IMG/VR virus record: IMGVR_UViG_2657244943_000011
Source: a virus
Lineage: Duplodnaviria > Heunggongvirae > Uroviricota > Caudoviricetes
Reading direction: 5' to 3' (one strand)
DNA length: 8,079 nucleotides
Shown here: piece after piece, positions 1 to 8,079 of the stretch
Numbering within the stretch: the first letter of the stretch is position 1
Layout of the letters: each line of letters starts with the position of its first letter
The notes under the pieces: model-generated
Databases searched by the model: none
What the model saw: the letters and a program-made list of their open reading frames with translations, nothing else
What the model was told of the DNA's origin: nothing
Position numbers and translations under genes: made by a program

Positions 1-114
1 ATAAAACCGGGTGATGCAAAAGTAGCCATTTGATTCACAAGGCCATTGACGCATCGCCCGGTTAGTTTTAACCTTGTCCACCGTGATTCACGTTCGTGAA
101 CATGTCCTTTCAGG

Positions 115-190
115 GCCGATATAGCTCAGTTGGTAGAGCAGCGCATTCGTAATGCGAAGGTCGTAGGTTCGACTCCTATTATCGGCACCA
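115..190 (+). tRNA. thrW: tRNA-Thr (anticodon CGT)
   Basis: 76-nt cloverleaf read directly: acceptor stem GCCGATA pairs with TATCGGC, D-arm GCTC-AGTTGGTA-GAGC, anticodon loop TTCGTAA (anticodon CGT, reads ACG), T-arm GTAGG-TTCGACT-CCTAT, encoded CCA at 188-190. Matches my recollection of E. coli thrW, a known island integration site. Confidence 0.9.
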
Positions 191-200
191 TTCTAATGTC

Positions 201-356
201 TCCCCAAGTCTACTCAAGTATTTAAAAACCTCTTATAATCCGCATGTTAGCGCCCCTTTTAGTCTTTTGACGTCTACTTAAGTACCCCAAAATCTACAGT
301 CAATTGGGGGTACTTTTGGGGGTATTTGCTGTTCAGTTTAGTGGAGGTACCCCCAA
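201..356. promoter_or_regulatory. att arm / integrase upstream region with clustered short repeats (probable integrase arm-type sites and int promoter)
   Basis: Direct repeats GTCTACTCAAGTA (208-220) and GTCTACTTAAGTA (272-284); CCCCAAGT at 202-209 and 351-358; GGGGGTAC (306-313) and GGGGGTAT (318-325) 12 bp apart; inverted partners GTACCCC at 282-288 and 348-354. Lies between the tRNA 3' end and the int start codon. Confidence 0.4.
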
Positions 357-1571
357 GTGAAACTCAATGCCCGTCAAATAGACACTGCCAAGCCAAAAGA
401 GAAGGCTTACAAGCTGGCTGATGGTGGTGGTCTGTATCTCTTGGTAAAACCTAGTGGAGGAAAATATTGGCGCTTCAAGTATCGTGTAGCTGGTAAAGAG
501 AAGCTGTTAGCACTAGGTGTGTATCCTGAAGTTACTTTGGCTGATGCTCGTGCAAAACGTGAAGAAGCTAAAAGGGGTATCGCTGGGGGTATCGATCCGA
601 TGGAAGCGAAACGAGAGGAAAAGATTGCCCGGGAAACGCAGTTAAACAACACCTTCAAAGATATTGCCCTTGAGTGGCACAGCAGCAAATTAAAAAAATG
701 GTCTGCTGGTTATGCTTCAGACATCCTCGAAGCCTTCAACAAAGATGTGTTCCCTTACATTGGCAAAAAACCAATCGCCGAAATCAAACCACTTGAACTG
801 CTGAATGTGCTGCGGCGCATCGAGGGGCGCGGTGCTACCGAAAAAGCCAAAAAAGTGAGGCAGCGATGCGGGGAAGTTTTCCGCTATGCAATTGTCACTG
901 GACGTGCTGAGTATAACCCTGCACCGGATCTCACCAGCGCGATGCAAGGTCATGAATCTAATCATTATCCTTTCCTCACAGCCAAAGAATTACCTGATTT
1001 TTTCAAGGCATTGTCCAGTTACTCAGGAAGTGCATTGGTTGTTATGGCGGCTCGTCTACTGATTATCACCGGTTTGCGGACTGGCGAACTGCGCGGTGCA
1101 TTATGGGATGAAATCGATCTCAACAAGGCTATCTGGGAGATACCTGCTTCACGGATGAAAATGCGTCGCCCTCATGTGGTGCCTTTGTCTAAGCAGGCTC
1201 TTTCGCTTATTGGGCAGATTAAAGAATTAACTGGCAATTATCCGCTTATGTTTCCCGGCCGTAATGATCCAAGGAAAACAATGAGCGAGGCTAGCATAAA
1301 CCAAGTATTTAAACGCATCGGCTATAATGGAAAGGTTACTGGTCATGGATTCCGGCACACCATGAGCACCATTTTGCATGAGCAGGGCTATAACACCGCG
1401 TGGATAGAGACGCAGCTCGCACACGTCGATAAAAACTCAATTCGTGGCACATACAACCATGCGCAATATCTGGATGGACGGCGGGAAATGCTTCAGTGGT
1501 ACGCCGATTATATGGATTCGCTCGAGCATGGCGGAAATGTGGTGCATGGTGAGTTCGGAAAATGCGGGTGA
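357..1571 (+). CDS. int: site-specific tyrosine recombinase, P4-type integrase
   Basis: 404-aa ORF, GTG start at 357 with GGAGG 10 nt upstream, TGA stop 1569-1571. N-terminus MKLNARQIDTAKPKEKAYKLADGGGLYL...KYWRFKYR is typical of the P4/CP4-57 integrase arm-binding domain; C-terminal catalytic motifs present (TGLRTGELRG box I, HGFRHT box II, Tyr-containing GTYNHAQYLDGRREM). Directly downstream of a tRNA in the same orientation. Confidence 0.9.
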   Translation: MKLNARQIDTAKPKEKAYKLADGGGLYLLVKPSGGKYWRFKYRVAGKEKLLALGVYPEVTLADARAKREEAKRGIAGGIDPMEAKREEKIARETQLNNTFKDIALEWHSSKLKKWSAGYASDILEAFNKDVFPYIGKKPIAEIKPLELLNVLRRIEGRGATEKAKKVRQRCGEVFRYAIVTGRAEYNPAPDLTSAMQGHESNHYPFLTAKELPDFFKALSSYSGSALVVMAARLLIITGLRTGELRGALWDEIDLNKAIWEIPASRMKMRRPHVVPLSKQALSLIGQIKELTGNYPLMFPGRNDPRKTMSEASINQVFKRIGYNGKVTGHGFRHTMSTILHEQGYNTAWIETQLAHVDKNSIRGTYNHAQYLDGRREMLQWYADYMDSLEHGGNVVHGEFGKCG

Positions 1572-1699
1572 CTGGTTGAGTATACAGTAGTAGACTTTGA
1601 GCGACGAAAGAAAAGGCTGTGTCTAGGGGCGCTCCCGAAAATCCGTACATCTCGACGGACTGGTACAGCCACTACAGTAGAGGACGCTGAGGTGTGCGT

Positions 1700-2497
1700 A
1701 TGATTGATATTCATGCCGAATTAAACGAATACAAAAAAGATTTTATTTCTTTACGTGAATTTCTTGAGGTCGTGCTTAAGGTCGCTGGTGATGATTATGA
1801 TGTTTCAGATGTCATAACTTGGATACTCAGGAGAATAAGCGGAGAACATATCCGCCTGTACACAGTAAATGAATTTAAGCTGTTGGAATCTTTTTGTAAC
1901 CCGTATCGGGATGAATTTGATTATGATGTTCTTTATAGAAATCTGAATGCGGTTCGGAAACGTGGTTGTTTACCTGGTGAGAGGGATGAAAATGGTTTTC
2001 TGGTGTCCGGTTATTGGGAAGATCCCGAATTTGAGAACATTGGATTTATAAGGGGTGAAATTTTCGCAATTTTTCCCGATGTCCTTGACGCGTTAACGAA
2101 GCTGGAAGGCGCTAACTCTTCTGAAAATGACGAGGCACAAGGACGCGATATTGAAAAGAAAGAGTTGCGTACAGAGGATGATTTATTATCCCAAATCGCA
2201 ATGCTGGAAAAAGAAAACGCAGAGTTAAGGGCAAGGATAGAGCAGTTAGAGCAAGAGCGCCCGATACACTTATATAAATACTGGGATAAAGACCCATTAG
2301 CTAAGGCTATTGAGATTAGAAACAGAGAGTGGGCCAATTACGATCCAGAAAATGATTTTGCCACTAGGGGAAATCAAGAAGCGATAACCAGGGAGCTTAA
2401 GCAGTGGGGGGCAAGTAATGCTCTTGCAACGCTCATAGAGAGGACTGCCTGCCCTATTAACCGAGACAACAGCCAAAAGAACGCAAAGCCGGATTAA
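1700..2497 (+). CDS. hypothetical protein, low-GC orphan cargo gene with central acidic linker and coiled-coil segment
   Basis: ORF track frame 1694-2497; I prefer ATG 1700 (GAGG at 1689-1692, 7 nt spacing) over GTG 1694. TAA stop 2495-2497. Three 60-nt samples counted at about 35-42% GC versus about 52% in an int sample. No recognisable catalytic or DNA-binding motif; heptad-like LLSQIAMLEKENAELRARIEQLEQER. Confidence 0.6.
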   Translation: MIDIHAELNEYKKDFISLREFLEVVLKVAGDDYDVSDVITWILRRISGEHIRLYTVNEFKLLESFCNPYRDEFDYDVLYRNLNAVRKRGCLPGERDENGFLVSGYWEDPEFENIGFIRGEIFAIFPDVLDALTKLEGANSSENDEAQGRDIEKKELRTEDDLLSQIAMLEKENAELRARIEQLEQERPIHLYKYWDKDPLAKAIEIRNREWANYDPENDFATRGNQEAITRELKQWGASNALATLIERTACPINRDNSQKNAKPD

Positions 2498-2510
2498 CGC
2501 ACCATACCGC

Positions 2511-2655
2511 ATACCCTGAGGGTGATTTACTGTTACCCTGAGGGTATTTTTTTATCTTCCCCGTCAATTTTACCATCACCCTTAGGGTAGATTTCCTCCC
2601 GATTACCATCACCCTTAGGGTTAATTTCCTTCCGGTAACCATTAGGCCTGAGGGT
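2511..2655. repeat. array of near-palindromic 11-mers ACCCT(G/T)AGGGT including a 33-bp tandem direct repeat; probable regulator/recombinase binding sites upstream of alpA
   Basis: ACCCTGAGGGT at 2513-2523 and 2535-2545; ACCCTTAGGGT at 2578-2588 and 2611-2621; partial GGCCTGAGGGT at 2645-2655. Tandem 33-mers TTACCATCACCCTTAGGGTAGATTTCCTCCCGA (2570-2602) and TTACCATCACCCTTAGGGTTAATTTCCTTCCGG (2603-2635), 29/33 identical. Confidence 0.7.
2535..2554 (+). terminator. possible weak intrinsic terminator after the orphan gene (palindromic 11-mer followed by T7 run)
   Basis: ACCCTGAGGGT followed by A then TTTTTTT (2547-2553), 40-60 nt after the 2497 stop. The stem is short and would need pairing between neighbouring repeat copies, so this is tentative. 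Confidence 0.25.
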
Positions 2656-2724
2656 ATGAAAATATTCGTTATTTCTGTGCCATGATTACCTCGTCAAATT
2701 GAGTAGACGTTATGAGGTAAATAT

Positions 2725-2922
2725 ATGTCAAATACGCTTATTCGTTTAACAGAAGTTCAGCGTAGAACTGGATATAGCAAGGCATGGATTTATCGCCTTA
2801 TGGGGCAAGGTAAATTTCCTGCATCAGTTAAAATTGGCTCGCGAGCTATTGCTTTCGTTGAGAGTGAAATTGACGAGTGGATTAATCAGCGTATTGCTGA
2901 ATCACGCGGAACAGCTACCTGA
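2725..2922 (+). CDS. alpA: AlpA-family (phage Vis/excisionase-like) helix-turn-helix transcriptional regulator
   Basis: 65-aa ORF with GAGGT 6 nt upstream of ATG 2725. Sequence MSNTLIRLTEVQRRTGYSKAWIYRLMGQGKFPASVKIGSRAIAFVESEIDEWI matches the AlpA/Vis HTH pattern as I recall it. Its position after a P4-type int is typical of CP4-57-like and PICI-like islands. Confidence 0.85.
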   Translation: MSNTLIRLTEVQRRTGYSKAWIYRLMGQGKFPASVKIGSRAIAFVESEIDEWINQRIAESRGTAT

Positions 2923-3000
2923 TTAAATGGCTACGGGGCCAGAAGCCCCCAGCTATCCACCAGCAAATAAAAGTAACTTAATTCGATAGCAGGAGTTTTT

Positions 3001-3801
3001 ATGAAACTGCGAAAAACGCCCGTACAGGGGCAGGGCTTCGTTCGGCCTGAAAACCAGAATCTGCAAAATTTCGGCGAAATTATCCCGGTTATTTCCGGCG
3101 TTATTGGCGGGCGTGAAACCAATATTGTTAGCGGCAGAGCGTTGCATAAGGCGTTAGGTGTAGGTCGCGTTTTCCGTTCGTGGATCAAGGGGCGCATTGA
3201 AGAATACGGCTTCACGGAAGGCGTGGATTATGAGGTTGTTGAATATTTGAGCCGACCCGATCCGGTGAGCGCAAAATCTCGCCAGCAAACAGCTCTTGAG
3301 TACATCATTACCGTGAACATGGCGAAAGAACTGGCGATGGTCGAACGCACCGAACAGGGGCGCGCCGTTCGTCAGTACTTCATCAAATGCGAGGAAGAGC
3401 TACACAAGGTTGCGCCTGTACGTTCCGCAGCGTTACGCCGGGAACTGAAAGCCCGTATCACAGTTGCCAGCTACTTTAAGCCAATGTGTGCCGCGCTGGA
3501 GGACTACCGGGCTGAACTGGATAAAAACACTCTACAGCACCACTACACCACGGAAGCCAATATGCTGGCGCGTATCGTGCTGGGTGGCATGACTGCAAAA
3601 CAGTGGGCGCAGGTGAACGGCATCACAGGCGAACCACGCGACCACATGAGCACGTTGCAGCTTGAGCACCTTTCTTACCTTGAGCAGAGCAATATCACGC
3701 TGATTGAGTTAGGCCAGGACTACCACCAGCGGAAGGCTGAATTAATTCGTCTTTCGCAGCGTTGGTTAGCCCGTCGCATGGAGGAAAACAGCCATGTGTA
3801 A
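3001..3801 (+). CDS. phage antirepressor-like protein (AntA/AntB N-terminal domain type)
   Basis: 266-aa ORF, AGGAG 6 nt upstream of ATG 3001, TAA stop 3799-3801. Segment RALHKALGVGRVFRSWIKGRIEEYGFTEGVDYEV...ITVNMAKELAMVERTEQGRAVRQYFIKCEEEL resembles the AntA-type antirepressor N-terminal domain from memory; not verified by search. Confidence 0.6.
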   Translation: MKLRKTPVQGQGFVRPENQNLQNFGEIIPVISGVIGGRETNIVSGRALHKALGVGRVFRSWIKGRIEEYGFTEGVDYEVVEYLSRPDPVSAKSRQQTALEYIITVNMAKELAMVERTEQGRAVRQYFIKCEEELHKVAPVRSAALRRELKARITVASYFKPMCAALEDYRAELDKNTLQHHYTTEANMLARIVLGGMTAKQWAQVNGITGEPRDHMSTLQLEHLSYLEQSNITLIELGQDYHQRKAELIRLSQRWLARRMEENSHV

Positions 3802-4260
3802 CGCTCTGACCGTTACAAAAAGAGAAAGCGCCCCGTTGCCGGAGCGCCTTTGTGAACGAATAGCCTACTGCGCCATATTGCTTACTGTCTACGAGGCAGA
3901 TTATAGCGTTGTGGTCGCACAGAGTGAAGGCGCTGATCACCGTTACTACAGCACGCCAGAAATGCAGAATATTTTGCTGCAAAATGCCGTTGGCCACGCT
4001 GTCCGGAAAGCAAAAAATTTTGCTGGTGGCGCGACTGATGCGATTTTGTCAGGTCGCCAGGTGCTGATCAATCTGATGTCTGATTTCGTTCTGGATAAAA
4101 CAAAGGCGACCGCAGAGAGCCGCCAGTGGAAAAGCTACATACTTGAACGCATCACCAACAATGCCACATTTGCGGCTGGTGGGCAATGTGTCAGCTTTGC
4201 ACCAATGACTCTAGGTTTAACTGAGGGTCATTATGGTGAATATGCTGGCTTGCTGGTGGG
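3794..4260 (+). pseudogene. uncertain ORF / possible gene remnant; good start signals but no credible stop (frame runs on to 5380)
   Basis: ATG 3794 overlaps the upstream stop (ATGTGTAA) and has TGGAGGA 8 nt upstream, the same coupled-junction architecture as real genes downstream. The first ~140 codons look protein-like; beyond about 4200 the translation becomes Cys/Ser-rich and then runs antisense through the minus-strand gene at 4519-4824. The end coordinate is arbitrary. Confidence 0.2.
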
Positions 4261-4518
4261 CTATTCCTGCTCTTTAACATCGCCATGCCGCGATGTTTTC
4301 CAGGTATGCGACCCCATTTTTGTGCGCCTGTACTCTTTAAGGAATTTCTCAAGGATAAACGCACAGGGCGCGAATCTGTCTGACTCATGCTCGTACGCTA
4401 TCTTTCTGCGCTGTCTTTTCCGTGCCGGTGATGGTGTATTGGTTGATTCTTTGTTGGTCATGGCGCTGCCCTGTAAAACGATGCACCGTAGTTCCTCACA
4501 CCACGGCGCTGGTGATGG

Positions 4519-4824
4519 TTACTCCTGTTCTTTGGCCTTGCGCCGCTGGAGTTCTTCACGCGCGACGGTGACGAGTTGCCCGATCTCCTCGGCTGCTTTG
4601 ACACCGATTTTTTCCACCTGCGCCAGTGCATCGAGCGAAGAAACCAGGGGATTTTCTCCGCTTCCTTCTGCCTGGCGGCGGGCGATTTCACCGCGAACGG
4701 CTGTAATCACGAAAGCGGCTATTGTTTCCCCTTCCGTTTTCGAATTTTCCATTTCCTCGATTACATCATGGGGGAAGCGGATATTTTTCATTTGCGATCT
4801 GCTGTTGATGTTTCCTGTTGCCAT
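4519..4824 (-). CDS. putative ribbon-helix-helix (Arc/MetJ/CopG-like) DNA-binding regulator
   Basis: 101-aa minus-strand ORF with well-formed composition, unlike the plus-frame translation of the same DNA. N-terminal KNIRFPHDVIEEME followed by helical GETIAAFVITAVRGEIARRQA fits a beta-strand/helix/helix RHH pattern. Divergent from the small-gene operon across a palindrome-rich intergenic region. Start could be ATG 4824 or the internal ATG 4791; neither has a strong SD. Confidence 0.5.
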   Translation of the reverse strand: MATGNINSRSQMKNIRFPHDVIEEMENSKTEGETIAAFVITAVRGEIARRQAEGSGENPLVSSLDALAQVEKIGVKAAEEIGQLVTVAREELQRRKAKEQE

Positions 4825-5014
4825 CAGAATGTCCGGTTATTTTGAGGTGTGTACACATTACACCAAAAGGTGTGTTGATAAAACACTTGACACTGTAGCA
4901 CACTTAAATCTAATCTGTGTATACACTAATGATTGTGGTGTATATACAGCAACGCCCCGCAGTGGTGGCACACATGCAGGGCGTCTAACCAAACCGTTAA
5001 ACGAGGTAACGATT
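4825..5014. promoter_or_regulatory. divergent promoter/operator region with three perfect 10-bp palindromes
   Basis: TGTGTACACA (4848-4857), GTGTATACAC (4917-4926), TGTATATACA (4939-4948); additional GGTGT/ACACC half-sites; consensus -35 hexamer TTGACA at 4887-4892 and TTGATA at 4875-4880. AT-rich relative to flanks. Confidence 0.5.
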
Positions 5015-5380
5015 ATGGCTGGAACACAGCATACCCAAACTCACCCTAAATTTATATACACCTTCCTGGCGGTGCACCGTGATTGCATAGCTGACGGTAA
5101 AAACACTGTACACGTAGCCGCTGATACGCTGGTTGATGCCTGCGAGATGCTCAATGACATGGGCTATATCTCGGCAACATGGAAAGGGCGCGAAGAAAAC
5201 ACGCTGTTTATTCAGAAATGCGAGAACAATTTTATCTGGCGTTTTATCGCCCTGAGCACAGCACAACCGCGCGTAATTCACATCGAGGCCACCAGCGAAC
5301 AGGAAGCGCGTCAGCAATCTCCTGATGGCTGCGTGATGGTATTCGCTGCCCGTATTCGCCAGGAGGTGCACCATGCATAA
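5015..5380 (+). CDS. hypothetical protein (first gene of small-gene operon)
   Basis: ATG 5015 with GAGGT 7 nt upstream, TAA stop 5378-5380; 122 aa. In frame with the run-on ORF 3794-5380 but with its own initiation signals. Stop overlaps the next start. Confidence 0.6.
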   Translation: MAGTQHTQTHPKFIYTFLAVHRDCIADGKNTVHVAADTLVDACEMLNDMGYISATWKGREENTLFIQKCENNFIWRFIALSTAQPRVIHIEATSEQEARQQSPDGCVMVFAARIRQEVHHA

Positions 5381-5738
5381 CCTGTCAATTTATGACCTTA
5401 ACAGCATTCAGTTTCGTGAGAAATTCACCGAGCAGCTACTGGTTAACGTGGAGAATGGACGCGTGGTAAGTAATTATCACCTGCCGGATGGTGCAATTGC
5501 CGGAAGCGTTGAAGCATTGCTGGAACTGGCAGAACGTGCGCGACTTATTAAGCCGTTAACGAACCATCACGATGATGATCTGCATTTTACCGGACGCATG
5601 GTGAGTCACTACGAAAACGGCGTCGAGGTATCCCGCGAACGGCTGCGTGATGATTGCTGTTTCGGAACACTGCCGGAATTTAGCGAACTGCTGACCCGTT
5701 GCGATTACCGGATCATTCAGGGGGGAAGTCATGGGTAA
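5373..5738 (+). CDS. hypothetical protein
   Basis: 121-aa ORF; strong SD AGGAGGT (5361-5367) 5 nt before ATG 5373; 8-nt overlap ATGCATAA with upstream stop; TAA stop 5736-5738. Confidence 0.65.
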   Translation: MHNLSIYDLNSIQFREKFTEQLLVNVENGRVVSNYHLPDGAIAGSVEALLELAERARLIKPLTNHHDDDLHFTGRMVSHYENGVEVSRERLRDDCCFGTLPEFSELLTRCDYRIIQGGSHG

Positions 5739-5931
5739 TCAGCCAGCAACAATGACAATTACCCTGAATGTGCCAGATGATTTCACCGGGCGCGTACTGG
5801 TTTACCTGGATAAAGGGAAAGTGAAATCACAATGCCGACTGCGAAATAATGAAATTGTAAGTACGGTAGAAGGCTTTTCTGAACTATGTATTCGTGCAGG
5901 AATAAAACCGGAACTGCTGACAGGAAAATAA
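5731..5931 (+). CDS. hypothetical small protein
   Basis: 66-aa ORF; start overlaps upstream stop (ATGGGTAA); purine-rich GGGGGGAAG just upstream; TAA stop 5929-5931. Confidence 0.6.
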   Translation: MGNQPATMTITLNVPDDFTGRVLVYLDKGKVKSQCRLRNNEIVSTVEGFSELCIRAGIKPELLTGK

Positions 5932-5935
5932 AACC

Positions 5936-6226
5936 ATGAAAAAGAAAAATTCTGGCTTTACTGCCAGCGGCCTCTCTCGGTCTGCAATTCGCTCTGGCGA
6001 TATTTACCGCGACACCAGACGTGGGGGACGAGTGGTTATTCGTCACGTTACGCCAGGCAATATCACCTACCGCCGTGAGGCTTACGAATATGACTGCGTA
6101 ATGCCGCGCCGTCAGTTTGAGCGTGATTTTATTCTGGTGGAAAACAAACAATTGGCGGTGGCAAGACGTGCAGCCTCGAATATTAAAAAAATCCGGGCAA
6201 TGTTGGTTGCGGGAGGTAAGAAGTGA
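5936..6226 (+). CDS. hypothetical small basic protein
   Basis: 96-aa ORF 4 nt after the upstream stop; Lys/Arg-rich termini (MKKKNSG..., ...VAGGKK); TGA stop 6224-6226 overlaps the GTG start of the next gene (GTGA). Confidence 0.6.
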   Translation: MKKKNSGFTASGLSRSAIRSGDIYRDTRRGGRVVIRHVTPGNITYRREAYEYDCVMPRRQFERDFILVENKQLAVARRAASNIKKIRAMLVAGGKK

Positions 6227-8079
6227 AAAACGCACCGAATTTAAAATATCAGCCAAAGGATAAATTCACCGAGGTAATCATTTTTGCCGGGACGGATGCT
6301 TACGCCCATGCTCAACACTGGATTGAAAGCGAAGGACGAAAACACGGCGATAACGTGCCACCTGTTTACCTGGGGCCAACGCAACTGGCAGATCTGGCTA
6401 ATATCCGCATTATCGACGATGAGCGCCGCTTTGCGCGTGTTTATATCGCGGGGGAGATAGAGCCAATCCAGATCAATGCTATCGCTGAAAAGCTGGCGCT
6501 GGCTGGCGTACAGGATGCGAAATTATACAAAGGCATCACCGACCGGGAGCCGGAGAACTGGCGCGACTACCTGCAACGGATCCGCGAACAGGCAGAGCGC
6601 GGGGAAACCATTCCTGAAGGAATCGGAATAGCTGGTGGATCACCCGGTAAAACAGACCCCATGAAACCGCATATTACCGAAAAAGACGGGGCGCTCTGGT
6701 ATATCGAGCCAATCCCCAACACCAGGGCAGAGGAGATGAATTATAAAGAAACCTGGCTGAGTGACCGGATGCGCACGGCAGGTATTGGTAACGACGGAAG
6801 GGAAGCGTATCTGATCATTGAAATGATCCCGGAAGGGACACAAAAAATTATTTACGAAGCGATGCCGCGCAATGAAATCGGTATGCCCGCAGGATGGGCG
6901 CGATTACGTGGGCGGGGAGTTGCAATCACTACCAGTGCCCATTTACTGAACAAACTGGCGGAATACCTGCAACGTCATGGAGATCGCACGGTGTGGGAGG
7001 TCACATCAACAGCAGGTTGGCATTGTGGAGCCTATGTTATGCCTGATGGCGAGGTGATTGGTGTGCCTGACCGTCCCGTAGCATTCTGCGGCGGATCTGC
7101 CGCCATCAAAGGCTATATTGTCAGGGGCACGGTGCATGAATGGCGAAATAATGTTGCTTCTCTGATGCGTGGCAATCACTCAATGATGCTTGGGGTGCTG
7201 GTCGGGCTGGCAGCCCCGCTAAATTCCCTTGTGGGTGGTAGTTGTTTTGGTATTCATCTTTTCGCGCAGTCGTCAGCGGGGAAAACCACGACTGTGGAGG
7301 CCGCCACCAGCCTTTATGGCGACCCTGAAATGCTTAAACTCTCGTGGGATGCCACCCGGCACGGGCTGACAGTGGAAGCAGCTGCACGTAATGACGGTTT
7401 TATCCCTATTGATGAAATTGGTCAGGGAGGAAGGGTTAATGACATTGCGCAATCCGCCTACAGCCTGTTTAACGGTGTGGGCAGGATTCAGGGGCGCAAG
7501 GACGGCGGTAATCGTGCGGTAATGCGCTGGAAAATAGCGGCACTAAGCACCGGAGAAGAAGATTTTGAAACCTTCCTGTTAAAAGGGGGAATTGCCCCAA
7601 AGGCAGGGCAACTGGTGCGACTGCTAAGCATTCCCTTTACCGATACAACGGTGTTTAACGGTTATGACGATGGTGATCAACATGCCAGGGCCATAAAGCG
7701 ACTTTCATCAAATTATTGTGGCGCTGCGGGACGTGAGTGGGTGCGCTGGTTATCCGCTCACAAGGAGCTGGCTATCAACACCACTTCAGATAAAGAAAAT
7801 GCCTGGCTGGGAAATCTGCCTGAAAATGCCTCGTCACAGGTAAGGCGAGTGGCATCGCGATTCGCCATGCTGGATGCAGCCGGAGAGCTTGCCACCGCAA
7901 TTACTGGCTGGACAACTGAAGAATGCCGGGAAGCAACGCAACGGGCTTTTGATGACTGGCTACAGGATTTCGGGCTGGAAAACCGGGAAAAATATCAGGT
8001 CATCAGTAAGCGTGCAGCAAGAACCGTATTGACGGGGATGTGTTATTCAGTCGGCAGTGCTACGCGCCAGGGGAGCAGT
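6223..8079 (+). CDS. P-loop NTPase, probable replication primase/helicase-like protein of the island (3' end truncated by window)
   Basis: Open frame 1 from GTG 6223 (in-frame TAA at 6217-6219 just upstream; GGGAGG 6211-6216) to the window end, at least 619 codons; not in the ORF track because it has no stop in the window. Walker A FAQSSAGKTT (about 7261-7290) and Walker B-like GFIPIDEIGQ (about 7396-7425). Large ATPase after small coupled genes is the usual position of the replication protein in P4-family/PICI-like islands. Confidence 0.7.
   Translation, partial: MKNAPNLKYQPKDKFTEVIIFAGTDAYAHAQHWIESEGRKHGDNVPPVYLGPTQLADLANIRIIDDERRFARVYIAGEIEPIQINAIAEKLALAGVQDAKLYKGITDREPENWRDYLQRIREQAERGETIPEGIGIAGGSPGKTDPMKPHITEKDGALWYIEPIPNTRAEEMNYKETWLSDRMRTAGIGNDGREAYLIIEMIPEGTQKIIYEAMPRNEIGMPAGWARLRGRGVAITTSAHLLNKLAEYLQRHGDRTVWEVTSTAGWHCGAYVMPDGEVIGVPDRPVAFCGGSAAIKGYIVRGTVHEWRNNVASLMRGNHSMMLGVLVGLAAPLNSLVGGSCFGIHLFAQSSAGKTTTVEAATSLYGDPEMLKLSWDATRHGLTVEAAARNDGFIPIDEIGQGGRVNDIAQSAYSLFNGVGRIQGRKDGGNRAVMRWKIAALSTGEEDFETFLLKGGIAPKAGQLVRLLSIPFTDTTVFNGYDDGDQHARAIKRLSSNYCGAAGREWVRWLSAHKELAINTTSDKENAWLGNLPENASSQVRRVASRFAMLDAAGELATAITGWTTEECREATQRAFDDWLQDFGLENREKYQVISKRAARTVLTGMCYSVGSATRQGSS

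Follow-up and report, generated by a model that had tools for sequence, protein, structure and literature searches.

A thrW–integrase junction as the attL end of an integrative island, probably of the EcCIMP1 type

Introduction

The window analyzed here, a stretch of 8,079 nucleotides, begins directly after proA and contains at 115–1571 a tRNA gene closely followed by an integrase gene. Is this pair the boundary of an integrated element, where is the other boundary, and what kind of element lies between them? The initial annotation took it as an island junction at a thrW-type tRNA-Thr with an adjacent P4-type integrase. thrW is documented as an integration hotspot, and our literature search on thrW integrase satellites found nothing relevant.

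We put the probability at about 0.85 that a site-specific integrative island of ~15.5 kb, best read as an EcCIMP1-type phage-inducible chromosomal island (PICI), has its attL junction at 115–1571. The narrower point that the island is a satellite is held less firmly, as likely. The junction is an ordinary tRNA-borne island junction of a well-understood kind, and the refinements below are incremental.

The reference element, EcCIMP1 of E. coli MP1 (NZ_CP139039), is 19,963 bp long and resides in tRNA-Thr between proA and yagU (PMC11773190). It is excised only when int and the alpA nearest to int are present, and it is induced by a helper and transduced by phage Kapi1 (PMC11773190). It has no capsid-morphogenesis gene and is classed as Type C, which is like the component tally of the island described here (PMC11773190).

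Results

An intact thrW is followed by a P4-type integrase gene

ARAGORN finds only one tRNA in the window, a tRNA-Thr(CGT) on the plus strand, and it is identical to K-12 thrW at 76 of 76 nucleotides, which bears out its initial assignment. A tRNA-Thr is annotated at the equivalent locus in all related genomes. The int gene follows on the same strand after a gap of 166 bp, as had been stated, and its coordinates match the RefSeq annotation in the closest genomes (Table 1).

Table 1 Features of the window, with positions counted from its first nucleotide
Feature	Position	Strand	Basis
thrW, tRNA-Thr(CGT), intact; attL at its 3′ end	115..190	+	ARAGORN, K-12 identity, annotation
attL identity block TCCTATTATCGGCACCA(TT), common to attR (TCCTATTATCG-CACCATT) and empty attB	174..192	+	base-by-base junction comparison
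Degenerate arm-like motif copy (TTGGGGAGAC) near the core, 2 mismatches, weak; putative function	198..207	-	
Candidate arm-type Int site (TTTGGGGTAC), inverted, degenerate	282..291	-	
Two candidate arm-type Int sites in tandem, TTGGGGGTACTTTTGGGGGTAT (P′ arm)	304..325	+	enrichment, recurrence at attR, conservation
Ribosome-binding site GGAGG	342-346		
Candidate arm-type site in inverted orientation, adjoining the int start codon	347..356	-	motif scan; P4 parallel
int, P4-type tyrosine integrase, 404 aa, GTG start, intact	357..1571	+	Pfam, PHROG, P4 Int identity
267-aa gene of the island, flanked by int and alpA (start at 1700 in RefSeq)	1694..2497	+	
alpA, AlpA/Vis-family regulator-excisionase	2725..2922	+	Pfam Phage_AlpA 2.4e-19
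AntA/AntB-type antirepressor gene	3001..3801	+	Pfam AntA 6.8e-23; PHROG anti-repressor
DUF927 primase/helicase-like replication gene, incomplete in the window	6223..8007	+	PHROG DNA primase 1.9e-84
End of an IS66-family element (ISEc22) within the primase-like gene	8008..8079	.	100% match to ISEc22-annotated DNA

Int has the three domains of a P4-type integrase, namely N-terminal arm-binding (Arm-DNA-bind_3, PF13356, 3.6e-29), central (Phage_int_M, PF22022, 1.3e-34) and C-terminal catalytic (Phage_integrase, PF00589, 4.9e-26), with matches far exceeding chance. It also matches a PHROG integrase at 3e-78. The initial classification as P4-type is upheld by a full-length match to P4 Int at 42.7% identity (405 aa, E 1e-116). 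The identity is 48.7% to HK620 Int and as high as 96% to EcCIMP1 Int. With 306.9 bits against NCBIfam PRK09692, for which the cut-off is 434 bits, Int is not an equivalog of the PRK09692 subgroup; in the NCBIfam search, Int gave only matches below cut-off and AlpA gave none.

The catalytic motif residues of Int are R241, H330, R333, H356 and Y366, probably with K268, and the motifs LRTGELR, MK, HGFRH, LAH and GTY are common to Int and the integrases of P4, HK620 and EcCIMP1. The roles of these R-K-H-R-H-Y residues are presumably those established for tyrosine recombinases. When the plus strand was scanned for consensus σ70 promoters, none was found for int, and a terminator scan between thrW and int found none.

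Both ends of the island are located at the thrW core

The core was expected at the 3′ end of the tRNA, with the left boundary within or just after the tRNA gene. Base-by-base comparison of the junctions places this boundary at 174–192. The distal direct repeat proposed as a check is also present. In ARS-C301, the closest genome, which is 100% identical to the window over 1–8007, attR lies 15,472 bp from attL. It repeats the final 17 nt of thrW with one G missing, TCCTATTATCG-CACCA, and continues into the backbone TTAAAATCAAAGAG.

Because of the one-base deletion, a repeat search that allows only substitutions misses attR, which was instead located by an alignment of the ptwF/yagP junction of K-12 with the other genomes. 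The same attR form is found in O104:H4, 55989 and MP1. In MP1 the core-to-core spacing of the repeats reproduces the published EcCIMP1 size exactly. attR adjoins the yagP/paoD backbone, the same backbone that lies 3′ of ptwF in K-12. With proA on one side and this backbone on the other, the island occupies the 3′ end of thrW; in ARS-C301, foreign DNA reaches from thrW as far as a truncated LysR gene (yagP) beside paoD. Matches of O104:H4 to the window begin at 172.

The missing G bears on where the strands are exchanged. attL and the empty attB have GG, whereas attR has a single G in ARS-C301, 55989/O104:H4 and MP1. Since attR is composed of the left part of attP and the right part of attB, the single G would come from attP. 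For a single-G attR to arise from a GG attB and to persist in the element lineage, the exchange must be 3′ of the indel; an alternative position would place the single G in the tRNA. We therefore favor, with some reserve, an exchange within GCACCA(TT) at 185–192 of the window (GCACCATT). The published EcCIMP1 core is a 10-nt repeat, TCCTATTATC, and this position would refine that proposal.

A single-G core also occurs at the right end in 15 of 19 species that have a comparable arrangement (see below), and GG occurs in the other 4 as well as in E. coli E189. The far junction in E189 shows that another element came first, so the E189 island has a GG-type attP. Its GG core is compatible with the crossover model but uninformative about it, and the four GG species are likewise uninformative on the crossover position.

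Candidate arm-type sites flank the core in a P4-like layout

The 166-bp spacer between thrW and int contains three exact copies of TTGGGGGTA, at 304–312 (+), 316–324 (+) and 348–356 (-), against 0.14 expected in the whole window. In ARS-C301, the tandem pair formed by the first two recurs 62 nt inside attR. O104:H4 and 55989 have a copy with one mismatch at the equivalent position. The attR-proximal pair persists although the adjacent cargo DNA differs completely between genomes.

A pattern scan with one genome per species found the pair, a distance of ~60 nt and a tRNA-fragment core in 19 genomes, including those of Citrobacter, Kluyvera, Leclercia, Cedecea, Pectobacterium, Pluralibacter, Lelliottia and Lonsdalea. 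The degenerate copy nearest the core lies in a context, CCCCAAGTCTAC, that is kept in tandem junctions of other species.

The annotated arm repeats of P4 (NC_001609) are TTGGGGGCAT-like, and TTGGGGGTAY of the island is nearly the same. Read in the int direction, the attP of P4 consists of a pair, 53 nt, the core, 112 nt, a pair and an inverted copy over the int start, and that of the island consists of a pair, 62 nt, the core, 113 nt, a pair and an inverted copy abutting the int start. In P4, as in the island, the core corresponds to the last 17–20 nt of a tRNA gene, with GGCACCA at its end. The two differ in target, which is leuX for P4 and thrW for the island.

The locus thus has the makeup of a P4-type attP, with a short core from the tRNA 3′ end (174–190/192) between arm-type repeats on both sides, at which Int is predicted to bind. 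By analogy with P4, Int would bind the TTGGGGGTA repeats. The repeats over the ribosome-binding site and the start codon suggest that Int may autoregulate its own expression.

The island carries regulatory, replication and cargo genes

The full island in ARS-C301 has 22 genes. They start with int, the 267-aa gene, alpA, antA, two divergent small genes and an Icd/repressor-like gene. Onward come small ORFs, a DUF4222 gene, the DUF927 primase-like gene, a ProQ/FinO-like gene, a PerC-like gene and several ORFs. At the distal end there are a gene for a 175-aa protein and a variable distal pair next to attR.

The 267-aa gene has no match in Pfam, PHROGs, NCBIfam or PADLOC and is absent from EcCIMP1. 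The 175-aa protein, encoded outside the window, matches TerS phrog_57 weakly (5e-6) and only with its N-terminal 42 aa. Another unassigned product encoded outside the window is 380 aa long. No tail, holin or other virion or lysis gene was found among the 22 genes (PHROGs, annotation), nor a capsid-morphogenesis gene in the full island (PHROGs, Pfam, RefSeq annotation).

The variable cargo slot beside attR carries defence genes, among them those of PARIS, of a SIR2 protein and of a methyltransferase/HEPN set. PADLOC gave no match for the ARS-C301 distal pair, which includes a DUF4747 gene, or for the unassigned ORFs.

The island is polymorphic at a shared integration site

Occupancy of thrW was counted in 5426 complete E. 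coli genomes, using as query a synthetic empty site in which thrW is joined straight to the backbone. The empty site is matched in 948 of the 5426, with 100% matches in a single piece, for example in ATCC 8739. thrW with this int type (window 60–1571, at least 80% covered) occurs in 721 genomes (13%). The gene set of the window is much rarer, as at least 80% of the window is matched in only 27 genomes, including 55989 and, from 172 on, the O104:H4 outbreak lineage. With empty sites common and both ends located, the island is an insertion whose presence is polymorphic and whose two ends can be defined.

thrW serves at least four unrelated integrases. Their thrW repeat is 16–19 nt for the P4-type Int of this island, 49 nt for IntF of CP4-6, 46 nt for P22 Int and 19 nt for the one encoded by a 13-kb element of O104:H4. 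HK620 was considered as another user and rejected, since its annotated attP core is unlike thrW; the P22 attP does resemble thrW.

Tandem arrays exist in both orders. The order is thrW, another element, this island and backbone in O104:H4, and thrW, island, another element and backbone in E189. In MP1, EcCIMP1 comes after thrW, and behind it lies the Vat island together with a truncated int of the same type. The far junction of E189 indicates that the thrW-adjacent element was the last to arrive. The E189 order fits an attB that every integration regenerates intact; the other arrays are compatible with this.

EcCIMP1 is the closest characterized relative

EcCIMP1 and the island share the thrW site and identical attL and attR cores, the single-G attR included, and neither has virion genes. 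Besides Int, the proteins in common are AlpA (81% identity, to the very AlpA needed for EcCIMP1 excision), AntA (58%), the PerC-like protein (48%) and the DUF927 primase (43%). The remaining EcCIMP1 proteins have no detectable match in the island, except a 53-aa protein (62%) and a second AlpA that weakly matches the island alpA product. Outside int and att, the nucleotide likeness is limited to scattered patches, of 65–74% in alpA, antA and the primase gene.

The two also differ in size, 15.5 kb for the island and 20 kb for EcCIMP1. The island is without the DNA-ejection/DUF2824-like genes and the second alpA of EcCIMP1, and has in addition the 267-aa gene between int and alpA, the ProQ/FinO-like gene and the defence-cargo slot.

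The EcCICFT073-type PICIs of Gram-negative bacteria (PMC6092414) resemble the island in the int, alpA and primase organization, a PerC-like gene, a size of 10–20 kb and AlpA as the inducible activator. This likeness is one of organization. No cos site, Rpp or capsid-morphogenesis gene of the EcCICFT073 type was identified on the island. A published PICI criterion is an attachment site exclusive of prophages, and in this respect the island departs from the EcCICFT073-type PICIs, as thrW is also used by prophages (P22 attP, CP4-6).

The gene set probably marks a PICI rather than another mobile element

The EcCIMP1-type PICI reading follows from the presence of int, alpA, an antirepressor gene and a primase-like gene together with the absence of virion and lysis genes. 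In terms of the PICI core set of SatelliteFinder, the island has an integrase, an AlpA-type regulator next to int and a primase-replicase, and it is free of virion genes, as SatelliteFinder asks. Of the five components, three are clear, capsid-morphogenesis is absent and the TerS-like match is weak.

The main rival is an integrative island independent of a helper, that is, a genomic or defence island that is mobilized by its integrase, where Int and AlpA move the island without any helper phage. In its favor, clear genes for packaging or capsid redirection are lacking on the island, the SatelliteFinder criteria allow a three-component (Type C) set to belong to another mobile element, the attR slot holds defence cargo, and ProQ/FinO-like proteins are found more typically on plasmids. 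On the other hand, EcCIMP1, with the same set of int, att, alpA, antA, primase and PerC, is helper-induced and transduced; the order of int, alpA, primase and small genes is that of Gram-negative PICIs; and no relaxase or conjugation genes are annotated on the island. We regard this rival as unlikely.

A strict P4-like satellite, parasitizing P2-type helpers, is suggested by homology to P4 in the integrase, in the arm-site motif and in the attP layout, and by 37% identity of AlpA to P4 Vis. However, such a satellite is defined by seven components (int, psu, delta, sid, alpA, epsilon and alpha), and when all 13 P4 proteins were compared with the full island by tblastn, only Int and Vis were found. 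P4 psu, delta, sid, epsilon, alpha and cos have no counterpart on the island. With five of the seven core components missing, the island is not a P4-like satellite, and we consider this reading highly improbable.

The initial annotation was right that thrW carries CP4-6 in K-12, but a CP4-6 variant or remnant, or an ancient fixed remnant without mobile history, has practically no chance of explaining the junction: the empty sites and an integrase unrelated to IntF refute it. CP4-6 shares with the island the chromosomal site and, like P22, a repeat that includes the same thrW 3′ end. The repeats of CP4-6 and P22 are much longer, their integrases are unrelated, and int position and gene content differ (entirely so for the genes of CP4-6). 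IntF has no meaningful identity to Int (E 5e-4), and its gene lies distally in CP4-6, on the other strand, with the 49-nt repeat as ptwF. Empty sites are common, and tandem order varies between strains.

Discussion

A course of integration and transfer can be proposed. In integration, Int would bind the arm-type sites that flank the short core and recombine attP with the terminal ~17 nt of thrW. With the exchange most likely in the final GCACCA(TT), the tRNA gene would stay entirely chromosomal and intact. An intact attB would be regenerated beside the tRNA, so that further elements could stack in tandem.

The later steps are modeled on EcCIMP1 and EcCICFT073. A helper phage would turn on alpA, AlpA and Int would excise the island, the primase would replicate the excised form, and the helper phage would package it.

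A more specific proposal joins several points, and we give it an even chance of holding as a whole. The island of 55989, O104:H4 and ARS-C301 would be a distinct PICI lineage that shares only the integration module with EcCIMP1. Its attP would have a single G where attB has GG, and the exchange would occur in the last 6–8 nt of thrW (GCACCA, plus TT) rather than in TCCTATTATC. The whole attP–int cassette, with its arm-site motif, its spacing and its overlap with the start codon, would be an ancient module in common with P4 whose target changed from leuX to thrW.

For a common type of thrW island, both ends are now fixed, which is of value mainly for annotation. This island type is set apart from CP4-6 and from true P4-like satellites, and the island of 55989 and the O104:H4 outbreak lineage is tied to an experimentally validated satellite. 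The two-armed P4-like attP, the likely crossover at the extreme tRNA 3′ end and the defence-cargo slot at attR could guide experiments, although none of them would surprise a specialist.

The copy in the window has its own history. The DUF927 reading frame, which encodes 710 aa in its intact form (RefSeq annotation), breaks at 8008, where it runs into the end of ISEc22, and the junction of the primase-like gene and ISEc22 is absent from all of the 5426 complete E. coli genomes. Loss of pri in EcCICFT073 cut transfer greatly. Replication of this copy after excision is probably impaired or defective, while its integration module is intact. Sequence similar to 8006–8079 occurs in 2109 genomes.

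Cargo and neighboring elements at thrW

The content of the slot directly inside attR, the distal island junction, varies between the five genomes compared (O104:H4, 55989, E189, BCE049 and ARS-C301; see table below), and in this it resembles the defence hotspots known from satellites.

Coordinates and assignments of slot cargoes, the interrupted gene and doubtful reading frames (L-numbers denote loci of the named genomes)
Feature	Location	Strand	Assignment or remark
Slot cargo, O104:H4	L003 28074-30030		PARIS AriA/AriB (PADLOC 5e-43 and 3.6e-22, with 55989)
Slot cargo, 55989	L028 24245-26201		PARIS AriA/AriB (PADLOC 5e-43 and 3.6e-22, with O104:H4)
Slot cargo, E189	L029 27497-30595		DNA methyltransferase, DUF262 and HEPN nuclease
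Slot cargo, BCE049	L030 25346-28064		SIR2-family protein and protein without assignment
Slot cargo, ARS-C301	L002 29414-30906		DUF4747 and protein without assignment
End of IS66-family element (ISEc22)	window 8008-8079		breaks DUF927 primase-like gene
528-aa ORF	window 3794-5380		overlaps two minus-strand genes
Minus-strand gene	window 4261-4461	-	phrog_21027, 8e-33; overlapped by 528-aa ORF
YlcI/YnfO	window 4519-4824	-	phrog_6522, 9e-49; overlapped by 528-aa ORF

The thrW site also receives other elements. A 13-kb element, bounded by a 19-nt thrW repeat and carrying at its distal end its own tyrosine integrase unrelated to the island Int, lies in tandem with the island in O104:H4 (L003 2041-15019) and E189 (L029 30960 to L031 8975), and the side of the island that it takes differs between these two strains. 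The tandem element is absent from 55989, a close relative of O104:H4. In BCE049 (L030 28290-28400), the core of the island right end is cut after TCCTATTATC, and a second, integrase-encoding prophage begins directly behind it. The island attR thus seems to have served as the integration site of another phage that targets thrW.

Only the 5′ part (~280 nt) of this P4-type int is found adjoining thrW or an att repeat in many E. coli genomes. In MP1, the host of EcCIMP1, such an int remnant lies ahead of the island encoding the Vat autotransporter (L008, reverse-complement coordinates 21784-22292), which suggests that an integrase of this family once brought in the Vat island.

Interrupted primase-like gene

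Because the junction of ISEc22 with the primase-like gene occurs in none of 5426 complete E. coli genomes, the island copy in the source strain is private, and it is probably replication-defective.

Reading frames and the region upstream of alpA

Assignment of the two minus-strand genes as real is well supported. The Icd-like/repressor family match of the 528-aa ORF is confined to its last ~70 aa, and its true start is uncertain, since the RefSeq start call differs in every genome, giving products of 190, 184, 121 or 73 aa. The 267-aa ORF between int and alpA (1694-2497) has no match in Pfam, PHROGs, NCBIfam or PADLOC and no equivalent in EcCIMP1.

Upstream of alpA, two short hairpins (2512-2524 and 2534-2546) are each followed by a T-run (TACCCTGAGGGT). 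Next comes a tandem repeat of a 33-nt unit, at 2570-2602 and 2603-2635. Two copies of the unit are present in the window, ARS-C301 and E189, one in 55989 and O104:H4, and none in BCE049. The hairpins and repeats may act in the control region of alpA, as operators or iteron-like sites.

Probably misassigned assemblies

The enterobacterial attR architecture was also observed on contigs labeled as Bacillota MAGs and Vagococcus (loci L010, L013 and L018), probably reflecting contamination or mis-binning.

Follow-up and report, generated by a model that had tools for sequence, protein, structure and literature searches.

The window, by which we mean the whole 8,079-bp stretch of DNA analysed, contains the E. 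coli tRNA gene thrW and the left end of a PICI-like island of about 15.5 kb (Table 1). The tRNA gene and the integrase gene int both lie on the + strand and are separated by a spacer of 166 bp (191–356), the size given in a preliminary description, so that a whole attL arm fits between them. The integrase (404 amino acids, with a GTG start at 357) has the Pfam domains Arm-DNA-bind_3 (PF13356, 3.6e-29), Phage_int_M and Phage_integrase, and matches the solved arm-binding domains PDB 3JU0 (6.3e-27) and 3JTZ (2e-21). It is 49% identical to IntS and 43% identical to P4 Int. The AlpA protein shares 37% identity with P4 Vis and shows weak similarity to TorI; int, attL and alpA all lie inside 2.6 kb.

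An identical E. coli island, contained in a 41.6-kb locus (L002), has the RefSeq-annotated gene order int, alpA, AntA, Icd-like and DUF927 primase. Gram-negative PICIs are defined by unidirectional int, alpA and primase genes, with a Bro/AntA zone between and tail genes absent; judged from its genes alone (RefSeq annotation and Pfam), the island agrees with this definition. The core identity block TCCTATTATCGGCACCATT contains the crossover region and is common to attL and attR; its attR copy, TCCTATTATCG-CACCATT (L002 35646–35663), has one G missing. The spacer sequence was matched in 1,034 of 5,426 complete E. coli genomes, about a fifth. We consider it very probable that the spacer is the P' arm of attL and that the element is a thrW-integrated PICI-like island with a P4-family integration module.

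Table 1 Features of the thrW–int region, in window coordinates
Feature	Position	Strand	Basis
tRNA-Thr(CGT) gene thrW, integration target	115..190	+	ARAGORN; RefSeq annotation of identical E. coli locus
Core identity block, contains crossover region	174..192	.	Match to attR copy
Block A, three direct hexamers in 10-bp phase, probable RDF (AlpA) sites	198..223	+	Family consensus; KplE1 position
Perfect TATAAT hexamer between the hexamer blocks, candidate int -10	234..239	+	Read from sequence
Block B, three direct hexamers in 10-bp phase, probable RDF (AlpA) sites	272..297	+	Family conservation; RDF class; KplE1 layout
Position homologous to P4-type int promoter	287..316	+	Homologue spacers; KplE1 PintS layout
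P'1, candidate arm-type integrase site TTGGGGGTACTT	304..315	+	113 nt after tRNA CCA end; conserved, co-varying
P'2, candidate arm-type integrase site TTGGGGGTATTT	316..327	+	12-bp tandem with P'1
P'3, candidate arm-type integrase site, inverted (GTACCCCCAA on + strand)	347..356	-	Abuts int start codon
int, P4-family tyrosine integrase with N-terminal arm-binding domain	357..1571	+	Pfam and PDB matches
alpA, AlpA/Vis-type excisionase and regulator, candidate hexamer-block binder	2725..2922	+	Pfam Phage_AlpA (PF05930), 2.4e-19

Repeats in the tRNA–int spacer

Two motif families occupy the spacer, TTGGGGGTA and [G/A]TCTAC hexamers. Every repeat listed in the preliminary description is present: the 13-mers GTCTACTCAAGTA (208–220) and GTCTACTTAAGTA (272–284), the paired motifs GGGGGTAC (306–313) and GGGGGTAT (318–325) with starts 12 bp apart, the GTACCCC inverted partners (282–288 and 347–353) and the duplicated CCCCAAGT (202–209 and 351–358). 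With at most one mismatch, GTACCCCCAA has four matches in the 8,079-bp window, all within 75 bp (282–356); 0.43 are expected in the whole window, and none of 200 shuffles reached a count of 4. The repeats are real and non-random. The 13-mer alone is a weaker statistic, marginally above chance, with 4 matches at up to two mismatches in the 41.6-kb L002 locus compared with 0.67 expected, and 1 of 100 shuffles reaching 4.

The copies differ in their conservation. Homologous spacers keep the tandem pair, the inverted copy at 347–356 and GTCTAC at 208 and 272, whereas GTACCCC at 282–288 and CCCCAAGT at 202–209 are unconserved. A possible fourth arm site at 282–291 matches at 9 of 10 positions, but it is unconserved and falls in the middle slot of hexamer block B, and we regard it as doubtful.

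Arm motifs on both sides of the core

The inverted copy P'3 sits between the ribosome-binding site GGAGG (343–347) and the GTG start, and in homologues, as in P4, an inverted copy of the element's own class abuts the start codon. The preliminary description proposed a search for the motifs at the opposite end of the island, and the tandem pair is there: in the identical E. coli island, TTGGGGGTACTTTTGGGGGTAT lies some 60 bp inward of the attR core, with L002 35563–35584 equal to window 304–325 and standing 61 bp before the core. Nine more related islands have a same-class pair 59–63 bp from the core; among them, E21845 and strain 1283 repeat the attR-side pair, and the other seven loci, spanning genera, have it at 60–63 bp. 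The pair is likewise present in KplE1 and P4. The arm motif, distinct from the core sequence, therefore lies on both sides of the core, as three P' copies (304–356) and a P-arm pair. In the P arm, 11 of 12 elements have an IHF-consensus site at a constant position, compared with 21% of shuffles; in the P' arm, the IHF-like site WATCAANNNNTTR with at most one mismatch was unenriched (10% observed, 18% in shuffles), and we assign no IHF site in the window.

Motif class and integrase residue 50

We compared 79 integrase homologues. Of the 63 homologue loci for which an upstream tRNA was found, 48 have a tRNA–int spacer of 162–166 bp, and the integration targets are Thr, Arg, Gly and SeC tRNAs. 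Located at about -52, the tandem pair keeps its 12-bp period in nearly all loci with a detected pair. Tandem and inverted copies belong to the same class (G5T, G5C, GTATAG or GGGGGCC), with concordance in all 48 distinct G-run loci. The match of the pair to the reverse complement of its own inverted copy averages 7.9 nt, as opposed to 5.9 ± 0.24 nt when inverted copies are shuffled between loci; the maximum in 1,000 shuffles was 6.7.

Motif class also follows the integrase. All 35 T-class loci encode Leu at residue 50 and all 23 C-class loci encode Arg or Lys there, an association seen across several separate clades, and P4, which lies outside the residue-50 set, obeys it (TGGGGGCA with Arg). 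AlpA proteins that are 70–87% identical to that of the window accompany the G5T, G5C and GTATAG arm classes. Because the TTGGGGGTA sites track integrase residue 50 and not AlpA, the tandem pair and the inverted copy are predicted to be integrase arm-type sites. The suggestion in the preliminary description that a P4-type integrase would use arm-type repeats here is thus upheld for the GGGGGTA sites, by their recurrence at attR and by their covariation with the arm-binding domain.

As int, attL and alpA lie so close together, co-inheritance rather than recognition could explain part of the motif–protein association. An AlphaFold model of Int residues 1–95, made with no alignment and of low confidence (mean pLDDT of 54), places residue 50 on a beta strand. 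We tentatively propose that residue 50 of the DUF4102 domain (Leu versus Arg or Lys) may set the base, T or C, that is read after the arm-site G-run.

Phased hexamers and the excisionase

Block A consists of GTCTCC (198–203), GTCTAC (208–213) and a degenerate GTATTT (218–223), and the family consensus following the tRNA is ..TCTCC..ACGTCTACTAAAGTCCACAAAA. In block B, GTCTAC (272–277), a degenerate GTACCC (282–287) and ATCTAC (292–297) follow one another, an arrangement that the family keeps as GTCTAC-N4-[G/A]TCTAT-N4-ATCTAC. The first 13-mer falls in block A, and the second, together with GTACCCC at 282–288, in block B. Searched over its full length, the island has no phased [G/A]TCTA[C/T] array besides the one in the spacer.

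Hexamer class follows the type of RDF. TCTA hexamers go with AlpA-type proteins in 39 of 39 loci and TCAA hexamers with TorI-like proteins in 10 of 11; the exception (L021) has TCTA hexamers alongside a TorI-like RDF. The switch from TCTA to TCAA affects all copies together and agrees with RDF type in 49 of 50 loci, an association to which linkage could contribute. The hexamers are probably AlpA (RDF) sites. The 13-bp GTCTACT(C/T)AAGTA repeats, put forward in the preliminary description as integrase arm sites, are better placed here: they fall in phased hexamer triplets that track the excisionase type, at the positions of the KplE1 TorI sites.

The int promoter and possible autoregulation

The TATAAT hexamer pairs with a weak -35, TACTCA (211–216), and thrW-type spacers keep TATAAT or TATACT at this position. 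At the place homologous to the P4-type int promoter, both window hexamers are weak (-35 CCAAAA, 287–292; -10 TACTTT, 311–316; 18-bp spacer). TTGAAA stands at the homologous position in 29 of 60 distinct homologue spacers, and 47 of the 60 have a -10 that matches at 4 or 5 of 6 positions and overlaps P'1; the mapped KplE1 PintS shares this layout (PMC2951348). A promoter scan of positions 100–500 called none on the + strand, the TATAAT included; a - strand match in that scan, pointing into the tRNA, was judged to be meaningless.

Panis et al. 2010 (PMC2951348) predict autoregulation for the ‘STI’ tRNA–int arrangement, which the orientation and spacer length reproduce here. Lowering of int transcription has been shown for IntS, IntC, IntL, IntF, P4 Int and the PAI I536 IntI. 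As the int promoter must lie inside the arm, Int and probably AlpA are expected to repress int when they occupy their sites there, and by analogy with P4, KplE1 and PAI I536 such autoregulation is plausible. The K-12 IntF (CP4-6, also in thrW), for which autorepression has been measured, is a distant relative with no GGGGGTA sites upstream, and it speaks to the general principle only.

Related attachment sites

The P4 GenBank record (NC_001609) labels the homologous repeats ‘attP arm sequence repeat’ in the same layout: each arm has a tandem pair of 12-bp period, and an inverted copy lies directly against the int start codon. The P4 P' pair starts 112 nt past the tRNA CCA end (113 nt in the window), its tRNA–int spacer measures 163 bp (166 bp in the window), and its motif TGGGGGCA is one base away from the TGGGGGTA of the window. 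Int and Vis of P4 are reported to act as int repressors. P4 differs in its tRNA target (leuX), in its hexamer class ([G/A]TCCG) and in having a good CATAAT/TTGAAA promoter over the pair, where the window hexamers are weak; the window island is without the P4 genes sid, psu and delta.

For the KplE1 (CPS-53)/Sf6/HK620 argW module of IntS, TorI, attL and attR, the IntS arm sites and five TorI sites have been mapped experimentally, and intS is repressed by both IntS and TorI (Panis et al. 2010, PMC2951348). Its order is that of the window: core, an RDF block (2–3 sites), an RDF block (3 sites in 10-bp phase), a tandem arm pair and the inverted arm site or sites at the start codon. Block A corresponds in position to TorI sites I1;2 and block B to I3;4;5, with start-to-start distances between RDF blocks of 63 bp in KplE1 and 64 bp in the window. 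The KplE1 spacer is 161 bp, and its attR pair lies about 60 bp from the core. KplE1 differs in its arm motif (GGGTAAAA) and RDF motif (GTTCG), in having four P' sites, packed closer than those of the window, and in the location of its RDF gene at the far prophage end; it is a prophage, whereas the window element is a satellite-type island.

Phage lambda attP carries the arm-type sites P1, P2 and P'1–P'3 along with Xis and IHF sites. Lambda resembles the window element, as modelled here, in its heterobivalent integrase, in its five arm sites, two on one side of the core and three on the other, in an IHF-type site lying between core and P-arm sites, and in an RDF on phased direct repeats. The arm-binding domain family is other than that of lambda, being DUF4102/Arm-DNA-bind_3 (with an extra strand and helix), and, unlike in lambda, the RDF sites are in the int-proximal arm and the int promoter is inside att.

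The helper-embedded PICIs (HE-PICIs) have a doubled attP motif, tgTGTATTGCantgTGTATTGCa, also given as TGTATTGC (Mageeney et al. 2023, PMC10111431). It resembles the window pair in being a tandem of 12-bp period, and its two co-oriented copies lie at -81 ± 2 and +132 ± 2 bp from the attP centre, where the window pair centres are at about -80 and +132. The Gram-negative PICI gene order of int, alpA, Bro/AntA and then primase is common to HE-PICIs and the window island; the motif sequence is different, as is the target, which in the window is a tRNA gene. Mageeney et al. 2023 (PMC10111431) called the doubled motif unique to HE-PICIs and left its binder open; the comparative data presented here point to the integrase.

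Alternative explanations

That the repeats are products of chance or composition, or relics of slippage or duplication without function, is a reading we give almost no weight. It could draw on the unconserved copies (282–288 and 202–209) and on a 13-mer that by itself barely exceeds expectation, but the observed count was reached in 0 of 200 shuffles, position and phase of the sites are kept in about 25 genera (61–100% integrase identity) while flanking bases diverge, and concerted changes preserve the inverted and tandem relationships. For the core sites, the comparative data already refute it. It is also very unlikely that the doubled GGGGGTA serves mainly as a transcriptional operator, recognized by AlpA or by some other regulator of the island or host rather than by the integrase arm domain. 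Near-identical AlpA proteins go with three motif classes, and the class tracks integrase residue 50 with no exception. The sites do cover the int leader and start codon, and for the equivalent HE-PICI motif integrase arm domains, AlpA or an unknown protein were all allowed (Mageeney et al. 2023, PMC10111431); however, a motif serving purely as an int operator would have no reason to recur 15 kb away, at a constant 60 bp from the attR core, and the homologous repeats of P4 and KplE1 are annotated or mapped as Int arm sites.

For the hexamers, the competing view is that they are integrase sites of a second class, sites for host factors or elements of a promoter; we find this unlikely, although it has more in its favour than the L021 exception. 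AlpA is assigned to the hexamers by sequence comparison, block A overlaps the possible -35 of the TATAAT at 234–239, and a one-mismatch IHF match (211–223) overlaps block A in the window. That IHF match is unconserved, and RDF sites usually take the form of direct repeats spaced by one helical turn (PMC7498355). The number, order and spacing of the hexamers agree with the KplE1 TorI blocks, and the class switch occurs in all copies at once, with RDF type in 49 of 50 loci. Assignment to the excisionase is therefore the reading we retain.

Model and implications

The site layout is observed, as are its reappearance at attR, its conservation and the way it covaries with the proteins; from these we infer a model of binding, AlpA action and autoregulation. 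A heterobivalent integrase would use its catalytic and core-binding domains at the core, which lies in the tRNA 3' end (174–192), and its N-terminal arm-binding domain would dock on the TTGGGGGTA sites: two in tandem (304–327) and one inverted at the int start codon (347–356) in the P' arm, together with another tandem pair at the opposite end of the island, about 60 bp into attR. Bridging of arm and core would assemble the intasome for integration and excision. The phased [G/A]TCTAC triplets (198–223 and 272–297) would most likely be cooperative sites for the AlpA/Vis-type excisionase, and AlpA bound there would bend the arm and steer the reaction towards excision. Occupancy by Int, and probably by AlpA, would also provide negative autoregulation of int, as in P4, KplE1 and PAI I536.

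On the sequence evidence, the repeats are an ordinary, well-understood type of feature, a predicted integrase docking arm beside a tRNA gene in a P4-like layout, and the understanding of how such integrases work is unchanged. Each site in the spacer can now be annotated as part of an attachment-site arm, which sets the true left boundary of the thrW island, and the site map indicates which bases to mutate to lock or mobilize the island. Three separate descriptions, those of the arm repeats of P4, the attL map of KplE1 and the doubled motif of HE-PICIs, are joined as one conserved architecture, and a testable residue-to-base rule for arm recognition is obtained. If that rule is true, a simple recognition code exists naturally in this integrase family, the HE-PICI ‘doubled motif’ would be one more class of P4-type integrase arm sites, and arm specificity would be predictable from sequence, such that orthogonal integrase/att pairs could be designed.

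An integrase-proximal repeat cluster

The sequence begins in the proA–thrW region of Escherichia coli, and its first 1,600 bases match E. coli ARS-C301 at 100% identity and strain 55989 at 99.9%; in both genomes, the integrase is the first gene of an island of ~15.5 kb that ends ahead of the yagP′/paoD genes. The island genes run int, hypothetical, alpA, antA, Icd-like, DUF927 primase, ProQ/FinO, PerC and cargo; the succession of int, alpA, a Bro/AntA zone and primase in one direction is that reported for Gram-negative PICI satellites. ARAGORN identified a single tRNA in the window, tRNA-Thr(CGT). Downstream of it, on the same strand, a 404-amino-acid open reading frame (ORF) with a GTG start shows the three-domain composition of P4-type tyrosine integrases, its N-terminal domain being the arm DNA-binding one (PF13356, 3.6e-29).

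All of the motifs listed for the tRNA–int spacer in the preliminary description are present where it had placed them. With ≤1 mismatch, GTACCCCCAA has four matches in the 8,079-bp window, all inside 282–356, against an expectation of 0.43, and none of 200 shuffles gives four; the repeat cluster is not a product of chance. Taken alone, the 13-mer GTCTACT(C/T)AAGTA is of marginal significance.

Scanning one genome per species yielded 79 homologous loci from about 25 genera of Enterobacterales, with integrases 61–100% identical to that of the window. In 63 of these, a tRNA gene (Thr-CGT, Arg-TCT, Arg-CCT, Gly-CCC or SeC) could be located ahead of int, and 48/63 have it 162–166 bp away from int. 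The common layout runs from three hexamers directly after the tRNA, through an A/T-rich stretch and three further hexamers in 10-bp phase, to a tandem pair phased at 12 bp near −52, a spacer of about 21 bp and an inverted copy of the tandem-pair motif that touches the start codon.

Coordinates of features in the window and in compared loci
Feature	Location	Coordinates	Remarks
tRNA-Thr(CGT)	Window	115–190	3′ end copied at attR: 174–192
First hexamer triplet	Window	198, 208, 218 (starts)	
TATAAT	Window	234–239	Perfect hexamer; candidate −10 box
Second hexamer triplet	Window	272, 282, 292 (starts)	
Tandem pair P′1, P′2	Window	304–315, 316–327	Unit TTGGGGGTACTTTTGGGGGTAT, 304–325
Inverted copy P′3	Window	347–356	
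int	Window	357–1571 (+)	Residue 50: 504–506
ORF preceding palindromes	Window	1694–2497	
ACCCT(G/T)AGGGT palindromes	Window	2513–2621	Further, degenerate copy near 2645–2655
528-amino-acid ORF	Window	3794–5380	
RefSeq call	Window	4261–4461 (−)	
RefSeq call	Window	4519–4824 (−)	YlcI/YnfO
RefSeq call	Window	4808–5380 (+)	Icd-like
Second tandem unit	L002	35563–35584	attR side
IHF-consensus-like site	L002	35617–35629	Equivalent position in 10 other elements
attR tRNA 3′-end copy	L002	35646–35663	
Truncated integrase region	L003	1501–1990	E. coli Nissle 1917
Integrase module	L008	33583–35000	E. coli strain 1283

The motif recurs at attR

The preliminary description had proposed looking for the same motifs at the other island end, and the tandem unit does recur there. 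Across the 41.6-kb locus that contains the identical E. coli island (L002), it has one further copy, 61 bp ahead of TCCTATTATCG-CACCATT, which reproduces the tRNA 3′ end minus one G. As the tRNA-end copy precedes native thrW downstream sequence, we identify it as attR, with the motif on both att arms. In E. coli E21845, the tandem pair is likewise on the attR side, at 60 bp; strain 1283 also carries the motif on both arms, every copy being the variant TGGGGGCA, in an island with entirely different cargo (relaxase and Hxs system). Seven of the homologue loci have the far end of the island inside the fetched DNA, and each shows a same-class tandem pair 60–63 bp before a partial tRNA 3′-end copy. 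An IHF-consensus-like site ([A/T]ATCAA-N4-TTR, ≤1 mismatch) occupies a fixed place between this P-arm pair and the attR core in 11/12 elements, compared with 21% of shuffles; it falls outside the window, and matches in the P′ arm are not enriched.

The G missing from the attR copy belongs to the acceptor stem, and the attR sequences of other loci (including L042 and L049) have larger defects at the same place, in agreement with the ‘damage’ to tRNA fragments at attR that has been described for PICIs as typical (PMC10111431). The strain 1283 integrase module does not adjoin thrW but comes after other mobile DNA (parA and prophage remnants), behind a second tRNA 3′-end copy, and carries relaxase/Hxs cargo in place of satellite genes; one att/int module is therefore used by different types of element in tandem arrays. 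In the thrW–vat island of Nissle 1917, the integrase is a truncated pseudogene, and only one of the two tandem arm sites escaped deletion, in the mutated form TGAGGGGAT; this appears to reflect attachment-arm decay in an immobilized island.

Predicted integrase and probable excisionase sites

Among homologues, the tandem motif falls into the classes TGGGGGTA, TGGGGGCA, GTGTATAG, TTGTATAG and GGGGGCC. Within any one locus, the class of the tandem copies always equals that of the inverted copy: the 48 distinct G-run loci comprise 29 with T/T/T and 19 with C/C/C following the G-run, and none is mixed. When tandem and start-proximal regions of the same locus are compared, their longest reverse-complement match has a mean of 7.9 nt, versus 5.9 ± 0.24 nt (maximum of 6.7 in 1,000 shuffles) with the inverted regions permuted across loci. 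AlpA proteins 70–87% identical to that of the window occur with T-class, C-class and GTATAG-class motifs. Residue 50 of Int, in the arm-binding domain, is Leu in 35/35 GGGGGT loci and Arg/Lys in 23/23 GGGGGC loci, and in a neighbour-joining tree C-class loci fall into several distinct clades dispersed among T-class loci. Motif class thus follows the integrase, not AlpA. P4, which is outside the homologue set, obeys the same rule, with repeats reading TGGGGGCA and Arg at the aligned position. Because of this within-locus concordance, the tracking of the integrase rather than AlpA and the fit of P4, we take the GGGGGTA-type tandem motif to be a predicted integrase arm-type site. Residue 50 is a candidate determinant of specificity in the DUF4102 arm-binding domain; residues 29 and 53 separate the two classes nearly as well, and the placement of residues 29 and 50–53 on beta strands, from a low-confidence model, is indicative only.

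The earlier proposal of arm-type sites for a P4-type integrase is thus supported for the GGGGGTA/TACCCCC sites, by recurrence at attR and covariation with Int; the copies it listed at 282–288 and 202–209 are not conserved. Its 13-bp repeats call for a different explanation. Each GTCTACT(C/T)AAGTA copy joins one well-conserved [G/A]TCTAC hexamer to the first bases of the following hexamer, degenerate in this lineage, and we rejected the 13-mer as its own unit: the copies are parts of two hexamer triplets with 10-bp spacing. In other lineages, all hexamer copies read [G/A]TCAAC. Hexamer class follows the type of small excisionase encoded some 2 kb beyond the int gene, TCTA occurring with AlpA-type proteins in 39/39 distinct loci and TCAA with TorI-like proteins in 10/11. 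The 13-bp repeats are therefore not borne out as integrase sites and, from this co-occurrence, are better explained as candidate excisionase sites. No further phased arrays of [G/A]TCTAC-type hexamers were found elsewhere in the island. The locus that breaks the hexamer–excisionase association, in Leclercia sp. EMC7 (L021), is the sole one to have a TorI-like excisionase and TCTA hexamers upstream of int; its hexamer block nearest the tRNA is eroded as well, and the mismatch may reflect a recent module swap.

Expression of int and neighbouring genes

Integrase autorepression has been reported for P4, KplE1, PAI I536 and several further E. coli integrases whose genes are arranged in this way. 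Homologue spacers have a sigma-70-like promoter at the place used by P4 and KplE1: TTGAAA is present in 29/60 distinct spacers and, 18 bp after this position, a −10 box made by the end of P′1 matches at 4–5 of 6 positions in 47/60. The window's lineage has poor hexamers there (CCAAAA and TACTTT), with a perfect TATAAT upstream that has a weak −35 box; a promoter scan of the spacer region called none on the + strand. As Int bound to the tandem pair and inverted copy would occupy the start site or lie downstream of it whichever promoter serves, autoregulation of int would be likely in this island.

Four perfect 11-bp ACCCT(G/T)AGGGT palindromes, within 17-nt and 33-nt direct repeats, occupy the gap before alpA (0.13 expected; 0/200 shuffles reach 4) and look like an operator array controlling alpA. 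The 528-amino-acid ORF further downstream has no Pfam match, is absent from the RefSeq annotation and, as a whole, is probably not a gene.

Relation to KplE1, P4 and HE-PICIs

IntS of KplE1 (CPS-53) is 49% identical to the window's integrase. Experimental mapping of KplE1 gave two blocks of TorI sites, five sites in all, with a 10-bp spacing of the three in the second block; IntS arm sites P′1–P′4 come next. The −35 box of the intS promoter adjoins the last TorI site, its −10 box lies within P′1, and both IntS and TorI repress intS (PMC2951348). Reading the K-12 sequence against the mapped coordinates gives the same site order as in the window, with a block-to-block distance of 63 bp (64 bp in the window), a tandem pair GGGTAAAA-N3-GGATAAAA, inverted copies of which the last overlaps the ATG, a 161-bp spacer and, at attR, paired GGGTAAAA copies some 60 bp ahead of the core. 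The ‘attP arm sequence repeats’ annotated in the P4 GenBank record have the same arrangement, the P′ pair starting 112 nt past the tRNA CCA end, compared with 113 nt in the window.

A 2023 study of helper-embedded PICIs (HE-PICIs) described a doubled motif of 12-bp period, located −81 ± 2 and +132 ± 2 bp relative to the attP centre; it called the motif unique to HE-PICIs without settling which protein binds it (PMC10111431). The pairs of the present island centre at about −80 and +132, and we consider the two to be the same architecture. The spacer arm is a new, uncharacterized example of a well-known feature type, to which the predicted residue-50 rule and the connection drawn among the P4, KplE1 and HE-PICI descriptions would be modest additions.

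What the first reader, a model, noticed from the sequence alone, without database searches (positions are those of the whole stretch)
1694..2497. Low-GC orphan gene wedged between integrase and alpA: candidate accessory or anti-phage cargo
The 265-aa ORF is compositionally distinct: about 35-42% GC in three 60-nt samples I counted, against about 52% in a sample of the adjacent integrase. That suggests separate acquisition. The protein has no motif I recognise: an N-terminal region of about 140 aa, an acidic linker (SSENDEAQGRDIEKKELRTEDD), a heptad-like coiled coil (LLSQIAMLEKENAELRARIEQLEQER) and an 80-aa C-terminal region. Integrase-proximal variable slots in P4-family satellites and related islands are known to carry defence or helper-interference genes, so a stand-alone gene of unknown family here is a plausible candidate. 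Function is not established by anything in the sequence.
Basis: partly seen in the sequence, partly recalled or inferred. Interest (0 to 1): 0.75.

Follow-up and report, generated by a model that had tools for sequence, protein, structure and literature searches.

The report
Satellite regulator gene with operator array
The "orphan" gene between the integrase and alpA of this E. coli phage satellite belongs to an unannotated protein family that always travels with a phased array of ACCCTnAGGGT palindromes just upstream of alpA, so it looks like a swappable DNA-binding switch for the satellite's master activator rather than an anti-phage cargo gene.

Summary
The ORF is real (ATG 1700 to stop 2497, 265 aa; RefSeq WP_000565286.1). 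It lies in a thrW-inserted, EcCIMP1-like phage-inducible chromosomal island, not a P4-type satellite. Its GC is lower than the integrase's, but less so than claimed (41.4% against 47.7%). It is not an orphan: 171 of 5426 complete E. coli genomes carry it, and its roughly 70-aa C-terminal domain defines about 113 clusters at 50% identity, none covered by Pfam, NCBIfam, PHROGs or PADLOC.

New here:
- The family has variable, sometimes separately encoded, N-terminal modules, then a coiled coil, then the conserved C-domain.
- An AlpA-like gene follows in 62 of 64 viral-contig loci.
- Three to seven tACCCTnAGGGTa palindromes fill the gap, spaced at about 2, 3, 4 or 5 helical turns. They track the protein, not the AlpA type (40/52 against 0/28).
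- The Rfam int-alpA RNA motif (1616-1683) is the leader of whatever gene sits in this slot.
- Other islands carry unrelated slot proteins, most with their own repeats; none matches a defence model.

Best reading: an exchangeable DNA-binding regulator gating alpA. Binding and its sign are inferred, not shown.

The parts
115..190 (+). tRNA-Thr (CGT), thrW; integration site and left junction of the island
   Evidence: ARAGORN and Rfam tRNA. proA-thrW-int synteny in NZ_AP021914. EcCIMP1 uses the same site (PMC11773190).
357..1571 (+). Tyrosine integrase, 404 aa
   Evidence: Pfam Arm-DNA-bind_3, Phage_int_M and Phage_integrase.
1616..1683 (+). Rfam RF02996 'int-alpA RNA' motif; in practice the 5' leader of the slot gene, ending 16 nt before ATG 1700
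   Evidence: 44.2 bits against a gathering score of 35.8. The motif ends about 15-20 nt before the first slot ORF in 11 of 14 loci scanned, including the DUF6387 and L010-type slots. It was found in 17 of 20 IMG/VR loci. It is absent where the slot is empty (L009).
1700..2107 (+). ORF265 N-terminal module (aa 1-136): acidic alpha/beta domain, variable or separately encoded across the family; proposed input or sensor module
2108..2257 (+). Acidic disordered linker (aa 137-158) and coiled-coil helix (aa 159-186)
   Evidence: AF2 pLDDT below 50 for residues 140-158, and a single helix at H159-186. Only sub-threshold bZIP/DivIC-type coiled-coil matches.
2258..2497 (+). Conserved C-terminal domain (aa 187-258; motif ..DPLxLAIxIRNxxWxxYD..AxAIExVACPIxR), short tail and stop codon; proposed DNA-recognition module
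2512..2656 (.). Array of five palindromic sites tACCCTnAGGGTa at 2512-2524, 2534-2546, 2577-2589, 2610-2622 and a degenerate one at 2644-2656; proposed operators
   Evidence: Four perfect ACCCTNAGGGT matches within 109 bp against 0.13 expected in the window, and none elsewhere in the 33-kb locus L001. Centre spacings are 22, 43, 33 and 34 bp. Across loci the spacings cluster at 21-24, 31-34, 41-44 and 53-55 bp. The array co-occurs with the protein family, 40/52 against 0/28.
2689..2717 (+). alpA leader hairpin (CCUCGUC...AUGAGG) whose 3' arm contains the alpA Shine-Dalgarno sequence
   Evidence: The Shine-Dalgarno sequence lies wholly or partly in the 3' arm of the MFE hairpin in 21 of 21 divergent alpA leaders, with different stem sequences (CUCGUAA/UUACGAG, CUCCUGU/ACAGGAG, CACCUU/AAGGUG, CCUCCCUG/CAGGGGG).
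2725..2922 (+). alpA (65 aa), master activator of Gram-negative PICIs; the gene the cassette is coupled to
   Evidence: Pfam Phage_AlpA, 2.4e-19. An AlpA-like ORF starts 27-260 nt after the family gene in 62 of 64 IMG/VR loci. AlpA's role is taken from PMC6092414 and PMC11773190.

Best explanation
ORF265 is a modular, sequence-specific DNA-binding regulator of the satellite.

Proposed mechanism:
- The conserved C-terminal domain, dimerised or oligomerised through the coiled coil, occupies the phased array of tACCCTnAGGGTa sites. The array starts just after the gene's own stop codon and runs up to the putative -10 region of the alpA promoter.
- By sitting there it gates transcription of alpA, the auto-activating master switch of Gram-negative PICIs. 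The most likely effect is negative, either as a repressor or as a roadblock that insulates alpA from int and slot-gene transcription.
- The variable N-terminal module, sometimes encoded as a separate protein, is the input domain. It could couple release to a helper-phage cue, in the way SaPI Stl repressors work.
- The gene is translated from a conserved structured leader, Rfam int-alpA (RF02996).

Shown here: the family architecture, its near-obligate linkage to alpA, the co-occurrence of array and protein, the helical phasing of sites, the independence of the array from AlpA type, and the link to the leader RNA.

Inferred: that the protein itself binds the sites, the sign of regulation, and the sensing role of the N-terminal module.
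For: 1. Array statistics. Four perfect ACCCTNAGGGT sites lie within 109 bp, against 0.13 expected in the window, and there are none elsewhere in 33 kb. Half-sites are enriched over dinucleotide shuffles in 9 of 12 family loci.

2. Co-occurrence over a large evolutionary distance. The array follows the gene in Escherichia, Salmonella, Kluyvera, Xenorhabdus and Yersinia and in unassigned metagenome and viral contigs. That covers 17 of 19 distinct loci of subfamily A, 8 of 8 of subfamily B, and all three subfamily E loci (L024, L089, L090), which lie in prophage-like contexts.

3. AlpA-anchored control sample of 80 loci:
   - Family present with at least 2 sites: 40.
   - Family present without such sites: 12. 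All nine of these examined belong to a divergent C-domain subfamily with different repeats (AGTGssCACT/GGTGG) at the same place.
   - Family absent with sites: 0 of 28.

4. The array is not made of AlpA sites. L010 and L011 have near-identical AlpA sequences, by inspection of the sequences, but only L011, which has the family gene, has the array. Loci with AlpA 97-100% identical to the window's carry different arrays according to the slot protein.

5. The array is not made of integrase arm sites. Integrases 95% identical to the window's (L008, L009) lack it, while 64-66% identical ones (L002, L005) have it.

6. Site spacings cluster at 21-24, 31-34, 41-44 and 53-55 bp, putting sites on one face of the helix. 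That argues for cooperative protein binding to DNA rather than an RNA function.

7. The constant motif goes with the constant C-domain while the N-terminal modules vary or are split off. The motif changes where the C-domain changes (L013 has ACTATnATAGT; subfamily F).

8. An AlpA-like gene follows in 62 of 64 loci. The last site abuts a conserved TATGAAAAT element (putative -10) upstream of the conserved alpA leader.

9. Other slot families show the same layout with their own repeats: ACTTCCAAA (3-7 copies in the cluster 0 loci; looser A(C/T)TTC(C/T)A repeats, seen by eye, in the L010-type cluster 3), ACCGCAATTGCGGT in two copies, and TGCATGCA.

10. Background from the literature: alpA is induced by the helper phage by an unknown route, and no repressor is known for Gram-negative PICIs (PMC6092414; PMC11773190).
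Against: - There is no direct evidence of DNA binding.
- The C-domain is about neutral (median net charge 0) and the whole protein is strongly acidic (pI 4.7, net -19), which is atypical for a DNA binder.
- The slot can be empty (L009, and a small ORF in EcCIMP1) and such islands are still inducible (PMC11773190). The protein therefore cannot be a universal PICI repressor.
- In subfamily E prophages the array sits about 250 bp upstream of the next promoter's operators rather than on it.
- Two adjacent palindromes followed by a T-run could act partly as an intrinsic terminator.
- Subfamilies C and D have a single long inverted repeat or terminator-like hairpin instead of arrays.
- The loci are phylogenetically related, so the counts are not independent events.
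- No sigma-70 promoter was detected by the simple scan, so site positions relative to the transcription start are guesses.
Confidence: 0.45

Rival explanations
1. Anti-phage or helper-interference cargo. ORF265 would be a stand-alone defence or interference protein carried in a variable hotspot. The N-domain would sense or attack a phage component, and the palindromes would be only its own regulatory or terminator elements.
For: - The slot is variable, with unrelated alternative genes and an empty state.
- The gene has lower GC and a mosaic history.
- Subfamily E members sit directly behind a putative cI-like gene (by inspection; no Pfam match) in prophage immunity regions. This is the position rexAB occupies in lambda, where exclusion genes are common.
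- EcCIMP1 confers superinfection immunity by an unmapped determinant (PMC11773190).
- One family member has a weak EAD9 (effector-associated domain) match.
Against: - There is no PADLOC match for ORF265, for 5 homologues, or for about 10 alternative slot families. Genuine defence hotspots usually contain a good share of recognisable systems.
- No enzymatic or membrane effector domain is present. The conserved part is a 70-aa helical domain.
- The near-obligate pairing with alpA (62/64) and with a cognate phased array is not expected for cargo.
- In the matching complete genome (L001), the recognisable defence gene (SIR2, PDC-S25) is at the other end of the island.
Confidence: 0.15
2. A positive or architectural factor. 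The protein would bind the array upstream of a weak alpA promoter and activate it or bend the DNA, acting as co-activator with AlpA. The N-module would switch it on when a helper phage is present.
For: - Most sites lie upstream of the putative -35 region, at about -50 to -150 if the -10 is TATGAA at 2655-2660. That is typical of activators and enhancer-like arrays.
- The putative -35 is poor, and PalpA is known to need activation (PMC6092414).
- The linkage to alpA is the same as in the main model.
Against: - The promoter-proximal site overlaps the spacer and -10 region, which usually represses.
- AlpA alone suffices to induce EcCICFT073 (PMC6092414).
- Islands with an empty slot are still inducible (PMC11773190).
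- In subfamily E prophages there is no alpA downstream.
Confidence: 0.15
3. The protein does not bind DNA. The array would be bound by a host or other element factor, or would act as RNA or a terminator. The conserved C-domain would dock onto a protein partner such as RNA polymerase, AlpA, the integrase or a phage protein, and the acidic protein would act as an anti-factor or DNA mimic.
For: - The protein is acidic overall (pI 4.7) and the C-domain is neutral.
- No fold match to DNA-binding domains.
- The most conserved residues (E247, C251, P252, R255, W211) could form a protein-binding or catalytic patch.
- Palindrome pairs followed by T-runs can form terminator-like hairpins.
Against: - Strict co-inheritance of the array with the C-domain persists across elements that share no other genes: PICIs with different primases and prophage-like contexts, in hosts from several enterobacterial genera and in unassigned contigs.
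- The motif changes when the C-domain subfamily changes.
- Helical phasing of site spacing argues for a DNA-level function.
- The motif sequence is conserved while the surrounding sequence is not, which is not expected for terminators.
Confidence: 0.15
4. Centromere-like partition or replication element: a small dimeric protein binding phased repeats next to its gene, as ParR/ParG or iteron systems do.
For: Phased repeat arrays next to the gene of a small coiled-coil protein resemble parC/ParR or omega-type centromeres.
Against: - No ParA or ParM partner is annotated in the island.
- PICI origins with iterons lie downstream of pri-rep (PMC6092414), not beside alpA.
- The element is integrated.
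- The specific linkage to alpA is unexplained.
Confidence: 0.03

Closest known systems
SaPI Stl / Gram-positive PICI Rpr master repressors
   Same: A satellite-encoded regulator next to int. It is highly diverse between islands and modular, with one part for DNA and one part for sensing a helper-phage protein. It controls the switch that starts the satellite cycle (background in PMC6092414).
   Different: - Stl is divergently transcribed from the genes it represses and uses an N-terminal HTH domain.
- ORF265 is co-directional with alpA. Its conserved, putatively DNA-binding domain is C-terminal and of unassigned fold. Its target would be the promoter of an activator (AlpA).
- No sequence or fold similarity was found.
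- Binding and derepression are untested.
Phage immunity modules (repressor plus cognate operator sets; heteroimmune variants)
   Same: - Exchangeable protein and operator cassettes with different specificities sit at one conserved genomic position.
- Multiple phased sites imply cooperative binding.
- Subfamily E members sit inside a prophage immunity region.
   Different: - There is no HTH_3/cI-type domain and no LexA-like cleavage domain.
- The sites lie 3' of the gene rather than in a divergent promoter region.
- The element is a satellite whose switch is an activator.
Rfam RF02996 int-alpA RNA motif (to my recollection first described in Weinberg et al. 2017, NAR 45:10811; function unknown)
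   Same: The window contains a bona fide member at 1616-1683 (44.2 bits), between int and alpA as the name implies.
   Different: Here and in more than 25 related loci the motif is not adjacent to alpA. It ends about 15-20 nt before the start codon of the variable slot gene, whichever family that is, and is absent when the slot is empty. It therefore behaves as that gene's 5' leader. I did not find this relation in the papers searched.
P4-satellite defence hotspot
   Same: An integrase-proximal position with alternative, unrelated genes between conserved flanks.
   Different: - The island is PICI-type, not P4-type.
- None of the slot occupants examined matches a known defence model.
- Most occupant families come with their own DNA repeat set in front of alpA.
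EcCIMP1 (E. coli MP1 PICI at thrW; PMC11773190)
   Same: The same integration site (tRNA-Thr between proA and the yagU side), the order int then alpA, an antirepressor-like gene, a primase and a PerC-family gene.
   Different: EcCIMP1 has only a small ORF (EcCIMP1_002, mis-annotated as UvrB-like) between int and alpA. It has no ORF265-family gene, and no palindrome array is described.

Membership tests
Known anti-phage defence systems (PADLOC-DB v2) | Significant match of the protein to a defence-system HMM | tested here: not met
   No PADLOC family at E of 0.1 or better for ORF265. Among homologues only L006 gave a match, a marginal coiled-coil hit to LmuB.
Known anti-phage defence systems (PADLOC-DB v2) | The position behaves as a defence hotspot: alternative occupants include recognisable defence systems | tested here: not met
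   DUF6387, the L010-type protein, subfamily F and 6 further slot families all gave no PADLOC match. In L001 the SIR2 (PDC-S25) gene lies at the far end of the island.
Known anti-phage defence systems (PADLOC-DB v2) | Confers phage resistance when expressed | not testable with these tools
   Needs plaque or efficiency-of-plating assays.
P4-family satellite | Presence of psu, delta and sid capsid-size genes and P4 alpha-type primase organisation | tested here: not met
   The RefSeq annotation of the whole island (L001) lists int, AlpA, AntA, an Icd-like gene, DUF4222, a DUF927 primase, ProQ/FinO and PerC, with no psu, delta or sid. This rests on annotation only; no dedicated HMM search was run.
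Gram-negative PICI (EcCIMP1/EcCICFT073 type) | Co-directional int, alpA and primase; about 10-20 kb; tRNA or other specific att site; no structural or lysis genes | tested here: met
   L001 carries about 14-15 kb between thrW and IS3, with the gene content listed above. The att site is the same as EcCIMP1's.
Gram-negative PICI (EcCIMP1/EcCICFT073 type) | Excision, replication and packaging induced by a helper phage | not testable with these tools
   Experimental.
SaPI Stl-type master repressor | Recognisable DNA-binding domain (HTH) | tested here: inconclusive
SaPI Stl-type master repressor | Cognate operator sites in the regulatory region it controls | tested here: met
   A phased tACCCTnAGGGTa array lies between the gene and alpA and co-inherits with the protein. 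That the protein occupies the sites is inferred.
SaPI Stl-type master repressor | Divergent transcription from the repressed operon | tested here: not met
   int, ORF265 and alpA are all on the + strand.
SaPI Stl-type master repressor | Derepression by binding a helper-phage protein | not testable with these tools
   Needs genetics or pull-downs.
Rfam RF02996 int-alpA RNA (for the 1616-1683 element) | Covariance-model score above the curated gathering threshold | tested here: met
   44.2 bits against 35.8, full-length model match 1-71.
bZIP transcription factor (PGAP label in one RefSeq genome, hit H112) | A basic DNA-contact region immediately N-terminal to the leucine zipper; Pfam bZIP above threshold | tested here: not met
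   Pfam bZIP_2 E = 0.027, 15 bits against a cut-off of 22.3. The segment before the helix is acidic (SSENDEAQGRDIEKKELRTEDD), and linker plus coiled coil carry a net charge of -8.
DUF6387 (PF19924), occupant of the same slot in other islands | Sequence or profile similarity | tested here: not met
   hhalign probability 0.3%. There is no Pfam match for ORF265.

The most novel reading that the evidence does not exclude
The int-alpA slot of Gram-negative PICIs encodes the missing master regulators of these satellites. It would be a collection of at least 10 unrelated, exchangeable DNA-binding proteins, with the ORF265 family the commonest in the sample. Most come with a cognate operator array in front of alpA, and the seven slot families tested (all but the subfamily E and L013-type loci) are translated from the RF02996 leader. 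The variable N-terminal module of ORF265-type proteins would be the helper-phage sensor that sets which phage can induce the island, making it a functional analogue of SaPI Stl built on a new DNA-binding fold. This would explain how helper phages switch on alpA, which has been open since 2018, and would give RF02996 a function.
Probability: 0.3. Interest if true: 0.8.

Novelty: new variant of a known kind. Interest (0 to 1): 0.62.

Why it matters
In Gram-negative phage-inducible islands alpA is the master activator, and it is switched on by the helper phage through an unknown route. The founding paper states that the existence of a repressor is unclear (PMC6092414).

A protein-plus-operator cassette placed exactly between the constitutive integrase unit and alpA is a concrete, testable candidate for that missing control layer. 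It exists in many swappable specificities, which fits the role.

The analysis also:
- defines a new, unannotated protein domain family with a predicted DNA motif;
- assigns a genomic role, as the 5' leader of the slot gene, to an orphan Rfam motif (int-alpA);
- warns against labelling integrase-proximal variable genes as defence cargo by position alone.

The gene is present in about 3% of complete E. coli genomes, and a variant about 93% identical occurs in O104:H4 2011C-3493.

Tried and rejected
Protein-level searches that gave nothing:
- Pfam, NCBIfam, PHROGs and PADLOC on ORF265 and on 26 and 95 family members returned only coiled-coil noise and sporadic single-member hits. One of these was an artefactual LacI-type hit on the non-member P0090.
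- PDB sequence searches with two C-domain profiles found nothing meaningful.
- Foldseek against PDB with the full model gave no hit with E below 1.

Searches that failed or were limited:
- The AFDB50 library was not available.
- The GTDB genome scan returned only two loci.
- RNAalifold on a heterogeneous alignment of alpA leaders predicted nothing because MAFFT misaligned them. I replaced it with per-sequence folding.
- MFE folding of the 1600-1715 leader region is no better than shuffles (z = -0.17), so the RNA motif rests on the Rfam covariance score only.
- The sigma-70 scan found no + strand promoter in 1400-3050.

Readings considered and rejected:
- The palindromes are AlpA sites. Natural controls contradict this.
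- They are integrase arm sites. They lie 2.3 kb from attL and do not follow the integrase type.
- They are a replication origin or iterons. The location is wrong and they also occur in prophages.
- ORF265 is a bZIP factor. The pre-helix region is acidic.
- It is related to DUF6387 or the L010-type slot protein. hhalign probability is below 1%.
Full report
**1. What is at the coordinates**

The window opens with tRNA-Thr(CGT) at 115-190. A 404-aa tyrosine integrase follows at 357-1571, then the ORF in question, a 65-aa Phage_AlpA protein at 2725-2922, an AntA/AntB-type protein at 3001-3801, a DUF4222 protein, and the start of a primase gene.

The window is 100% identical to E. coli WP2-W18-CRE-03 over the first 3.8 kb tested. 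There it is the left end of an island of about 14-15 kb between thrW and an IS3. That island also encodes an Icd-like protein, a DUF927 primase, ProQ/FinO, PerC and, at its far end, a SIR2 protein with a partner.

The att site and gene order are those of the PICI EcCIMP1 (PMC11773190). They are not those of P4, and no psu, delta or sid gene is annotated.

**2. Checking the observation**

- The ORF is real. The mechanical ORF starts at GTG 1694 (267 aa). The 265-aa form starts at ATG 1700, has a GAGG about 9 nt upstream, and is the RefSeq protein WP_000565286.1.
- GC is 41.4% for the ORF (38.8% in its first 420 nt), 47.7% for the integrase and 49.0% for the window. alpA (42.4%) is equally low.
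- AlphaFold2 with a 26-sequence alignment confirms the layout: a folded N-domain at residues 1-140, a disordered acidic linker at 140-158, one long helix at 159-186, and a helical C-domain.
- No curated library recognises the protein.
- It is not an orphan. There are 43 homologues in the 90%-clustered collection, and the gene occurs in 171 of 5426 complete E. coli genomes, always on the chromosome.

**3. Family anatomy**

Aligning the homologues shows that conservation is concentrated in the last 70 or so residues..DPLxLAIxIRNxxWxxYD...AxAIExVACPIxR. The coiled coil precedes this region, and the N-terminal 140-230 residues are variable or unalignable.

A profile of the C-domain, searched against 1.84 billion representative proteins, finds only 113 clusters. 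The domain is at or near the C-terminus of proteins of about 65-515 aa in nearly all of them. Pfam scans of 95 members give no shared family.

Many members are split into two adjacent genes. An N-module of 101-150 aa ends 12-30 nt before a 150-155-aa protein carrying the coiled coil and C-domain. The two halves are therefore separable modules.

At the DNA level, the window and L002 are 90-94% identical up to the start codon and again from 2603 through alpA-antA. The C-domain coding part is 80% identical, and the N-module part does not align at all. This is a recombination mosaic.

**4. Context**

Every family member whose surroundings could be read lies immediately upstream of an AlpA-like gene.
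- This holds in the E. coli, Salmonella, Kluyvera, Xenorhabdus and Yersinia loci and in several metagenomic contigs. It holds even where there is no integrase upstream and terminase genes lie there instead.
- In 64 analysable IMG/VR loci found with the C-domain pattern, 62 have an AlpA-like ORF starting 27-260 nt after the stop codon.
- The two exceptions, together with L024/L025, belong to a divergent subfamily (E). That subfamily sits directly behind a putative cI-like gene (an HTH by inspection; no Pfam match) in a prophage immunity region, which has its own ATCAAATTGAT operators.

**5. The palindrome array, the main new observation**

The 227-bp gap between ORF265 and alpA holds four perfect ACCCTNAGGGT palindromes and a fifth degenerate one, at 2512-2656.
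- Chance expectation is 0.13 for the window, and there is no other copy in the 33-kb locus.
- The same motif, in 3-7 copies starting within a few bases of the stop codon, follows family genes of subfamily A (17 of 19 distinct viral-contig loci), subfamily B (8 of 8) and subfamily E (L024, L089 and L090). The surrounding sequence in these loci is unrelated.
- The logo is tACCCTnAGGGTa.
- Centre-to-centre spacings fall into four groups, 21-24, 31-34, 41-44 and 53-55 bp, which is 2, 3, 4 or 5 helical turns. This phasing argues for cooperative protein binding on one face of the DNA rather than an RNA function.

**6. Controls: which protein does the array go with?**

- Not the integrase. L008 and L009 have integrases 95% identical to the window's and no array. 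L002 and L005 have integrases only 64-66% identical and do have it. The array is also 2.3 kb from attL.
- Not AlpA. L010 and L011 encode near-identical AlpA proteins, but only L011, which has a (split) family gene, has the array.
- A sample of 80 viral contigs was chosen only by AlpA similarity. In it, 40 of 52 loci with a family gene have at least two sites within 300 nt upstream of alpA, and 0 of 28 loci without one do.
- All nine examined of the 12 family-positive loci without sites belong to a divergent C-domain subfamily (...AVNLVLRPxxLxxIGRRxKK). They carry different repeats (AGTGssCACT/GGTGG-type) at the same place, even though the AlpA proteins of L114-L118 are 97% identical to the window's.
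- Another divergent branch (L013) has ACTATnATAGT palindromes of the same 5-1-5 geometry.

The motif stays constant while N-modules vary, and it changes when the C-domain changes. The most economical explanation is that the C-domain, paired through the coiled coil, recognises the sites.

The loci are related, so these counts overstate the number of independent events. L009, which has an empty slot, also shows a few isolated half-sites.

**7. The slot and its leader RNA**

Rfam finds the int-alpA RNA motif (RF02996) at 1616-1683, with 44.2 bits against a gathering score of 35.8.
- It ends 16 nt before ATG 1700.
- The same motif ends about 15-20 nt before the first slot ORF in 11 of 14 loci scanned. 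These include slots holding a DUF6387 protein (L008) or an unrelated 294-aa protein (L010).
- It is missing in L009, where the slot is empty.
- It was found in 17 of 20 further viral-contig loci.

The motif therefore behaves as the 5' leader of whatever gene occupies the slot. This explains why the 130 bp after int are conserved between islands with different slot genes.

The slot is truly variable.
- In complete E. coli genomes the ORF265 type is in 171 genomes, the DUF6387 type in 86 and the L010 type in 1.
- The AlpA-anchored sample adds at least 8 unrelated families of 230-380 aa. None has a PADLOC match and only DUF6387 has a Pfam match.
- Most of these families also have their own repeats between the gene and alpA. 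ACTTCCAAA occurs in 3-7 copies in the cluster 0 loci, with looser A(C/T)TTC(C/T)A repeats visible by eye in the L010-type cluster 3. ACCGCAATTGCGGT occurs twice, and there are TGCATGCA palindromes and GGAGTTATCA inverted repeats.

The general pattern is: leader RNA, then a variable protein, then a cognate repeat set, then alpA.

**8. Mechanism proposed**

From the literature:
- AlpA is the auto-activating master switch of Gram-negative PICIs.
- Its over-expression causes runaway induction.
- Its transcription is triggered by the helper phage, not by SOS, through an unknown route.
- No repressor is known (PMC6092414; PMC11773190).

I did not find a paper describing this family, the array, or a Gram-negative PICI repressor.

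I therefore propose that ORF265 is a DNA-binding gatekeeper of alpA.
- The C-domain and coiled coil occupy the phased operators.
- The last operator abuts a conserved TATGAAAAT element, a putative -10, upstream of the conserved alpA leader.
- This would repress PalpA, or block read-through from int and ORF265 transcription.
- The variable N-module would be the input that releases the block.

Against this:
- There is no fold match to DNA-binding proteins.
- The C-domain is neutral and the whole protein is very acidic (pI 4.7).
- The slot is empty in inducible islands.
- In subfamily E prophages the array is about 250 bp from the next operators.
- Subfamilies C and D have one long inverted repeat or a terminator-like hairpin instead of an array.
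- The sign of regulation cannot be read from sequence.

I put 0.45 on the regulator-gating-alpA model as stated, and somewhat more on the narrower claim that the protein binds the array.

**9. Rivals**

- The defence-cargo reading keeps some weight (0.15). The slot is variable, subfamily E sits in a rex-like position, and EcCIMP1 has an unmapped superinfection-immunity function. Nothing specific supports it, however, and the cassette logic is unexpected for cargo.
- An activator or architectural role (0.15) remains open.
- A reading in which the protein does not bind DNA and the array is bound by something else (0.15) also remains open.
- A partition or origin function is unlikely (0.03).

**10. 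Verdict**

Its 'variable slot' intuition is right, and its functional guess is not supported.

What is there is a new, unannotated modular protein family coupled to a predicted operator array and to alpA, sitting behind the Rfam int-alpA leader. This is a new variant of a familiar kind, the mobile-element immunity or regulatory module. It offers a direct experimental handle on an open question in satellite biology.

Noticed in passing
window 1616-1683 (+); also L002 7917-7984, L008 7631-7698, L010 7624-7691, L020 3219-3284 and others: The Rfam int-alpA RNA motif (RF02996, function unknown) ends about 15-20 nt before the start codon of whichever gene fills the int-alpA slot. It is absent when the slot is empty (L009). 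It looks like a cis-acting 5' leader of the slot gene rather than a free-standing sRNA.
   Followed up: partly
window 2689-2717 (+), just upstream of alpA ATG 2725: A hairpin in the alpA leader has a 3' arm that contains the Shine-Dalgarno sequence. In 21 of 21 divergent alpA leaders the Shine-Dalgarno sequence is wholly or partly paired in the MFE fold, with compensatory stem changes (CUCGUAA/UUACGAG, CUCCUGU/ACAGGAG, CACCUU/AAGGUG, CCUCCCUG/CAGGGGG). This suggests translational control of alpA.
   Followed up: partly
L121-L170 (IMG/VR loci chosen by AlpA), e.g. L133 2160-2349, L121 2138-2253, L123 2491-2614: At least 8 unrelated protein families occupy the same slot, and most have their own repeated DNA motif before alpA (ACTTCCAAA 3-7 copies, ACCGCAATTGCGGT two copies, TGCATGCA, GGAGTTATCA inverted repeat). 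By eye, several (clusters 0, 1, 3, 6) seem to share a C-terminal motif resembling ..LLxLIxGL...NKSAI.. that was not analysed.
   Followed up: partly
L016 4659-5462, L018 4302-5477, L031 2426-3222, L011 3417-4213, L012 3520-4201: Many family members are split into two adjacent, probably translationally coupled genes: an N-module of 101-228 aa, then a 150-158-aa protein with the coiled coil and C-domain. The two GTDB representatives (Kluyvera, Xenorhabdus) are of this kind, so these are not sequencing frameshifts.
   Followed up: partly
L024 3526-5282, L025, L090: Distant family members (subfamily E) lie directly after a 125-aa putative cI-like (HTH by inspection; no Pfam match) gene in a prophage immunity region. 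ATCAAATTGAT operators flank both sides, and four (A/G)CCCTnAGGG(T/C) sites follow right after the stop codon. This is the position rexAB occupies in lambda.
   Followed up: partly
L001 25890-28608 (- strand), far end of the same island in NZ_AP021914: A 498-aa SIR2-family protein matches PADLOC candidate system PDC-S25 (E = 4e-139) and sits next to a 374-aa hypothetical protein. This is probably the island's real defence cargo.
   Followed up: no
window 3001-3801 (+): The AntA/AntB-type protein has a C-terminal half (aa 171-255) matching PADLOC candidate PDC-S22 (E = 8e-10) and a weak Tin match. It belongs to the domain-swapping Bro/Ant network downstream of alpA.
   Followed up: no
window 3794-5380: The 528-aa mechanical ORF here is probably spurious. 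RefSeq annotates a YlcI/YnfO-family gene and a small hypothetical gene on the minus strand, plus an Icd-like gene on the plus strand. Related islands carry isrK and C4 (P4 CI-like immunity) RNAs in the equivalent zone (L009, L010, L011, L016), but no such RNA was found in this window at E of 0.1 or better.
   Followed up: no
window 5373-5931 (+): Two adjacent small ORFs (121 aa and 66 aa) both match phrog_340, and the 121-aa one matches it twice. This is a tandem duplication of a domain of unknown function.
   Followed up: no
hit H112 (NZ_CM142775.1) and H114 (NC_018658.1, O104:H4 2011C-3493): PGAP labels one copy of this protein 'bZIP transcription factor', a coiled-coil artefact. A variant of the C-domain plus array region, about 93% identical, is present in the 2011 German outbreak strain.
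   Followed up: no

What the first reader, a model, noticed from the sequence alone, without database searches (positions are those of the whole stretch)
2511..2655. Array of ACCCT(G/T)AGGGT palindromes with a 33-bp tandem duplication upstream of alpA
Five copies of an 11-bp near-palindrome fall within 145 bp, two of them inside tandem 33-mers that are 29/33 identical, plus a degenerate third copy. The array sits between the orphan gene's stop and the alpA start, so it could be the binding platform for AlpA, the integrase or an excision complex, or an iteron-like element. A T7 run after the second copy may also give termination. The density and regularity are higher than expected for a plain intergenic spacer.
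Basis: seen in the sequence. Interest (0 to 1): 0.55.

Follow-up and report, generated by a model that had tools for sequence, protein, structure and literature searches.

The report
Conserved phased palindrome array gating alpA
The palindrome cluster upstream of alpA is a real, evolutionarily conserved control region of an E. coli phage-satellite island: its first two copies form the terminator of the unnamed gene just upstream, and the whole array travels with that gene's uncharacterised protein family rather than with AlpA or the integrase, which makes that protein the leading, though unproven, candidate for the factor controlling the island's master switch.

Summary
There are four exact ACCCT(G/T)AGGGT palindromes (2513, 2535, 2578, 2611), a tandem 33-mer that is 29/33 identical, and a T7 run; chance expects 0.1 sites. 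The "fifth copy" (2645-2655) belongs to a separate conserved 18-bp dyad.

Comparative analysis shows two parts.
- Copies 1 and 2 pair into a -23.9 kcal/mol hairpin followed by T7, which terminates the upstream "orphan" gene. The centre bases of this pair covary across 21 lineages.
- The remaining copies are stand-alone palindromes. Their positions relative to the alpA ATG are fixed (-113, -156, -179, -211) and spaced by whole helical turns, while the DNA between them is unalignable.

The motif follows the orphan gene's conserved C-terminal domain. Different clades of that domain carry different repeat motifs. AlpA proteins with the same recognition helix occur without the palindromes or with other motifs. 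The same array sits beside integrases only 61-67% identical, and also beside one about 30% identical that lies roughly 7 kb away on the other strand.

Best reading: a phased operator-like array for a dimeric protein, most likely the orphan product, which has a leucine zipper and no known family. This array gates the alpA promoter and also serves as a terminator and insulator. No binding has been shown, and the protein is acidic. The number of 33-mer units varies (1, 2 or 3) among 148 E. coli carriers.

The parts
2513..2523 (.). Palindrome 1, ACCCTGAGGGT. It is the 5' arm of the post-stop hairpin.
   Evidence: Exact match. It pairs with palindrome 2 (I5, 11).
2535..2545 (.). Palindrome 2, ACCCTGAGGGT. 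It is the 3' arm of the hairpin.
   Evidence: In strain L004 a 22-bp deletion fuses copies 1 and 2.
2511..2553 (+). Intrinsic-terminator-like hairpin (2511-2547, 15 pairs with one G.G mismatch) followed by T7 (2547-2553). It ends the int/orphan transcription unit.
   Evidence: RNA fold -23.9 kcal/mol, z = -5.45. The centre bases of the equivalent pair covary in 21 lineages.
2578..2588 (.). Palindrome 3, ACCCTTAGGGT, in the first 33-mer unit. This is the extra copy created by the duplication.
   Evidence: It is absent in 1-unit strains such as L003 and L007.
2611..2621 (.). Palindrome 4, ACCCTTAGGGT. It is the conserved '-113' site, the most positionally conserved copy across lineages.
   Evidence: It lies at -113/-114 from the alpA ATG in at least 12 diverged lineages.
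2570..2635 (.). Tandem 33-bp duplication (units 2570-2602 and 2603-2635). The unit number is polymorphic: 1, 2 or 3.
   Evidence: Among 148 E. coli carriers about 27 have 1 unit, about 108 have 2 and about 13 have 3.
2637..2655 (.). Proximal dyad AACCATTAGGCCTGAGGGT.
   Evidence: Other lineages carry ACCCTCATGCCTGAGGGT or CCATTAGGCCTAATGG at the same place. Changes on both half-sites keep the dyad.
2678..2686 (+). TGcCATGAT, a candidate extended -10 element of the alpA promoter (inferred).
   Evidence: TGnNANNAT is conserved at the same distance from the ATG in 19 of 20 diverged upstream regions. The consensus scan found no canonical -35/-10 promoter.
2687..2719 (+). Conserved 8-bp hairpin whose 3' arm contains the alpA Shine-Dalgarno sequence (GAGG, 2714-2717).
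   Evidence: It is conserved but shows no compensatory changes.
1700..2497 (+). The 'orphan' gene (WP_000565286.1, 265 aa). It has a variable N-terminal domain, a leucine-zipper-like helix and a conserved C-terminal domain. It is the gene the array co-occurs with.
1616..1683 (+). Rfam int-alpA RNA motif (RF02996), the structured leader immediately before the orphan gene.
   Evidence: 44.2 bits against a gathering score of 35.8. It holds the same position before the middle gene in 11 related loci.
2725..2922 (+). alpA (Phage_AlpA, 65 aa), the island's activator gene downstream of the array.
   Evidence: Pfam E = 2.4e-19. Its role as a PICI (phage-inducible chromosomal island) master activator comes from PMC6092414 and PMC11773190.

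Best explanation
The array is the cis-regulatory core of a conserved module with this order: int-alpA RNA leader, orphan gene, repeats, alpA promoter. The module belongs to a tRNA-inserted phage-satellite island of the PICI (phage-inducible chromosomal island) / P4-like kind. The array has two jobs.

(1) Terminator. In RNA, palindromes 1 and 2 pair with each other into a strong hairpin followed by U7. This terminates transcription coming from int and the orphan gene and insulates alpA from read-through. The hairpin and U7 are shown by folding; termination is inferred.

(2) Binding platform. As duplex DNA, all copies are dyad-symmetric sites (half-site ACCCT, free centre base). They lie on one face of the helix at fixed distances upstream of the alpA core promoter, so they look like a platform for cooperative binding of a dimeric protein that sets alpA promoter activity. 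This is inferred.

The most likely binder is the product of the adjacent orphan gene. It would dimerise through its leucine zipper, recognise the repeat through its conserved C-terminal domain, and use its variable N-terminal domain as a sensor, for example of a helper-phage cue. This is inferred from co-occurrence and from clade-by-clade covariation of protein and motif. Whether it represses or activates cannot be told.

The 33-bp duplication adds one more in-phase site, and the number of units varies among strains.
For: - Motif enrichment: 4 exact sites against 0.11 expected.
- Hairpin: -23.9 kcal/mol, z = -5.45, followed by T7.
- Pairing of the first two copies: across 21 lineages the centre position forms a standard pair in 14 of 21, using 5 pair types. 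The covariation score is 0.176 against 0.104 +/- 0.016 in shuffles (0 of 500 reach it). The promoter-proximal pair shows none (4 of 15, at shuffle level).
- Conservation: in islands with orphan proteins only 33-43% identical and unalignable spacers, 3-5 copies persist at -113, -156, -179 and -211 from the alpA ATG.
- Phasing: spacings fall in classes 21-24, 32-34 and 42-44 bp; the resultant length is 0.78-0.85 at a 10.5-bp period.
- The array tracks the orphan gene: 30 of 46 distinct downstream regions of genes with the subfamily-A C-terminal domain have at least 2 sites within 300 bp, against 0 of 46 control coding segments. A Herbaspirillum-type prophage has the orphan-like gene and the palindromes but no adjacent alpA.
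- Protein and motif covary. Subfamily B (E. coli, Yersinia, Erwinia, Pseudomonas) carries GTGCCCACC repeats. Three further clades carry CCCTATAT(C), AGGGTGATAG/CTATCACCCT or CTATCAGGGTA.
- AlpA is decoupled from the motif.
- The orphan protein has a long coiled-coil helix with bZIP-like hits.
- Literature: alpA is induced by helper phage through an unknown factor, and no repressor is known in Gram-negative PICIs (PMC6092414, PMC11773190).
Against: - No binding data exist.
- The protein is acidic: N-terminal domain net charge -12 (pI 4.5), coiled coil -5, C-terminal domain net 0. This is unusual for a DNA binder.
- A gene's 3' end and the adjacent spacer are inherited together, so clade-by-clade covariation could reflect linkage rather than recognition.
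- 15 of 46 subfamily-A-like genes lack the exact motif, although they carry other repeats.
- The alpA transcription start is unknown, so the position of the sites relative to the promoter is inferred.
- The U-tract after the hairpin is weak or absent in many relatives.
- Centre-base covariation is equally expected from a two-fold symmetric protein complex spanning both sites, so it does not prove an RNA role.
Confidence: 0.5

Rival explanations
1. A purely RNA-level element. The palindromes are arms of alternative stem-loops in the int-orphan read-through transcript. Pairing 1:2 terminates; pairing 1:3, 1:4 or 2:3 (with a G.U centre) would compete. The array would then be a terminator or attenuator that sets how much read-through reaches alpA, and no DNA-binding protein is needed.
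For: The first two copies covary at the centre base. In L233 the two copies are exact reverse complements of each other although each is an imperfect palindrome. In L072 and L228 the stem is extended by non-motif flanks. In the 236-nt fold, copy 1 pairs with copy 3 and copy 4 pairs with the proximal dyad (-66.8 kcal/mol, z = -4.06).
Against: Structure alone does not require the same 11-mer sequence, individually palindromic arms, or helical-turn spacing at fixed distances from the alpA ATG. The promoter-proximal copies show no pairing covariation. In L246 and L234 an unrelated terminator follows the stop codon, yet the palindromes at -113 and -156 are kept. No Rfam family matches.
Confidence: 0.15
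2. The palindromes are binding sites for a factor encoded elsewhere. This could be a helper-phage protein (the unknown inducer of alpA in Gram-negative PICIs) or a host regulator. The orphan protein would then be an unrelated accessory or sensor protein that merely sits next to the sites.
For: Helper phages induce alpA through an unidentified factor (PMC6092414). The orphan protein is acidic and has no DNA-binding fold match. The motif resembles CsoR-type type-2 operators, ATATACCCCTNAGGGGTATAT (PMC3902906).
Against: The motif class changes with the orphan C-terminal-domain clade inside one host species: E. coli carries both the ACCCTNAGGGT and the GTGCCCACC types. Each class is kept across distant hosts, namely Escherichia to Herbaspirillum and E. 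coli to Pseudomonas, which a host factor would not explain. No enterobacterial phage contig with the paired motif was found outside the island family in the viral-contig scan. No CsoR-family protein was detected.
Confidence: 0.15
3. AlpA autoregulatory sites. AlpA would bind the palindromes to activate its own promoter.
For: AlpA activates its own promoter in EcCICFT073 and EcCIMP1. The array lies directly upstream of alpA.
Against: L061 and L062 encode AlpA with the identical RTGYSKAWIYRL recognition helix (75% identical overall), yet have no site at up to 2 mismatches upstream. L238 has the same helix but a different repeat. L245 and L249 share an AlpA region that is identical from the helix-turn-helix motif to the C-terminus, yet they carry different repeats that follow the orphan clade. 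L047/L067 keep the palindromes without an adjacent alpA. No other copy lies in front of any other island operon. The separate proximal dyad is a better candidate for an AlpA site.
Confidence: 0.08
4. Integrase arm-type or excision-complex sites, or iterons of a replication origin.
For: The sites are a repeated short motif in a mobile element, and there is a moderately AT-rich stretch after copy 2.
Against: The array is about 2.3 kb from the tRNA-Thr/att junction (tRNA at 115-190), far outside the arms of a typical attP. The sites are palindromes, not direct repeats. The same array occurs with integrases only 61-67% identical, at two different tRNA sites, and in L047, whose only integrase-like match (about 30% identity) lies roughly 7 kb away. 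The motif is absent from the other island end. No rep gene is adjacent; the DUF927 primase lies more than 3 kb away. The unit number varies freely between 1 and 3.
Confidence: 0.04
5. Only the terminator is functional. The other copies are neutral by-products of local duplication.
For: The unit number is polymorphic and the 33-mers are recent duplicates.
Against: The -113 and -156 sites are retained in lineages whose surrounding DNA has diverged beyond alignment.
Confidence: 0.05

Closest known systems
Cooperative operator arrays of temperate-phage and satellite regulators (lambda OR/OL; the Stl operator region of Gram-positive SaPIs)
   Same: Several short dyad-symmetric sites are spaced by whole helical turns next to the promoter of the element's master lytic or induction gene. 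The candidate regulator gene sits beside them, between int and the induction operon. The candidate regulator has a modular build, with one conserved and one variable (sensor-like) part.
   Different: The candidate binder has no helix-turn-helix or other known DNA-binding family and is acidic. It is transcribed in the same direction as alpA, not divergently. The sites lie upstream of the core promoter rather than over it. Two of them also form a terminator. Gram-negative PICIs are reported to work through an activator (AlpA) with no known repressor (PMC6092414).
Intrinsic (Rho-independent) terminators
   Same: Copies 1 and 2 give a G+C-rich stem followed by U7, 14 nt after a stop codon.
   Different: Both arms are themselves palindromes identical to sites further downstream. 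Many relatives keep the hairpin but not the U-tract.
CsoR-family type-2 operators (ATATACCCCTNAGGGGTATAT; PMC3902906)
   Same: TAC...GTA inverted repeats flank short C and G tracts around a free centre base.
   Different: The island motif is TAC-N7-GTA, not TAC-N9-GTA. No CsoR/RcnR/FrmR-like protein was detected in the island. The resemblance is a lead only.
Rfam int-alpA RNA motif (RF02996)
   Same: It belongs to the same int-to-alpA regulatory interval and the same island family. It is present in this window at 1616-1683.
   Different: It is a different element, 830 bp upstream, preceding the orphan gene. The palindrome array matches no Rfam family.
P4 Vis / AlpA-family excisionase-regulator binding regions
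   Same: The genomic neighbourhood is the same (int, alpA/vis, satellite).
   Different: The motif does not follow AlpA sequence.

Membership tests
Intrinsic terminator | Stable G+C-rich hairpin immediately followed by a U-tract, downstream of a gene on its coding strand | tested here: met
   Hairpin 2511-2547 at -23.9 kcal/mol (z = -5.45), then T7 at 2547-2553, 14 nt after the orphan stop codon.
Intrinsic terminator | Hairpin maintained in relatives by compensatory change | tested here: met
   The centre pair is standard in 14 of 21 lineages with 5 pair types, and 0 of 500 shuffles reach the covariation score. The U-tract is not always kept.
Operator array of a dimeric DNA-binding regulator | Dyad-symmetric sites conserved against diverged flanks | tested here: met
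   Across 33 sites from 10 lineages, half-site positions are 30-33/33 conserved and the centre base is free: A 6, C 8, G 8, T 11.
Operator array of a dimeric DNA-binding regulator | Fixed, helically phased spacing relative to a promoter | tested here: inconclusive
   Sites lie at -113, -156, -179 and -211 from the ATG in many lineages, and the spacings are phased. The transcription start is not known.
Operator array of a dimeric DNA-binding regulator | Demonstrated binding by a cognate protein | not testable with these tools
   Needs gel-shift, footprinting or ChIP experiments.
AlpA autoregulatory sites | Motif present wherever AlpA with the same recognition helix autoregulates, and motif covaries with AlpA | tested here: not met
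   L061, L062 and L238 have the same helix with no motif or a different one. L245 and L249 have the same AlpA helix-turn-helix motif but different motifs.
Integrase arm-type sites / attP architecture | Direct repeats within a few hundred bp of the att core that follow integrase specificity | tested here: not met
   The array is 2.3 kb from the tRNA and is palindromic. It occurs with integrases 61-100% identical, at two tRNA sites, and in L047, where only a distant match (about 30% identity) lies roughly 7 kb away.
Iterons / replication origin | Direct repeats bound by an adjacent Rep/primase gene product, next to an AT-rich unwinding element | tested here: not met
   The primase gene is more than 3 kb away. 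There is no conserved AT-rich block. The repeats are palindromic.
REP/BIME-like dispersed repeats | Many copies dispersed around the host genome | tested here: not met
   148 of 5426 E. coli genomes carry the region, with a median of 1 place per genome. Unrelated paired ACCCTNAGGGT repeats do exist in Chloroflexota and other metagenome-assembled genomes.
CsoR-type operator | TAC-N9-GTA pseudopalindrome with G tracts, plus a CsoR-family repressor | tested here: not met
   The spacing is N7, and no PF02583-like hit appears in island proteins.
Gram-negative PICI / P4-like satellite (context of the array) | tRNA-adjacent int, alpA and primase, unidirectional genes, no structural genes | tested here: met
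   tRNA-Thr, int, alpA, antA, Icd-like gene, DUF4222, DUF927 primase, ProQ and PerC. Helper-dependent mobilisation was not tested.

The most novel reading that the evidence does not exclude
The unnamed protein family encoded between int and alpA could be the missing helper-phage-responsive regulator that gates alpA in a large group of Gram-negative satellites. The family has at least 662 clusters at 50% identity and no Pfam domain. It is preceded by the Rfam int-alpA RNA leader. It is built from a variable N-terminal sensor domain, a leucine zipper and a conserved C-terminal domain. In this reading it uses a new type of DNA-binding domain whose clades have co-evolved with distinct repeat motifs (ACCCTNAGGGT, GTGCCCACC, CCCTATATC and others). 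The same sites would double as the terminator that insulates alpA.
Probability: 0.3. Interest if true: 0.8.

Novelty: new variant of a known kind. Interest (0 to 1): 0.55.

Why it matters
How Gram-negative phage-inducible islands sense their helper phage and switch on alpA is an open question. PMC6092414 states that the inducer is under study and that no repressor is known. This array, together with the uncharacterised gene it travels with, gives a concrete and testable cis/trans pair at exactly that control point. The module is present in E. coli, including O104:H4 outbreak strains, and in Salmonella, Enterobacter, Serratia, Yersinia, Erwinia, Pseudomonas and Herbaspirillum. It also places the orphan Rfam motif int-alpA as the leader of this middle gene. 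The natural 1, 2 and 3-unit variants provide a ready allelic series for testing.

Tried and rejected
- Unbiased scan of 185,579 species genomes for the paired motif. None of those loci carried int, orphan or alpA, so the scan was uninformative for Enterobacterales.
- Literature search for the 11-mer. Only the CsoR consensus resemblance turned up.
- Viral contig L056, which has a CCTAAGG-rich array, was examined as a possible helper phage. It looks like a eukaryotic virus, so the lead was dropped.
- My first hand count of complementary centre bases gave 5 of 10, which is not significant. A rule-based set of 21 lineages with controls was needed to show the effect.
- Canonical sigma-70 promoter scan of 2300-3050: no hit.
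- The Shine-Dalgarno hairpin is conserved but shows no compensatory change, so structure is neither supported nor refuted.

Full report
**What is in the window**

The window is an E. coli chromosomal island inserted at tRNA-Thr (115-190). Its features, in order, are:
- a P4-type tyrosine integrase (357-1571);
- an unannotated 265-aa gene, the "orphan" (1700-2497);
- alpA (2725-2922);
- an AntA-family gene;
- a 528-aa ORF with an Icd-like C-terminus;
- small ORFs and a DUF4222 gene.

In a complete copy (NZ_CP055251) the island continues with a DUF927 primase, ProQ/FinO, PerC and a SIR2 gene, and it lies between proA and the pao genes. This is the gene plan of Gram-negative phage-inducible chromosomal islands (PICIs). 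In those islands AlpA is the master activator. It stimulates its own promoter and is switched on by a helper phage through an unknown factor (PMC6092414, PMC11773190).

- Exact ACCCTGAGGGT lies at 2513 and 2535, and exact ACCCTTAGGGT at 2578 and 2611. Shuffles expect 0.11.
- The tandem 33-mers 2570-2602 and 2603-2635 are 29/33 identical, and a 61% third copy lies at 2527-2559.
- T7 runs from 2547 to 2553.
- No other copy exists in the window or in 28 kb covering the whole island and its far end.
- The region is present in 148 of 5426 complete E. coli genomes, with a median of one place per genome and never on plasmids. It is therefore not a dispersed REP-like repeat.
- The number of 33-bp units is polymorphic. 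About 27 genomes have one unit (including O104:H4 outbreak strains), about 108 have two and about 13 have three. One strain has lost copy 2 through a 22-bp deletion.

**The array is under selection**

A pattern scan of viral contigs returned 53 loci, and 36 of them belong to this island family. In the diverged members the orphan protein is only 33-43% identical, the integrase 61-67% and AlpA 74-85%. The intergenic DNA cannot be aligned, yet 3-5 copies of (T)ACCCTNAGGGT(A) remain, with a free centre base. Their distances from the alpA ATG are conserved at -113, -156, -179 and -211. The window shows the same plan with one extra 33-bp unit. Spacings fall into classes of 21-24, 32-34 and 42-44 bp, which is about 2, 3 and 4 helical turns (resultant length 0.78-0.85 at 10.5 bp). 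The spacing classes are few and partly inherited, so this evidence is supportive rather than decisive.

**The array has two parts**

Copies 1 and 2 fold together into a -23.9 kcal/mol hairpin (z = -5.45) directly followed by U7, 14 nt after the orphan stop codon. This is an intrinsic-terminator structure.

I took, by rule, the first two sites after the stop codon in 21 lineages. The centre bases form a standard pair in 14 of 21, using five pair types. The covariation score is 0.176 against 0.104 +/- 0.016 in shuffles, and 0 of 500 shuffles reach it. The two promoter-proximal sites show no such signal: 4 of 15, at shuffle level.

Further support comes from individual lineages. In L233 the two copies are exact reverse complements although each is an imperfect palindrome. 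In L072 and L228 the stem is extended by non-motif flanks. In L246 and L234 an unrelated terminator follows the stop codon while the -113 and -156 palindromes are kept.

So the upstream pair is selected to be mutually complementary, while the downstream copies are stand-alone sites. One caveat applies: a two-fold symmetric protein complex spanning both sites would also select for complementarity, so the covariation does not prove an RNA role.

**The fifth copy is something else**

Positions 2645-2655 are the right half of an 18-bp dyad (2637-2655). Other lineages carry ACCCTCATGCCTGAGGGT or CCATTAGGCCTAATGG at the same place, and paired changes in both half-sites preserve the symmetry. It abuts a conserved TGnNANNAT element (2678-2686). 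I read that element as an extended -10, because no canonical promoter is found. An 8-bp hairpin then covers the alpA Shine-Dalgarno sequence (2687-2719).

**What the palindromes track**

They do not track AlpA.
- L061 and L062 encode AlpA with the same RTGYSKAWIYRL helix, but have a different gene or no gene between int and alpA, and no palindrome.
- L238 has the same helix with a different repeat.
- L245 and L249 have AlpA proteins identical from the helix-turn-helix motif to the C-terminus, yet carry different repeats.

They do not track the integrase. The same array sits beside integrases specific for tRNA-Thr and for tRNA-Gly, and beside a very different element in a Herbaspirillum-type prophage (L047/L067). 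That prophage has an orphan-like gene followed by the palindromes, a convergent XRE-family (helix-turn-helix) gene and no adjacent alpA.

The constant partner is the orphan gene's conserved C-terminal domain.
- Of 46 distinct regions downstream of genes with this domain (subfamily A) in viral contigs, 30 have at least 2 sites within 300 bp. None of 46 control coding segments does.
- The genes lacking the motif belong to other clades of the domain and carry their own repeats: CCCTATAT(C), AGGGTGATAG/CTATCACCCT and CTATCAGGGTA. In the CCCTATAT(C) clade the repeat again lies inside a T-run-terminated hairpin after the stop codon, with further copies before the next gene; the AGGGTGATAG/CTATCACCCT repeat is itself a long inverted repeat just after the stop.
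- A homologous subfamily B occurs in E. coli, Yersinia, Erwinia and three Pseudomonas loci. It is always followed by GTGCCCACC/GGTGGGCAC repeats and then alpA.

**The orphan protein**

It has no match in Pfam, NCBIfam, PHROGs or PADLOC. PGAP annotates it variously as hypothetical, coiled-coil or "bZIP transcription factor". AlphaFold2 models show:
- an alpha/beta N-terminal domain that varies between lineages;
- a long helix (161-188) with leucine-zipper-like hits;
- a small helical C-terminal domain, which is the conserved part.

No fold match was found. A profile of the C-terminal domain finds 662 clusters at 50% identity. The domain is always C-terminal, and ten long members have no Pfam domain. 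The protein is acidic: N-terminal domain net charge -12, C-terminal domain net 0. That is a real caveat for a DNA-binding role.

**Interpretation**

The best-supported reading is that the array is the cis element of a module made of the orphan gene, the repeats and the alpA promoter. It terminates and insulates upstream transcription. It also offers in-phase dyad sites for a dimeric protein that sets alpA promoter activity. The orphan product is the best candidate binder, both by elimination and by clade-wise covariation.

Steps shown: motif enrichment, the hairpin, conservation, phasing, association with the orphan domain, and dissociation from AlpA and Int.

Steps inferred: termination in vivo, the promoter position, protein binding, the identity of the binder and the sign of regulation.

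Rivals that remain open are a purely RNA-level attenuator and a phage- or host-encoded binder. AlpA sites, integrase arm sites, iterons and REP elements are disfavoured.

**Relation to known things**

Functionally the array resembles phage and satellite operator arrays combined with an intrinsic terminator. The motif looks like CsoR type-2 operators (PMC3902906), but the spacing differs and no CsoR-like protein is present. Its core, CCTNAGG, is also the recognition sequence of Bsu36I/Eco81I; that is my own knowledge and was not followed up. I found no paper describing this motif or this protein family. I rate it a new variant of a known kind.

Noticed in passing
window 1616-1683 (+); also L005, L024, L037, L061, L068-L070, L072-L074: The Rfam int-alpA RNA motif (RF02996) lies directly before the start of the gene between int and alpA. 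That gene is orphan subfamily A or B, or DUF6387. The 3' end of the motif supplies the likely Shine-Dalgarno sequence. The motif was not detected in L062, which has no middle gene. It therefore looks like a cis leader of the middle gene rather than of alpA.
   Followed up: partly
window 2637-2655: An 18-bp dyad sits next to the putative alpA core promoter. Its half-sites change in pairs between lineages (ACCCTCA..TGAGGGT versus CCATTAGG/CCTAATGG). The window carries a hybrid of the two types. It could be the AlpA autoregulatory site.
   Followed up: partly
window 2678-2719: A conserved TGnCATNAT element (extended -10-like) is followed by an 8-bp hairpin that occludes the alpA Shine-Dalgarno sequence. 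If transcription starts about 7 nt after the -10, alpA-promoter transcripts would lack the 5' arm. Only read-through transcripts would then be translationally blocked, an arrangement like IS10 'fold-back' protection. The start site is unknown.
   Followed up: partly
window 3794-5380: A 528-aa ORF whose last roughly 50 residues match the Icd-like / P4-type 'transcriptional repressor' families. In other copies of the island this stretch is replaced by YlcI/YnfO genes and short Icd-like genes. Related islands carry C4 antisense RNA and isrK there, but this window has neither at the Rfam gathering score.
   Followed up: no
L002, L004, L006, L007 versus L001, L005: The same orphan-array-alpA module is found behind two integrase types (about 66% identical), inserted at tRNA-Gly (next to actS) or at tRNA-Thr (next to proA).
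   Followed up: no
L066, L068, L069, L073, L074: Orphan subfamily B (C-terminal domain ...LWSTYDEDD...NMAEAVNLILRP plus a basic tail) is always followed by GTGCCCACC/GGTGGGCAC repeats before alpA, from E. coli to Pseudomonas.
   Followed up: partly
L022, L049 and L024, L035-L037: In several lineages the orphan gene is split or shortened. A roughly 150-aa ORF keeps the GFRR motif, the zipper and the C-terminal domain. The N-terminal domain is either a separate ORF or interrupted by stop codons.
   Followed up: no
L075-L194 (genome-contig scan): Paired ACCCTNAGGGT palindromes are abundant as dispersed, hairpin-like repeats in metagenome-assembled genomes of Chloroflexota, Bacteroidota and Candidatus Roizmanbacteria. 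They are unrelated to this island.
   Followed up: partly
window 2511-2655: The core CCTNAGG of every palindrome is the recognition sequence of the restriction enzymes Bsu36I/Eco81I (my own knowledge). I did not examine whether methylation or restriction plays any role.
   Followed up: no

Follow-up and report, generated by a model that had tools for sequence, protein, structure and literature searches.

The alpA-antA region analyzed here is best explained as the boundary between the Integration and Bro zones of a PICI of the EcCIMP1 lineage at thrW, in which AlpA would act as the switch and the AntA-like protein would be a DNA-binding protein made on induction. We assign this reading a probability of about 70%. 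The window, by which we mean the whole stretch of DNA that was analyzed (8,079 nt), is a satellite island of the EcCIMP1-like PICI lineage of E. coli, seated at the thrW tRNA gene. A preliminary description had named alpA, an Ant-like gene 78 bp downstream and a GC-rich hairpin between them as possible parts of one induction module. Both genes and their spacing are confirmed, far beyond chance.

Island Identity and Layout

The genes in the window follow the order int, alpA, antA-like, icd, primase (Table 1). As is typical of a PICI, the integrase lies at one end, beside the att site in the tRNA-Thr gene, and alpA and the primase are co-oriented with int, the primase being truncated in the window copy. 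The integrase is 97% identical to that of EcCIMP1, and AlpA is 81% identical to the functionally tested AlpA of the same element. The earlier reading of the element as a PICI-like island is supported. EcCIMP1 (E. coli MP1; Pick, Stadel & Raivio 2025, PMC11773190; GenBank OR778291) is the closest studied relative. It occupies the same tRNA-Thr site by proA, to which thrW is also adjacent in E. coli 55989, and shares the order int, alpA, antA, icd, DUF927-type primase. In EcCIMP1 a 143-aa gene separates alpA from antA, ash and the IsrK and C4 RNAs precede icd, and there are a second alpA gene (alpA_1) and captured P22-like ejection genes. In the window, by contrast, orf267 separates int from alpA, antA follows alpA directly, and the position of ash/C4 is taken by ylcI/ynfO genes on the minus strand.

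Table 1. Positions of the features in the window
Feature	Position	Strand	Evidence or remark
tRNA-Thr (CGU), thrW	115-190	+	ARAGORN; Rfam tRNA, 71.8 bits; integration site (attL side)
Tyrosine integrase (int), 404 aa	357-1571	+	Pfam Arm-DNA-bind_3, Phage_int_M, Phage_integrase
int-alpA RNA motif	1616-1683	+	Rfam RF02996; cmscan 44.2 bits, gathering score 35.8, E 8.9e-7
orf267	1694-2497	+	Variable accessory gene between int and alpA
Five ACCCTNAGGGT palindromes	2513-2656		Fifth degenerate; candidate operator array of the alpA promoter
alpA leader hairpin	2686-2720	+	Anti-SD TTACCTCGT (2686-2694) pairs with the alpA Shine-Dalgarno ATGAGGTAA (2712-2720)
alpA, 65 aa	2725-2922	+	AlpA-family winged-helix regulator/excision factor
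Spacer hairpin GGGGC-CAGAA-GCCCC	2935-2949	+	GC-rich core; extended by GCT/AGC to 2930-2953
antA-like gene, 266 aa	3001-3801	+	Two-domain Bro-network protein
GC-rich hairpin, 11 bp	3825-3850		Just 3' of antA; terminator scan, minus strand: 11 pairs then CTCTTTTTGT
hyp66	4261-4461	-	
YlcI/YnfO family protein	4519-4824	-	NCBIfam YlcI_YnfO_N, E 8.2e-18
Replication zone	5159-8006	+	icd-like gene, orf121, orf66, DUF4222, DUF927 primase
icd-like gene	5159-5380	+	
DUF4222 gene	5936-6226	+	
DUF927 primase	6223 onward	+	Interrupted at 8006 by one end of an IS66-family element

The layout also resembles the published four-zone plan of Gram-negative PICIs, comprising Integration (Int, AlpA), Bro network (including AntA), Replication and Late zones (PMC10111431). 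In both, int and alpA share an orientation at the left end and are followed by Bro-network genes and a primase, and AntA is among the ten Pfam models listed for the Bro network. The window departs from the plan in that its Bro zone holds no Rfam immunity RNA and the Late zone lies outside it. The pairing of alpA with antA fits the plan, probably as the point at which the Integration zone meets the Bro zone. The left operon of P4 (vis, eta, cI, kil, epsilon, alpha), as outlined in PMC10111431, is alike in that the AlpA-family gene vis is followed directly by the Bro-network gene eta, an immunity element and the primase. There, however, translation of eta is coupled to that of vis and the cI RNA lies within eta, whereas the genes in the window stand 78 bp apart, with no detectable C4/cI-type RNA and no detectable ash/epsilon. 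Rfam gave no immunity RNA of the P4/P1 type (C4, IsrK) in the window even at E ≤ 10, although relatives with ash carry both; C4 and IsrK are present in related loci L002, L009, L025 and L034. Hallmarks of a P4-like satellite are missing as well: tblastn found no Ash (P4 epsilon-like), not even a remnant, in the window, and psu, delta and sid are unannotated in the RefSeq annotation of the E. coli 55989 island.

Several local features set this copy apart. The int-alpA RNA motif, found 3' of int in six of the eight related loci scanned, is followed in the window by orf267 rather than by alpA. The orf267 product gave no Pfam, PHROG, NCBIfam or PADLOC matches, and the same slot in L009, L029, L036 and L041 holds homologues of 29-35% identity. 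The minus-strand pair at 4261-4824, for which the RefSeq annotation of E. coli 55989 was consulted, fills the place where EcCIMP1-type relatives have ash together with the RNAs IsrK and C4; its YlcI/YnfO protein also has a weak Pfam match to an Rv0623-like transcription factor family. A 528-aa ORF at 3794-5380 was not accepted as a genuine gene and was treated as mostly noncoding or a shadow ORF. Family support is confined to its final ∼73 residues (Icd-like), and the rest overlaps the minus-strand genes and is unannotated in RefSeq. By comparison with E. coli 55989, the IS junction GTAAGCG begins at 8006 and matches IS66-family transposase regions. Because the primase is interrupted by the IS in the source genome, this island copy may be defective. 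The intact island of E. coli 55989, as delimited by the RefSeq annotation alone, measures about 15 kb between thrW and the PARIS-like pair at its end. That annotation names no structural or lysis gene in the island and lists several hypothetical proteins, and a PerC-family gene also follows within the island; the window itself ends inside the primase. Some 3% of the complete genomes of E. coli contain the island family; strain 55989 and O104:H4 outbreak strains are among its carriers.

AlpA as a Candidate Master Activator

AlpA belongs to the Phage_AlpA family by its match to the Pfam model (PF05930, residues 5-53, E 2.4e-19; score 69.4 bits, cut-off 21) and as a small protein co-oriented with a tyrosine integrase; it also matches HTH_17. 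Its gene lies on the same strand as int, 1.15 kb downstream, with orf267 between them. A PDB sequence search returned a sole match, 8c3t, deposited as "AlpA family phage regulatory protein", with no second match that could be the Pseudomonas aeruginosa AlpA of the cryo-EM paper (PMC9371919). With 8c3t as the only hit, we dropped the analogy to a Q-like antiterminator of the P. aeruginosa style (PMC7969949, PMC9371919).

In EcCIMP1, alpA is needed for excision, circularization and transduction, and its deletion abolishes excision and transduction (PMC11773190). The helper phage Kapi1 switches on the EcCIMP1 alpA promoter, which is also positively autoregulated, and alpA-lux is on only in induced Kapi1 lysogens and is weaker when alpA is missing (PMC11773190). 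For EcCIMP1, dependence of induction, excision and packaging on a helper has been demonstrated with Kapi1. EcCICFT073 (Fillol-Salom et al. 2018) gives a similar picture, with AlpA as a helper-induced activator and int outside AlpA control (PMC6092414). The preliminary description had AlpA-family proteins activating integrase expression and excision or downstream operons in CP4-57-like and PICI-like islands. The experiments on the EcCIMP1 and EcCICFT073 proteins agree with a part in excision and island activation; control of int, absent in EcCICFT073, is the part left unsupported. By analogy with these elements, AlpA is a candidate master activator of the island.

A Conserved Gene Pair and Its Spacer

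An AlpA-family ORF lies just upstream of the AntA-like gene, on the same strand and 14-545 nt away, in 42 of the 47 species-level loci, and the pairing spans loci with distant AlpA and Int types. Because the two genes recur together so often, they are, as judged by sequence comparison, a conserved module. In most relatives an additional gene, of 143 aa, separates alpA from antA; the window lacks it. In sister E. coli islands the slot of the AntA-like gene is taken by other Bro-network genes (Rha, GIY-YIG, BRO-N).

The spacer (2923-3000, exactly 78 bp) contains no predicted promoter or terminator, and an AGGAG at 2991-2995 stands 5 nt before the ATG of the antA-like gene at 3001. The GC-rich hairpin described earlier is physically present between the two genes, without statistical or comparative support for a function. 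The 91-nt hairpin region folds at -18.7 kcal/mol, against -16.4 ± 3.0 kcal/mol for shuffled sequences (z = -0.78), and 39 of the 200 shuffles fold as well. The core stem is 5 bp long, the downstream sequence (CAGCTATCCACCAGC) has no T-run, and the terminator scan did not report the structure. A near-identical E. ruysiae relative keeps the stem, which is missing from Serratia relatives with the same alpA-antA adjacency. With a fold no better than that of shuffles, no T-tract, and conservation in near-identical relatives alone, the hairpin was rejected as a terminator or attenuator, and its proposed place in an induction module is not sustained.

The minus-strand signal of the 11-bp hairpin just 3' of antA is terminator-like for the converging minus-strand genes, and we infer that the transcription unit of alpA and antA probably also ends there.

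Palindromes and a Leader Hairpin Upstream of alpA

The palindromes upstream of alpA give nine strand-matches to ACCCTNAGGGT where 1.05 are expected, a count reached by none of 200 shuffles, with start-to-start spacings of 22, 43, 33 and about 34 nt. Raoultella (L009) and Symbiopectobacterium (L034) also have this motif ahead of alpA, and other islands carry different palindromes at the matching place. The recognition-helix residues of AlpA are nearly identical across islands whose palindromes differ, with L003 as a possible exception, and for this reason the palindromes may not be AlpA sites. We also considered whether palindrome type is tied to orf267, Int type or the AntA-like protein, and found no correlation.

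Between the palindromes and alpA, RNAfold pairs the Shine-Dalgarno sequence within a leader hairpin in the window and in most of the 25 relatives folded, the arms in the relatives being different in sequence and mutually complementary. Taken alone, the hairpin in the window is not significant (125 of 1000 shuffles). A covariance model recovered its own sequence class alone, leaving two classes unmerged, and MAFFT set these two leader classes in different registers; the pairing evidence is descriptive. We note that helper sensing, if present here, would be sited upstream of alpA rather than in the spacer.

The AntA-like Protein

The AntA-like protein consists of an AntA domain (PF08346, residues 43-117, E 6.8e-23, 81.5 bits against a Pfam cut-off of 27), a long helix, and a conserved C-terminal helical domain (residues ∼130-266) that matches no Pfam model. 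It is 58% identical to its EcCIMP1 counterpart and matches the PHROG "anti-repressor Ant" families. The C-terminal domain is strongly conserved, and among its ten distant homologues the N-terminal partner is AntA in six, KilA-N in three and Phage_pRha in one. Carriage of the same C-terminal module on different N-terminal domains places the protein in the Bro network of DNA-interactive proteins with shuffled domains (Iyer et al. 2002; PMC10111431). Homologues also stand alone among hypothetical proteins in Edwardsiella phage EPP-1, and in Edwardsiella loci with no homologues of int, AlpA or the primase.

The sole studied AntA-domain protein that we found, AriS of Listeria phage phi10403S (PMC9043618), likewise carries an N-terminal AntA domain on a two-domain regulator, and in its homologues this domain swaps with Bro-N and Rha. 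It differs at the C-terminus, which in AriS is ANT/KilAC and in the window protein is the helical domain described above. The AntA domain of AriS tunes phage transcription and does not act by repressor binding, and the same paper calls the exact function of AntA and ANT domains still unclear. The structural neighbors of the window protein are KilA-N, Bro-N, MSV199 and T5orf172 proteins. Its best structural match is the DNA-binding protein DdrC of Deinococcus radiodurans (PDB 7qvb, 7udi, 8u0g), a remote similarity (16-18% identity, TM 0.3-0.43, model pTM 0.51) that concerns fold and not function, DdrC having a DNA-damage response context. A PDB sequence search gave only chance-level apolipoprotein E matches.

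Satellites are known to derepress their helpers, as P4 does through epsilon, and a true antirepressor would in the same way inactivate the repressor of a resident helper prophage, as epsilon does that of P2 (C), so that the island would induce its helper once AlpA is on. An early, AlpA-proximal gene that passes the Pfam "AntA/AntB antirepressor" model and the PHROG anti-repressor families would suit such a role. However, the protein has no similarity to P1 Ant1 (BLASTP E 0.2), whose domain is ANT/KilAC (PF03374) rather than AntA, and no ANT, P22_AR or Phage_ASH domain in Pfam; on these two comparisons, no homology to a functional antirepressor was found. The AntA match is limited to the N-terminal 75 residues, and the fold, closest to DdrC, is like that of DNA-binding proteins, although such a fold would be compatible with an additional protein-binding (antirepressor) activity. 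The C-terminal domain is strongly conserved, and the gene occurs from E. coli to Xenorhabdus in islands that differ in their Int, AlpA and immunity modules, which is unexpected for a partner co-evolving with diverse repressors, and related islands carry their P4-epsilon-type candidate antirepressor as a separate gene, ash, absent from the window. Even for AntA/ANT domains at large the function is called unclear (PMC9043618). We consider an antirepressor role improbable; the Ant-type antirepressor of the preliminary description is unsupported, and the term describes this protein in name only.

The protein might instead act on the island's own immunity/replication switch by binding the ylcI/ynfO-icd divergent region (4825-5158) or the origin and opening the icd-primase operon or, equivalently, by countering the local immunity module (YlcI/YnfO here, C4/IsrK in relatives). 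The DNA-binding type of architecture and the place of the gene, immediately before the immunity/replication region in every island, suit this, and the EcCIMP1 authors note that, among EcCIMP1-like elements, conservation is highest for the antirepressor, Ash and primase genes, a pattern suggestive of a core role in the island. Yet the AntA-like protein is unchanged where the immunity module varies between protein and RNA, no shared DNA motif was found, and homologues also stand alone in Edwardsiella phage EPP-1 and in Edwardsiella loci that lack homologues of int, AlpA and the primase. We regard this role as doubtful. Somewhat less probable still is an interference or antiphage factor that binds helper or competitor DNA to repress phage genes, or a single-gene defense. 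Its C-terminal domain does match the PADLOC candidate PDC-S22 (E 8e-10), but over only 85 residues, and PDC-S22 is a guilt-by-association candidate whose link to defense may be an artifact of satellites sitting in, or carrying, defense hotspots. Precedents come from CapR of the Vibrio PLE, a Bro-network protein that represses the helper capsid promoter (cited in PMC10111431), from the AriS AntA domain, which lowers phage transcription and virion yield (PMC9043618), and from the superinfection immunity that EcCIMP1 is reported to add against its helper. A broader proposal, which we hold as tentative and yet as the least unlikely of these alternatives, makes the protein a core DNA-binding effector of the PICI lineage and not an antirepressor, one whose DdrC-like architecture and C-terminal domain would act on the DNA of the helper phage or the island and might repress helper genes or organize island DNA for replication or packaging. 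Separately, it places helper sensing in two layers at the alpA leader, a lineage-specific array of palindromic operators and the SD-sequestering hairpin, the latter gating alpA translation.

Proposed Mechanism and Implications

Under our preferred reading, that of an Integration/Bro zone boundary with AlpA as the switch, the lytic cycle of a helper phage would turn on the alpA promoter, as it does in relatives; the promoter region here would comprise the five ACCCTNAGGGT palindromes and the leader hairpin that is predicted to pair with the alpA ribosome-binding site. AlpA, again as in relatives, would boost its own expression, switch on downstream island genes and, with Int, excise and circularize the island. 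The antA-like gene is probably co-transcribed with alpA, judging from a spacer with no promoter or terminator, its own AGGAG, and the strong hairpin after the gene, and from such co-transcription it would follow that the protein is made only on induction. Its domains and fold point to a DNA-binding protein, probably dimeric, made up of an AntA domain of winged-helix/KilA-N-like type, a long helix and a conserved helical bundle. In the induced cycle it would most likely regulate the transcription or the DNA transactions of either the island or its helper, and it probably does not bind and inactivate a prophage repressor.

Induction of Gram-negative PICIs is only partly understood, and the helper-encoded factor that induces alpA was not identified in the 2018 study (PMC6092414). 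For enterobacterial PICIs, we found no Bro-zone gene whose function had been tested. Little about the locus itself is of a new kind. Comparing 47 species shows that the AntA-like gene, under its misleading name, is among the most constant partners of alpA, and that the region upstream of alpA carries lineage-specific palindrome arrays and a hairpin at the ribosome-binding site, which are concrete targets in the search for the helper signal. Because the E. coli 55989 copy carries a PARIS-like defense pair, mobilization of this island is relevant to the spread of defense systems.

The alpA/antA-like Pair and Its Island

The preliminary description placed an antirepressor-like gene 78 bp downstream of an AlpA-family gene, and this arrangement is confirmed by the Pfam Phage_AlpA and AntA matches, the PHROG matches, and the coordinates. 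The pair had already been annotated, and the island is of a described kind, a close relative of which has been tested experimentally. Among studied elements the nearest is this relative, EcCIMP1, a PICI in E. coli MP1 that uses the same tRNA-Thr integration site; identity between the two is 97% for the integrase, 81% for AlpA, and 58% for the AntA/AntB protein. Apart from its last 73 bases, the window is 99.8-100% identical to chromosomal islands of 27 complete E. coli genomes (among them 55989 and some of serotype O104:H4), and no extended match was found in sequenced phages. The alpA-antA stretch is present at at least 80% coverage in 146 of 5426 complete E. coli genomes.

Features of the window
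Feature	Position	Strand	Remarks
tRNA-Thr(CGU)	115-190		start of window
Tyrosine integrase (int)	357-1571	+	
int-alpA RNA motif (Rfam RF02996)	1616-1683	+	44.2 bits vs gathering score 35.8
orf267	1694-2497	+	267 aa; no family match
Non-coding stretch	between orf267 and alpA		230 bp
Five palindromes ACCCTNAGGGT	2513-2656		upstream of alpA; starts 2513, 2535, 2578, 2611; degenerate copy 2645
alpA leader hairpin	2686-2720		TTACCTCGT (2686-2694) pairs with ATGAGGTAA (2712-2720), which holds the Shine-Dalgarno sequence
alpA	2725-2922	+	65 aa; Pfam Phage_AlpA, E 2.4e-19
alpA/antA-like spacer			78 bp
antA-like ORF	3001-3801	+	266 aa; Pfam AntA, residues 43-117 (E 6.8e-23); several PHROG "anti-repressor Ant" families
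C-terminal domain of AntA-like protein	3388-3798		residues 130-266, ~135 aa; no Pfam model
528-codon open frame	3794-5380		ATG overlaps antA stop codon (ATGTGTAA); runs through two minus-strand genes into Icd-like gene
YlcI/YnfO-family gene + small ORF	4261-4824	-	
IS66-family element end (GTAAGCG...)	8006-8079		in DUF927 primase gene

In E. coli 55989 the island is bounded by thrW/proA and pao genes, and its RefSeq order is int, a hypothetical gene, an HTH regulator, antA/AntB, two minus-strand genes (one YlcI/YnfO), the Icd-like gene, two hypothetical genes, DUF4222, the DUF927 primase, ProQ/FinO, PerC, several hypothetical genes, an AAA ATPase, and a DUF4435 protein. Outside the window, this intact island also holds ProQ/FinO-like and PerC-family genes, and its AAA ATPase/DUF4435 pair (25245-27201 of the 55989 locus, L001) matches AriA (E 5e-43) and AriB (E 3.6e-22) of PARIS. 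The primase gene is intact in other strains; in the window one end of an IS66-family element breaks it at about codon 596 of 710 (position 8006), so this copy of the island is probably crippled and replication-defective.

We sampled 47 loci, one per species, each encoding a relative of the AntA-like protein. An AlpA-family ORF on the same strand ends 14-545 nt upstream of the antA-like gene in 42 of them, including loci with integrases only 25-34% identical, whose AlpA lies below the reach of tblastn and still passes Pfam. All five exceptions come from Edwardsiella, and neither int nor AlpA nor primase homologues were found at these loci; Edwardsiella phage EPP-1 encodes a 63%-identical homologue of the AntA-like protein. 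A 143-aa gene separates the two genes in about two-thirds of the islands, the window being in the minority where they are adjacent. The order 3' of antA, (DUF4222), (ash), icd, primase, PerC, is equally conserved. An alpA gene followed by a Bro gene has already been described, with P4 vis-eta as the classical counterpart (PMC10111431), and sister E. coli islands carry Rha, GIY-YIG, or BRO-N genes in the slot directly after alpA.

Sequences Flanking alpA

The int-alpA RNA motif lies directly 3' of int, as it does, far from alpA, in six of eight relatives scanned; the next gene is orf267, and alpA follows 1 kb further downstream. Searches of Pfam, PHROGs, NCBIfam, and PADLOC gave no match to orf267. 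A few other islands have a weak homologue (29-35% identity) at this position. Elsewhere the position is taken by unrelated genes (216 aa in island locus L008, 327 aa in L037), which suggests that the accessory gene carried here may vary between islands.

The number of palindromes upstream of alpA was reached by none of 200 shuffles, and their start-to-start spacings (22, 43, 33, and about 34 nt) appear close to whole helical turns. The 55989 array lacks one 33-bp unit. The same motif precedes alpA in Raoultella (L009) and Symbiopectobacterium (L034) islands, and other islands have different palindromes in the same place. Islands that differ in their palindromes hardly differ in the AlpA recognition helix; the palindromes may therefore be recognised by a factor other than AlpA, perhaps a helper signal.

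Taken for the window by itself, the leader hairpin does not reach significance (125 of 1000 shuffles), and EcCIMP1, unlike the window, lacks it. RNAfold also pairs the Shine-Dalgarno region in most of 25 related leaders, with differing, mutually complementary arms (CTCGTAA/TTACGAG, CTCCCGT/ACGGGAG, GCTCCTGTAG/CTACAGGAGC, GCTCCTATAG/CTATAGGAG), several G-U pairs, and apparently compensatory changes between arms, a pattern that suggests translational gating of alpA.

The GC-rich hairpin noticed between the two genes (GGGGC-CAGAA-GCCCC, 2935-2949) is physically present, but nothing speaks for a function: the predicted fold of the region is no more stable than that of shuffled sequence (z = -0.78), no T-run follows, and the terminator scan did not report it. 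The only relative to keep it is a near-identical one from E. ruysiae; Serratia relatives with the same alpA-antA adjacency lack it. The hairpin is evidence of nothing.

Alternative Modules between antA and icd

Either of two modules fills the slot between antA and icd. EcCIMP1 and others (L002, L009, L025, L034) carry ash with IsrK and C4 RNAs upstream of icd, a likeness to P4 and P1; the window carries the minus-strand YlcI/YnfO-family gene with its small ORF, and no IsrK or C4 RNA was found in it. This alternation suggests two immunity modules. YlcI/YnfO weakly matches Rv0623-like antitoxin-type transcription factors, which makes it a candidate protein repressor. Family support in the 528-codon frame is confined to its last ~73 aa. 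Residues 1-41 of EcCIMP1 Icd weakly match 5015-5140 in the same frame, which points to a possible extension or duplication of the Icd-like gene. The equivalent ATG, overlapping the stop, is the start of a BRO-N or DUF4222 gene in sister islands.

The AntA-like Protein and a Model of Induction

That the AntA-like protein is literally an antirepressor, as the PHROG names and the resemblance noted in the preliminary description would suggest, seems to us quite unlikely. The Pfam AntA name applies to 75 residues only, and the proven antirepressor P1 Ant1 has a different domain (ANT/KilAC) and shows no similarity (E 0.2). In EcCIMP1-type relatives the candidate antirepressor, of P4-epsilon type, is a separate gene, ash, which was not found in the window. 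The protein is also strongly conserved even though the islands that encode it differ in integrase, AlpA variant, and immunity module; this favours a target that is itself conserved over a repressor specific to a helper.

In an alignment of 14 family members, the C-terminal half (~130-266), for which there is no Pfam or NCBIfam model, is better conserved than the N-terminal part. When 1.84 billion representatives were scanned in full with HMMER, this half returned only ~250 50%-identity clusters, typically of 210-280-aa proteins with the domain C-terminal. Among ten distant members the N-terminal domain is AntA in six, KilA-N in three, and Rha in one, an alternation that reads as classical Bro-network shuffling. 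The domain also matches the PADLOC defence candidate PDC-S22 (E 8e-10, 85 residues), which may merely reflect that satellites sit among defence genes. The sole AntA-domain protein for which we found experimental data, Listeria AriS, lowers its own phage's transcription through this domain, and its authors note that the exact function of such domains is still unclear (PMC9043618). We suggest that the label "antirepressor" should be replaced by "Bro-network DNA-binding protein of unknown function".

Support for the role proposed for AlpA is partial. EcCIMP1 excises only with its helper phage Kapi1 present; excision, circularisation, and transduction all need the int-adjacent alpA; and the alpA promoter reporter responds to the induced helper, DNA damage alone being insufficient, with a weaker response when alpA is missing (PMC11773190). 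EcCICFT073 gives the same picture, but int is not under AlpA control there (PMC6092414), contrary to the activation of integrase expression that had been proposed. By extension from these relatives, an induced helper phage would activate the alpA promoter, and AlpA would amplify its own synthesis, turn on island genes, and enable Int-dependent excision. The antA-like gene has its own AGGAG 5 nt upstream of the ATG, the 78-bp spacer contains no promoter-like or terminator-like site, and a strong hairpin (3825-3850) lies just 3' of the antA-like stop, facing the converging minus-strand genes; this anatomy suggests that it is the second gene of the alpA transcript. We place the overall model at a probability of roughly 0.7, and would go above this for AlpA and below it for the AntA-like protein. 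Judging from its fold and domain logic, the AntA-like protein would bind DNA, probably as a dimer, and act as a regulator or architectural factor in the induced cycle.

Follow-up and report, generated by a model that had tools for sequence, protein, structure and literature searches.

The DNA analyzed here (the window; 8,079 nucleotides) is the left 8 kb of a PICI/cf-PICI-type satellite integrated at tRNA-Thr(CGT). It has the layout of the E. coli type of these elements, with an integrase at the attachment site, alpA, and a DUF927 primase gene, all co-oriented. We compared it with about 115 related islands from E. coli and eight other genera; the IMG/VR contigs with related loci span about 7.6 to 71 kb, many of them 11 to 19 kb. 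The tRNA gene, the rightward genes, and the junctions between them (J1 to J5) are as follows.

115-190: tRNA-Thr
2725-2922, plus strand: alpA, 65 aa (Pfam Phage_AlpA, E = 2.4e-19)
3001-3801, plus strand: antA/AntB-family gene, 266 aa (Pfam AntA, E = 6.8e-23; PGAP annotated), upstream partner at J1
3780-3784, plus strand: Shine-Dalgarno sequence GGAGG, 9 nt 5' of ATG 3794, invariant in 38 related loci
3793-3801, plus strand: J1, CATGTGTAA, -8 overlap of the antA stop (3799-3801) and the bridge ORF start (3794-3796)
3794-5380, plus strand: bridge ORF, 528 codons, from J1 to J2 (ORF listing)
5015-5380, plus strand: proximal Icd-like ORF, 121 aa, forming the final quarter of the bridge ORF; upstream partner at J2 (GAGG at 5003-5006; domain at 5231-5362)
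5361-5366, plus strand: Shine-Dalgarno sequence AGGAGG (extended, AGGAGGTG), 6 nt 5' of ATG 5373
5372-5380, plus strand: J2, CATGCATAA, -8 overlap of the Icd-like stop and the 121-aa gene start (PGAP annotates both genes so)
5373-5738, plus strand: 121-aa gene, two tandem copies of an approximately 55-aa domain (internal halves similar; natural length variants; pN/pS 0.28)
5720-5725, plus strand: G-run Shine-Dalgarno sequence GGGGGG, 5 nt 5' of ATG 5731
5730-5738, plus strand: J3, CATGGGTAA, -8 overlap of the 121-aa gene stop and the 66-aa gene start (PGAP annotated; conserved in relatives)
5731-5931, plus strand: 66-aa gene, a single copy of the approximately 55-aa domain (36% identity to ORF 5373 by BLASTP, E = 1e-6; pN/pS 0.46)
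5929-5938, plus strand: J4, TAAaaccATG, a 4-nt gap, then a DUF4222 gene (5936-6226)
6223-6226, plus strand: J5, GTGA, -4 overlap of the DUF4222 stop and the DUF927 primase-helicase start (6223 to past the window end)

The sequence-only reading had picked out J1 to J3 as sharing the same 8-nt overlap, and its positions and codon readings were exact (AGC CAT GTG TAA with ATG TGT AAC, CAC CAT GCA TAA with ATG CAT AAC, and AGT CAT GGG TAA with ATG GGT AAT). Scanning both strands, we found only three matches to CATGNNTAA, all on the plus strand (starting at 3793, 5372, and 5730), and each has the geometry of a -8 start/stop overlap. The three TAAs end ORFs of 266 aa (3001-3801), the frame running to 5380, and 121 aa (5373-5738); the three ATGs open ORFs of 528, 121, and 66 aa. 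Each ATG has a strong Shine-Dalgarno sequence at working distance (GGAGG-N9, AGGAGG-N6, and GGGGGG-N5), and the same holds for the 21 junction clusters of related islands described below. The bare count of CATGNNTAA is not significant within the window (3 versus 1.27 expected; at least 3 in 31 of 200 shuffles), and ATGNNTRA overall is not enriched there (8 versus 10.06 expected). It is the comparison with related islands, not the window itself, that shows the motifs to exceed chance.

The further claim that each upstream protein ends in His-x-stop and each downstream protein starts with Met-x-Asn describes all three junctions but was over-read, as the pattern follows for the most part from how the two frames overlap. 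The ATGNNTAA overlap forces NAT-GNN-TAA in the upstream frame and ATG-NNT-AAN in the downstream frame. NAT can encode only Asn, His, Asp, or Tyr, the final upstream residue can be only Val, Ala, Asp, Glu, or Gly, and the third downstream residue can be only Asn or Lys. The only unforced information in the window's motifs is the C at -1 and the pyrimidine after TAA, each present three times. The partners at J2 and J3 are genuine genes according to PGAP annotation and pN/pS (0.10 for the Icd-like ORF). ORFs 5373 and 5731 are under purifying selection (0.28 and 0.46 in frame versus about 1 out of frame), and antA has a pN/pS of 0.39 in frame versus 1.25 and 1.54 out of frame.

Alignment of related islands showed a conserved junction architecture, with J1 near-invariant and the -8 form of J2 and J3 kept in E. 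coli. Over positions -30 to +20 of J1, 35 of 38 islands were identical and 3 carried a single flank substitution; the core, ATGTGTAA, was identical in all 38 related loci. Of 12 other species, 11 keep the -8 form of J2 (with T at -1 in one of them); it occurs in Klebsiella, Pantoea, Hafnia, Enterobacter, Rahnella, Rosenbergiella, Intestinirhabdus, and Superficieibacter, whereas the overlap in Shigella is -11. The related islands hold 21 distinct -8 junction clusters, 18 of which have C at -1, compared with 0 of 14 -4 junctions, and His-x-stop ends 86 of 122 Icd-like protein clusters. The -8 form is the dominant junction type, accounting for 3 of the window's 5 junctions and for as many as 5 of 7 in relatives, where up to five consecutive -8 overlaps are followed by a 4-nt gap, a -4 overlap, and the primase gene. 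From the Icd-like gene to the primase gene, adjoining genes in islands of other genera either overlap (-17 to -1 nt) or stand no more than 7 nt apart, with the exception of one 69-nt gap in Shigella (island L049).

Overlaps of -8 (NTGNNTGA/TAA) are a class of translationally coupled gene pairs (reviewed in PMC12548453), and such coupling can proceed by termination-reinitiation (PMC6728339). The junctions here resemble these pairs in having the ATG 5 nt before the stop, the Shine-Dalgarno sequence inside the upstream gene, and co-directional neighbors in one operon. Unlike genomes at large, in which -8 is a minority form behind -4 and -1, the islands have -8 as their main form, with an extra family-wide consensus, C-ATG-C-R-T-R-A-T, for which we found no published report. 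The comparison suggests that the "conserved coupling design" proposed from the single sequence is indeed shared across related islands. The three junctions are real -8 start/stop overlaps and, in the overall reading that we favor on balance, would link the rightward genes for termination-reinitiation coupling.

"Module duplication," offered as an alternative design, was borne out in part. The genes after J2 and J3 are paralogous, and cassette breakpoints lie inside the Shine-Dalgarno sequences, but the flanks of J1, J2, and J3 showed no significant mutual similarity outside the functional core. Cassettes have been swapped between islands at the Shine-Dalgarno sequence: J2 and the Icd-to-74-aa junction of relatives share one sequence as far as CAGGAGGTG and diverge beyond it, as do J3 and the 121-to-77-aa junction beyond TTCAGGGGGG. 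The segment caggaggtgcacc ATGCATAA cc lies 5' of the 121-aa gene whichever gene precedes it, Icd or the 74-aa gene. The 74-aa cassette has CAGGAGGTG on each side, and the 121-aa family includes many unequal-crossover variants.

The bridge ORF, which opens at J1, passes antisense to a minus-strand cassette, through a divergent promoter region, and into the Icd-like ORF to end at J2. The features that it crosses are as follows.

3825-3850, minus strand: intrinsic-terminator-like hairpin and T-run of the minus-strand unit (terminator scan; 11-bp stem, 7 GC pairs)
4105-4124 and 4483-4509, minus strand: further intrinsic-terminator-like hairpins of the same unit (terminator scan)
4261-4461, minus strand: 66-aa gene, antisense within the bridge ORF (PGAP hypothetical protein), in the same phase as the YlcI-like gene
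4519-4824, minus strand: YlcI/YnfO-family (DUF3950), ribbon-helix-helix-like gene (NCBIfam YlcI_YnfO_N, 64.2 bits; pN/pS 0.34 in its own frame)
4848-4948: divergent control region (10-bp palindromes at 4848-4857, 4917-4926, and 4939-4948; possible TTGACA at 4887-4892)
4952-4984, plus strand: conserved hairpin 5' of the proximal Icd start, then a CTAACC leader (stems differ among relatives, with compensatory changes)

The YlcI-like gene is probably the island repressor, and the palindromes of the control region may be operators. The YlcI-like gene lies antisense within the bridge ORF with wobble positions facing wobble positions, and ten distinct repressor alleles are all in this one phase. Because wobble lies opposite wobble, stops on the plus strand can be avoided through synonymous choices alone. 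The minus-strand 66-aa gene keeps the motif RFAPC.F.LE.FLKE in divergent alleles.

In the window, the bridge ORF has no internal stops, versus 25 and 31 in the other plus-strand frames, and a composition-preserving null for the window alone gave a probability of about 4e-8. Of 49 islands, 46 had the bridge ORF unbroken and reading into the Icd-like domain in phase. For 37 of 38 E. coli islands, no stop fell in the bridge frame and 13 to 35 in every other frame, across at least eight different middle cassettes; these islands are inter-related, and the first sample was conditioned on an open first 134 codons. Stop sites among 19 colinear variants numbered 0 in frame 0 and 58 and 71 in frames 1 and 2 (53 and 66 of them polymorphic). 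An ORF of 274 to 351 codons ending in the Icd domain was present in 9 of 11 islands of other genera, and 65 unique Icd-anchored IMG/VR loci had a median of 392 open codons (at least 200 in 62, none below 140). The frame is open and in phase over at least eight unrelated cassettes and nine genera. One relative with the same bridge architecture, vB_KppS-Ant (LR881103), is an induced element of 16.5 kb that carries capsid, portal, and terminase genes.

The start of the frame is also tied to its neighbor. Among 51 loci in which an upstream gene was found, the first ATG lay within 19 nt of that gene's stop in 46 (the other 5 at -95 or +52), with an exact -8 overlap in 33. The bridge ORF follows alpA directly in relatives without antA; in four islands (L013, L045, L050, and L053), it starts 8 to 19 nt past the AlpA stop. 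Two broken bridge ORFs restart 8 and 30 nt past the stop, and Rahnella victoriana (L051) has an Icd-like gene and a minus-strand Arc-like gene with no bridge ORF. An uninterrupted chain of ORFs extends from antA to the primase gene by way of -8 overlaps, the 4-nt gap at J4, and the GTGA overlap at J5. Our terminator scan from alpA to the primase gene found no convincing plus-strand terminator, only a weak 5-bp stem at 4647-4659. The -8 junction type is already known; of the bridge ORF, we found no description in the literature.

Over 3794-5014, the amino acid sequence of the bridge ORF shows no selection, yet the frame is held stop-free and in phase. Within 3794-4260, pN/pS in frame 0 was no lower than in other frames (0.70 versus 0.63 and 0.69, then 1.16), with all frames at about 0.6 to 1.2 versus 0.10 for the Icd ORF. 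Values over the repressor gene do not separate the strands (0.39 versus 0.34). Outside that gene they were about 0.7 to 1.2, as in the off-frames, and we found no purifying selection on the bridge ORF's own protein. The Icd domain (NCBIfam phage_ICD_like, NF033153; 75.5 bits versus a cutoff of 25) covers residues 480 to 523 of 528, and no Pfam or NCBIfam family matched outside the last 48 residues. The content is mosaic, with the middle replaced wholesale between islands and wholly different between genera, and its composition (Ser/Cys/Arg-rich) is typical of antisense translation. The first ~90 codons (nt 1-278) recur in frame in most E. coli relatives at 83 to 99% nucleotide identity; the full start block of about 130 codons is common to fewer relatives and shows no amino acid-level conservation. 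Gene callers in databases predict "Icd-like" proteins of 200 to 640 aa with the domain at the extreme C terminus. The downstream partner at J1 is a frame conserved as open, unconstrained at the amino acid level, and not called by PGAP in the island. The sequence-only reading regarded ATG 3794 as a present or former genuine start. No other start separates it from the preceding in-frame TAG at 3767, and GGAGG-N9 and a frame open in nearly all relatives speak for it; as the start of an ordinary gene, it finds no backing in selection or in PGAP.

The explanation that we consider somewhat better than even in promise is that translational coupling along this unbroken series of ORFs holds ribosomes on a read-through transcript driven by AlpA. 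AlpA is an activator of E. coli PICI genes and a driver of replication (PMC6092414). Upon induction, transcription from an upstream AlpA-controlled promoter would read through the cassette region, and the transcript would not be naked because it would be translated along the whole stretch. Translation would then guard it against termination by Rho, and perhaps also against RNases or duplex formation with the repressor mRNA. Such a transcript could override the local promoter in its repressed state, hamper expression of the repressor, and bring ribosomes to the replication genes. That the frame stays stop-free though antisense to a probable repressor gene suggests that ribosomes ride one long transcript without gaps. 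More tentatively, the bridge may be a new functional element: a frame of 250 to 650 codons whose peptide is irrelevant, held in one fixed phase opposite the repressor and hooked to its neighbors by overlaps, letting ribosomes follow the AlpA-driven read-through transcript. It would amount to a translated excludon that bypasses the repressor in PICI/cf-PICI satellites of Enterobacterales upon induction.

AlpA of Pseudomonas aeruginosa is a processive antiterminator (PMC7969949). If AlpA here were a Q-like antiterminator, termination might already be countered, and a translational shield would be less needed. Rho protection alone also leaves the near-constant in-frame link of the bridge to the Icd-like ORF unexplained.

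Other explanations account for parts of these data. The bridge ORF might be a true antisense overlapping gene for a functional long protein, either an Icd-like isoform with an N-terminal extension or a fusion that adds a distinct N-terminal domain. This would explain why the bridge is joined in frame to the Icd-like domain, why gene callers report long proteins, and why the first codons are shared among E. coli relatives. We regard it as unlikely, since frame-0 pN/pS is no lower than that of other frames, the middle is exchanged wholesale, the composition is that of antisense translation, and family matches are confined to the C terminus. In an ordinary compact operon, -8 overlaps would recur through shared ancestry and drift, and the frame from 3794 would be a functionless by-product. 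Such a frame should gain stops, which it did not do among the 19 variants; its openness across cassettes and genera, the null for the window alone, and the C at -1 that separates -8 from -4 junctions also tell against it. We think this very improbable, even though prokaryotes are known to be enriched in -8 spacing (PMC12548453), the motif count by itself lacks significance, and 3794-5014 is an unannotated stretch free of amino acid-level selection.

The junctions might instead be a footprint of cassette recombination, in which small-gene modules start just past a shared Shine-Dalgarno sequence (GGAGGTG or a G-run), each with its own spacer-ATG-NNT-RA. The same junction would then be copied wherever a module lands, and the -8 form would persist because it supplies any upstream gene with a built-in stop. 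The identities up to CAGGAGGTG and TTCAGGGGGG, the constant segment 5' of the 121-aa gene, the flanked 74-aa cassette, and the unequal-crossover variants all fit. Recombination covers the spread of junctions but not the conserved open frame from J1 to J2, and the flanks of J1 to J3 lack significant similarity. We consider it quite unlikely as the explanation, and it could hold together with coupling.

The reading of a translated, AlpA-driven transcript has partial precedents. The immI region of phage P1 consists of c4 RNA-icd-ant, and the immunity region of satellite P4 has the cI RNA and kil/eta. Biere, Citron, and Schuster in 1992 and Forti, Briani, and colleagues reportedly found for P1 immI and P4 that Rho stops downstream transcription when translation of a leader ORF is blocked. 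As in P1 immI, there is an Icd-like domain here, and the Icd stop overlaps the next start; as in both P1 immI and P4, translation is proposed to sustain transcription in a control region of a phage or satellite. Unlike in P1, ant is upstream rather than downstream, and unlike the P1 and P4 leaders, the candidate translated leader spans hundreds of codons and runs antisense to a probable repressor gene. A P1 immI icd-ant module was considered and rejected: an Rfam scan found no c4/cI-type RNA (no C4 match at E <= 1), antA is upstream of Icd, and the gene after Icd encodes an unrelated 121-aa protein. The Icd-like ORF had no tblastn match to P1 at E <= 1e-3.

In an excludon, a long transcript antisense to one operon is the mRNA for the neighboring operon (PMC7154746). 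Judged from gene layout, the rightward transcript would likewise run antisense to the repressor cassette and go on to encode the replication genes, but here the antisense stretch is kept as an ORF of 250 to 650 codons tied to its neighbors through start/stop overlaps. Antisense overlapping genes of E. coli such as ano, pop, and others (PMC5960689, PMC9927249, and bioRxiv 10.1101/2020.11.18.388249) similarly are long ORFs that face an annotated gene on the other strand and possess a start codon and a Shine-Dalgarno sequence. Those were argued from expression and phenotype at single loci, whereas the bridge is argued from openness across mosaic alleles and genera, and its peptide is seemingly unconstrained. 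The island shares with E. coli PICIs and capsid-forming PICIs the int-alpA-...-pri/rep order beside a tRNA gene and AlpA as activator; the account of those elements, which calls their regulation unclear, lacks the minus-strand YlcI-like cassette and the bridging frame (PMC6092414).

If ribosomes translate the bridge only for the sake of translating it, selection can keep hundreds of codons free of stops regardless of the protein, purely for transcript management. The reading would also supply a concrete switch from AlpA induction to replication in Gram-negative phage satellites and account for many database "Icd-like" proteins of 200 to 640 aa conserved only in their last 50 residues, an annotation problem. 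Wobble opposite wobble would be a natural design rule for antisense overlap, as the sense gene pays nothing for it. The junction survey itself yields the family-wide -8 consensus, which may affect re-initiation.

The pattern CATGNNTAA matches three times in the window, always on the plus strand, at 3793, 5372 and 5730 (junctions J1, J2 and J3). At all three, the TAA closes one ORF and the ATG opens the next: 3001-3801 into 3794-5380 at J1, the ORF ending at 5380 into 5373-5738 at J2, and 5373-5738 into 5731-5931 at J3. The codons assigned to these junctions in a sequence-only reading were exact when checked against the sequence. As a bare pattern, the three motifs are not remarkable (1.27 expected by chance, with three or more in 31 of 200 shuffles), and the looser ATGNNTRA was not enriched in the window (8 found versus 10.06 expected). 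The same reading had treated the His-x-stop ends and Met-x-Asn starts as a signal in their own right. Both are present as read, but as an independent signal they largely fall away because the ATG-NNT-AA overlap dictates NAT-GNN-TAA upstream and ATG-NNT-AAN downstream. The free information is only the C preceding each ATG and the pyrimidine following each TAA. Shine-Dalgarno sequences (SDs) lie within the upstream gene at each ATG (GGAGG-N9, AGGAGG-N6, and GGGGGG-N5 at J1, J2, and J3, respectively). The motif alone is ordinary; what it delimits is not.

The window has the same int-alpA-pri/rep layout as the phage-inducible chromosomal islands (PICIs) of Escherichia coli, whose cycle is activated by AlpA (PMC6092414), and the island is of the PICI/cf-PICI kind. 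It was found in 27 complete E. coli genomes, among them 55989 and O104:H4, natural carriers with a 99.8% match to the window. A relative with the same core, LR881103 (vB_KppS-Ant, cf-PICI-like), is a 16.5-kb induced element with capsid, portal, and terminase genes.

Features of the window:
115-190, tRNA-Thr(CGT), at the window start
357-1571, plus strand, tyrosine integrase
1700-2497, plus strand, 265-aa ORF
2725-2922, plus strand, alpA
3001-3801, plus strand, antA-family gene
4261-4461, minus strand, 66-aa gene
4519-4824, minus strand, YlcI/YnfO-family gene (probable island repressor)
within 4848-4984, three 10-bp palindromes (TGTGTACACA, GTGTATACAC, and TGTATATACA) between the divergent YlcI-like gene and Icd-like ORF
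ending at 5380, plus strand, Icd-like ORF
5373-5738, plus strand, 121-aa gene
5731-5931, plus strand, 66-aa gene
5936-6226, plus strand, DUF4222 gene
from 6223, plus strand, DUF927 primase-helicase

The firm family of the minus-strand gene at 4519-4824 is DUF3950/YlcI_YnfO_N; an RHH assignment was dropped, the matches to Arc and AmrZ being only weak. The Rfam int-alpA RNA motif (RF02996) matches at 1616-1683 on the plus strand with 44.2 bits (gathering score, 35.8), where it precedes the 265-aa ORF (1700-2497) instead of immediately preceding alpA. The palindrome ACCCT(G/T)AGGGT occurs in five copies ahead of alpA (2513-2524, 2535-2546, 2578-2589, 2611-2622, and 2646-2657), two within 33-nt direct repeats and two followed by terminator-like T-runs; they are candidate sites for AlpA or another regulator.

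J2 and J3 join real genes. In the PGAP annotation, 5373-5738 and 5731-5931 have exactly these 8-nt overlaps. In-frame pN/pS across relatives was 0.28 for the 121-aa gene, 0.46 for the 66-aa gene, and 0.30 for DUF4222, the out-of-frame values of these three being near or above 1; it was 0.10 for the Icd-like ORF (5015-5377). In E. coli, a DNA scan retrieved 39 related islands. An example operon reads AntA, bridge (the J1-to-J2 frame), 74 aa, 121 aa, 77 aa, and 66 aa, each joined to the next by an 8-nt overlap (-8), and then a 4-nt gap, a 96-aa gene, a 4-nt overlap (-4), and the primase. All -8 junctions of the E. coli relatives share the form SD, 5 to 9 nt, C-ATG-NNT-(A/G)A. For other species, a genome scan with a 7-sequence Icd alignment, anchored solely on the Icd domain, gave 12 islands (from Klebsiella, Pantoea, Hafnia, Enterobacter, Rahnella, Citrobacter, Rosenbergiella, Intestinirhabdus, Superficieibacter, E. 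ruysiae, and Shigella). The -8 overlap at the Icd stop was kept in 11 of the 12 (one with T at -1), the Shigella island having a -11 form. Every junction of these islands from the Icd-like gene to the primase is either an overlap (-17 to -1 nt) or a gap no longer than 7 nt, except for a 69-nt gap in Shigella L049. The proposal that the junction architecture is conserved among homologous islands is supported by these comparisons, the -8 form recurring across E. coli and other-species relatives.

In the 49 islands whose junctions were tallied, which comprised the window, 37 loci of IMG/VR, and 11 islands of the genome scan, the -8 junctions formed 21 distinct clusters. Of these, 18 have C at -1, 16 have C at +4, and 15 have T following the stop, which is TAA in 11 and TGA in 10. 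The 14 distinct clusters of -4 junctions had A (11) or T (3) at -1, never C. Among 122 Icd-like clusters with the C-terminal domain in a library of 1.84 billion representative proteins, 86 ended in His-x-stop and 14 more in His/Tyr-x-Gln-stop. The -8 spacing is a recognized class, rarer than -4 and -1 (PMC12548453), and the junctions of the islands are members of it; their extra C-ATG-C consensus is unexplained.

Module duplication, the other origin suggested for the junctions, is only partly supported. The 121-aa protein consists of two tandem copies of an ~55-aa domain (its halves align to each other with an E value of 0.009), and the 66-aa protein (5731-5931) has a single copy (residues 64-113 versus 13-59, 36% identity, E = 1e-6). 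Protein comparison gave no alignment of the first half of the 121-aa protein with the 66-aa protein or of the bridge-ORF N terminus with the 121-aa protein. Database relatives of the 121-aa protein (P0156-P0179) have lengths of 67, 73, 80, 83, 87, 91, and 97 aa and look like unequal crossovers between the two domain copies. Variants of 169 to 196 aa run on beyond the usual stop and into another gene downstream, those of 196 aa again ending in Ser-His-Ala-stop. J2 is identical to the Icd-to-74-aa junction of relatives as far as CAGGAGGTG, and J3 to their 121-to-77-aa junction as far as TTCAGGGGGG, with divergence beyond; the 13 nt before the 121-aa gene are unchanged whichever upstream gene is present. 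By these alignments, cassettes are swapped with breakpoints inside the SD, so that the spacer, ATG, and built-in stop move along with the module downstream of them. The flanks of J1, J2, and J3 (60 nt upstream and 22 nt downstream, local alignment against shuffles) had no significant mutual similarity, only pairs with the same upstream gene scoring. A likeness of the tails ARRMEENSHV and ARIRQEVHHA, seen by eye, was not significant.

The ATG at 3794 is the first start past an in-frame TAG at 3767 and opens a frame of 528 codons that ends at J2 (the bridge ORF). PGAP places no plus-strand annotation from 3802 to the Icd-like gene. The frame crosses three minus-strand terminator-like hairpins, the reverse complement of the 66-aa and YlcI-like genes, and the control region with its three 10-bp palindromes and a conserved hairpin, and then enters the Icd-like ORF. 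For the window alone, composition-preserving nulls put the probability that this frame has no stop at 0.185 x 0.111 x 0.00025 x 0.57 x 0.014 (~4e-8). In E. coli, the bridge frame had zero internal stops in 37 of 38 islands, the other frames having 13 to 35 each, and its middle is mosaic, at least eight unrelated cassettes occurring there and lengths ranging from 258 to 598 codons. The 19 colinear variants had 58 stop sites in frame 1 (53 polymorphic), 71 in frame 2 (66 polymorphic), and none in frame 0, the bridge frame. Indel lengths from the 19-sequence MAFFT alignment are uninformative on frame preservation because mosaic segments misalign; BLAST blocks were compared instead.

Beyond E. coli, 9 of 11 evaluable islands from other genera had an ORF of 274 to 351 codons ending in the Icd domain and starting -17 to +9 nt from the stop of the upstream gene (AlpA or cargo), with one start at +74. 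A second IMG/VR sample, anchored on the Icd domain only (65 unique loci from the best 80 of 468), had a median of 392 open codons and never fewer than 140; the first ATG overlapped the upstream stop by 8 nt in 33 of the 51 of these best-scoring loci with an identifiable upstream gene. In two islands, the frame is broken into a pair of ORFs, with restarts 8 and 30 nt past the stop, and the Rahnella victoriana island lacks a bridge ORF. In islands without antA (L013 of IMG/VR, L045, L050, and L053), the bridge starts 8 to 19 nt past the AlpA stop, which lies inside the bridge SD (GTGTGAGG). Cargo-to-bridge junctions are mostly tight (-8, -4, or -17), the first ATG of L046 lying 74 nt downstream. 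antA and other genes of 230 to 280 aa seem to be optional cargo, placed between alpA and the bridge. Databases list the bridge product as "Icd-like" or hypothetical proteins of 200 to 640 aa, and literature searches on Icd-like proteins, antisense ORFs over repressors, and cf-PICI regulation did not turn up an account of a conserved frame, free of stops, that spans the repressor cassette of a satellite.

The bridge peptide over 3794-4260 is not conserved as a protein: frame 0 pN/pS was 0.70 and then 1.16, not below that of the other frames. Over the YlcI-like gene, pN/pS was 0.39 in the plus frame versus 0.34 in the gene's own frame, the two sharing wobble positions. All 10 distinct repressor alleles lie in one phase, with minus codon position 1 on plus codon position 2. 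Plus-strand stops in this phase arise only from a T- or C-ending codon before Tyr or a T-ending codon before His or Gln and are therefore avoidable by synonymous choices. None of the 10 alleles creates one (combined probability, ~1e-6 by codon-order shuffles). On these sequence comparisons, the signature is that of a selected open frame with an apparently unselected peptide.

In the simplest reading, the plus strand would be translated without a gap from antA (or alpA) to the primase, and the -8 overlaps would be the couplings of this chain. A transcript started upstream would have to cross 1.2 to 1.6 kb antisense to the repressor cassette. Untranslated antisense RNA of such length is a classic Rho target, and in P1 (c4/icd/ant) and P4 (cI/kil-eta), translation of a leader ORF prevents Rho-dependent termination. 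GC skew, a proxy for Rho loading sites, was weak and uninformative here. The ribosome cover might alternatively protect against RNases or against pairing with the repressor mRNA. If translated, such a read-through transcript would get around the local promoter, which is repressed, and would oppose repressor transcription; in running against that transcription it would resemble an excludon (PMC7154746). In E. coli PICIs, AlpA activates its own promoter and downstream genes, and its overexpression drives replication (PMC6092414); the AlpA of Pseudomonas aeruginosa, rather than that of the window, was shown to be a processive antiterminator (PMC7969949).

Other explanations account for parts of this pattern. 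A functional long Icd isoform encoded by the bridge would account for the bridge sharing the frame of the Icd ORF in almost every case, but it fits poorly with an unconstrained middle that is replaced wholesale, and we consider it unlikely. Recombination of cassettes explains how the junction spreads and is compatible with coupling, but it is silent on the bridge ORF; as the explanation of the recurrence, we consider it improbable. That ordinary compaction and drift lie behind both the junctions and the long frame is highly improbable, as the avoidance of stops would be left without explanation.

The Icd-like domain is a named family, but the island does not have the architecture of P1 immI. 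Rfam (whole window, E ≤ 1) returned the tRNA, the int-alpA RNA motif, and a subthreshold antisense match over the tRNA, with no c4/cI-type RNA upstream of the Icd-like gene; among 50,697 phage records searched by tblastn with the Icd-like ORF, neither P1 nor P7 matched, the single hit being cf-PICI-like vB_KppS-Ant. The immI architecture differs further in that ant lies on the opposite side. RefSeq starts of the Icd-like gene differ for identical sequence (4808 in NZ_CP132983 versus 5159 in NC_011748). ATG 5015, with GAGG 8 nt upstream and a pN/pS of 0.10 from there onward, looks like a better proximal start than either.

The hairpin at 4952-4984, 3' of the three palindromes, varies in its stem by compensatory substitutions among relatives. 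The leader that follows it, CTAACCAAACCGTTAA, is conserved in E. coli relatives of leader type 1 and is recognizable, in altered form, in R. victoriana. The strongest minus-strand terminator-like hairpin lies in a 57-nt segment (3817-3873) with copies of ~91% identity in many E. coli genomes that are not otherwise related; in a few of these, the copy lies under a gene with a BRO-N domain. Both minus-strand genes end in Lys-Glu-Gln-Glu-stop, with similar 15-mers on the plus strand (CTATTCCTGCTCTTT at 4260-4274 and TTACTCCTGTTCTTT at 4519-4533), which suggests that their 3' ends may be shared or duplicated.

Follow-up and report, generated by a model that had tools for sequence, protein, structure and literature searches.

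The open frame that begins at position 3794 of the window (the whole 8,079-nucleotide stretch of viral DNA analysed here) is, taken as a whole, probably best explained as a translated read-through frame of the P4 eta kind, carried by a phage-inducible chromosomal island (PICI) and gated by a small antisense RNA (sRNA). A sequence-only reading of this DNA had described the frame as free of stops for 528 codons and as running antisense through a leftward gene and an operator region into the frame of the next gene. This description holds as read: from 3794 no stop is met up to 5380, and on its way the frame passes antisense through ylcI, a 66-aa gene (orf66), and the operator region before continuing in frame with an Icd-like gene (Table 1).

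Gene content and insertion site, at a tRNA-Thr adjoining proA, mark the window as a Gram-negative PICI akin to EcCICFT073 and EcCIMP1. Read against the PICI zone scheme of PMC10111431, int and alpA lie on the left and are followed by a Bro/antirepressor zone and a primase-based replication module; the insertion is at a fixed tRNA-type site, and this part contains no phage structural genes. The gene order in the 55989 annotation is tRNA-Thr, int, alpA, antA, icd-like, DUF4222, DUF927, and PerC, and the layout of EcCICFT073 is the same. Both EcCICFT073 (PMC6092414) and EcCIMP1 (PMC11773190) resemble the window in carrying int, alpA, an antirepressor/Ash zone, icd-like, DUF4222, primase, and PerC, and EcCIMP1 also shares its proA/thrW insertion site. 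EcCICFT073 further carries the long ORF (428 codons), the sRNA unit (scoring 107.5 bits), and an embedded ylcI. The available portions of PMC6092414 and PMC11773190 do not describe the long frame, the sRNA, or ylcI as a regulator. In EcCICFT073, AlpA activates its own promoter and the downstream ORFs and alone triggers replication, and the global repressor in Gram-negative PICIs is called "unclear" (PMC6092414).

Table 1. Features of the 3794–5380 region, with positions in the window.
Feature	Position	Strand	Remarks
Eta-like read-through ORF, 528 codons (proposed)	3794..5380	+	antA-coupled start; the Icd-like/Kil gene makes up the last ~120 codons
5' segment of the ORF	3794..4260	+	no amino-acid constraint; mosaic of short conserved DNA/RNA elements
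Candidate sRNA gene, ~78-nt RNA	3815..3928	-	promoter and intrinsic terminator; antisense to codons 8–34 of the plus-strand ORF
Intrinsic terminator of the leftward ylcI–orf66 operon	4124–4095	-	stem 4124–4105, tail UUUGUUUUAU
Most widely conserved mini-block	4149..4194		holds Chi site GCTGGTGG at 4175–4182, plus strand
orf66	4461–4261	-	downstream of ylcI in the leftward operon; wholly within the plus-strand ORF
Hairpin and U-run between ylcI and orf66	4473..4509	-	-17.5 kcal/mol, 10 bp; candidate attenuator or terminator
YlcI/YnfO-family gene (the "RHH gene" of the sequence-only reading)	4824–4519	-	divergent from the Icd/replication operon; wholly within the plus-strand ORF
Divergent promoter/operator region	4825..5014		stop-free in the plus-strand frame
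Icd-like/Kil gene	5015..5380	+	own start ATG 5015, GAGG 5003–5006; occupies the 3' end of the long ORF, in frame with it

The good Shine–Dalgarno sequence and coupled start that had been ascribed to the frame were both confirmed: GGAGGA (3780–3785) lies ahead of the ATG (3794–3796), which is in overlap with the antA stop (TAA 3799–3801; ATGTGTAA). From 3794 to 5014, this frame contains 0 stops in 407 codons, and the other two plus-strand frames contain 20 and 23. Resolved by segment (frames 0/1/2), the stops number 0/7/11 over 3794–4260, 0/3/3 antisense of orf66, 0/0/3 in the spacer, 0/4/0 antisense of ylcI, and 0/6/6 in the divergent promoter region. When the two minus-strand genes were resampled synonymously, the frame survived open in 17% and 14% of the trials; with the segments combined, the probability falls to about 1e-9, and the open stretch as a whole is thus far beyond chance.

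Conservation of the frame was followed across 86 related loci, sampled solely by their Icd domain. In 81 of the 86, a plus-strand frame reaches the Icd start after at least 150 open codons, and the long frame is absent in the remaining 5; these counts overstate independence, since the loci are related and mostly from Enterobacteriaceae. Across the 86 loci, the Icd frame is open for 150–456 codons upstream, compared with 0–40 codons in the other frames. Clustering at 50% matching left 25 clusters, of which 14 are free of stops over the 200 codons upstream, with corresponding values of 1 and 0 for the control frames. Long frames also occur in distant genera (348 codons in Klebsiella, 248 in Tenebrionibacter, and 250 in Acerihabitans). 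Minus-strand genes (YlcI-type, orf66) lie inside the plus-strand ORF in 76 of the 81 loci, and the sense/antisense phase is identical in all 102 cases, with coinciding third codon positions; the frame also stays open where the repressor modules are non-homologous. An upstream-coupled start appears to recur as well: the ATG lies -7 to +75 nt from the upstream stop in about 20 of 37 distinct contexts, and in one locus (L005) it lies 20 nt past the alpA stop and is accompanied by GAGG.

These comparisons bear on two accounts in which the open frame has no function of its own. It could be a by-product of composition, in which frames antisense to real genes commonly lack stops and gene callers push the Icd-like gene back to its furthest upstream start; PGAP indeed extends genes in this manner, many "Icd-like" proteins of 214–262 aa are on record, and the per-gene survival rates in our resampling trials are compatible with it. 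We nevertheless regard this account as very improbable, given that the frame also lacks stops through 467 nt outside any gene and through an AT-rich promoter region, where both control frames are interrupted repeatedly, that it stays open beside non-homologous repressor modules and in other genera, and that the sense/antisense phase never varies, with control frames open for at most 40 codons. The second account is the one favoured by the sequence-only reading, which held that a 528-aa product cannot be real and that a gene starting at 3794 might have lost its 3' end by deletion or rearrangement, or have suffered a frameshift; on this account a once shorter gene lost its stop and the remaining open frame is an accident. 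Good start signals ahead of a 5' segment without a recognisable family, a region composed of a mosaic of recombined blocks, and antA N-terminal remnants fused to the frame in some loci would all suit such decay. However, the proposed comparison with homologous islands yielded no shorter, intact ancestral gene in any relative; the homologues are colinear with the whole frame, which is the conserved state and includes examples from other genera, EcCICFT073, and P4 eta (214 codons). In addition, indels preserve the frame, such as one of 45 nt in L003 and another of 3 nt in the L052 group, and the codon positions retain no trace of a former protein. Decay is contradicted by this comparison, and we give it next to no credence.

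The 5' segment, whose first ~140 codons had been considered protein-like, did not bear out that impression. Substitutions over 3794–4194 are distributed 26/26/28 over the three codon positions, as compared with 30/32/93 in antA, and hardly any of the substitutions in the segment makes a stop in the plus-strand frame. No coding signal was found in any of the six frames of 3797–4194, residues 1–156 matched no family in Pfam, NCBIfam, or PHROGs, and a single-sequence AF2 model gave a mean pLDDT of 35, which is either uninformative or indicative of an unfolded chain. No RefSeq annotation covers 3802–4260 in identical genomes. Conservation along the segment is mosaic, and the stretch 3825–4186 reappears with 99% identity in another island that lacks antA. 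Two further plus-strand Chi sites (4022–4029 and 4252–4259) accompany the one in the mini-block, whose octamer is kept in Klebsiella loci with differing flanks. A conserved hairpin around this Chi site was considered and rejected, as its outer stem is broken in several alleles and structure therefore does not explain the conservation of 4149–4194. Flat substitutions, the lack of a family match, and the consistent absence of stops together suggest that selection acts on translation and not on the product; whatever peptide the first ~400 codons specify probably does not matter as a protein.

A further possibility is that the frame does encode a real 528-aa protein, namely an N-terminally extended Kil/Icd isoform with a function of its own and a fast-evolving or disordered N-terminal part. 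The long ORF is fused in frame to Icd in 72 of the 81 loci (and lies in the +1 frame in 9), Eta is treated as a protein in the P4 literature, and disordered regions can evolve without codon-position bias. Set against this, the N-terminal modules are non-homologous between islands, the substitutions are evenly spread over codon positions, about 170 codons are dictated by the genes of the other strand, and the frame is unfused in 12 loci, either through a +1 shift or through an ATGA overlap; in L008, L022, and L039, the unfused long ORF terminates at an ATGA shared with the start of Icd. We therefore consider a functional long protein unlikely.

The 3' end of the frame behaves differently from its 5' segment. 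The NCBIfam profile NF033153 (phage_ICD_like) matches residues 480–523 of the 528-aa ORF (E = 2.4e-21), and substitutions in icd fall 1/3/15 over the codon positions, indicating that the Icd-like gene is truly coding. A candidate internal duplication of this gene was dismissed, as only an 8-residue match was obtained (E = 0.05). The divergent promoter region upstream of it holds three GTGTRTAYAC 10-mers (at 4847, 4917, and 4938) and a candidate rightward promoter, read from the sequence as TTGACA (4887–4892), an 18-nt spacer, and TAATCT (4911–4916).

On the opposite strand, the suggestion that the region might hold a small minus-strand gene proved correct: orf66 is annotated by PGAP (WP_000182301.1), matches phrog_21027 over its full length (E = 8e-33), and is found by tblastn with 56–98% identity in many loci. 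The divergent gene ylcI matches NF041551 (E = 8e-18) and phrog_6522, and both its position and its phase are conserved across loci; it is a candidate island repressor. A weak Pfam match to PSK_trans_fac (E = 0.003) was also obtained, with no sequence match in the PDB, and the single-sequence AF2 model (pLDDT 60) is all-helical with a low-confidence N-terminus; the RHH fold was not confirmed. The terminator stem of the ylcI–orf66 operon varies by locus while its pairing is kept (GGCGACC/GGTCGCC, GGCCACC/GGTGGCC, and GGCGGCC/GGCCGCC). Over orf66 and ylcI, the two strands share their third codon positions, so substitutions there cannot tell which strand is selected.

A small RNA had likewise been envisaged in the supposedly decayed part, and a candidate with a conserved promoter and terminator was identified on the minus strand near the start of the frame. 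Its predicted promoter consists of a -35 box TTCACT (3928–3923) and a -10 box TATAAT (3905–3900), with a predicted start at ~3893, and the scan and fold place the terminator in an 11-bp stem (3850–3825) with a GCAA loop and a U-tract reaching 3815. The -10 box is invariant and at a fixed distance, while the spacer and the 5' half of the RNA diverge; family 1 retains a -35 box, and family 2 has an extended TGnTATAAT. The covariance model found 35 matches in 91 loci, on the minus strand every time, and all 107 matches in IMG/VR (44 versions, 18 of them new) carry TAnnnT at -54 to -57. Compensatory variants were confined to the terminator stem (e.g. L063, L086, and L089), and covariation revealed no consistent 5' structure in the sRNA body. 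Among the E. coli genomes listed of the 392 with a match, RefSeq has no feature at the candidate, and a cmscan of the window against Rfam 15 at E <= 1 returned nothing there, with hits elsewhere at the tRNA and int–alpA only. In a search for a trans target within the island, the duplex energies of six alleles were no better than those of shuffled RNAs.

These elements could also be taken to mean that only the minus strand matters, with the region serving as the 3' UTR and terminators of the ylcI–orf66 operon plus the sRNA, and with a plus-strand frame that is never translated. Consistent with such a view, sequence conservation in the region is highest in three minus-strand intrinsic terminators and in the sRNA unit; yet it leaves unexplained the stop-free frame in all segments and lineages, the coupled start, and the ATGA–icd junctions, and we hold it to be quite improbable as a complete account. 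An antisense sRNA needs a target on the plus strand, so the minus-strand elements are compatible with the translated read-through frame.

The candidate sRNA is comparable to regulators of phage immunity regions. P22 sar, directed against ant, and lambda OOP, directed against cII, measure ~70–80 nt, are each made from a dedicated promoter and end at an intrinsic terminator, and oppose the junction or the 5' portion of a regulatory gene within an immunity region. The candidate resembles them in size, in having its own promoter and terminator, and in its antisense position; the difference is that its target would be a frame with a seemingly dispensable product, and no sequence relation is expected. 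In the immI region of P1/P7 (c4 RNA, icd, ant), translation of an Icd-family gene is needed for downstream transcription owing to Rho polarity, and a small antisense RNA blocks that translation. An Icd-family gene and a small antisense RNA are found here as well, in roles that we infer by analogy. However, C4 of P1/P7 is processed out of a transcript whose sites it then targets in trans, whereas the candidate RNA would be an independent cis-antisense unit under a promoter of its own and has no match to Rfam C4.

By position, the 3794 frame is the counterpart of P4 eta. The P4 ORF (8812–8168, 214 codons) starts inside vis and ends as Kil, and NF033153 matches its residues 161–208 (E = 1e-20). 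In both systems, the early promoter lies downstream of the start of a long ORF, which opens at the vis/alpA end and finishes in a ~65-aa Kil/Icd-like gene, and the gene order alpA, eta, kil, and onward to the primase is shared as well; correspondingly, the 528-codon ORF has its Kil/Icd-like 3' end in the same frame with an internal start of its own and is coupled to the alpA/vis-side operon. In P4, transcripts from the upstream late promoter are spared premature termination by the translation of eta (PMC10111431, citing Forti et al. 1999, J Bacteriol 181:5225), and the proposed role is alike, in that a translated frame would allow transcripts from an upstream promoter to escape termination. 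The frame differs from P4 in length (528 vs 214 codons), in its coupling to antA vs vis, and in crossing, in antisense orientation, two leftward protein genes together with their promoter region. Outside the Kil domain, no similarity to the Ash/Bro-network N-terminal part of P4 Eta was found here, and tblastn with that N-terminus matched only L050 and L056. The P4 immunity RNAs CI (Rfam C4) and seqA (isrK), on which the P4 circuit centres, occur in P4, L004, L009, L050, and L056 and are absent from the window at E <= 1. BLASTP gave no alignment between the Icd domain of the window and P4 Kil, their link being the shared NCBIfam profile only.

Based on sequence and comparison for the first two steps and on the P4 and P1 precedents for the rest, we propose the following mechanism, in which transcription and its Rho dependence, translation, and the sRNA itself are inferred. 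Ribosomes terminating on antA would reinitiate at ATG 3794 and would then encounter a stop-free frame for 1.2 kb, over the unconstrained segment, the stretches opposite orf66 and ylcI, and the operator region, where the fixed phase means that the wobble bases of both strands can coincide. Continuous translation may shield the nascent plus-strand transcript, which is antisense and somewhat C-rich, from Rho; the plus-strand C/G ratio of 1.09–1.15 over the antisense genes vs 0.71–0.86 in the sense genes is weak evidence in this direction. Such shielding would permit read-through into the icd and primase operon once the AlpA-activated promoter is on, despite the leftward repressor-like genes, with whose expression plus-strand transcription may further interfere. 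In the quiescent state, the constitutive ~78-nt minus-strand RNA would pair with codons 8–34, and in other alleles as far as the start codon, and we propose that it blocks translation or triggers cleavage, so that stray transcripts are terminated. It counts against the read-through model that the plus-strand transcript must also survive head-on transcription from the leftward promoter.

The proposed mechanism would be a new variation on that known from P4. More tentatively, and with somewhat less than even confidence, we suggest that these parts form a previously undescribed Gram-negative PICI switch, in which a frame that serves only to be translated carries transcription from the AlpA promoter antisense past the repressor genes into the replication operon, with a wobble-locked phase and an allele-variable cis-antisense sRNA gate at the first codons. 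If true, this three-part switch would explain how AlpA alone induces PICIs and would identify both the missing repressor (the YlcI family) and a new sRNA. The puzzle of PICI induction, with AlpA as sole activator and no known repressor, would gain a concrete model in the frame, ylcI, and the sRNA, directly testable in EcCICFT073, which carries every element. What is left blank, or called 214–262-aa "Icd-like proteins", in thousands of genomes may then be one regulatory device seen in two views. The frame would also offer a clear example from nature of an ORF selected for its translation and not its product, as well as of a sense/antisense overlap conserved in a single codon phase.

E. coli ARS-C301 matches the window at 100% identity, and 55989 and O104:H4 match it at 99.9%; in 55989, the window is flanked by proA/tRNA-Thr on one side and by downstream island genes on the other. 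RefSeq annotates an integrase, a hypothetical gene, an AlpA-type HTH gene and an AntA/AntB antirepressor (antA) on the + strand, followed by an unannotated gap of ~460 bp, a 66-aa hypothetical gene (orf66) and a YlcI/YnfO gene (ylcI) on the minus strand, and then Icd-like, small genes, DUF4222, DUF927 primase, ProQ/FinO and PerC on the + strand. This layout is that of Gram-negative phage-inducible chromosomal islands (PICIs), with the proA insertion site common to EcCIMP1 and the gene order the same as in EcCICFT073. A tRNA-Thr gene and the int-alpA RNA motif were also identified, the latter (Rfam) also in L010 (L-numbers denote related loci compared with the window).

Features of the window, in window coordinates
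Feature	Position	Strand	Detail
tRNA-Thr gene	115-187	+	71.8 bits; left edge, island attachment site adjoining proA
int-alpA RNA motif RF02996	1616-1683	+	44.2 bits, above gathering score; between integrase and next gene
Shine-Dalgarno GGAGGA	3780-3785	+
Long frame	3794-5380	+	528 codons without stop
Candidate promoter TTCACT-17-TATAAT	3928-3900	minus	from scan
Terminator hairpin plus U-tract	3850-3815	minus	11 bp, GC-rich, GCAA loop; 50 nt beyond promoter
ylcI	4824-4519	minus	leftward operon, antisense within long frame
Hairpin	4509-4483	minus	leftward operon
orf66, then 3' UTR	4461-4261 (orf66)	minus	leftward operon
Terminator	4124-4105	minus	leftward operon; stem co-varies between loci
Palindromic 10-mer GTGTRTAYAC	4847-4856, 4917-4926, 4938-4947		divergent promoter region
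Chi sites	2957, 3723, 5289, 7304	minus
Chi sites	4022, 4175, 4252, 6631	+

The long frame's ATG and the antA stop overlap in ATGTGTAA. No stop interrupts the frame from 3794 to 5014, as compared with 20 and 23 in the other two + frames, and by segment the stops in frames 0/1/2 number 0/7/11 in the unannotated part, 0/3/3 antisense of orf66, 0/4/0 antisense of ylcI and 0/6/6 in the AT-rich divergent promoter region. When the two minus-strand genes were resampled with synonymous codons, the + frame was still open in just 17% and 14% of trials. The sequence-only reading had recognized both the start signals and the endless frame at 3794, and its guess of a small minus-strand gene corresponds to orf66.

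Three diverged E. coli loci, whose neighbours differ, likewise keep the frame open. With its first 156 codons as the protein query, 112 proteins were matched, many of them 214-262 aa long and named 'Icd-like' by PGAP; these start in this region, vary in their middle segments and finish with the Icd domain. Since such a query favours open frames, loci were re-sampled by the 60-aa Icd domain alone, yielding 5 loci from other species and 80 from the viral collection. Upstream of the Icd domain, most loci had 150-456 open codons in the Icd frame, against 0-40 in the two control frames, and a + frame reaching the Icd start with at least 150 open codons was found in 81 of 86 loci. Clustering the loci at 50% matched sequence left 25 clusters, of which 14 had zero stops in the 200 upstream codons (control frames, 1 and 0), and the frame spans 348 codons in Klebsiella, 248 in Tenebrionibacter and 250 in Acerihabitans. 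Minus-strand YlcI-type, second RHH-like type or orf66 genes were recognizable in 81 loci, lying wholly within the + frame in 76 of them, and the inter-strand codon phase was the same in 102/102 gene instances, namely that in which third positions coincide. Judged by these sequence comparisons, the long frame is a conserved state rather than decay, and the decayed or frameshifted gene proposed earlier is rejected because relatives carry the same open frame.

PGAP gives the Icd-like gene (window 5015-5380; L001 6160-6381) three extents in near-identical sequence: 222 nt in 55989, 366 nt in E189 and, elsewhere, 214-262-aa versions extending far upstream. In the 121-aa version, residues 1-60 bear a weak likeness to the Icd motif (FIYTFLAV vs FIWRFIAL, E = 0.05).

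Across 15 alleles, substitutions in 3797-4194 fall 26/26/28 by codon position of the long frame, with none of the other frames better, whereas the controls gave 30/32/93 for antA and 1/3/15 for icd. Only 1 change in this region creates a stop in the long frame, against 5-9 in most other frames. The 5' segment had no family match in Pfam, NCBIfam or PHROGs and no confident fold in a single-sequence AF2 model, and in other islands it is replaced by unrelated sequence. The long frame is unfused to icd in L008, L022 and L039, where it stops in an ATGA overlap with the icd start, and lies in the +1 frame in nine loci. Together, the flat codon positions, lack of family or fold, segment swapping and unfused loci argue that what is kept is an open frame as far as the Icd start rather than a peptide, which fits a frame that needs to be translated, like eta of the phage-satellite P4. 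In L063, L068, L089 and L200 (EcCICFT073; 7767-7900), the long frame opens with an AntA N-terminus remnant (MNTGYSPEQGRGFVRPEKQNLQNF...) joined in frame to the sRNA-overlapping segment, indicating that antA deletions left the long frame intact.

In P4, a minus-strand ORF (8812-8168; 214 codons) starts within vis/orf88 and ends as the 65-aa Kil, and NCBIfam model NF033153 is matched by both P4 Kil and the end of the window ORF. The P4 terminator is said to have been found Rho-dependent by Forti and colleagues in 1999. According to PMC10111431, citing Forti et al. 1999, only the upstream late promoter yields full-length Eta, whose translation stops termination, so that the late transcript reads through. 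ORF position, the shared Kil/Icd model and this circuit thus identify the window frame, at the sequence level, as the positional counterpart of eta. Window and P4 share the order alpA(-antA), long frame, kil/icd, on to primase. P4-type loci, including P4, L004, L009, L050 and L056, have CI and seqA RNAs (Rfam C4 and isrK) within eta, whereas Rfam detected neither in the window, L007, L010, L016 or L057; in their place, the window frame holds the leftward operon, read antisense. L004, an E. coli STEC383 island at the cspD/yljB site, joins features of both immunity types: upstream of icd, it has a leftward small RHH-like gene (2922-3101, minus) and, in an 'ash family' pseudogene, P4-type isrK and C4 RNAs (3348-3424 and 3446-3533, +).

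The divergent promoter region likewise lies inside the long frame, and its GTGTRTAYAC repeats are likely operators of the leftward regulator. Over the antisense genes, the + strand is mildly C-rich (C/G 1.09-1.15 vs 0.71-0.86 in sense genes), a faint hint of the kind of RNA on which Rho acts. Both orf66 and ylcI end in the same peptide (KEQE*) with near-identical DNA, GGGCTATTCCTGCTCTTT vs GGTTACTCCTGTTCTTT (4258-4275 and 4517-4534), and in L005 the module 3825-4186 abuts the end of ylcI directly; the repeat has the look of a joint at which recombination adds or removes orf66. Chi (GCTGGTGG) occurs eight times over the 8 kb, against 0.28 expected from shuffles, with three + sites falling within 240 bp immediately 3' of the leftward operon. 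Chi density is 0.66 per kb over 86 related loci, peaking on the + strand 400-1000 bp upstream of icd; Klebsiella loci with differing flanks retain the octamer, and P4 lacks Chi. Chi might give protection from RecBCD or act as a recombination hotspot for module swapping.

The small RNA that had also been suspected here has a candidate in the minus-strand promoter-terminator unit at the frame head. In 20 distinct versions aligned at the terminator, the -10 box lies at a constant distance with its third base alone variable, while the spacer and first ~25 transcribed bases have strongly diverged; one promoter family retains the -35 (TTCACT/TTCACA) and the other has an extended TGnTATAAT. A covariance model found the unit in 35/91 loci, all on the minus strand and at the long-frame head, and searching the viral collection for the exact terminator yielded 107 matches, which represent 44 versions (18 new) and all have TAnnnT at -54 to -57. 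Of 5,426 complete E. coli genomes, 392 contain the sequence, with no RNA annotation among the E. coli records listed and no Rfam match. The predicted RNA of ~78 nt is antisense to codons 8-34 in the window; in L005-type alleles its U-tract extends over the long-frame start codon, and no better trans target was found within the island. By analogy, we infer that it gates long-frame translation, in which case it would be functionally analogous to P4 CI, P1 C4 and P22 sar. In L086 (1958-2050, minus), the orf66 3' UTR runs straight into the conserved 3' half with no recognizable -10 box, and the module may also be produced as a 3'-UTR-derived fragment.

In EcCICFT073, the long frame begins 53 nt past alpA, runs for 428 codons in frame with icd, carries the sRNA unit (107.5 bits) and embeds orf66-like and ylcI genes antisense. 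As described in PMC6092414, AlpA of this island switches on reporter fusions downstream as well as its own promoter, overexpressing it is enough to start replication, and helper phages induce alpA. The known part of the device is P4 eta/kil; what appears new is that the frame continues antisense through regulator genes that encode proteins, in a fixed wobble-on-wobble phase, that it does so generally in PICIs, and that it carries a candidate antisense RNA. Beyond these sequence facts we infer the mechanism, in which translated read-through from PalpA would account for one activator turning on the replication genes.

Follow-up and report, generated by a model that had tools for sequence, protein, structure and literature searches.

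In the immI region of phage P22, two repressors, Mnt and Arc, act at the divergent promoters Pant and Pmnt. The Stl and Rpr proteins are of the helix-turn-helix kind. They are the master repressors of SaPIs and other Gram-positive phage-inducible chromosomal islands, or PICIs (PMC6092414). For the Gram-negative PICIs, the 2018 account describes rightward transcription only, with AlpA as an activator and a global repressor that is "unclear" (PMC6092414). The immunity region of P4 has the promoter PLE inside eta, a kil gene nested as the end of this longer gene, a CI RNA with seqA and seqC, and the terminator timm (PMC10111431). P4 eta is moreover coupled to the alpA homologue, and its translation lets upstream transcripts escape termination (PMC10111431).

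We analysed an 8,079-nucleotide stretch of DNA, here called the window, from a caudoviricete IMG/VR record (IMGVR_UViG_2657244943_000011). As with Stl and Rpr, a regulator gene and the replication operon of a phage-inducible island diverge from a control region that separates them; unlike Stl and Rpr, the protein is of a different kind, and Gram-negative PICIs have been described as AlpA-activated. These islands are common and move virulence and defence genes. Their published regulation has only the activator AlpA, and a divergent repressor would explain the silent replication operon.

The island and its leftward candidate regulator

An island matching the window at 99.9–100% identity is found in E. 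coli 55989, O104:H4 and other strains, where it lies beside tRNA-Thr, downstream of proA; a match to the region, whole or partial, is present in about one-fifth of complete E. coli genomes. The island opens with int, a hypothetical gene, AlpA and an AntA/B-type protein. There follows a leftward pair, encoding a 66-aa protein and a 101-aa YlcI/YnfO-family protein, and then the rightward genes: Icd-like, small genes, DUF4222, DUF927 primase, ProQ/FinO and PerC. The layout is that of Gram-negative PICIs (PMC13612085, PMC10111431), which have been defined by int, alpA and a primase/replication module within a 10–17-kb island at a specific attachment site (Fillol-Salom 2018); the gene content and attachment site of this island agree with that definition. 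What does not agree is the description of such islands as unidirectionally rightward with no divergent repressor gene, for the leftward genes at 4519–4824 and 4261–4461 are conserved. Because the reference elements too carry leftward genes in their current RefSeq annotation, it is the published unidirectionality that needs revising, not PICI membership. The reference islands EcCICFT073 and EcCIO42 contain the same control module (again in current RefSeq annotation). A recent survey treats the YlcI/YnfO protein as a mere accessory gene (PMC13612085).

The genes around the control region, with the hairpin that follows the regulator, are:

3794–5380, + strand: eta-like open reading frame of 528 aa; its ATG overlaps the AntA/B stop, and it ends as the Icd/Kil-like protein
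4261–4461, − strand: 66-aa basic protein (phrog_21027, E 8e-33), downstream of the regulator gene
4483–4509, − strand: terminator-like hairpin directly after the regulator stop codon (consensus scan only)
4519–4824, − strand: 101-aa YlcI/YnfO-family protein, candidate repressor, with an RHH-like N-terminal domain (about residues 1–55) and a long C-terminal helix (59–100)
5015–5380, + strand: Icd/Kil-like protein of 121 aa, first gene of the rightward operon (NF033153, E 6e-23, residues 73–116)

The ribosome-binding site and ATG at 5015 are kept in related loci, one of which (L017) is annotated with the same start; in the E. coli 55989 copy (99.9% identical) PGAP places the start at the equivalent of window position 5159.

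The 101-aa protein matches the 42-residue N-terminal YlcI/YnfO model (NCBIfam NF041551) over residues 9–50 with 64.2 bits against a cut-off of 30 (E 8e-18), and an identical protein carries this name in RefSeq. Nothing relevant on the family was found in the open-access literature. The family alignment has the motif NIRFPHDV, a G-E-S/T turn before helix 2, and an amphipathic second helix; the turn reads G32-E33-T34 in the window protein, with E33 invariant in the family. The motif recalls the small P22 repressors (NIRFPHDV, set against NLRWPREV and NFRMPMEV), and hhalign placed KNIRFPHDV on FNLRWPREV of a manually entered Arc sequence, at E 0.002 and a probability of 13%, so that the similarity to Arc is marginal; against Mnt it gave a 13-residue match only. 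Sub-threshold matches to PSK_trans_fac, a ribbon-helix-helix (RHH) antitoxin family of Pfam, occur in 21 of 30 members. A sequence search of solved structures with the regulator produced no convincing match, and structural likeness to solved RHH proteins was found. AlphaFold monomer models (pLDDT 78–79) have helices at residues 19–28 and 35–54, to which the full-length model adds 59–100. Residues 14–18 are extended in these monomers and are not scored as strand; the RHH sheet forms only in the dimer. The regulator is likely a ribbon-helix-helix protein and would, like Mnt, combine an N-terminal RHH domain with a helical C-terminal one. On the Arc alignment, the residues predicted to contact the DNA are 12, 14 and 16. 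Of these, 16 is always Arg, and 12 and 14 are the ones that vary among the classes described below.

An array of sites over two predicted promoters

The preliminary description of this DNA reported three perfect 10-bp palindromes with a common core and a TTGACA hexamer among them. All are present: TGTGTACACA at 4848–4857, GTGTATACAC at 4917–4926 and TGTATATACA at 4939–4948, with TTGACA at 4887–4892, and the motif GTGTRTAYACA (at most one mismatch) matches all three. They do fall, as had been said, in the stretch bounded by the start of the 101-aa leftward gene on one side and the ATG at 5015 on the other; the region is not simply intergenic, since the long frame 3794–5380 contains it. Three or more perfect 10-bp palindromes arose in 46 of 20,000 dinucleotide-preserving shuffles of 4825–5014. 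The whole window has eight, about the chance number, so the notable feature is that three related ones cluster here. Each of the three alternates purine and pyrimidine throughout, and in such runs palindromes arise by chance more easily than in random sequence. The motif GTGTRTAYACA, again with up to one mismatch, has eight strand-wise matches in the window against 0.34 expected (none of 200 shuffles reached eight), confined to the three palindromes and 5051–5061, and the 19-kb island of E. coli 55989 has no site beyond this region. A LexA box at palindrome 3 was considered and rejected, the left half reading unlike CTGT.

The sole difference from E. coli 55989 in the 190 bp falls in the second palindrome's site (S4 below) and keeps the palindrome perfect. 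The window's nearest class does not keep palindromy (L002 and L003 have no palindrome, L013 has one), and it does keep site position. Judged from these sequences, palindromy is a trait of the window's specificity class, not of the family.

Site position was examined across related loci, comprising 13 usable ones from other genera (Erwinia, Enterobacter, Xenorhabdus, Photorhabdus, Serratia, Pantoea, Lelliottia, Phytobacter and a record labelled Martelella), 13 diverged E. coli loci, and five later additions. Over about 30 loci and nine genera, sites stand about 40 and about 16–17 bp upstream, and 6 and 28–29 bp downstream, of a conserved TTGAC that serves as anchor; in several classes there is a fifth, class-specific copy about 51 bp downstream of it (50–52 bp in L014, L016 and L019). 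An unbiased search, taking the most repeated 8-mer of each of 27 loci, returned the same four positions around TTGAC in most of them. Four or five copies of the 8-mer were found in 8 of 14 representative loci, as against 2 of 840 shuffles. The window alone scored just two copies in this test, so its sites S2 and S3 rest mainly on position, and strong mutual likeness is limited to S1, S4 and S5. The three palindromes thus correspond to sites 1, 4 and 5 of an array whose total is five rather than three, the two degenerate members flanking TTGACA. The sites (given unstranded) and the promoter and leader elements are:

4846–4857: S1, GGTGTGTACACA; holds palindrome 1; about 40 bp upstream of the anchor in most related loci
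4857–4862, − strand: putative −10-like TGTAAT of the regulator's leftward promoter; T(A/G)TAnT is at the same place in other loci
4869–4880: S2, GGTGTGTTGATA, degenerate; assigned by position; other classes have a site about 17 bp upstream of the anchor
4887–4892, + strand: putative −35 TTGACA of the rightward promoter, with a conserved A-tract upstream (4880–4883)
4893–4905: S3, CTGTAGCACACTT (reverse complement of AAGTGTGCTACAG), degenerate; assigned by position and a GTGTG core
4911–4916, + strand: putative −10-like TAATCT of the rightward promoter, 18 bp past the −35, with 3 of 6 consensus positions
4915–4926: S4, CTGTGTATACAC; holds palindrome 2; 28–29 bp downstream of the anchor in other classes
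4937–4949: S5, GGTGTATATACAG; holds palindrome 3; 22 bp after S4, in the transcribed leader
4952–4984, + strand: two-tier hairpin HP2, an inverted repeat followed by conserved UCUAACCA
4995–5011, + strand: small hairpin HP3, with Shine-Dalgarno GAGG (5003–5006) in the loop

The degenerate copies S2 and S3 are built on GGTGTGT and its complement; S1 and S2 have GGTGTGT in common, at 4846 and 4869. Site orientation varies by class and mostly alternates (+ − + −), and in four relatives of the window's class (L002, L003, L012, L013) it is + + − −.

We infer both promoters from positional conservation, since a consensus promoter scan called none in either direction. Among 23 non-redundant loci the anchor is conserved as T 23, T 23, G 22, A 20, C 19, and the A-tract is found in 22–23; a TTGAC-like −35 stands about 61 nt (60–68) from the regulator ATG in all 27 aligned loci. 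A TAAnnT is conserved 17–18 bp past the −35 (T 21, A 17, A 21, T 17 of 23), and the rightward transcript is predicted to start near 4922–4924, which S4 covers. S3 sits in the spacer of this promoter, at the place of the site that other classes have about 6 bp downstream of the start of TTGAC. The leftward promoter lacks a good −35, and its predicted transcript start falls inside S1.

Co-variation of the sites with the regulator strand

The sequence of the sites differs sharply among loci and tracks residues 11–17 of the regulator, while spacers, −35 and leader stay similar. The strands and sites are:

QLTTVRV: site GTGTGTTTCA (E. coli, Xenorhabdus, Photorhabdus)
QSLTARI: site GTGTAAGAC (E. coli, Enterobacter)
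KQISIRI: site TGTGATTCA (E. coli L018)
QMTTIRV: site TGTATATCAC (E. coli L016, L017)
QQ(L/I)NARF: site GG(T/G)ATTCA (L027, L014)
KKNIRF: site TGTGCGCACA (L028, an E. coli 042 island)
KRIDARV: site GTGTCCGACA (L034)
KKLEARV: site GTGGCTGACA (EcCIO42)
QALKARV: site GTGGGCCACA (EcCICFT073)

Of the two reference islands, EcCIO42 encodes, divergently from Icd-like, a YlcI/YnfO protein of 59 aa and has three GTGGCTGACA sites where the array would place them, and EcCICFT073 has a 59-aa YlcI/YnfO gene with a 57-aa partner and GTGGGCCACAC sites.

Across 23 non-redundant loci, site identity goes with identity over the seven strand residues (r = 0.76, Mantel p ≤ 5e-5) more closely than spacer identity does (r = 0.48), values that overstate independence because the strand DNA is near the sites and the loci are mutually related, and a correlation that is inflated by linkage in one recombination block, the strand-coding DNA lying within 60 bp of the operators. 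Loci with identical strands have sites 94% and spacers 87% identical, against 53% and 67% for loci with different strands. In one pair from different genera (E. coli L019 and Xenorhabdus L005) the sites are 98% and the spacers 76% identical. AlpA, the Icd-like protein and the replicase all vary within one class, which argues against each as the reader of the sites. Between classes, the 3′ half of the regulator gene is mostly 80–100% identical, and identity falls to about 20–70% in the control region and in the part coding for the RHH domain; the DNA-reading head and the operators therefore look like one exchangeable cassette. Its extent would be the first 20–50 codons of the regulator together with the operators, as in a phage immunity region, and exchangeable specificity of this kind, if true, predicts immunity-like groups among islands.

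The region had been proposed as a switch with several operators, perhaps the immunity or induction control of the island, and the RHH-like protein as its candidate repressor. This stands on comparative grounds, namely the fixed positions of the sites around conserved −35 and −10-like elements, their co-variation with the strand and the RHH-like N-terminus, from which we infer binding. From these sequence comparisons it is probable that an Arc/Mnt-type RHH repressor on an array of about five sites shuts the rightward operon, from the Icd/Kil-like gene to the primase, and autoregulates. Repressor dimers would bind about five sites of 11–12 bp at 22–24-bp spacing, with centres near 4851, 4874, 4899, 4920 and 4942. 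As the sites overlie both predicted promoters, a filled array should hold down transcription of the Icd-to-primase operon and of the regulator gene alike: binding at S3 in the spacer and S4 on the start site would shut off the Icd/Kil-like gene, the small genes, DUF4222 and the primase, keeping the integrated island quiet, and S1 and S2, on either side of the −10 from which the regulator gene would be transcribed, would let the protein regulate itself. Adjacent dimers are probably linked through the C-terminal helix, which together with the 22–24-bp spacing suggests cooperative binding two helical turns apart; regulator versions of 59–66 aa without this helix have the same site spacing.

The arrangement resembles P22 immI in that the regulator is divergent from the operon it would control and the operators lie over core promoters. 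It differs in having about five sites at 22–24-bp spacing instead of one operator of 17–21 bp, in having no second Arc-like gene or ant downstream, and in placing the cassette inside another reading frame. Omega, CopG, ParG and TraM are likewise RHH proteins on arrays of short repeats; unlike the contiguous heptads of Omega, the sites here are two helical turns apart, and no partition or transfer function is evident.

The protein might instead control only its own operon (regulator plus 66-aa protein), in the manner of an RHH antitoxin, and leave the replication operon alone. We regard this as unlikely. The 66-aa protein is a frequent partner of the regulator, but not a constant one (it is missing from L019 and L024), and family searches gave it no toxin-family match; its relatives of 57–58 aa adjoin other regulator types. 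Moreover, S3 and S4 occupy the rightward spacer and start in most classes, so that binding would affect that promoter anyway.

S4 and S5 could also act in RNA, as the two arms of a 5′ hairpin in the rightward transcript, rather than as DNA operators: the arms 4915–4926 and 4938–4949 are 92% complementary, and in some relatives (L005, L020, L004) an inverted repeat of unrelated sequence occupies the position. The predicted start near 4923 falls, however, inside the 5′ arm, the copies in L019 are direct rather than inverted, and the folding energy of the window leader is unremarkable (z = −0.77). A hairpin of palindromes 2 and 3 is not general across loci, and we rejected this reading as very unlikely.

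Repeats of 10–12 bp at 22–23-bp spacing also resemble plasmid iterons, and P4-type elements are known to bind primase to repeated sites, which would suit an origin or partition site bound by a replicase or partition protein. Yet L016 and L017, whose sites are identical, differ in their replicases, the first having a RepA-type helicase and the second a primase-family protein. The primase proteins of class A loci differ from those of class B, and the annotation of the island includes no ParA-type gene. It is the RHH strand that the sites follow; since they do not go with the replicase, the iteron reading was rejected, and its chance of being right is slight. That the palindromes are a functionless by-product of alternating purine-pyrimidine sequence or of long-frame coding constraint is scarcely credible: all three do alternate, within a frame kept open, but their excess over dinucleotide-preserving shuffles is significant, the sites of other classes hold the same positions without being alternating runs, and for every site of a class to change in step, one protein must read them all.

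The reading frame through the control region

The eta-like frame 3794–5380 runs antisense through the 66-aa and regulator genes, spans the whole control region and is in frame with the gene at 5015. Upstream of the Icd-like gene its frame is open for 600–1,600 nt in 19 of 27 loci. Within the control region of about 190 nt it is stop-free in 19 of the 27, the other two frames having about 5–6 stops each; shuffled control regions lack a stop in a given frame in 1–3% of cases. The remaining 8 loci do have stops in the Icd frame of this region. The arrangement recurs in L034 and in EcCICFT073, where 1,101 nt of open frame reach upstream almost to the end of alpA, and gene callers have reported 978 long "Icd-like" proteins of this kind. 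The stop-avoidance signal comes from the control region: over the regulator gene alone, avoidance of stops in the antisense frame was not significant (P of no stop 0.18–0.47). A comparison of the N-terminus of the long frame with that of L034 met an indel, which made codon-position comparison unusable.

Tyrosine accounts for one of 3,040 residues in the regulator family. Its near-absence fits avoidance of antisense stops.

As in P4, int, an alpA-type gene and a Bro-type gene are followed by a Kil/Icd-like gene leading to the primase. This short gene is nested at the end of a long frame coupled to the upstream gene, starting at that gene's stop, and a promoter is predicted inside the frame. In contrast to P4, no C4, CI or isrK RNA is detectable (Rfam gave no C4 or isrK match in the window up to E = 1, and found no C4/isrK-type RNA next to the related leader in phages); its place is taken by the gene of a candidate repressor protein, encoded on the other strand, and by DNA operators that surround the predicted internal promoter. 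Also absent from the island are sid, delta and psu.

Transcripts from upstream, from alpA and antA, may be translated straight through the cassette as in P4, though we are less certain of this. Transcripts read through in this way would evade the repressor as well as termination by Rho, and would cross the repressor gene in the antisense direction. The control DNA would then be doubly used, as operator and promoter and as a stop-free "translated spacer", and on induction convergent transcription would silence the repressor gene. We offer only tentatively, as a possibility somewhat short of even, the larger reading in which YlcI/YnfO is the missing master repressor of a large Gram-negative PICI subfamily that includes EcCICFT073, with its cassette inside a translated eta-like frame and with AlpA-driven transcripts bypassing the repressor and silencing its gene. 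If true, this would be a protein-based counterpart of the RNA immunity of P4, with exchangeable specificity heads, and the nested cassette would offer a clear example from nature of regulatory DNA that has to remain translatable.

The components are familiar (an RHH repressor with repeated operators, a P4-like nested frame); their combination and its presence in model islands appear to be undescribed. A search of the open-access literature for an RHH, YlcI/YnfO or DUF3950 repressor in PICIs returned nothing relevant, and an earlier account elsewhere is possible.

Two hairpins lie in the leader of the rightward operon. The consensus of HP2 has compensatory changes in 3 of 8 pairs, and the same fold was obtained for 20 of 20 leaders. 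HP2 has no Rfam family and is also found upstream of Icd-like or ash-type genes in many loci without this regulator. HP3 may present or sequester the ribosome-binding site, judging from its sequence: the Shine-Dalgarno is in its loop, and its flanking CCA pairs with the start codon AUGG. Per-sequence folds gave the HP3 stem in most of the 20 leaders, with differing sequences (CGUUA/UAACG against UGUAA/UUACA).

A long frame opposite the regulator

One reading frame runs through the control region between the gene of the regulator (the 101-aa YlcI/YnfO-family protein, a candidate RHH-like repressor) and the rightward Icd-like operon:

3794-5380, plus strand: 528-aa ORF, beginning at the AntA/B stop codon, with the Icd-like protein as its C-terminal end

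This ORF is antisense to two minus-strand genes and also crosses the predicted promoter/operator region. Of 27 related loci, 19 keep the frame open, as does the phage-inducible chromosomal island (PICI) EcCICFT073; the arrangement of the ORF is similar to that of the nested eta/kil genes of satellite phage P4. Tyrosine is nearly missing from the regulator family, accounting for one of 3,040 residues (alignment A1), a scarcity that would be consistent with keeping the antisense frame free of stop codons. For Pasteurella phage Pmp7 (L029, OR544138.1), a 224-aa ORF at 4435-5109 is annotated 'transcriptional repressor', and the sole match to the window regulator is on the strand opposite this ORF (37% identity, 53 residues); the ORF is probably a nested arrangement like that of the window, annotated as a single long gene.

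Occupants of the regulator slot and their partners

The slot of the regulator seems to be taken by differing repressor cassettes among the loci. E. coli 2013C-3033 (L036) has at the equivalent position (2756-2935, minus strand) a 60-aa RHH-looking protein that is unrelated to the regulator; there, a 10-bp inverted repeat without mismatches (ATGTAATGTG ... CACATTACAT) precedes a leader hairpin common to this locus and the window. Short genes of the YlcI/YnfO family were found in two reference PICIs:

NC_004431.1 ~1380242-1381052 (L039, E. coli CFT073): YlcI/YnfO gene, 59 aa, in EcCICFT073
NC_017626.1 ~1840514-1841085 (L037, E. coli 042): YlcI/YnfO gene, 59 aa, in EcCIO42

Both genes are divergent from the Icd-like operon, each with its own class-specific sites; these two islands were termed unidirectional in their original description (PMC6092414). 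The window regulator is followed by a small partner:

4261-4461, minus strand: 66-aa basic protein, downstream of the regulator

Relatives of 57-58 aa, which have in common with it a motif around F-x-LEKFLKEYR, stand beside other regulator types (L034, L036 and CFT073), and a partner of the 66-aa type is missing from some loci.

Within the 190-bp control region, the sole difference between the window and the E. coli 55989 copy (L001) is G/A at 4919, inside predicted operator site S4; this change makes palindrome 2 (4917-4926) identical to palindrome 3 (4939-4948, in site S5), as TGTATATACA.

Conserved RNA elements and the Icd-like start

Ahead of the Icd-like start, the leader has two conserved hairpins, neither matching any Rfam family; an Rfam motif was found elsewhere in the window:

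4952-4984: leader hairpin 1, with compensatory changes
4995-5011: leader hairpin 2, containing the ribosome-binding site
1616-1683, plus strand: int-alpA RNA motif RF02996 (44.2 bits; threshold 35.8)

Many loci that lack the regulator have hairpin 1 too. The int-alpA motif falls between int and the following gene, and occurs in phage Pmp7 as well (7069-7135). For the Icd-like gene, the RefSeq start in E. coli 55989 is the equivalent of window 5159, giving 73 aa; a conserved ribosome-binding site and ATG at 5015 give 121 aa, the start annotated in another strain (L017). Close to both ends of this gene is the 8-bp palindrome GGTGCACC (5070-5079 and 5365-5372), the first copy falling within the 10-bp palindrome CGGTGCACCG.

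Follow-up and report, generated by a model that had tools for sequence, protein, structure and literature searches.

A translationally chained block of small genes at the head of a satellite replication operon, with a predicted SymR-like antisense RNA over its first start codon

The four small genes at positions 5015-6226 of the window, by which we mean the whole 8,079-nt stretch of viral DNA analysed here, are real genes and constitute the translationally chained front end of a satellite replication operon. The region is best explained as the early/replication operon of a Gram-negative (GN) PICI-type satellite, which would combine a repressor-controlled promoter, a SymR-like antisense gate and serial coupling of the cistrons; we assign this explanation a probability of about 0.6.

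The chain lies on the plus strand and starts with ORF1 (5015-5380, 121 aa; Icd-like), which is followed by ORF2 (5373-5738, 121 aa) and ORF3 (5731-5931, 66 aa), carrying two copies and one copy of phrog_340, respectively, and by ORF4 (5936-6226, 96 aa; DUF4222). It runs into a DUF927 primase/helicase gene (6223-8079, plus strand; PF06048, 140 bits; phrog_1139 'DNA primase', E 8.8e-80), which is cut by the end of the window and encodes 710 aa at full length in E. coli 55989. As read from the sequence, 8-nt overlaps join ORF1 to ORF2 (cATGcaTAA) and ORF2 to ORF3 (cATGggTAA), a 4-nt gap separates ORF3 from ORF4 (TAAaaccATG), and ORF4 overlaps the primase gene by 4 nt (GTGA). SD-like motifs (GAGGT, AGGAGG, GGGGGG, AGGAAA and GGGAGG) precede the starts of the chain, and no terminator-like site was found on the plus strand within 5015-6600. 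RefSeq annotates all four genes and starts the first at 5159, which gives a product of 73 aa; the start at 5015 is supported by its strong SD, by the conservation of residues 1-62 at the protein level in homologues of 58-85% identity, and by a dN/dS of 0.20-0.22 over the N-terminal 62 codons. All four small genes are under purifying selection, with dN/dS between 0.14 and 0.45 (ORF1, 0.14-0.21; ORF2, 0.20; ORF3, 0.45; ORF4, 0.31-0.33). Coordinates, junctions and dN/dS agree with an earlier note, which had described four coupled small genes, each with an SD site, feeding a replication gene; of the lengths given there (122, 121, 66 and 96 aa) the last three hold, and the figure of 122 includes the stop codon of ORF1. 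The single operon leading into a replicase that it had proposed is likewise upheld, the downstream gene being that of the DUF927 protein. Because such overlaps are abundant in 88 related loci, where 134 of 280 junctions are 8-nt and 74 are 4-nt overlaps, the tight coupling is not a chance trait of the window.

Judged from its genes and its insertion site, the element is a GN PICI-type satellite at tRNA-Thr(CGT) of E. coli 55989/O104:H4. In the window, tRNA-Thr lies at 115-190, int at 357-1571 and alpA at 2725-2922; in 55989, the island measures about 15 kb, between tRNA-Thr and a point shortly before paoD, and contains int, an int-alpA RNA, alpA, AntA, the primase, ProQ/FinO, PerC and PARIS, the distal AAA/DUF4435 pair matching AriA/AriB (PARIS). 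The co-orientation of int, alpA and pri is a hallmark of GN-PICIs (PMC10111431), and the three genes are co-oriented here, in an island-sized element with a defined att site. [quoted passage not shown] In those parts of the PICI literature that were accessible, the small genes ahead of pri are unnamed and uncharacterised, and Icd-like genes are listed only as accessory genes. The 'icd' of PMC10111431 is isocitrate dehydrogenase and does not denote an Icd-like gene.

The 88 related loci, which span at least three integration sites and at least three primase types, share one plan: an Icd-like gene, one to four swappable small cassettes, usually DUF4222, and the primase. The middle cassettes belong to at least 12 families, and the Icd-like, DUF4222 and primase genes stay. 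The Icd-like core is present in 732 of 5426 complete genomes; a profile search of genome contigs with the Icd alignment gave two loci only.

ORF1 matches NF033153, the Icd-like host cell division inhibitor family, with 80.6 bits (cutoff 25) over residues 73-116, P1 Icd itself scoring 52.6 bits; against residues 12-50 of P1 Icd, 18 of 42 positions are identical (43%; pairwise E 1e-6). The kinship is distant, since P1 was absent from the tblastn matches of ORF1 in the phage collection at E 1e-3. By sequence comparison, ORF1 appears to consist of two Icd-like domains, a degenerate N-terminal one (about residues 1-62) and a canonical C-terminal one (73-116). When aligned, the N-terminal domain is 46% identical to the Icd core of vB_KppS-Ant (E 1e-8), and it is only through this intermediate that an internal duplication is suggested; direct BLAST and a narrow HMM between the two halves gave nothing significant. 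PDB sequence and profile searches with ORF1, ORF2 and ORF4 yielded nothing credible. As an Icd-like protein, ORF1 is a candidate for host interference, which fits the suggestion in the earlier note of host-interference proteins with a cell-division phenotype. That no protein of the chain could be assigned to a family, as was also stated there, does not hold: HMM and profile searches place them in the Icd-like, phrog_340 (twice) and DUF4222 families.

A related allele has probably been met experimentally in ECOR61. According to Silas et al. (bioRxiv 10.1101/2023.04.06.535777), a growth arrest triggered by phage orf24 is suppressed when Tn5 inserts into an Icd-like gene of 366 nt or into the next two genes, removal of the Icd-like gene abolishes the arrest, and the complete set of six linked genes, with the primase among them, is needed for it. 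A six-gene locus in IMG/VR (L046; 121, 61, 63, 73, 99 and 583 aa, with overlaps of 8 and 1 nt) matches this system in gene sizes and overlaps, on which the identification is based. ORF1 shares 86% identity with the Icd-like protein of L046, and ORF4 shares 49% with its DUF4222 protein. Taken through L046, the ECOR61 allele shares with the window the operon type, the 121-aa Icd-like protein, the coupled small genes and the same leader with the predicted antisense RNA; it differs in its middle cassettes (61, 63 and 73 aa), which come from families other than those of ORF2 and ORF3, and in its primase, which is alike, at 49% identity, over only the first ~130 residues.

The ECOR61 phenotype also speaks for another explanation, that the operon chiefly serves abortive infection or superinfection exclusion, with the Icd-like toxin being restrained by the antisense RNA and the repressor, and freed when an accessory protein of an invading phage is sensed, and the cassettes acting as sensors of different phage triggers. 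The hypervariable cassette slot is as expected of sensors in an arms race, and the cargo of sister islands includes TIR, Abi and PARIS genes. We nevertheless regard this explanation as unlikely, if the strongest of the alternatives. The ECOR61 growth arrest depends on the primase/helicase, and the life-cycle genes of a satellite are int, alpA and pri, so that the 'programmed cell death' may instead be induction of a satellite by a helper-type signal. Moreover, protection against phage is not reported for the ECOR61 system in the accessible part of its description, the models of PADLOC-DB 2.0.0 match none of ORF1-4, YlcI or the primase, and ORF2 and ORF3 differ from the ECOR61 cassettes. An abortive-infection function is compatible with the replication-operon explanation.

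The start of ORF1 is covered by a predicted SymR-like cis-antisense RNA of ~77 nt, encoded on the minus strand from about 5020 to 4944 and supported by covariation, minimum free energy (MFE) and covariance models (CM). Its 5′ hairpin presents an anti-SD loop, CCUC, and covers the ORF1 AUG; its 3′ hairpin (4952-4984) is GC-rich and has a tail containing U. In 33 distinct sequences, pairing is preserved in 97.9% of cells with 125 G.U pairs when read on the minus strand, compared with 82.7% and no G.U pair when read on the plus strand. Covariation scores 0.29, whereas shuffles give 0.13 (0 of 500 reach 0.29) and slid controls 0.03-0.08, and the MFE is -33.7 kcal/mol (z -3.7). A CM built from Icd-linked sequences only (R1) matches the annotated K-12 SymR over its full length (36.2 bits, E 3e-8). 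Conversely, Rfam SymR (RF01809) finds the RNA on the correct strand and at the correct position in two relatives (L017 and L020) with 35-36 bits, below its gathering cut-off of 61, and has no match in the window itself. On the minus strand, TATGCT (5028-5033) stands 7 nt ahead of the predicted +1, the offset at which symR has its experimentally defined -10, TAGAAT; the mechanism of SymR is as described in PMC1891008. In 29 distinct sequences, the free synonymous sites of the first nine ORF1 codons are almost invariant, dS elsewhere being about 0.5, a pattern consistent with a promoter and the 5′ end of the RNA being embedded there. A plus-strand match to the R1162 antisense RNA was insignificant (17.9 bits, E 1.1) and was discarded.

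The arrangement shares several features with symE/symR of K-12, a type I toxin-antitoxin pair. Both have a 77-nt cis-antisense RNA, predicted in the case of the window, that begins 6 nt into the target ORF and whose -10 has the same offset, both RNAs form two hairpins, contain the inner terminator loop GUGUUnGCGCAC and pair with the SD and AUG, and the CM matches are reciprocal, with scores below the Rfam gathering cut-off. They differ in the target, which is the AbrB-fold SymE in K-12 and the Icd-like head of a replication operon in the window, and in the LexA box, of which none was seen in the promoter region of the window (no CTG-N10-CAG on reading 4825-5014). Given this geometry, with the promoter in the first codons, the +1 6 nt inside the ORF and the SD and AUG masked, and given the growth-inhibitory annotation of the Icd family, ORF1 and the antisense RNA could be read as an addiction module of the type I toxin-antitoxin kind, by which the island is stabilised, the later genes merely sharing the transcript. 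Such a role is improbable: the pair always stands at the head of a serially coupled replication operon, and the equivalent RNA-icd pair of P1 and P4 is an immunity/induction switch.

In the immI region of P1 (c4 RNA-icd-ant1/ant2), the leader also belongs to the Icd family and its RBS is the target of a small antisense RNA. The stop of icd and the start of ant1, which follows it, overlap; the annotation describes icd as 'required for expression of ant', with C4 repressing at the RBS, so that control of icd is control of the downstream genes. P1 differs in that its C4 RNA (RF01695) pairs in trans and is processed from the same strand, whereas the RNA of the window is encoded in cis on the opposite strand; in that an antirepressor, not a primase chain, lies downstream; and in that ORF1 has two Icd-like domains. 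The left operon of P4 is arranged similarly, as CI RNA, 'cI ORF' (Icd-like), epsilon, orf151, orf106 and the alpha primase, with an AlpA/Vis-like gene upstream; the 'cI ORF' has an Icd-like domain at its end (NF033153, E 7.8e-21), and the small genes are linked through overlaps, of 8 nt where the 'cI ORF' meets epsilon. The P4 analogy drawn in the earlier note thus amounts to positional homology along this series of genes. The helper-derepression role attached to it finds no sequence support, as BLASTP of ORF2-4 against P4 epsilon, orf151 and orf106 gave nothing below E 0.3 and the PHROGs differ (10016, 10748 and 5991). In P4, the C4/CI RNA lies directly ahead of the Icd-like ORF; RF01695 gave no match in the window at E<=1, nor in 4800-5200 at E<=10, P4 as the positive control scoring 74.9 bits. 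The island of the window also carries no sid, delta or psu.

Upstream of ORF1 lies a divergent gene of the YlcI/YnfO family (4519-4824, minus strand, 101 aa; NF041551, 64 bits, cutoff 30), whose product also has a weak Rv0623-like ribbon-helix-helix match. The gene occupies the equivalent position in loci L005-L018, and the intergenic palindromes vary between loci with different YlcI alleles; its product is a putative ribbon-helix-helix repressor of the operon. A repeat search and reading of the sequence point to operator-like GTGTAYACAC repeats at 4847-4856, 4917-4926 and 4938-4947. These flank a predicted plus-strand promoter, TTGACA (4887-4892) and TCTAAT (4909-4914) with a 16-nt spacer, which a consensus scan did not list because of the C at position 2 of the -10 hexamer.

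Downstream of the leader, ORF2 matches phrog_340 in two stretches (E 3.4e-27) and ORF3 matches it with E 4.1e-18. The two repeats of ORF2 match each other with E 3e-5, a tandem duplication of a domain of ~60 aa, and BLASTP finds ORF3 35-39% identical to both (E 1e-5 to 2e-7), so that by these comparisons ORF3 is taken to be a paralogue of ORF2 with a single copy of the domain. Natural ORF2 variants of 67-91 aa have arisen by recombination, in register, of its two repeats. Finds of the phrog_340 domain are almost exclusively enterobacterial, and a profile search with ORF2 gave 27 cluster representatives among 1.84 billion. Three giant proteins were rejected as ORF2 homologues, because their many short matches (27-53 residues) reflect motif-level similarity; the one checked in detail (P0313) consists of Cadherin_5/Big_9 repeats. 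ORF2 and ORF3 have no match in the Pfam-A and NCBIfam versions searched, and two close homologues bear a precomputed PF27490 label. The AlphaFold2 model of ORF2 (19 homologues; pLDDT 41.5) was unusable. ORF4 matches DUF4222 (PF13973) with 69 bits (gathering cutoff 27) over residues 17-68, and its predicted fold is a five-stranded Tudor/SH3-like barrel with a basic C-terminal helix. The literature that names DUF4222 attaches no function to it, and no functional study of ORF2-4 or of the antisense RNA was found in the literature.

The fixed stoichiometry that the earlier note read from the coupling is unlikely to be what the coupling is for, since the middle cassettes differ in number and family from locus to locus and the Icd-like, DUF4222 and primase genes are retained. 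That the four proteins and the primase form one complex is the least probable explanation: despite tight overlaps throughout the chain and a DUF4222 gene that almost always adjoins the primase, the one to four middle cassettes come from at least 12 unrelated families, one locus (L008) pairs the same four small genes with a D5_N/DUF5906 primase, and ORF2 is found in one-repeat and two-repeat forms. The coupling is more in keeping with translational control at one point, the first cistron, which the SymR-like RNA covers.

On the replication-operon explanation, a single transcript would arise from the promoter controlled by YlcI/YnfO at the GTGTAYACAC operators and would carry five serially coupled cistrons. 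The SymR-like RNA, made constitutively from within the first codons of ORF1, would pair with the SD and AUG of ORF1, and because each later start overlaps or abuts the prior stop, a block at the first cistron should restrain the entire chain, by analogy with the action of C4 RNA on icd-ant in P1. A phage signal would derepress transcription, which would then outrun the antisense RNA; the Icd-like protein may next halt host division or growth, and the DUF4222 protein may work with the primase/helicase in replicating the excised island, ORF2 and ORF3 probably being exchangeable accessory cassettes. Of this, the analysis establishes the genes with their families, selection and synteny as well as the structure and strand of the RNA, whereas YlcI repression, the RNA gate and its spread along the chain, the toxicity of Icd and the partnership of DUF4222 with the primase are inferred.

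A broader reading is offered tentatively, with the odds somewhat against it: the SymR-family cis-antisense RNA may be a portable gate that enterobacterial satellites place over a toxic Icd-like leader and that, through the 8- and 4-nt overlaps, sets the threshold of the whole operon, functionally replacing the C4/CI RNA of P1 and P4. K-12 symE/symR, on the chromosome, would be a relative of this switch of mobile elements, and the conserved CAGGAGGTGCACCATGCATAA-type junctions would double as joints for cassette recombination.

To judge from the 732 complete genomes with the Icd-like core, PICI- and P4-type satellites are common in E. coli. They are carriers of defence systems, but what lies between their alpA and primase genes mostly goes by the name 'hypothetical'. 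This block now gains a coherent design, with a probably toxic Icd-like leader, a cassette slot, a DUF4222 protein as the likely partner of the primase, and an antisense RNA. The link to ECOR61 suggests that some reported triggers of 'programmed cell death' may be inducers of satellites, and the antisense RNA, previously unannotated, could be the post-transcriptional immunity switch of the satellite.

The reading of ORF1-ORF4 as a coupled plus-strand operon in which each gene has its own ribosome-binding site, put forward in the earlier note, is borne out by the junctions, the Shine-Dalgarno (SD) motifs, purifying selection and the lack of any plus-strand terminator-like site within the block. 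ORF1 (5015-5380), ORF2 (5373-5738), ORF3 (5731-5931) and ORF4 (5936-6226) lie directly before a plus-strand DUF927 primase/helicase gene that runs past the window end, and the junction texts are, in order, cATGcaTAA, cATGggTAA, TAAaaccATG and GTGA, with a purine-rich SD ahead of every start in the chain. All four plus-strand frames are selected as protein (dN/dS 0.14-0.45; ORF1, 0.14-0.21; ORF2, 0.20; ORF3, 0.45; ORF4, 0.31-0.33). RefSeq annotates all four genes in E. coli 55989 and begins the first at 5159 (73 aa). The frame of ORF1 is open for 528 codons upstream (3794-5380), and public records (P0063-P0065 and P0074) hold Icd-like proteins of 184-212 aa that start ahead of both the predicted promoter (4887-4914) and the antisense RNA. 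Because a strong SD precedes 5015, residues 1-62 are conserved at the protein level in homologues 58-85% identical, and dN/dS is 0.20-0.22 for these 62 codons, 5015 is the supported start, and both annotated alternatives are probably wrong.

The Icd-like model NF033153 gives ORF1 a score of 80.6 bits (cut-off 25), and residues 73-114 of ORF1 are 43% identical to residues 12-50 of P1 Icd. Because its N-terminal ~60 residues align with the Icd core of the satellite-like element vB_KppS-Ant (46% identity, E 1e-8) and also with the beginning of the Icd-like segment of P4, ORF1 is most likely a tandem pair of Icd-like domains; direct self-comparison of ORF1 detected no internal duplication. ORF2 and ORF3 both match phrog_340, a domain of ~60 aa present twice in ORF2 and once in ORF3, and natural ORF2 variants of 67, 73, 83 and 91 aa are in-register hybrids between both repeats. 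Fusions of ORF2 to the following cassette (169-196 aa) also occur in nature; P0036, P0042, P0045, P0049, P0052 and P0053 are such natural variants of ORF2. This is a small family: one search gave 61 clusters, with named members all from E. coli or Salmonella, and 1.84 billion proteins contained 27 representatives. ORF1-ORF4 matched neither PADLOC models nor, in a sequence-based search, solved structures. The unknown function originally given to all four genes is thus narrowed for ORF1 and, at the fold level, for ORF4 (DUF4222), but not for ORF2 and ORF3.

The ~80 nt preceding ORF1 are kept among loci with differing promoters and operators. When 33 distinct sequences were aligned and read on the minus strand, they folded into two hairpins, of which the 5′ hairpin presents an anti-SD in its loop and an arm over the AUG, and the 3′ hairpin is GC-rich and usually followed by a U-rich tail (only moderately so in the window). 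Pairing is kept in 97.9% of pairing cells on the minus strand, including 125 G.U pairs, versus 82.7% and no G.U pair on the plus strand, and this asymmetry points to a minus-strand transcript as the molecule under selection. Nine pairs are altered at both positions, and the covariation score of 0.29 lies above those of slid controls (0.03-0.08) and of shuffles (0.13), none of which attained it in 500 trials. The folding energy of the copy in the window is -33.7 kcal/mol (z -3.7). In two relatives, the Rfam SymR model matches at precisely this position and on this strand with 35-36 bits, below its gathering score of 61, and a model built solely from Icd-linked sequences matches the annotated K-12 symR over its full length (36.2 bits, E 3e-8). 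The predicted +1 lies 6 nt inside ORF1, which is the geometry of symE/symR, and is preceded at 7 nt by a -10-like TATGCT with a weak -35; the experimentally defined symR -10, TAGAAT, occupies the same spot (PMC1891008). In the first nine codons of ORF1 (MAGTQHTQT, 5015-5041), free synonymous sites are near-invariant among 29 distinct relatives (dS ~0.5 in the rest of the sequence), which indicates constraint at the nucleotide level and fits an embedded promoter.

The analogy with P4 drawn in the earlier note holds for gene position. The old 'cI ORF' of P4 carries an Icd-like domain at its end (E 7.8e-21) and shares 8 nt with epsilon, after which come orf151, orf106 and alpha, so that the positional homology of an Icd-like ORF ahead of small genes and a primase is real; ORF2-ORF4, however, are not related to epsilon, orf151 or orf106. 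In both P4 and P1, the C4/CI RNA precedes the Icd-type ORF by ~50 nt, and the P1 record states that C4 blocks the icd ribosome-binding site, that icd overlaps ant1 and that icd is 'apparently required for expression of ant'. No C4 RNA was found in the window, where the predicted SymR-like antisense RNA appears to stand in its place.

The window is identical to E. coli ARS-C301 (100%), shares 99.9% identity with 55989 and O104:H4, and forms the left portion of a ~15 kb island beside tRNA-Thr(CGT) (115-190). Co-oriented int, alpA and pri at a tRNA are described as hallmarks of Gram-negative PICIs (PMC10111431). The integrase gene (357-1571) is followed by a plus-strand int-alpA RNA motif (Rfam RF02996, 1616-1683; 44.2 bits, gathering score 35.8), a hypothetical gene (267 aa), alpA (2725-2922) and an AntA-family gene (3001-3801). 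A stronger copy of the motif (62.8 bits) occurs at 2297-2362 of a Tenebrionibacter relative (L020), and the 460-nt stretch after the AntA gene (3802-4260) has no annotated gene. Two genes lie on the minus strand, a YlcI/YnfO-family gene (4519-4824) and, downstream of it, a hypothetical gene of 66 aa (4261-4461); a minus-strand terminator-like site (4509-4483) separates them. In 55989 (locus L001), the island continues with ProQ/FinO and PerC-family genes downstream of the primase (18042-18856), several hypothetical genes and AriA/AriB, and ends before paoD. At its distal end (22479-24435), an AAA ATPase and a DUF4435 protein match PADLOC AriA (E 5e-43) and AriB (E 3.6e-22), so that the cargo of the island includes a PARIS-type defence system. 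It is conceivable, as an idea only, that a FinO-type RNA chaperone encoded by the satellite targets the SymR-like antisense RNA.

The exact ORF1 protein is present in hundreds of assemblies, and the same four-gene block occurs at at least three chromosomal sites with two integrase types. At one locus (L008, 7209-9014), identical ORF1-ORF4 are joined to another replicase (D5_N/DUF5906/Pox_D5, 601 aa) in place of DUF927, which shows recombination at the DUF4222/primase boundary. Genes were chained and proteins clustered for 81 IMG/VR loci found by a pattern search with the first codons of ORF1, four E. coli genome loci (L015-L018) and three others including the window. Every chain is headed by an Icd-like gene (66-122 aa), continues with one to four small cassettes from at least 12 unrelated families, most commonly that of ORF2/ORF3 (55 copies), and terminates in a primase/helicase of at least three types, with DUF4222 second-to-last in about 45 of the 56 complete chains. 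Because cassette content varies, the fixed stoichiometry proposed earlier is unlikely. The 280 junctions include 134 overlaps of 8 nt, mostly CATGnnTAA/TGA, and 74 of 4 nt, and the junction text (SD, start and stop) recurs between unrelated cassettes, so that their proteins share the ends '...VHHA' or '...SHG'; this suggests that junctions may serve as recombination joints. Some islands are helper-embedded PICIs placed within a prophage capsid gene, with TIR or Abi genes adjoining the YlcI gene. In L015-L017 (about 330-2200 and 3170-3370), the module from YlcI through the Icd-like gene to DUF4222 and primase belongs to islands that interrupt a prophage major capsid gene, and alpA and ylcI flank a slot occupied by a gene for a TIR-domain protein, one for an Abi protein, or a hypothetical gene.

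The proposed toxic effect has experimental backing from ECOR61, in which phage gene orf24 causes growth arrest, Tn5 suppressors fall in an Icd-like gene of 366 nt and in the two small genes that follow it, and the effect requires the whole set of six linked genes, the primase among them, and is lost without the Icd-like gene (bioRxiv 10.1101/2023.04.06.535777). These genes match the L046 allele (121/61/63/73/99/583 aa), an identification that rests on gene sizes and overlaps; L046 has the same leader, and its Icd-like protein shares 86% identity with ORF1. The arrest may represent defence or mere satellite induction, and these readings are compatible with each other.

An icd-led, antisense-controlled, coupled early operon is a system type already known; what is new is the predicted SymR-type cis-antisense RNA instead of C4, the probable two-domain Icd, and the cassette array terminating in DUF4222 and primase. 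The GTGTAYACAC repeats flanking the predicted TTGACA-16-TCTAAT promoter are the probable binding sites of the divergently encoded YlcI/YnfO ribbon-helix-helix protein. By analogy with SymR and P1, the antisense RNA would mask the SD and AUG of ORF1, and serial coupling would extend this block as far as the primase. Once the operon is induced, the Icd-like protein would stop division or growth and DUF4222 would aid the primase/helicase, with ORF2 and ORF3 as probable accessory cassettes.

Follow-up and report, generated by a model that had tools for sequence, protein, structure and literature searches.

The plus-strand frame that closes the window (the whole 8,079-nt stretch of DNA analyzed here) is, in all likelihood, the rep gene of a PICI-type satellite located by tRNA-Thr (CGU); it encodes a self-loading helicase of the DUF927 family with no primase, and was cut by an insertion sequence (IS) after codon 595. 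The frame had earlier been read, from the letters alone, as a probable island replication protein of primase/helicase type (hereafter the original prediction). The part of this reading that concerned an island replication helicase-initiator was retained and the primase part was not. Features of the window are listed in Table 1.

Table 1. Coordinates of features in the window, with the evidence on which each was assigned.
Feature	Position (nt)	Strand	Basis
tRNA-Thr (CGU), proA-thrW locus	115-190	+	ARAGORN, Rfam, RefSeq annotation of L001
Tyrosine integrase	357-1571	+	Pfam Arm-DNA-bind_3, Phage_int_M, Phage_integrase
AlpA-family regulator	2725-2922	+	Pfam Phage_AlpA, E 2.4e-19
DUF4222 small gene, 96 aa	5936-6226	+	Pfam DUF4222, E 2.6e-19
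Shine-Dalgarno GGGAGG (6210-6215) and GTGA overlap (6223-6226)	6210-6226	+	Read from sequence and ORF table
Native part of rep, codons 1-595 of a 710-codon DUF927 helicase-initiator	6223-8005	+	ARS-C301/P0001 comparison, Pfam
N-terminal module NTD1, aa 1-126, alpha/beta, weak Toprim-like fold	6223-6600	+	
Disordered linker, aa 127-144	6601-6654	+	pLDDT <50 at residues 127-144
Beta-rich N-terminal domain of helicase, aa 145-300	6655-7122	+	Model secondary structure; DUF927 match; Cch fold alignment
AAA+ ATPase core, aa 301-480	7123-7662	+	Motif coordinates and invariance
Walker A AQSSAGKT, aa 348-355	7264-7287	+	Motif coordinates
Walker B FIPIDE, aa 393-398	7399-7416	+	Motif coordinates
Sensor-1-like LSTGE	7543-7557	+	Inferred by position only
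Candidate arginine finger R466	within 7609-7626	+	Inferred by position only
Helical domain, aa 481-595, cut by the IS	7663-8005	+	Model helices; junction
Presumed IS target site GGTCATCA, 8 bases abutting the IS end	7998-8005	.	E24377A IS-copy comparison
Right (tnpC-side) terminus of an IS66-family, ISEc22-like IS, begins GTAAGCG	8006-8079	-	Identity to L002

The frame ran uninterrupted on the plus strand from the GTG at 6223 to 8079 (619 codons, no stop), and a motif search recovered both sequences named in the original prediction, FAQSSAGKTT and GFIPIDEIGQ. Residues G353, K354, T355, D397 and E398 were invariant across 35 homologues with identity down to 48%, so the Walker motifs are not chance occurrences; the residues of a P-loop core (K354/T355 in Walker A and D397/E398 in Walker B) were present in these 35 sequences. 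The predicted translational overlap was also seen, the GTG start sharing GTGA with the TGA stop of the gene at 5936-6226. This DUF4222 gene is a conserved upstream neighbor of rep: it adjoins the 5' side of rep in three loci (L003, L005 and L007), and among the matches listed to the rep 5' end in E. coli, nearly all have DUF4222 upstream.

A domain search, proposed as a check in the original prediction, assigned the protein to the DUF927 helicase family (PF06048; 140 bits, cut-off 22.6, E 1.6e-40, aa 227-434). Sequence matches to solved structures were obtained for SaPIbov1 Rep (8tch, E 1.9e-6, residues 244-584) and SCCmec Cch (5dgk, ~2e-6). A structural model was made with AF2 on the intact homologue P0001, which is 98-99% identical to the window protein (pLDDT 78.6), and was searched with Foldseek. 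The best matches were Cch (E 4e-21, TM 0.65-0.67, 596 columns) and SaPIbov1 Rep (E 7e-19), followed by BrxL at 1e-5; identity to Cch and SaPIbov1 Rep in the fold alignments was low (13-18%). Cch is described in PMC7581432 as a DUF927 protein with a relationship to SaPIbov1 Rep. The two are MCM-like AAA+ helicases that self-load at their own origin. On these sequence and fold matches, the rep protein belongs with Cch and SaPIbov1 Rep in the DUF927 family, and the claim of an island replication protein of helicase-initiator type was supported. It is from these distant homologues (13-18% identity) that helicase activity, iteron binding and the function of the C-terminal domain are predicted. In its helicase part the protein also matched PHROG 1139/8841, labeled 'DNA primase(/helicase)'. 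Domains of the P4-alpha type (D5_N, Pox_D5/DUF5906 SF3, AEP) gave no Pfam match at E ≤ 1 or 0.01, and a P4-alpha/D5-type SF3 primase-helicase was rejected, since no D5_N or SF3 domain was found.

The primase half of the original prediction was not supported, as no zinc-ribbon, Toprim, AEP or D5_N domain was found in the rep protein with Pfam and NCBIfam models (including PF08273 and PF13362), and NTD1 (aa 1-126) matched no model of either collection. Relatives of ~900 aa do have a Zn-ribbon and Toprim, yet they align to rep from residue 143 only, the position at which the alignment of P0028 begins. Identity to relatives shifts abruptly within the linker (97% before and 31-56% after for P0091), and in the representatives examined NTD1 was fused to four unrelated helicase classes (DUF927, RepA/AAA_25, D5-type SF3 and VapE); at the disordered linker it recombines independently of the helicase. 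DNA encoding NTD1 was found in ~22% of complete E. coli genomes. A fold search of a viral library returned one uncharacterized match (E 1e-3) and otherwise only weak Toprim matches. Tentatively, NTD1 and the upstream DUF4222 gene might form an undescribed unit that replaces the primase domain, either as a non-canonical primase or as an adaptor recruiting DnaG or the replisome. It is unlikely that the protein is a bifunctional primase-helicase in which NTD1 is an active, highly diverged Toprim-type primase. NTD1 does lie in the Zn-ribbon and Toprim slot of the ~900-aa relatives (77% identical in the helicase part), its four helicase partner classes usually carry fused primases, and several NTD1 fusions are named 'DNA primase family protein' by RefSeq. 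However, Pfam and NCBIfam primase models did not match, the zinc-ribbon cysteine motif is missing, a near-invariant Ala stands at the position of the Toprim catalytic Glu with A-G-variable at the DxD position, and profile-profile comparison (hhalign) of NTD1 with the primase region of the relatives was negative. A pairing of these two regions by eye (VIIFAG with VIIAEG and IAGEIE with AADND) is therefore suggestive at most and was not counted as evidence.

The original prediction was confirmed as to frame, motifs and overlap but not in taking the frame for a single gene lacking just its C-terminus, which was expected beyond the window; instead, an IS66-family insertion cuts the gene after codon 595. 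In intact E. coli copies the native rep has 710 codons (L001, 18223-20355; intact protein WP_000786266.1), and the window copy is native through codon 595. Compared with the uninterrupted E. coli ARS-C301 gene, it had 1 differing base (7915) before 8008, and the window protein aligned to P0001 at 98% identity over 596 residues with no gaps. Intact E. coli islands matched the window up to 8007 only, and bases 8006-8079 were identical (74/74) to L002 from position 3219, at the tnpC-side end of an IS66-family element whose boundaries were set from both element ends in L002. Over its final 24 codons the frame therefore reads through into the IS. The GT at 8006-8007 completes codon 595 and is shared with the IS terminus. 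The matching IS copy is annotated as a tnpA-tnpB-tnpC element, and at 8006-8079 the transposase genes would be on the minus strand. IS66-family elements make 8-bp target duplications; in E24377A, GGTTATCA stands on both sides of a copy of this IS. The remainder of the IS at 8006-8079 and, beyond it, the duplicated copy of GGTCATCA would lie outside the window.

The cut falls within helix 588-604 of the helical domain of the intact protein, and takes from rep the end of this domain and the entire predicted C-terminal winged-helix domain (aa ~605-710; a strand-helix-helix-hairpin pattern at aa 647-704 of the intact homologue in the AF2 model), which is absent in the window copy since native sequence ends at aa 595. 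The IS (~2.4 kb in the E24377A copy) would also separate rep from its origin. On both counts the window copy of rep is probably a pseudogene and the island replication-defective. There is only a slight chance that the source genome has an uninterrupted rep and that the junction is an artefact of assembly or of the contig end. The junction is known from the window alone, which ends 74 bases inside a multi-copy repeat; its exact 40-base pattern had no match in genome or metagenome contigs, no complete E. coli genome spanned it, and the predicted 634-aa rep-IS fusion product was not found in the protein collection. Against an artefact, the switch occurs exactly at the canonical GTAAGCG terminus, joining at the first base of the IS is unexpected for a random chimera, and the 8 bases before the junction resemble GGTTATCA, the duplicated target site around the copy in E24377A.

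At the proA-thrW locus of E. coli the island directly follows tRNA-Thr (CGU), and tRNA-Thr, int, alpA and rep are all on the plus strand of the window. AlpA is the hallmark activator of Gram-negative PICIs (PMC6092414, PMC10111431), and an AntA/Bro-type gene is also present. The intact island (L001) is ~15.3 kb between direct repeats and, except for a weak TerS-like HTH, no phage structural genes were found in it; E. coli 55989 is one strain with an intact island. The context of tRNA-Thr, int, alpA, AntA/Bro, DUF4222 and rep points throughout to a PICI.

A search for an origin within the window found none, and CGGGATA occurs there as two scattered copies only. A search for an iteron cluster downstream, the other check proposed in the original prediction, located one directly 3' of intact copies of the gene, and the iteron varied with the protein. 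In the intact island, 12 of the 20 CGGGATA copies of the 32-kb L001 locus fell in 20388-20662 (~2.9 copies are expected by chance in the whole locus), the first lying 33 bases past the rep stop (20355). The groups of iterons were opposed (+++ / --- / -- / ++ / --) and separated by AT-rich spacers of 21-27% GC. The Salmonella homologue had the same iteron and the L001 layout, and a capsid-encoding island had GGGATAA in a similar layout. A 51%-identical E. coli homologue, of which the C-terminal domain is only 31% identical, had the unrelated iteron TGTCTCA, with 9/9 copies downstream of the stop. The putative iteron origin was thus 3' of the replication gene in L001 and three related islands. 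The change of iteron also parallels divergence of the beta domain, so the data do not mark the C-terminal domain as the determinant of specificity. SaPI Reps bind iterons directly 3' of rep via a C-terminal winged helix, and these iterons flank an AT-rich center (PMC9371898). E. coli PICIs likewise have an origin of this layout on the 3' side of their replication gene, and in EcCICFT073 the rep-ori region drives replication (PMC6092414). By its arrangement, the CGGGATA cluster is a match to the published PICI origin layout. Together, a DUF927/Cch-type helicase and an iteron origin support the designation 'island replication protein'.

A non-replicative NTPase such as a BrxL-like defense AAA+ ATPase, the alternative named in the original prediction, is very improbable, and a defense role for rep was rejected: BrxL, RavA and ComM do follow the two replication helicases in the fold ranking, and a DUF4747 pair of unassigned role lies at the distal end of the intact island, but no PADLOC defense family matched the protein at E ≤ 0.01, BrxL trails Cch (E 1e-5 against 4e-21), the iteron origin 3' of the gene varies with the protein, and rep stands where the replication gene is found in known PICIs (PMC10111431, PMC6092414).

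By analogy with the distant homologues, replication of the intact island by a self-loading DUF927 helicase would proceed as follows. The C-terminal winged-helix domain would recognize the 7-bp CGGGATA iterons, and Rep hexamers would assemble on either side of an AT-rich spacer. The hexamers would then melt the spacer and translocate 3'->5' with the Walker A/B ATPase. Priming would presumably be left to host DnaG, because the rep protein is without a primase domain.

Among known systems, SCCmec Cch shares DUF927 with rep and is its best fold match (~590 columns; E 2e-6 in the P-loop region). A small gene stands upstream of both, LP1413 before cch as described in PMC7581432 and DUF4222 before rep, and no relation between LP1413 and DUF4222 was detected with Pfam. 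Identity to Cch is 17-18%, rep adds the 126-aa N-terminal module and linker, and Cch is of a cassette chromosome, whereas rep is in an Enterobacteria PICI-type satellite. In SaPIbov1, as here, intact rep is followed by opposed iterons flanking AT-rich DNA (PMC9371898). The two proteins are 13% identical, and in SaPIbov1 a separate AEP primase is encoded beside rep (PMC7581432), whereas no primase gene or domain was detected here; the iterons reported for SaPIs are penta- or hexanucleotides, in contrast to the 7-mers in five clusters of the intact island. Phage P4 alpha likewise combines origin recognition and helicase in one satellite polypeptide (PMC6092414), but is of another helicase superfamily, rep having no D5_N, Pox_D5 or AEP match.

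The gene order of EcCICFT073-type PICIs is shared (tRNA/att, int, alpA, Bro/AntA zone, replication gene, origin, then perC and others, in one direction), as are the island size of ~15 kb and the origin 3' of the replication gene in Gram-negative PICIs (PMC6092414, PMC10111431); a close paralogue, P0048, belongs to an island that also encodes capsid, portal and terminase, as in capsid-forming PICIs. DUF927 proteins of Gram-negative PICIs have been published under 'Primase' (PMC10111431), whereas rep is without a primase domain; in addition, the window copy of rep is IS-disrupted. The Zn-ribbon, Toprim and DUF927 proteins of enterobacterial prophages and PICIs (P0028, P0048) are 65-89% identical to rep by domain from residue 143 and have nearly the same iteron, GGGATAA. 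They begin with 240-380 residues of DnaG-type primase (PF08273, PF13362), in place of which rep has an unrelated module of 126 aa.

The rep protein is an ordinary member of an already known helicase family, and the main gain from its analysis is a tidier annotation. A gene so far labeled only 'DUF927 domain-containing protein' can be named as that of the Rep helicase-initiator in a PICI associated with thrW, its origin clearly defined by CGGGATA iterons, and the flag of IS inactivation bears on satellite replication and spread in the source strain. The matched Rep/iteron pairs (CGGGATA, GGGATAA, TGTCTCA) would be convenient for tests of origin specificity in Gram-negative satellites. The swappable NTD1 is the only point with wider reach: if it has a part in priming or in recruiting the replisome, the replication of the many E. 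coli satellites that have no recognizable primase would be accounted for.

The rep frame opens with GTG at 6223 on the plus strand and runs without a stop to the window end (619 codons), as the original prediction had it. The P-loop and Walker B claimed for it were located at residues 348-355 (AQSSAGKT, nt 7264-7287) and 393-398 (FIPIDE, nt 7399-7416). Across 35 aligned homologues, with identities as low as 48%, G353, K354, T355, T356, D397 and E398 were invariant; the motifs are therefore selected and no chance occurrence. The reported overlap with the preceding gene was also found, GTGA containing the rep start and the stop of the 96-codon upstream gene, and GGGAGG lies eight bases 5' of the start.

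That the gene encodes an island replication protein was supported by its DUF927 family membership, its relatives Cch (the SCCmec helicase) and SaPIbov1 Rep, and an iteron origin 3' of intact copies. Pfam DUF927 was matched at residues 227-434 (140 bits, cut-off 22.6). By sequence only two solved relatives were found, both at ~2e-6: Cch (5dgk) and the helicase-active replication initiator of SaPIbov1 (8tch). Fold searches used the AlphaFold model of P0001, the intact 98-99% identical homologue (mean pLDDT 78.6). The best match was Cch (E 4e-21, TM 0.65-0.67 on target) and the second SaPIbov1 Rep (E 7e-19); the next, MCM-clade AAA+ BrxL, RavA, ComM and MCM2-7, were >10 orders of magnitude weaker. 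A published account gives Cch a DUF927 domain and relates it to SaPIbov1 Rep (PMC7581432). The alternative role of a defence ATPase was dropped, as none of the anti-phage defence models matched Rep.

Of the proposed primase/helicase type, the helicase-initiator part stood and the primase part did not: zinc-ribbon, Toprim, AEP and D5_N models gave no match to Rep at E <= 1. Zinc ribbon and Toprim (PF08273, PF13362) do occur in close relatives of ~900 aa, which align to Rep from residue 143 only (77% identity). Rep residues 1-126 form a module different from the primase region of these relatives, and a profile-profile comparison of the two returned nothing. The Toprim catalytic Glu position holds a near-invariant Ala in the module, and the DxD position is unconserved. 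On these three grounds (domain models, profile comparison, catalytic positions) a primase reading of Rep was judged unlikely; given the missing models, the Ala and the unconserved DxD, the module was treated as one without assigned function and with possible Toprim ancestry. Priming would be left to the host primase (DnaG).

The module defines a small family without annotation: searched exhaustively with its profile, 1.84 billion representative proteins gave only 143 matches, and its start was the protein N-terminus wherever present among them. It fills the slot where mobile-element helicases usually carry a primase; in mobile elements, DUF927 domains substitute for known helicases behind primase domains (PMC5862659, PMC4889955). 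Ten longer matches were examined, and four helicase modules were found behind it (proteins P0204, P0207, P0209, P0210, P0226, P0251): DUF927, AAA_25 (RepA-like), D5_N + DUF5906 + Pox_D5 (SF3) and VapE-like. Module DNA (window 6223-6600) was present in 1213/5426 complete E. coli genomes, where it forms the start of genes labelled DUF927, 'DNA primase family', 'helicase RepA family' or VapE. P0091, the Rep of related island L003, is 97% identical to P0001 in the module and 31-56% in the remainder (alignment A2), which argues for recombination at the linker. In P0028, a ~900-aa relative, identity is 65-89% past residue 143, and the part before that residue is unrelated. By these comparisons the rep gene is a mosaic, and the pattern points to exchange of the module as a whole, with the disordered linker (window 6601-6654) as the recombination point. 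The module might be the sole part of the locus with some novelty.

A DUF4222 gene lay just 5' of the module-bearing gene in nearly all cases among the matches listed. In all related islands examined it was 5' of the replication gene, overlapping its start in most; L005 is an exception, with a 213-aa gene in between. Its position was independent of the helicase class or N-terminal domain that follows, and recalls the small ssDNA-binding gene 5' of cch in SCCmec, the likeness being one of position. That module and DUF4222 together serve as a functional primase substitute is considered rather unlikely.

The frame had been taken for one gene whose C-terminus was merely missing, which had to be revised. 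The window differs from intact E. coli islands at one base (7915), and the match extends only to 8007. Over 8006-8079 the window has exactly the bases of one end of an element of the IS66 family, annotated as ISEc22-like, corresponding to the tnpC-adjacent end of the reference copy in E. coli E24377A (L002). There the element starts exactly with GTAAGCG, and an 8-bp duplication, GGTTATCA, lies on either side of it (L002 3211-3218, 5655-5662). The eight bases 5' of the IS in the window (7998-8005), GGTCATCA, differ from this duplication at one position, which hints at a target preference of the element. Since the IS end starts at 8006, native rep ends at codon 595 (...REKYQVIS) and the last 24 codons are read-through into the IS. 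If the IS continues as in E24377A, the fusion would reach a stop after 634 codons; intact rep of E. coli ARS-C301 (WP_000786266.1) has 710. The insertion falls within helix 588-604, so the entire C-terminal domain is gone from the window copy, and origin recognition should be abolished. For SaPI Rep, full ATPase and helicase activity is reported to require this domain as well (PMC9371898). In the window allele the IS would now stand between rep and origin, unless the origin is lost; searches of complete E. coli genomes and of genome and metagenome contigs yielded no source sequence past 8079. With the domain lost and the origin separated or lost, the allele is most likely non-functional.

A downstream iteron cluster, suggested as a check, was present directly 3' of rep in the intact island of L001, a 32-kb ARS-C301 locus. 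In the window the IS follows native rep directly and leaves no place for origin iterons 3' of the gene, and a window search for CGGGATA gave two scattered copies only; statements on the C-terminal domain and origin rest on near-identical or related islands outside it. In L001, 12 CGGGATA copies occupy 20388-20662, in intergenic DNA right after the rep stop (20355), as three plus, three minus, two minus, two plus and two minus copies, with spacers of 21-27% GC between groups. The whole locus holds 20 copies (2.9 expected; no shuffle reached 20). Across the intact relatives (Table), the origin arrangement is kept while the iteron varies with the Rep protein. This layout fits described SaPI and E. 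coli PICI origins: SaPI origins have six to twelve short iterons directly 3' of rep, opposed around an AT-rich region and bound by the Rep C-terminal winged helix (PMC9371898), and the rep-ori segment of the E. coli PICI EcCICFT073 drives replication (PMC6092414). The beta domain diverges in parallel with the C-terminal domain among relatives, so our data give protein-iteron co-variation and do not assign specificity to the C-terminal domain; its placement there would follow from the staphylococcal work.

By analogy with homologues, Rep would form hexamers, its winged helix would bind the iterons ATP-independently, the AT-rich spacer would be melted, and translocation would proceed 3'->5', with R466 as putative arginine finger and LSTGE as putative sensor 1.

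The window starts in the last part of the proA region, and the tRNA gene comes next. In the intact island, 487 bp of intergenic DNA separate rep from ProQ/FinO-like and PerC-like genes; further 3' come genes without assigned function, a weak TerS-like HTH protein and a DUF4747 pair. The intact element is bounded by direct repeats (window 291-325; L001 27550-27584) that lie 15,259 bp apart; their shared core, TTGGGGGTACTTTTGGGGGTAT, is likely the attachment-site core, and the left repeat lies ~100 bases 3' of tRNA-Thr, outside the gene. The organisation agrees with published Gram-negative PICIs, in which int, alpA and the replication gene are co-directional, with the origin 3' of the latter, over 10-20 kb (PMC6092414, PMC10111431).

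Further observations concern the remaining island DNA. The Rfam int-alpA RNA motif (RF02996) was matched at window 1616-1683 (+) (44.2 bits, gathering score 35.8), which separates the integrase gene from its 3' neighbour. Two tandem 33-nt copies of TTACCATCACCCTTAGGGTAGATTTCCTCCCGA, 88% alike (window 2570-2635, L001 14570-14635), lie ~90 bases 5' of alpA and may be a regulatory site. A 528-codon plus-strand frame (3794-5380) overlaps minus-strand genes 4261-4461 and 4519-4824, which strongly match phrog_21027 and phrog_6522 (YlcI/YnfO). In RefSeq the annotation covers just the final 190 codons of the frame (4808-5380, Icd-like), of which residues 134-189 alone match phage repressor families; the bulk of the frame is probably non-coding. 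Residues 171-255, in the C-terminal part of the AntA/Bro-type protein, match PDC-S22 (E 8e-10), a candidate defence family in PADLOC. At the distal end of the complete island (L001 25469-26961), the DUF4747 gene and its 199-aa neighbour match PHROG families without assigned function; both may serve as accessory or defence cargo. The cargo end of L004, a related island with a TGTCTCA-type rep, holds a gene (12523-13953) with a SIR2_2 domain, which is common in defence systems.

Table. Positions of features in the window, in related islands and in the P0001 model
Sequence	Feature	Position	Remarks
Window	tRNA-Thr(CGU)	115-190	
Window	Tyrosine integrase	357-1571	Same direction as rep
Window	Unknown-function gene	Between integrase and alpA	Same direction as rep
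Window	AlpA-family regulator	2725-2922	Same direction as rep
Window	AntA/Bro-type protein gene	3001-3801	Same direction as rep
Window	Icd-like/repressor-like gene	3' of AntA/Bro gene	Same direction as rep
Window	Three small overlapping genes	Directly before rep	Same direction as rep; DUF4222 last
Window	DUF4222 gene	5936-6226	
L003	DUF4222 gene	5714-6004	
L005	DUF4222 gene	5008-5352	
L007	DUF4222 gene	5786-6004	
L005, Salmonella (P0006)	CGGGATA iterons	3' of stop	10/11 locus copies; same layout; C-terminal domain 81% to P0001
L007, capsid-encoding E. coli island (P0048, Zn-ribbon + Toprim + DUF927)	GGGATAA iterons	3' of stop	10/11 copies; same layout; C-terminal domain 72% to P0001
L003, E. 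coli (P0091)	TGTCTCA iterons	3' of stop	9/9 copies; opposed clusters; C-terminal domain 31% to P0001
P0001 model	N-terminal module	aa 1-126	alpha/beta
P0001 model	Linker	aa 127-144	Disordered
P0001 model	Helicase N-domain	aa 145-300	Beta-rich
P0001 model	ATPase core	aa 301-480	Walker A/B
P0001 model	Helical domain	aa 481-604	Helices
P0001 model	C-terminal domain	aa 605-710	Strand-helix-helix-hairpin 647-704, winged-helix pattern

The protein was already in RefSeq under a domain-of-unknown-function name, and earlier descriptions exist of this type of island, of its origin layout and of the DUF927 helicases. The present analysis assigns the gene as the island Rep, finds no recognisable primase domain in it, provides the iteron sets and indicates that the IS has probably inactivated this copy.
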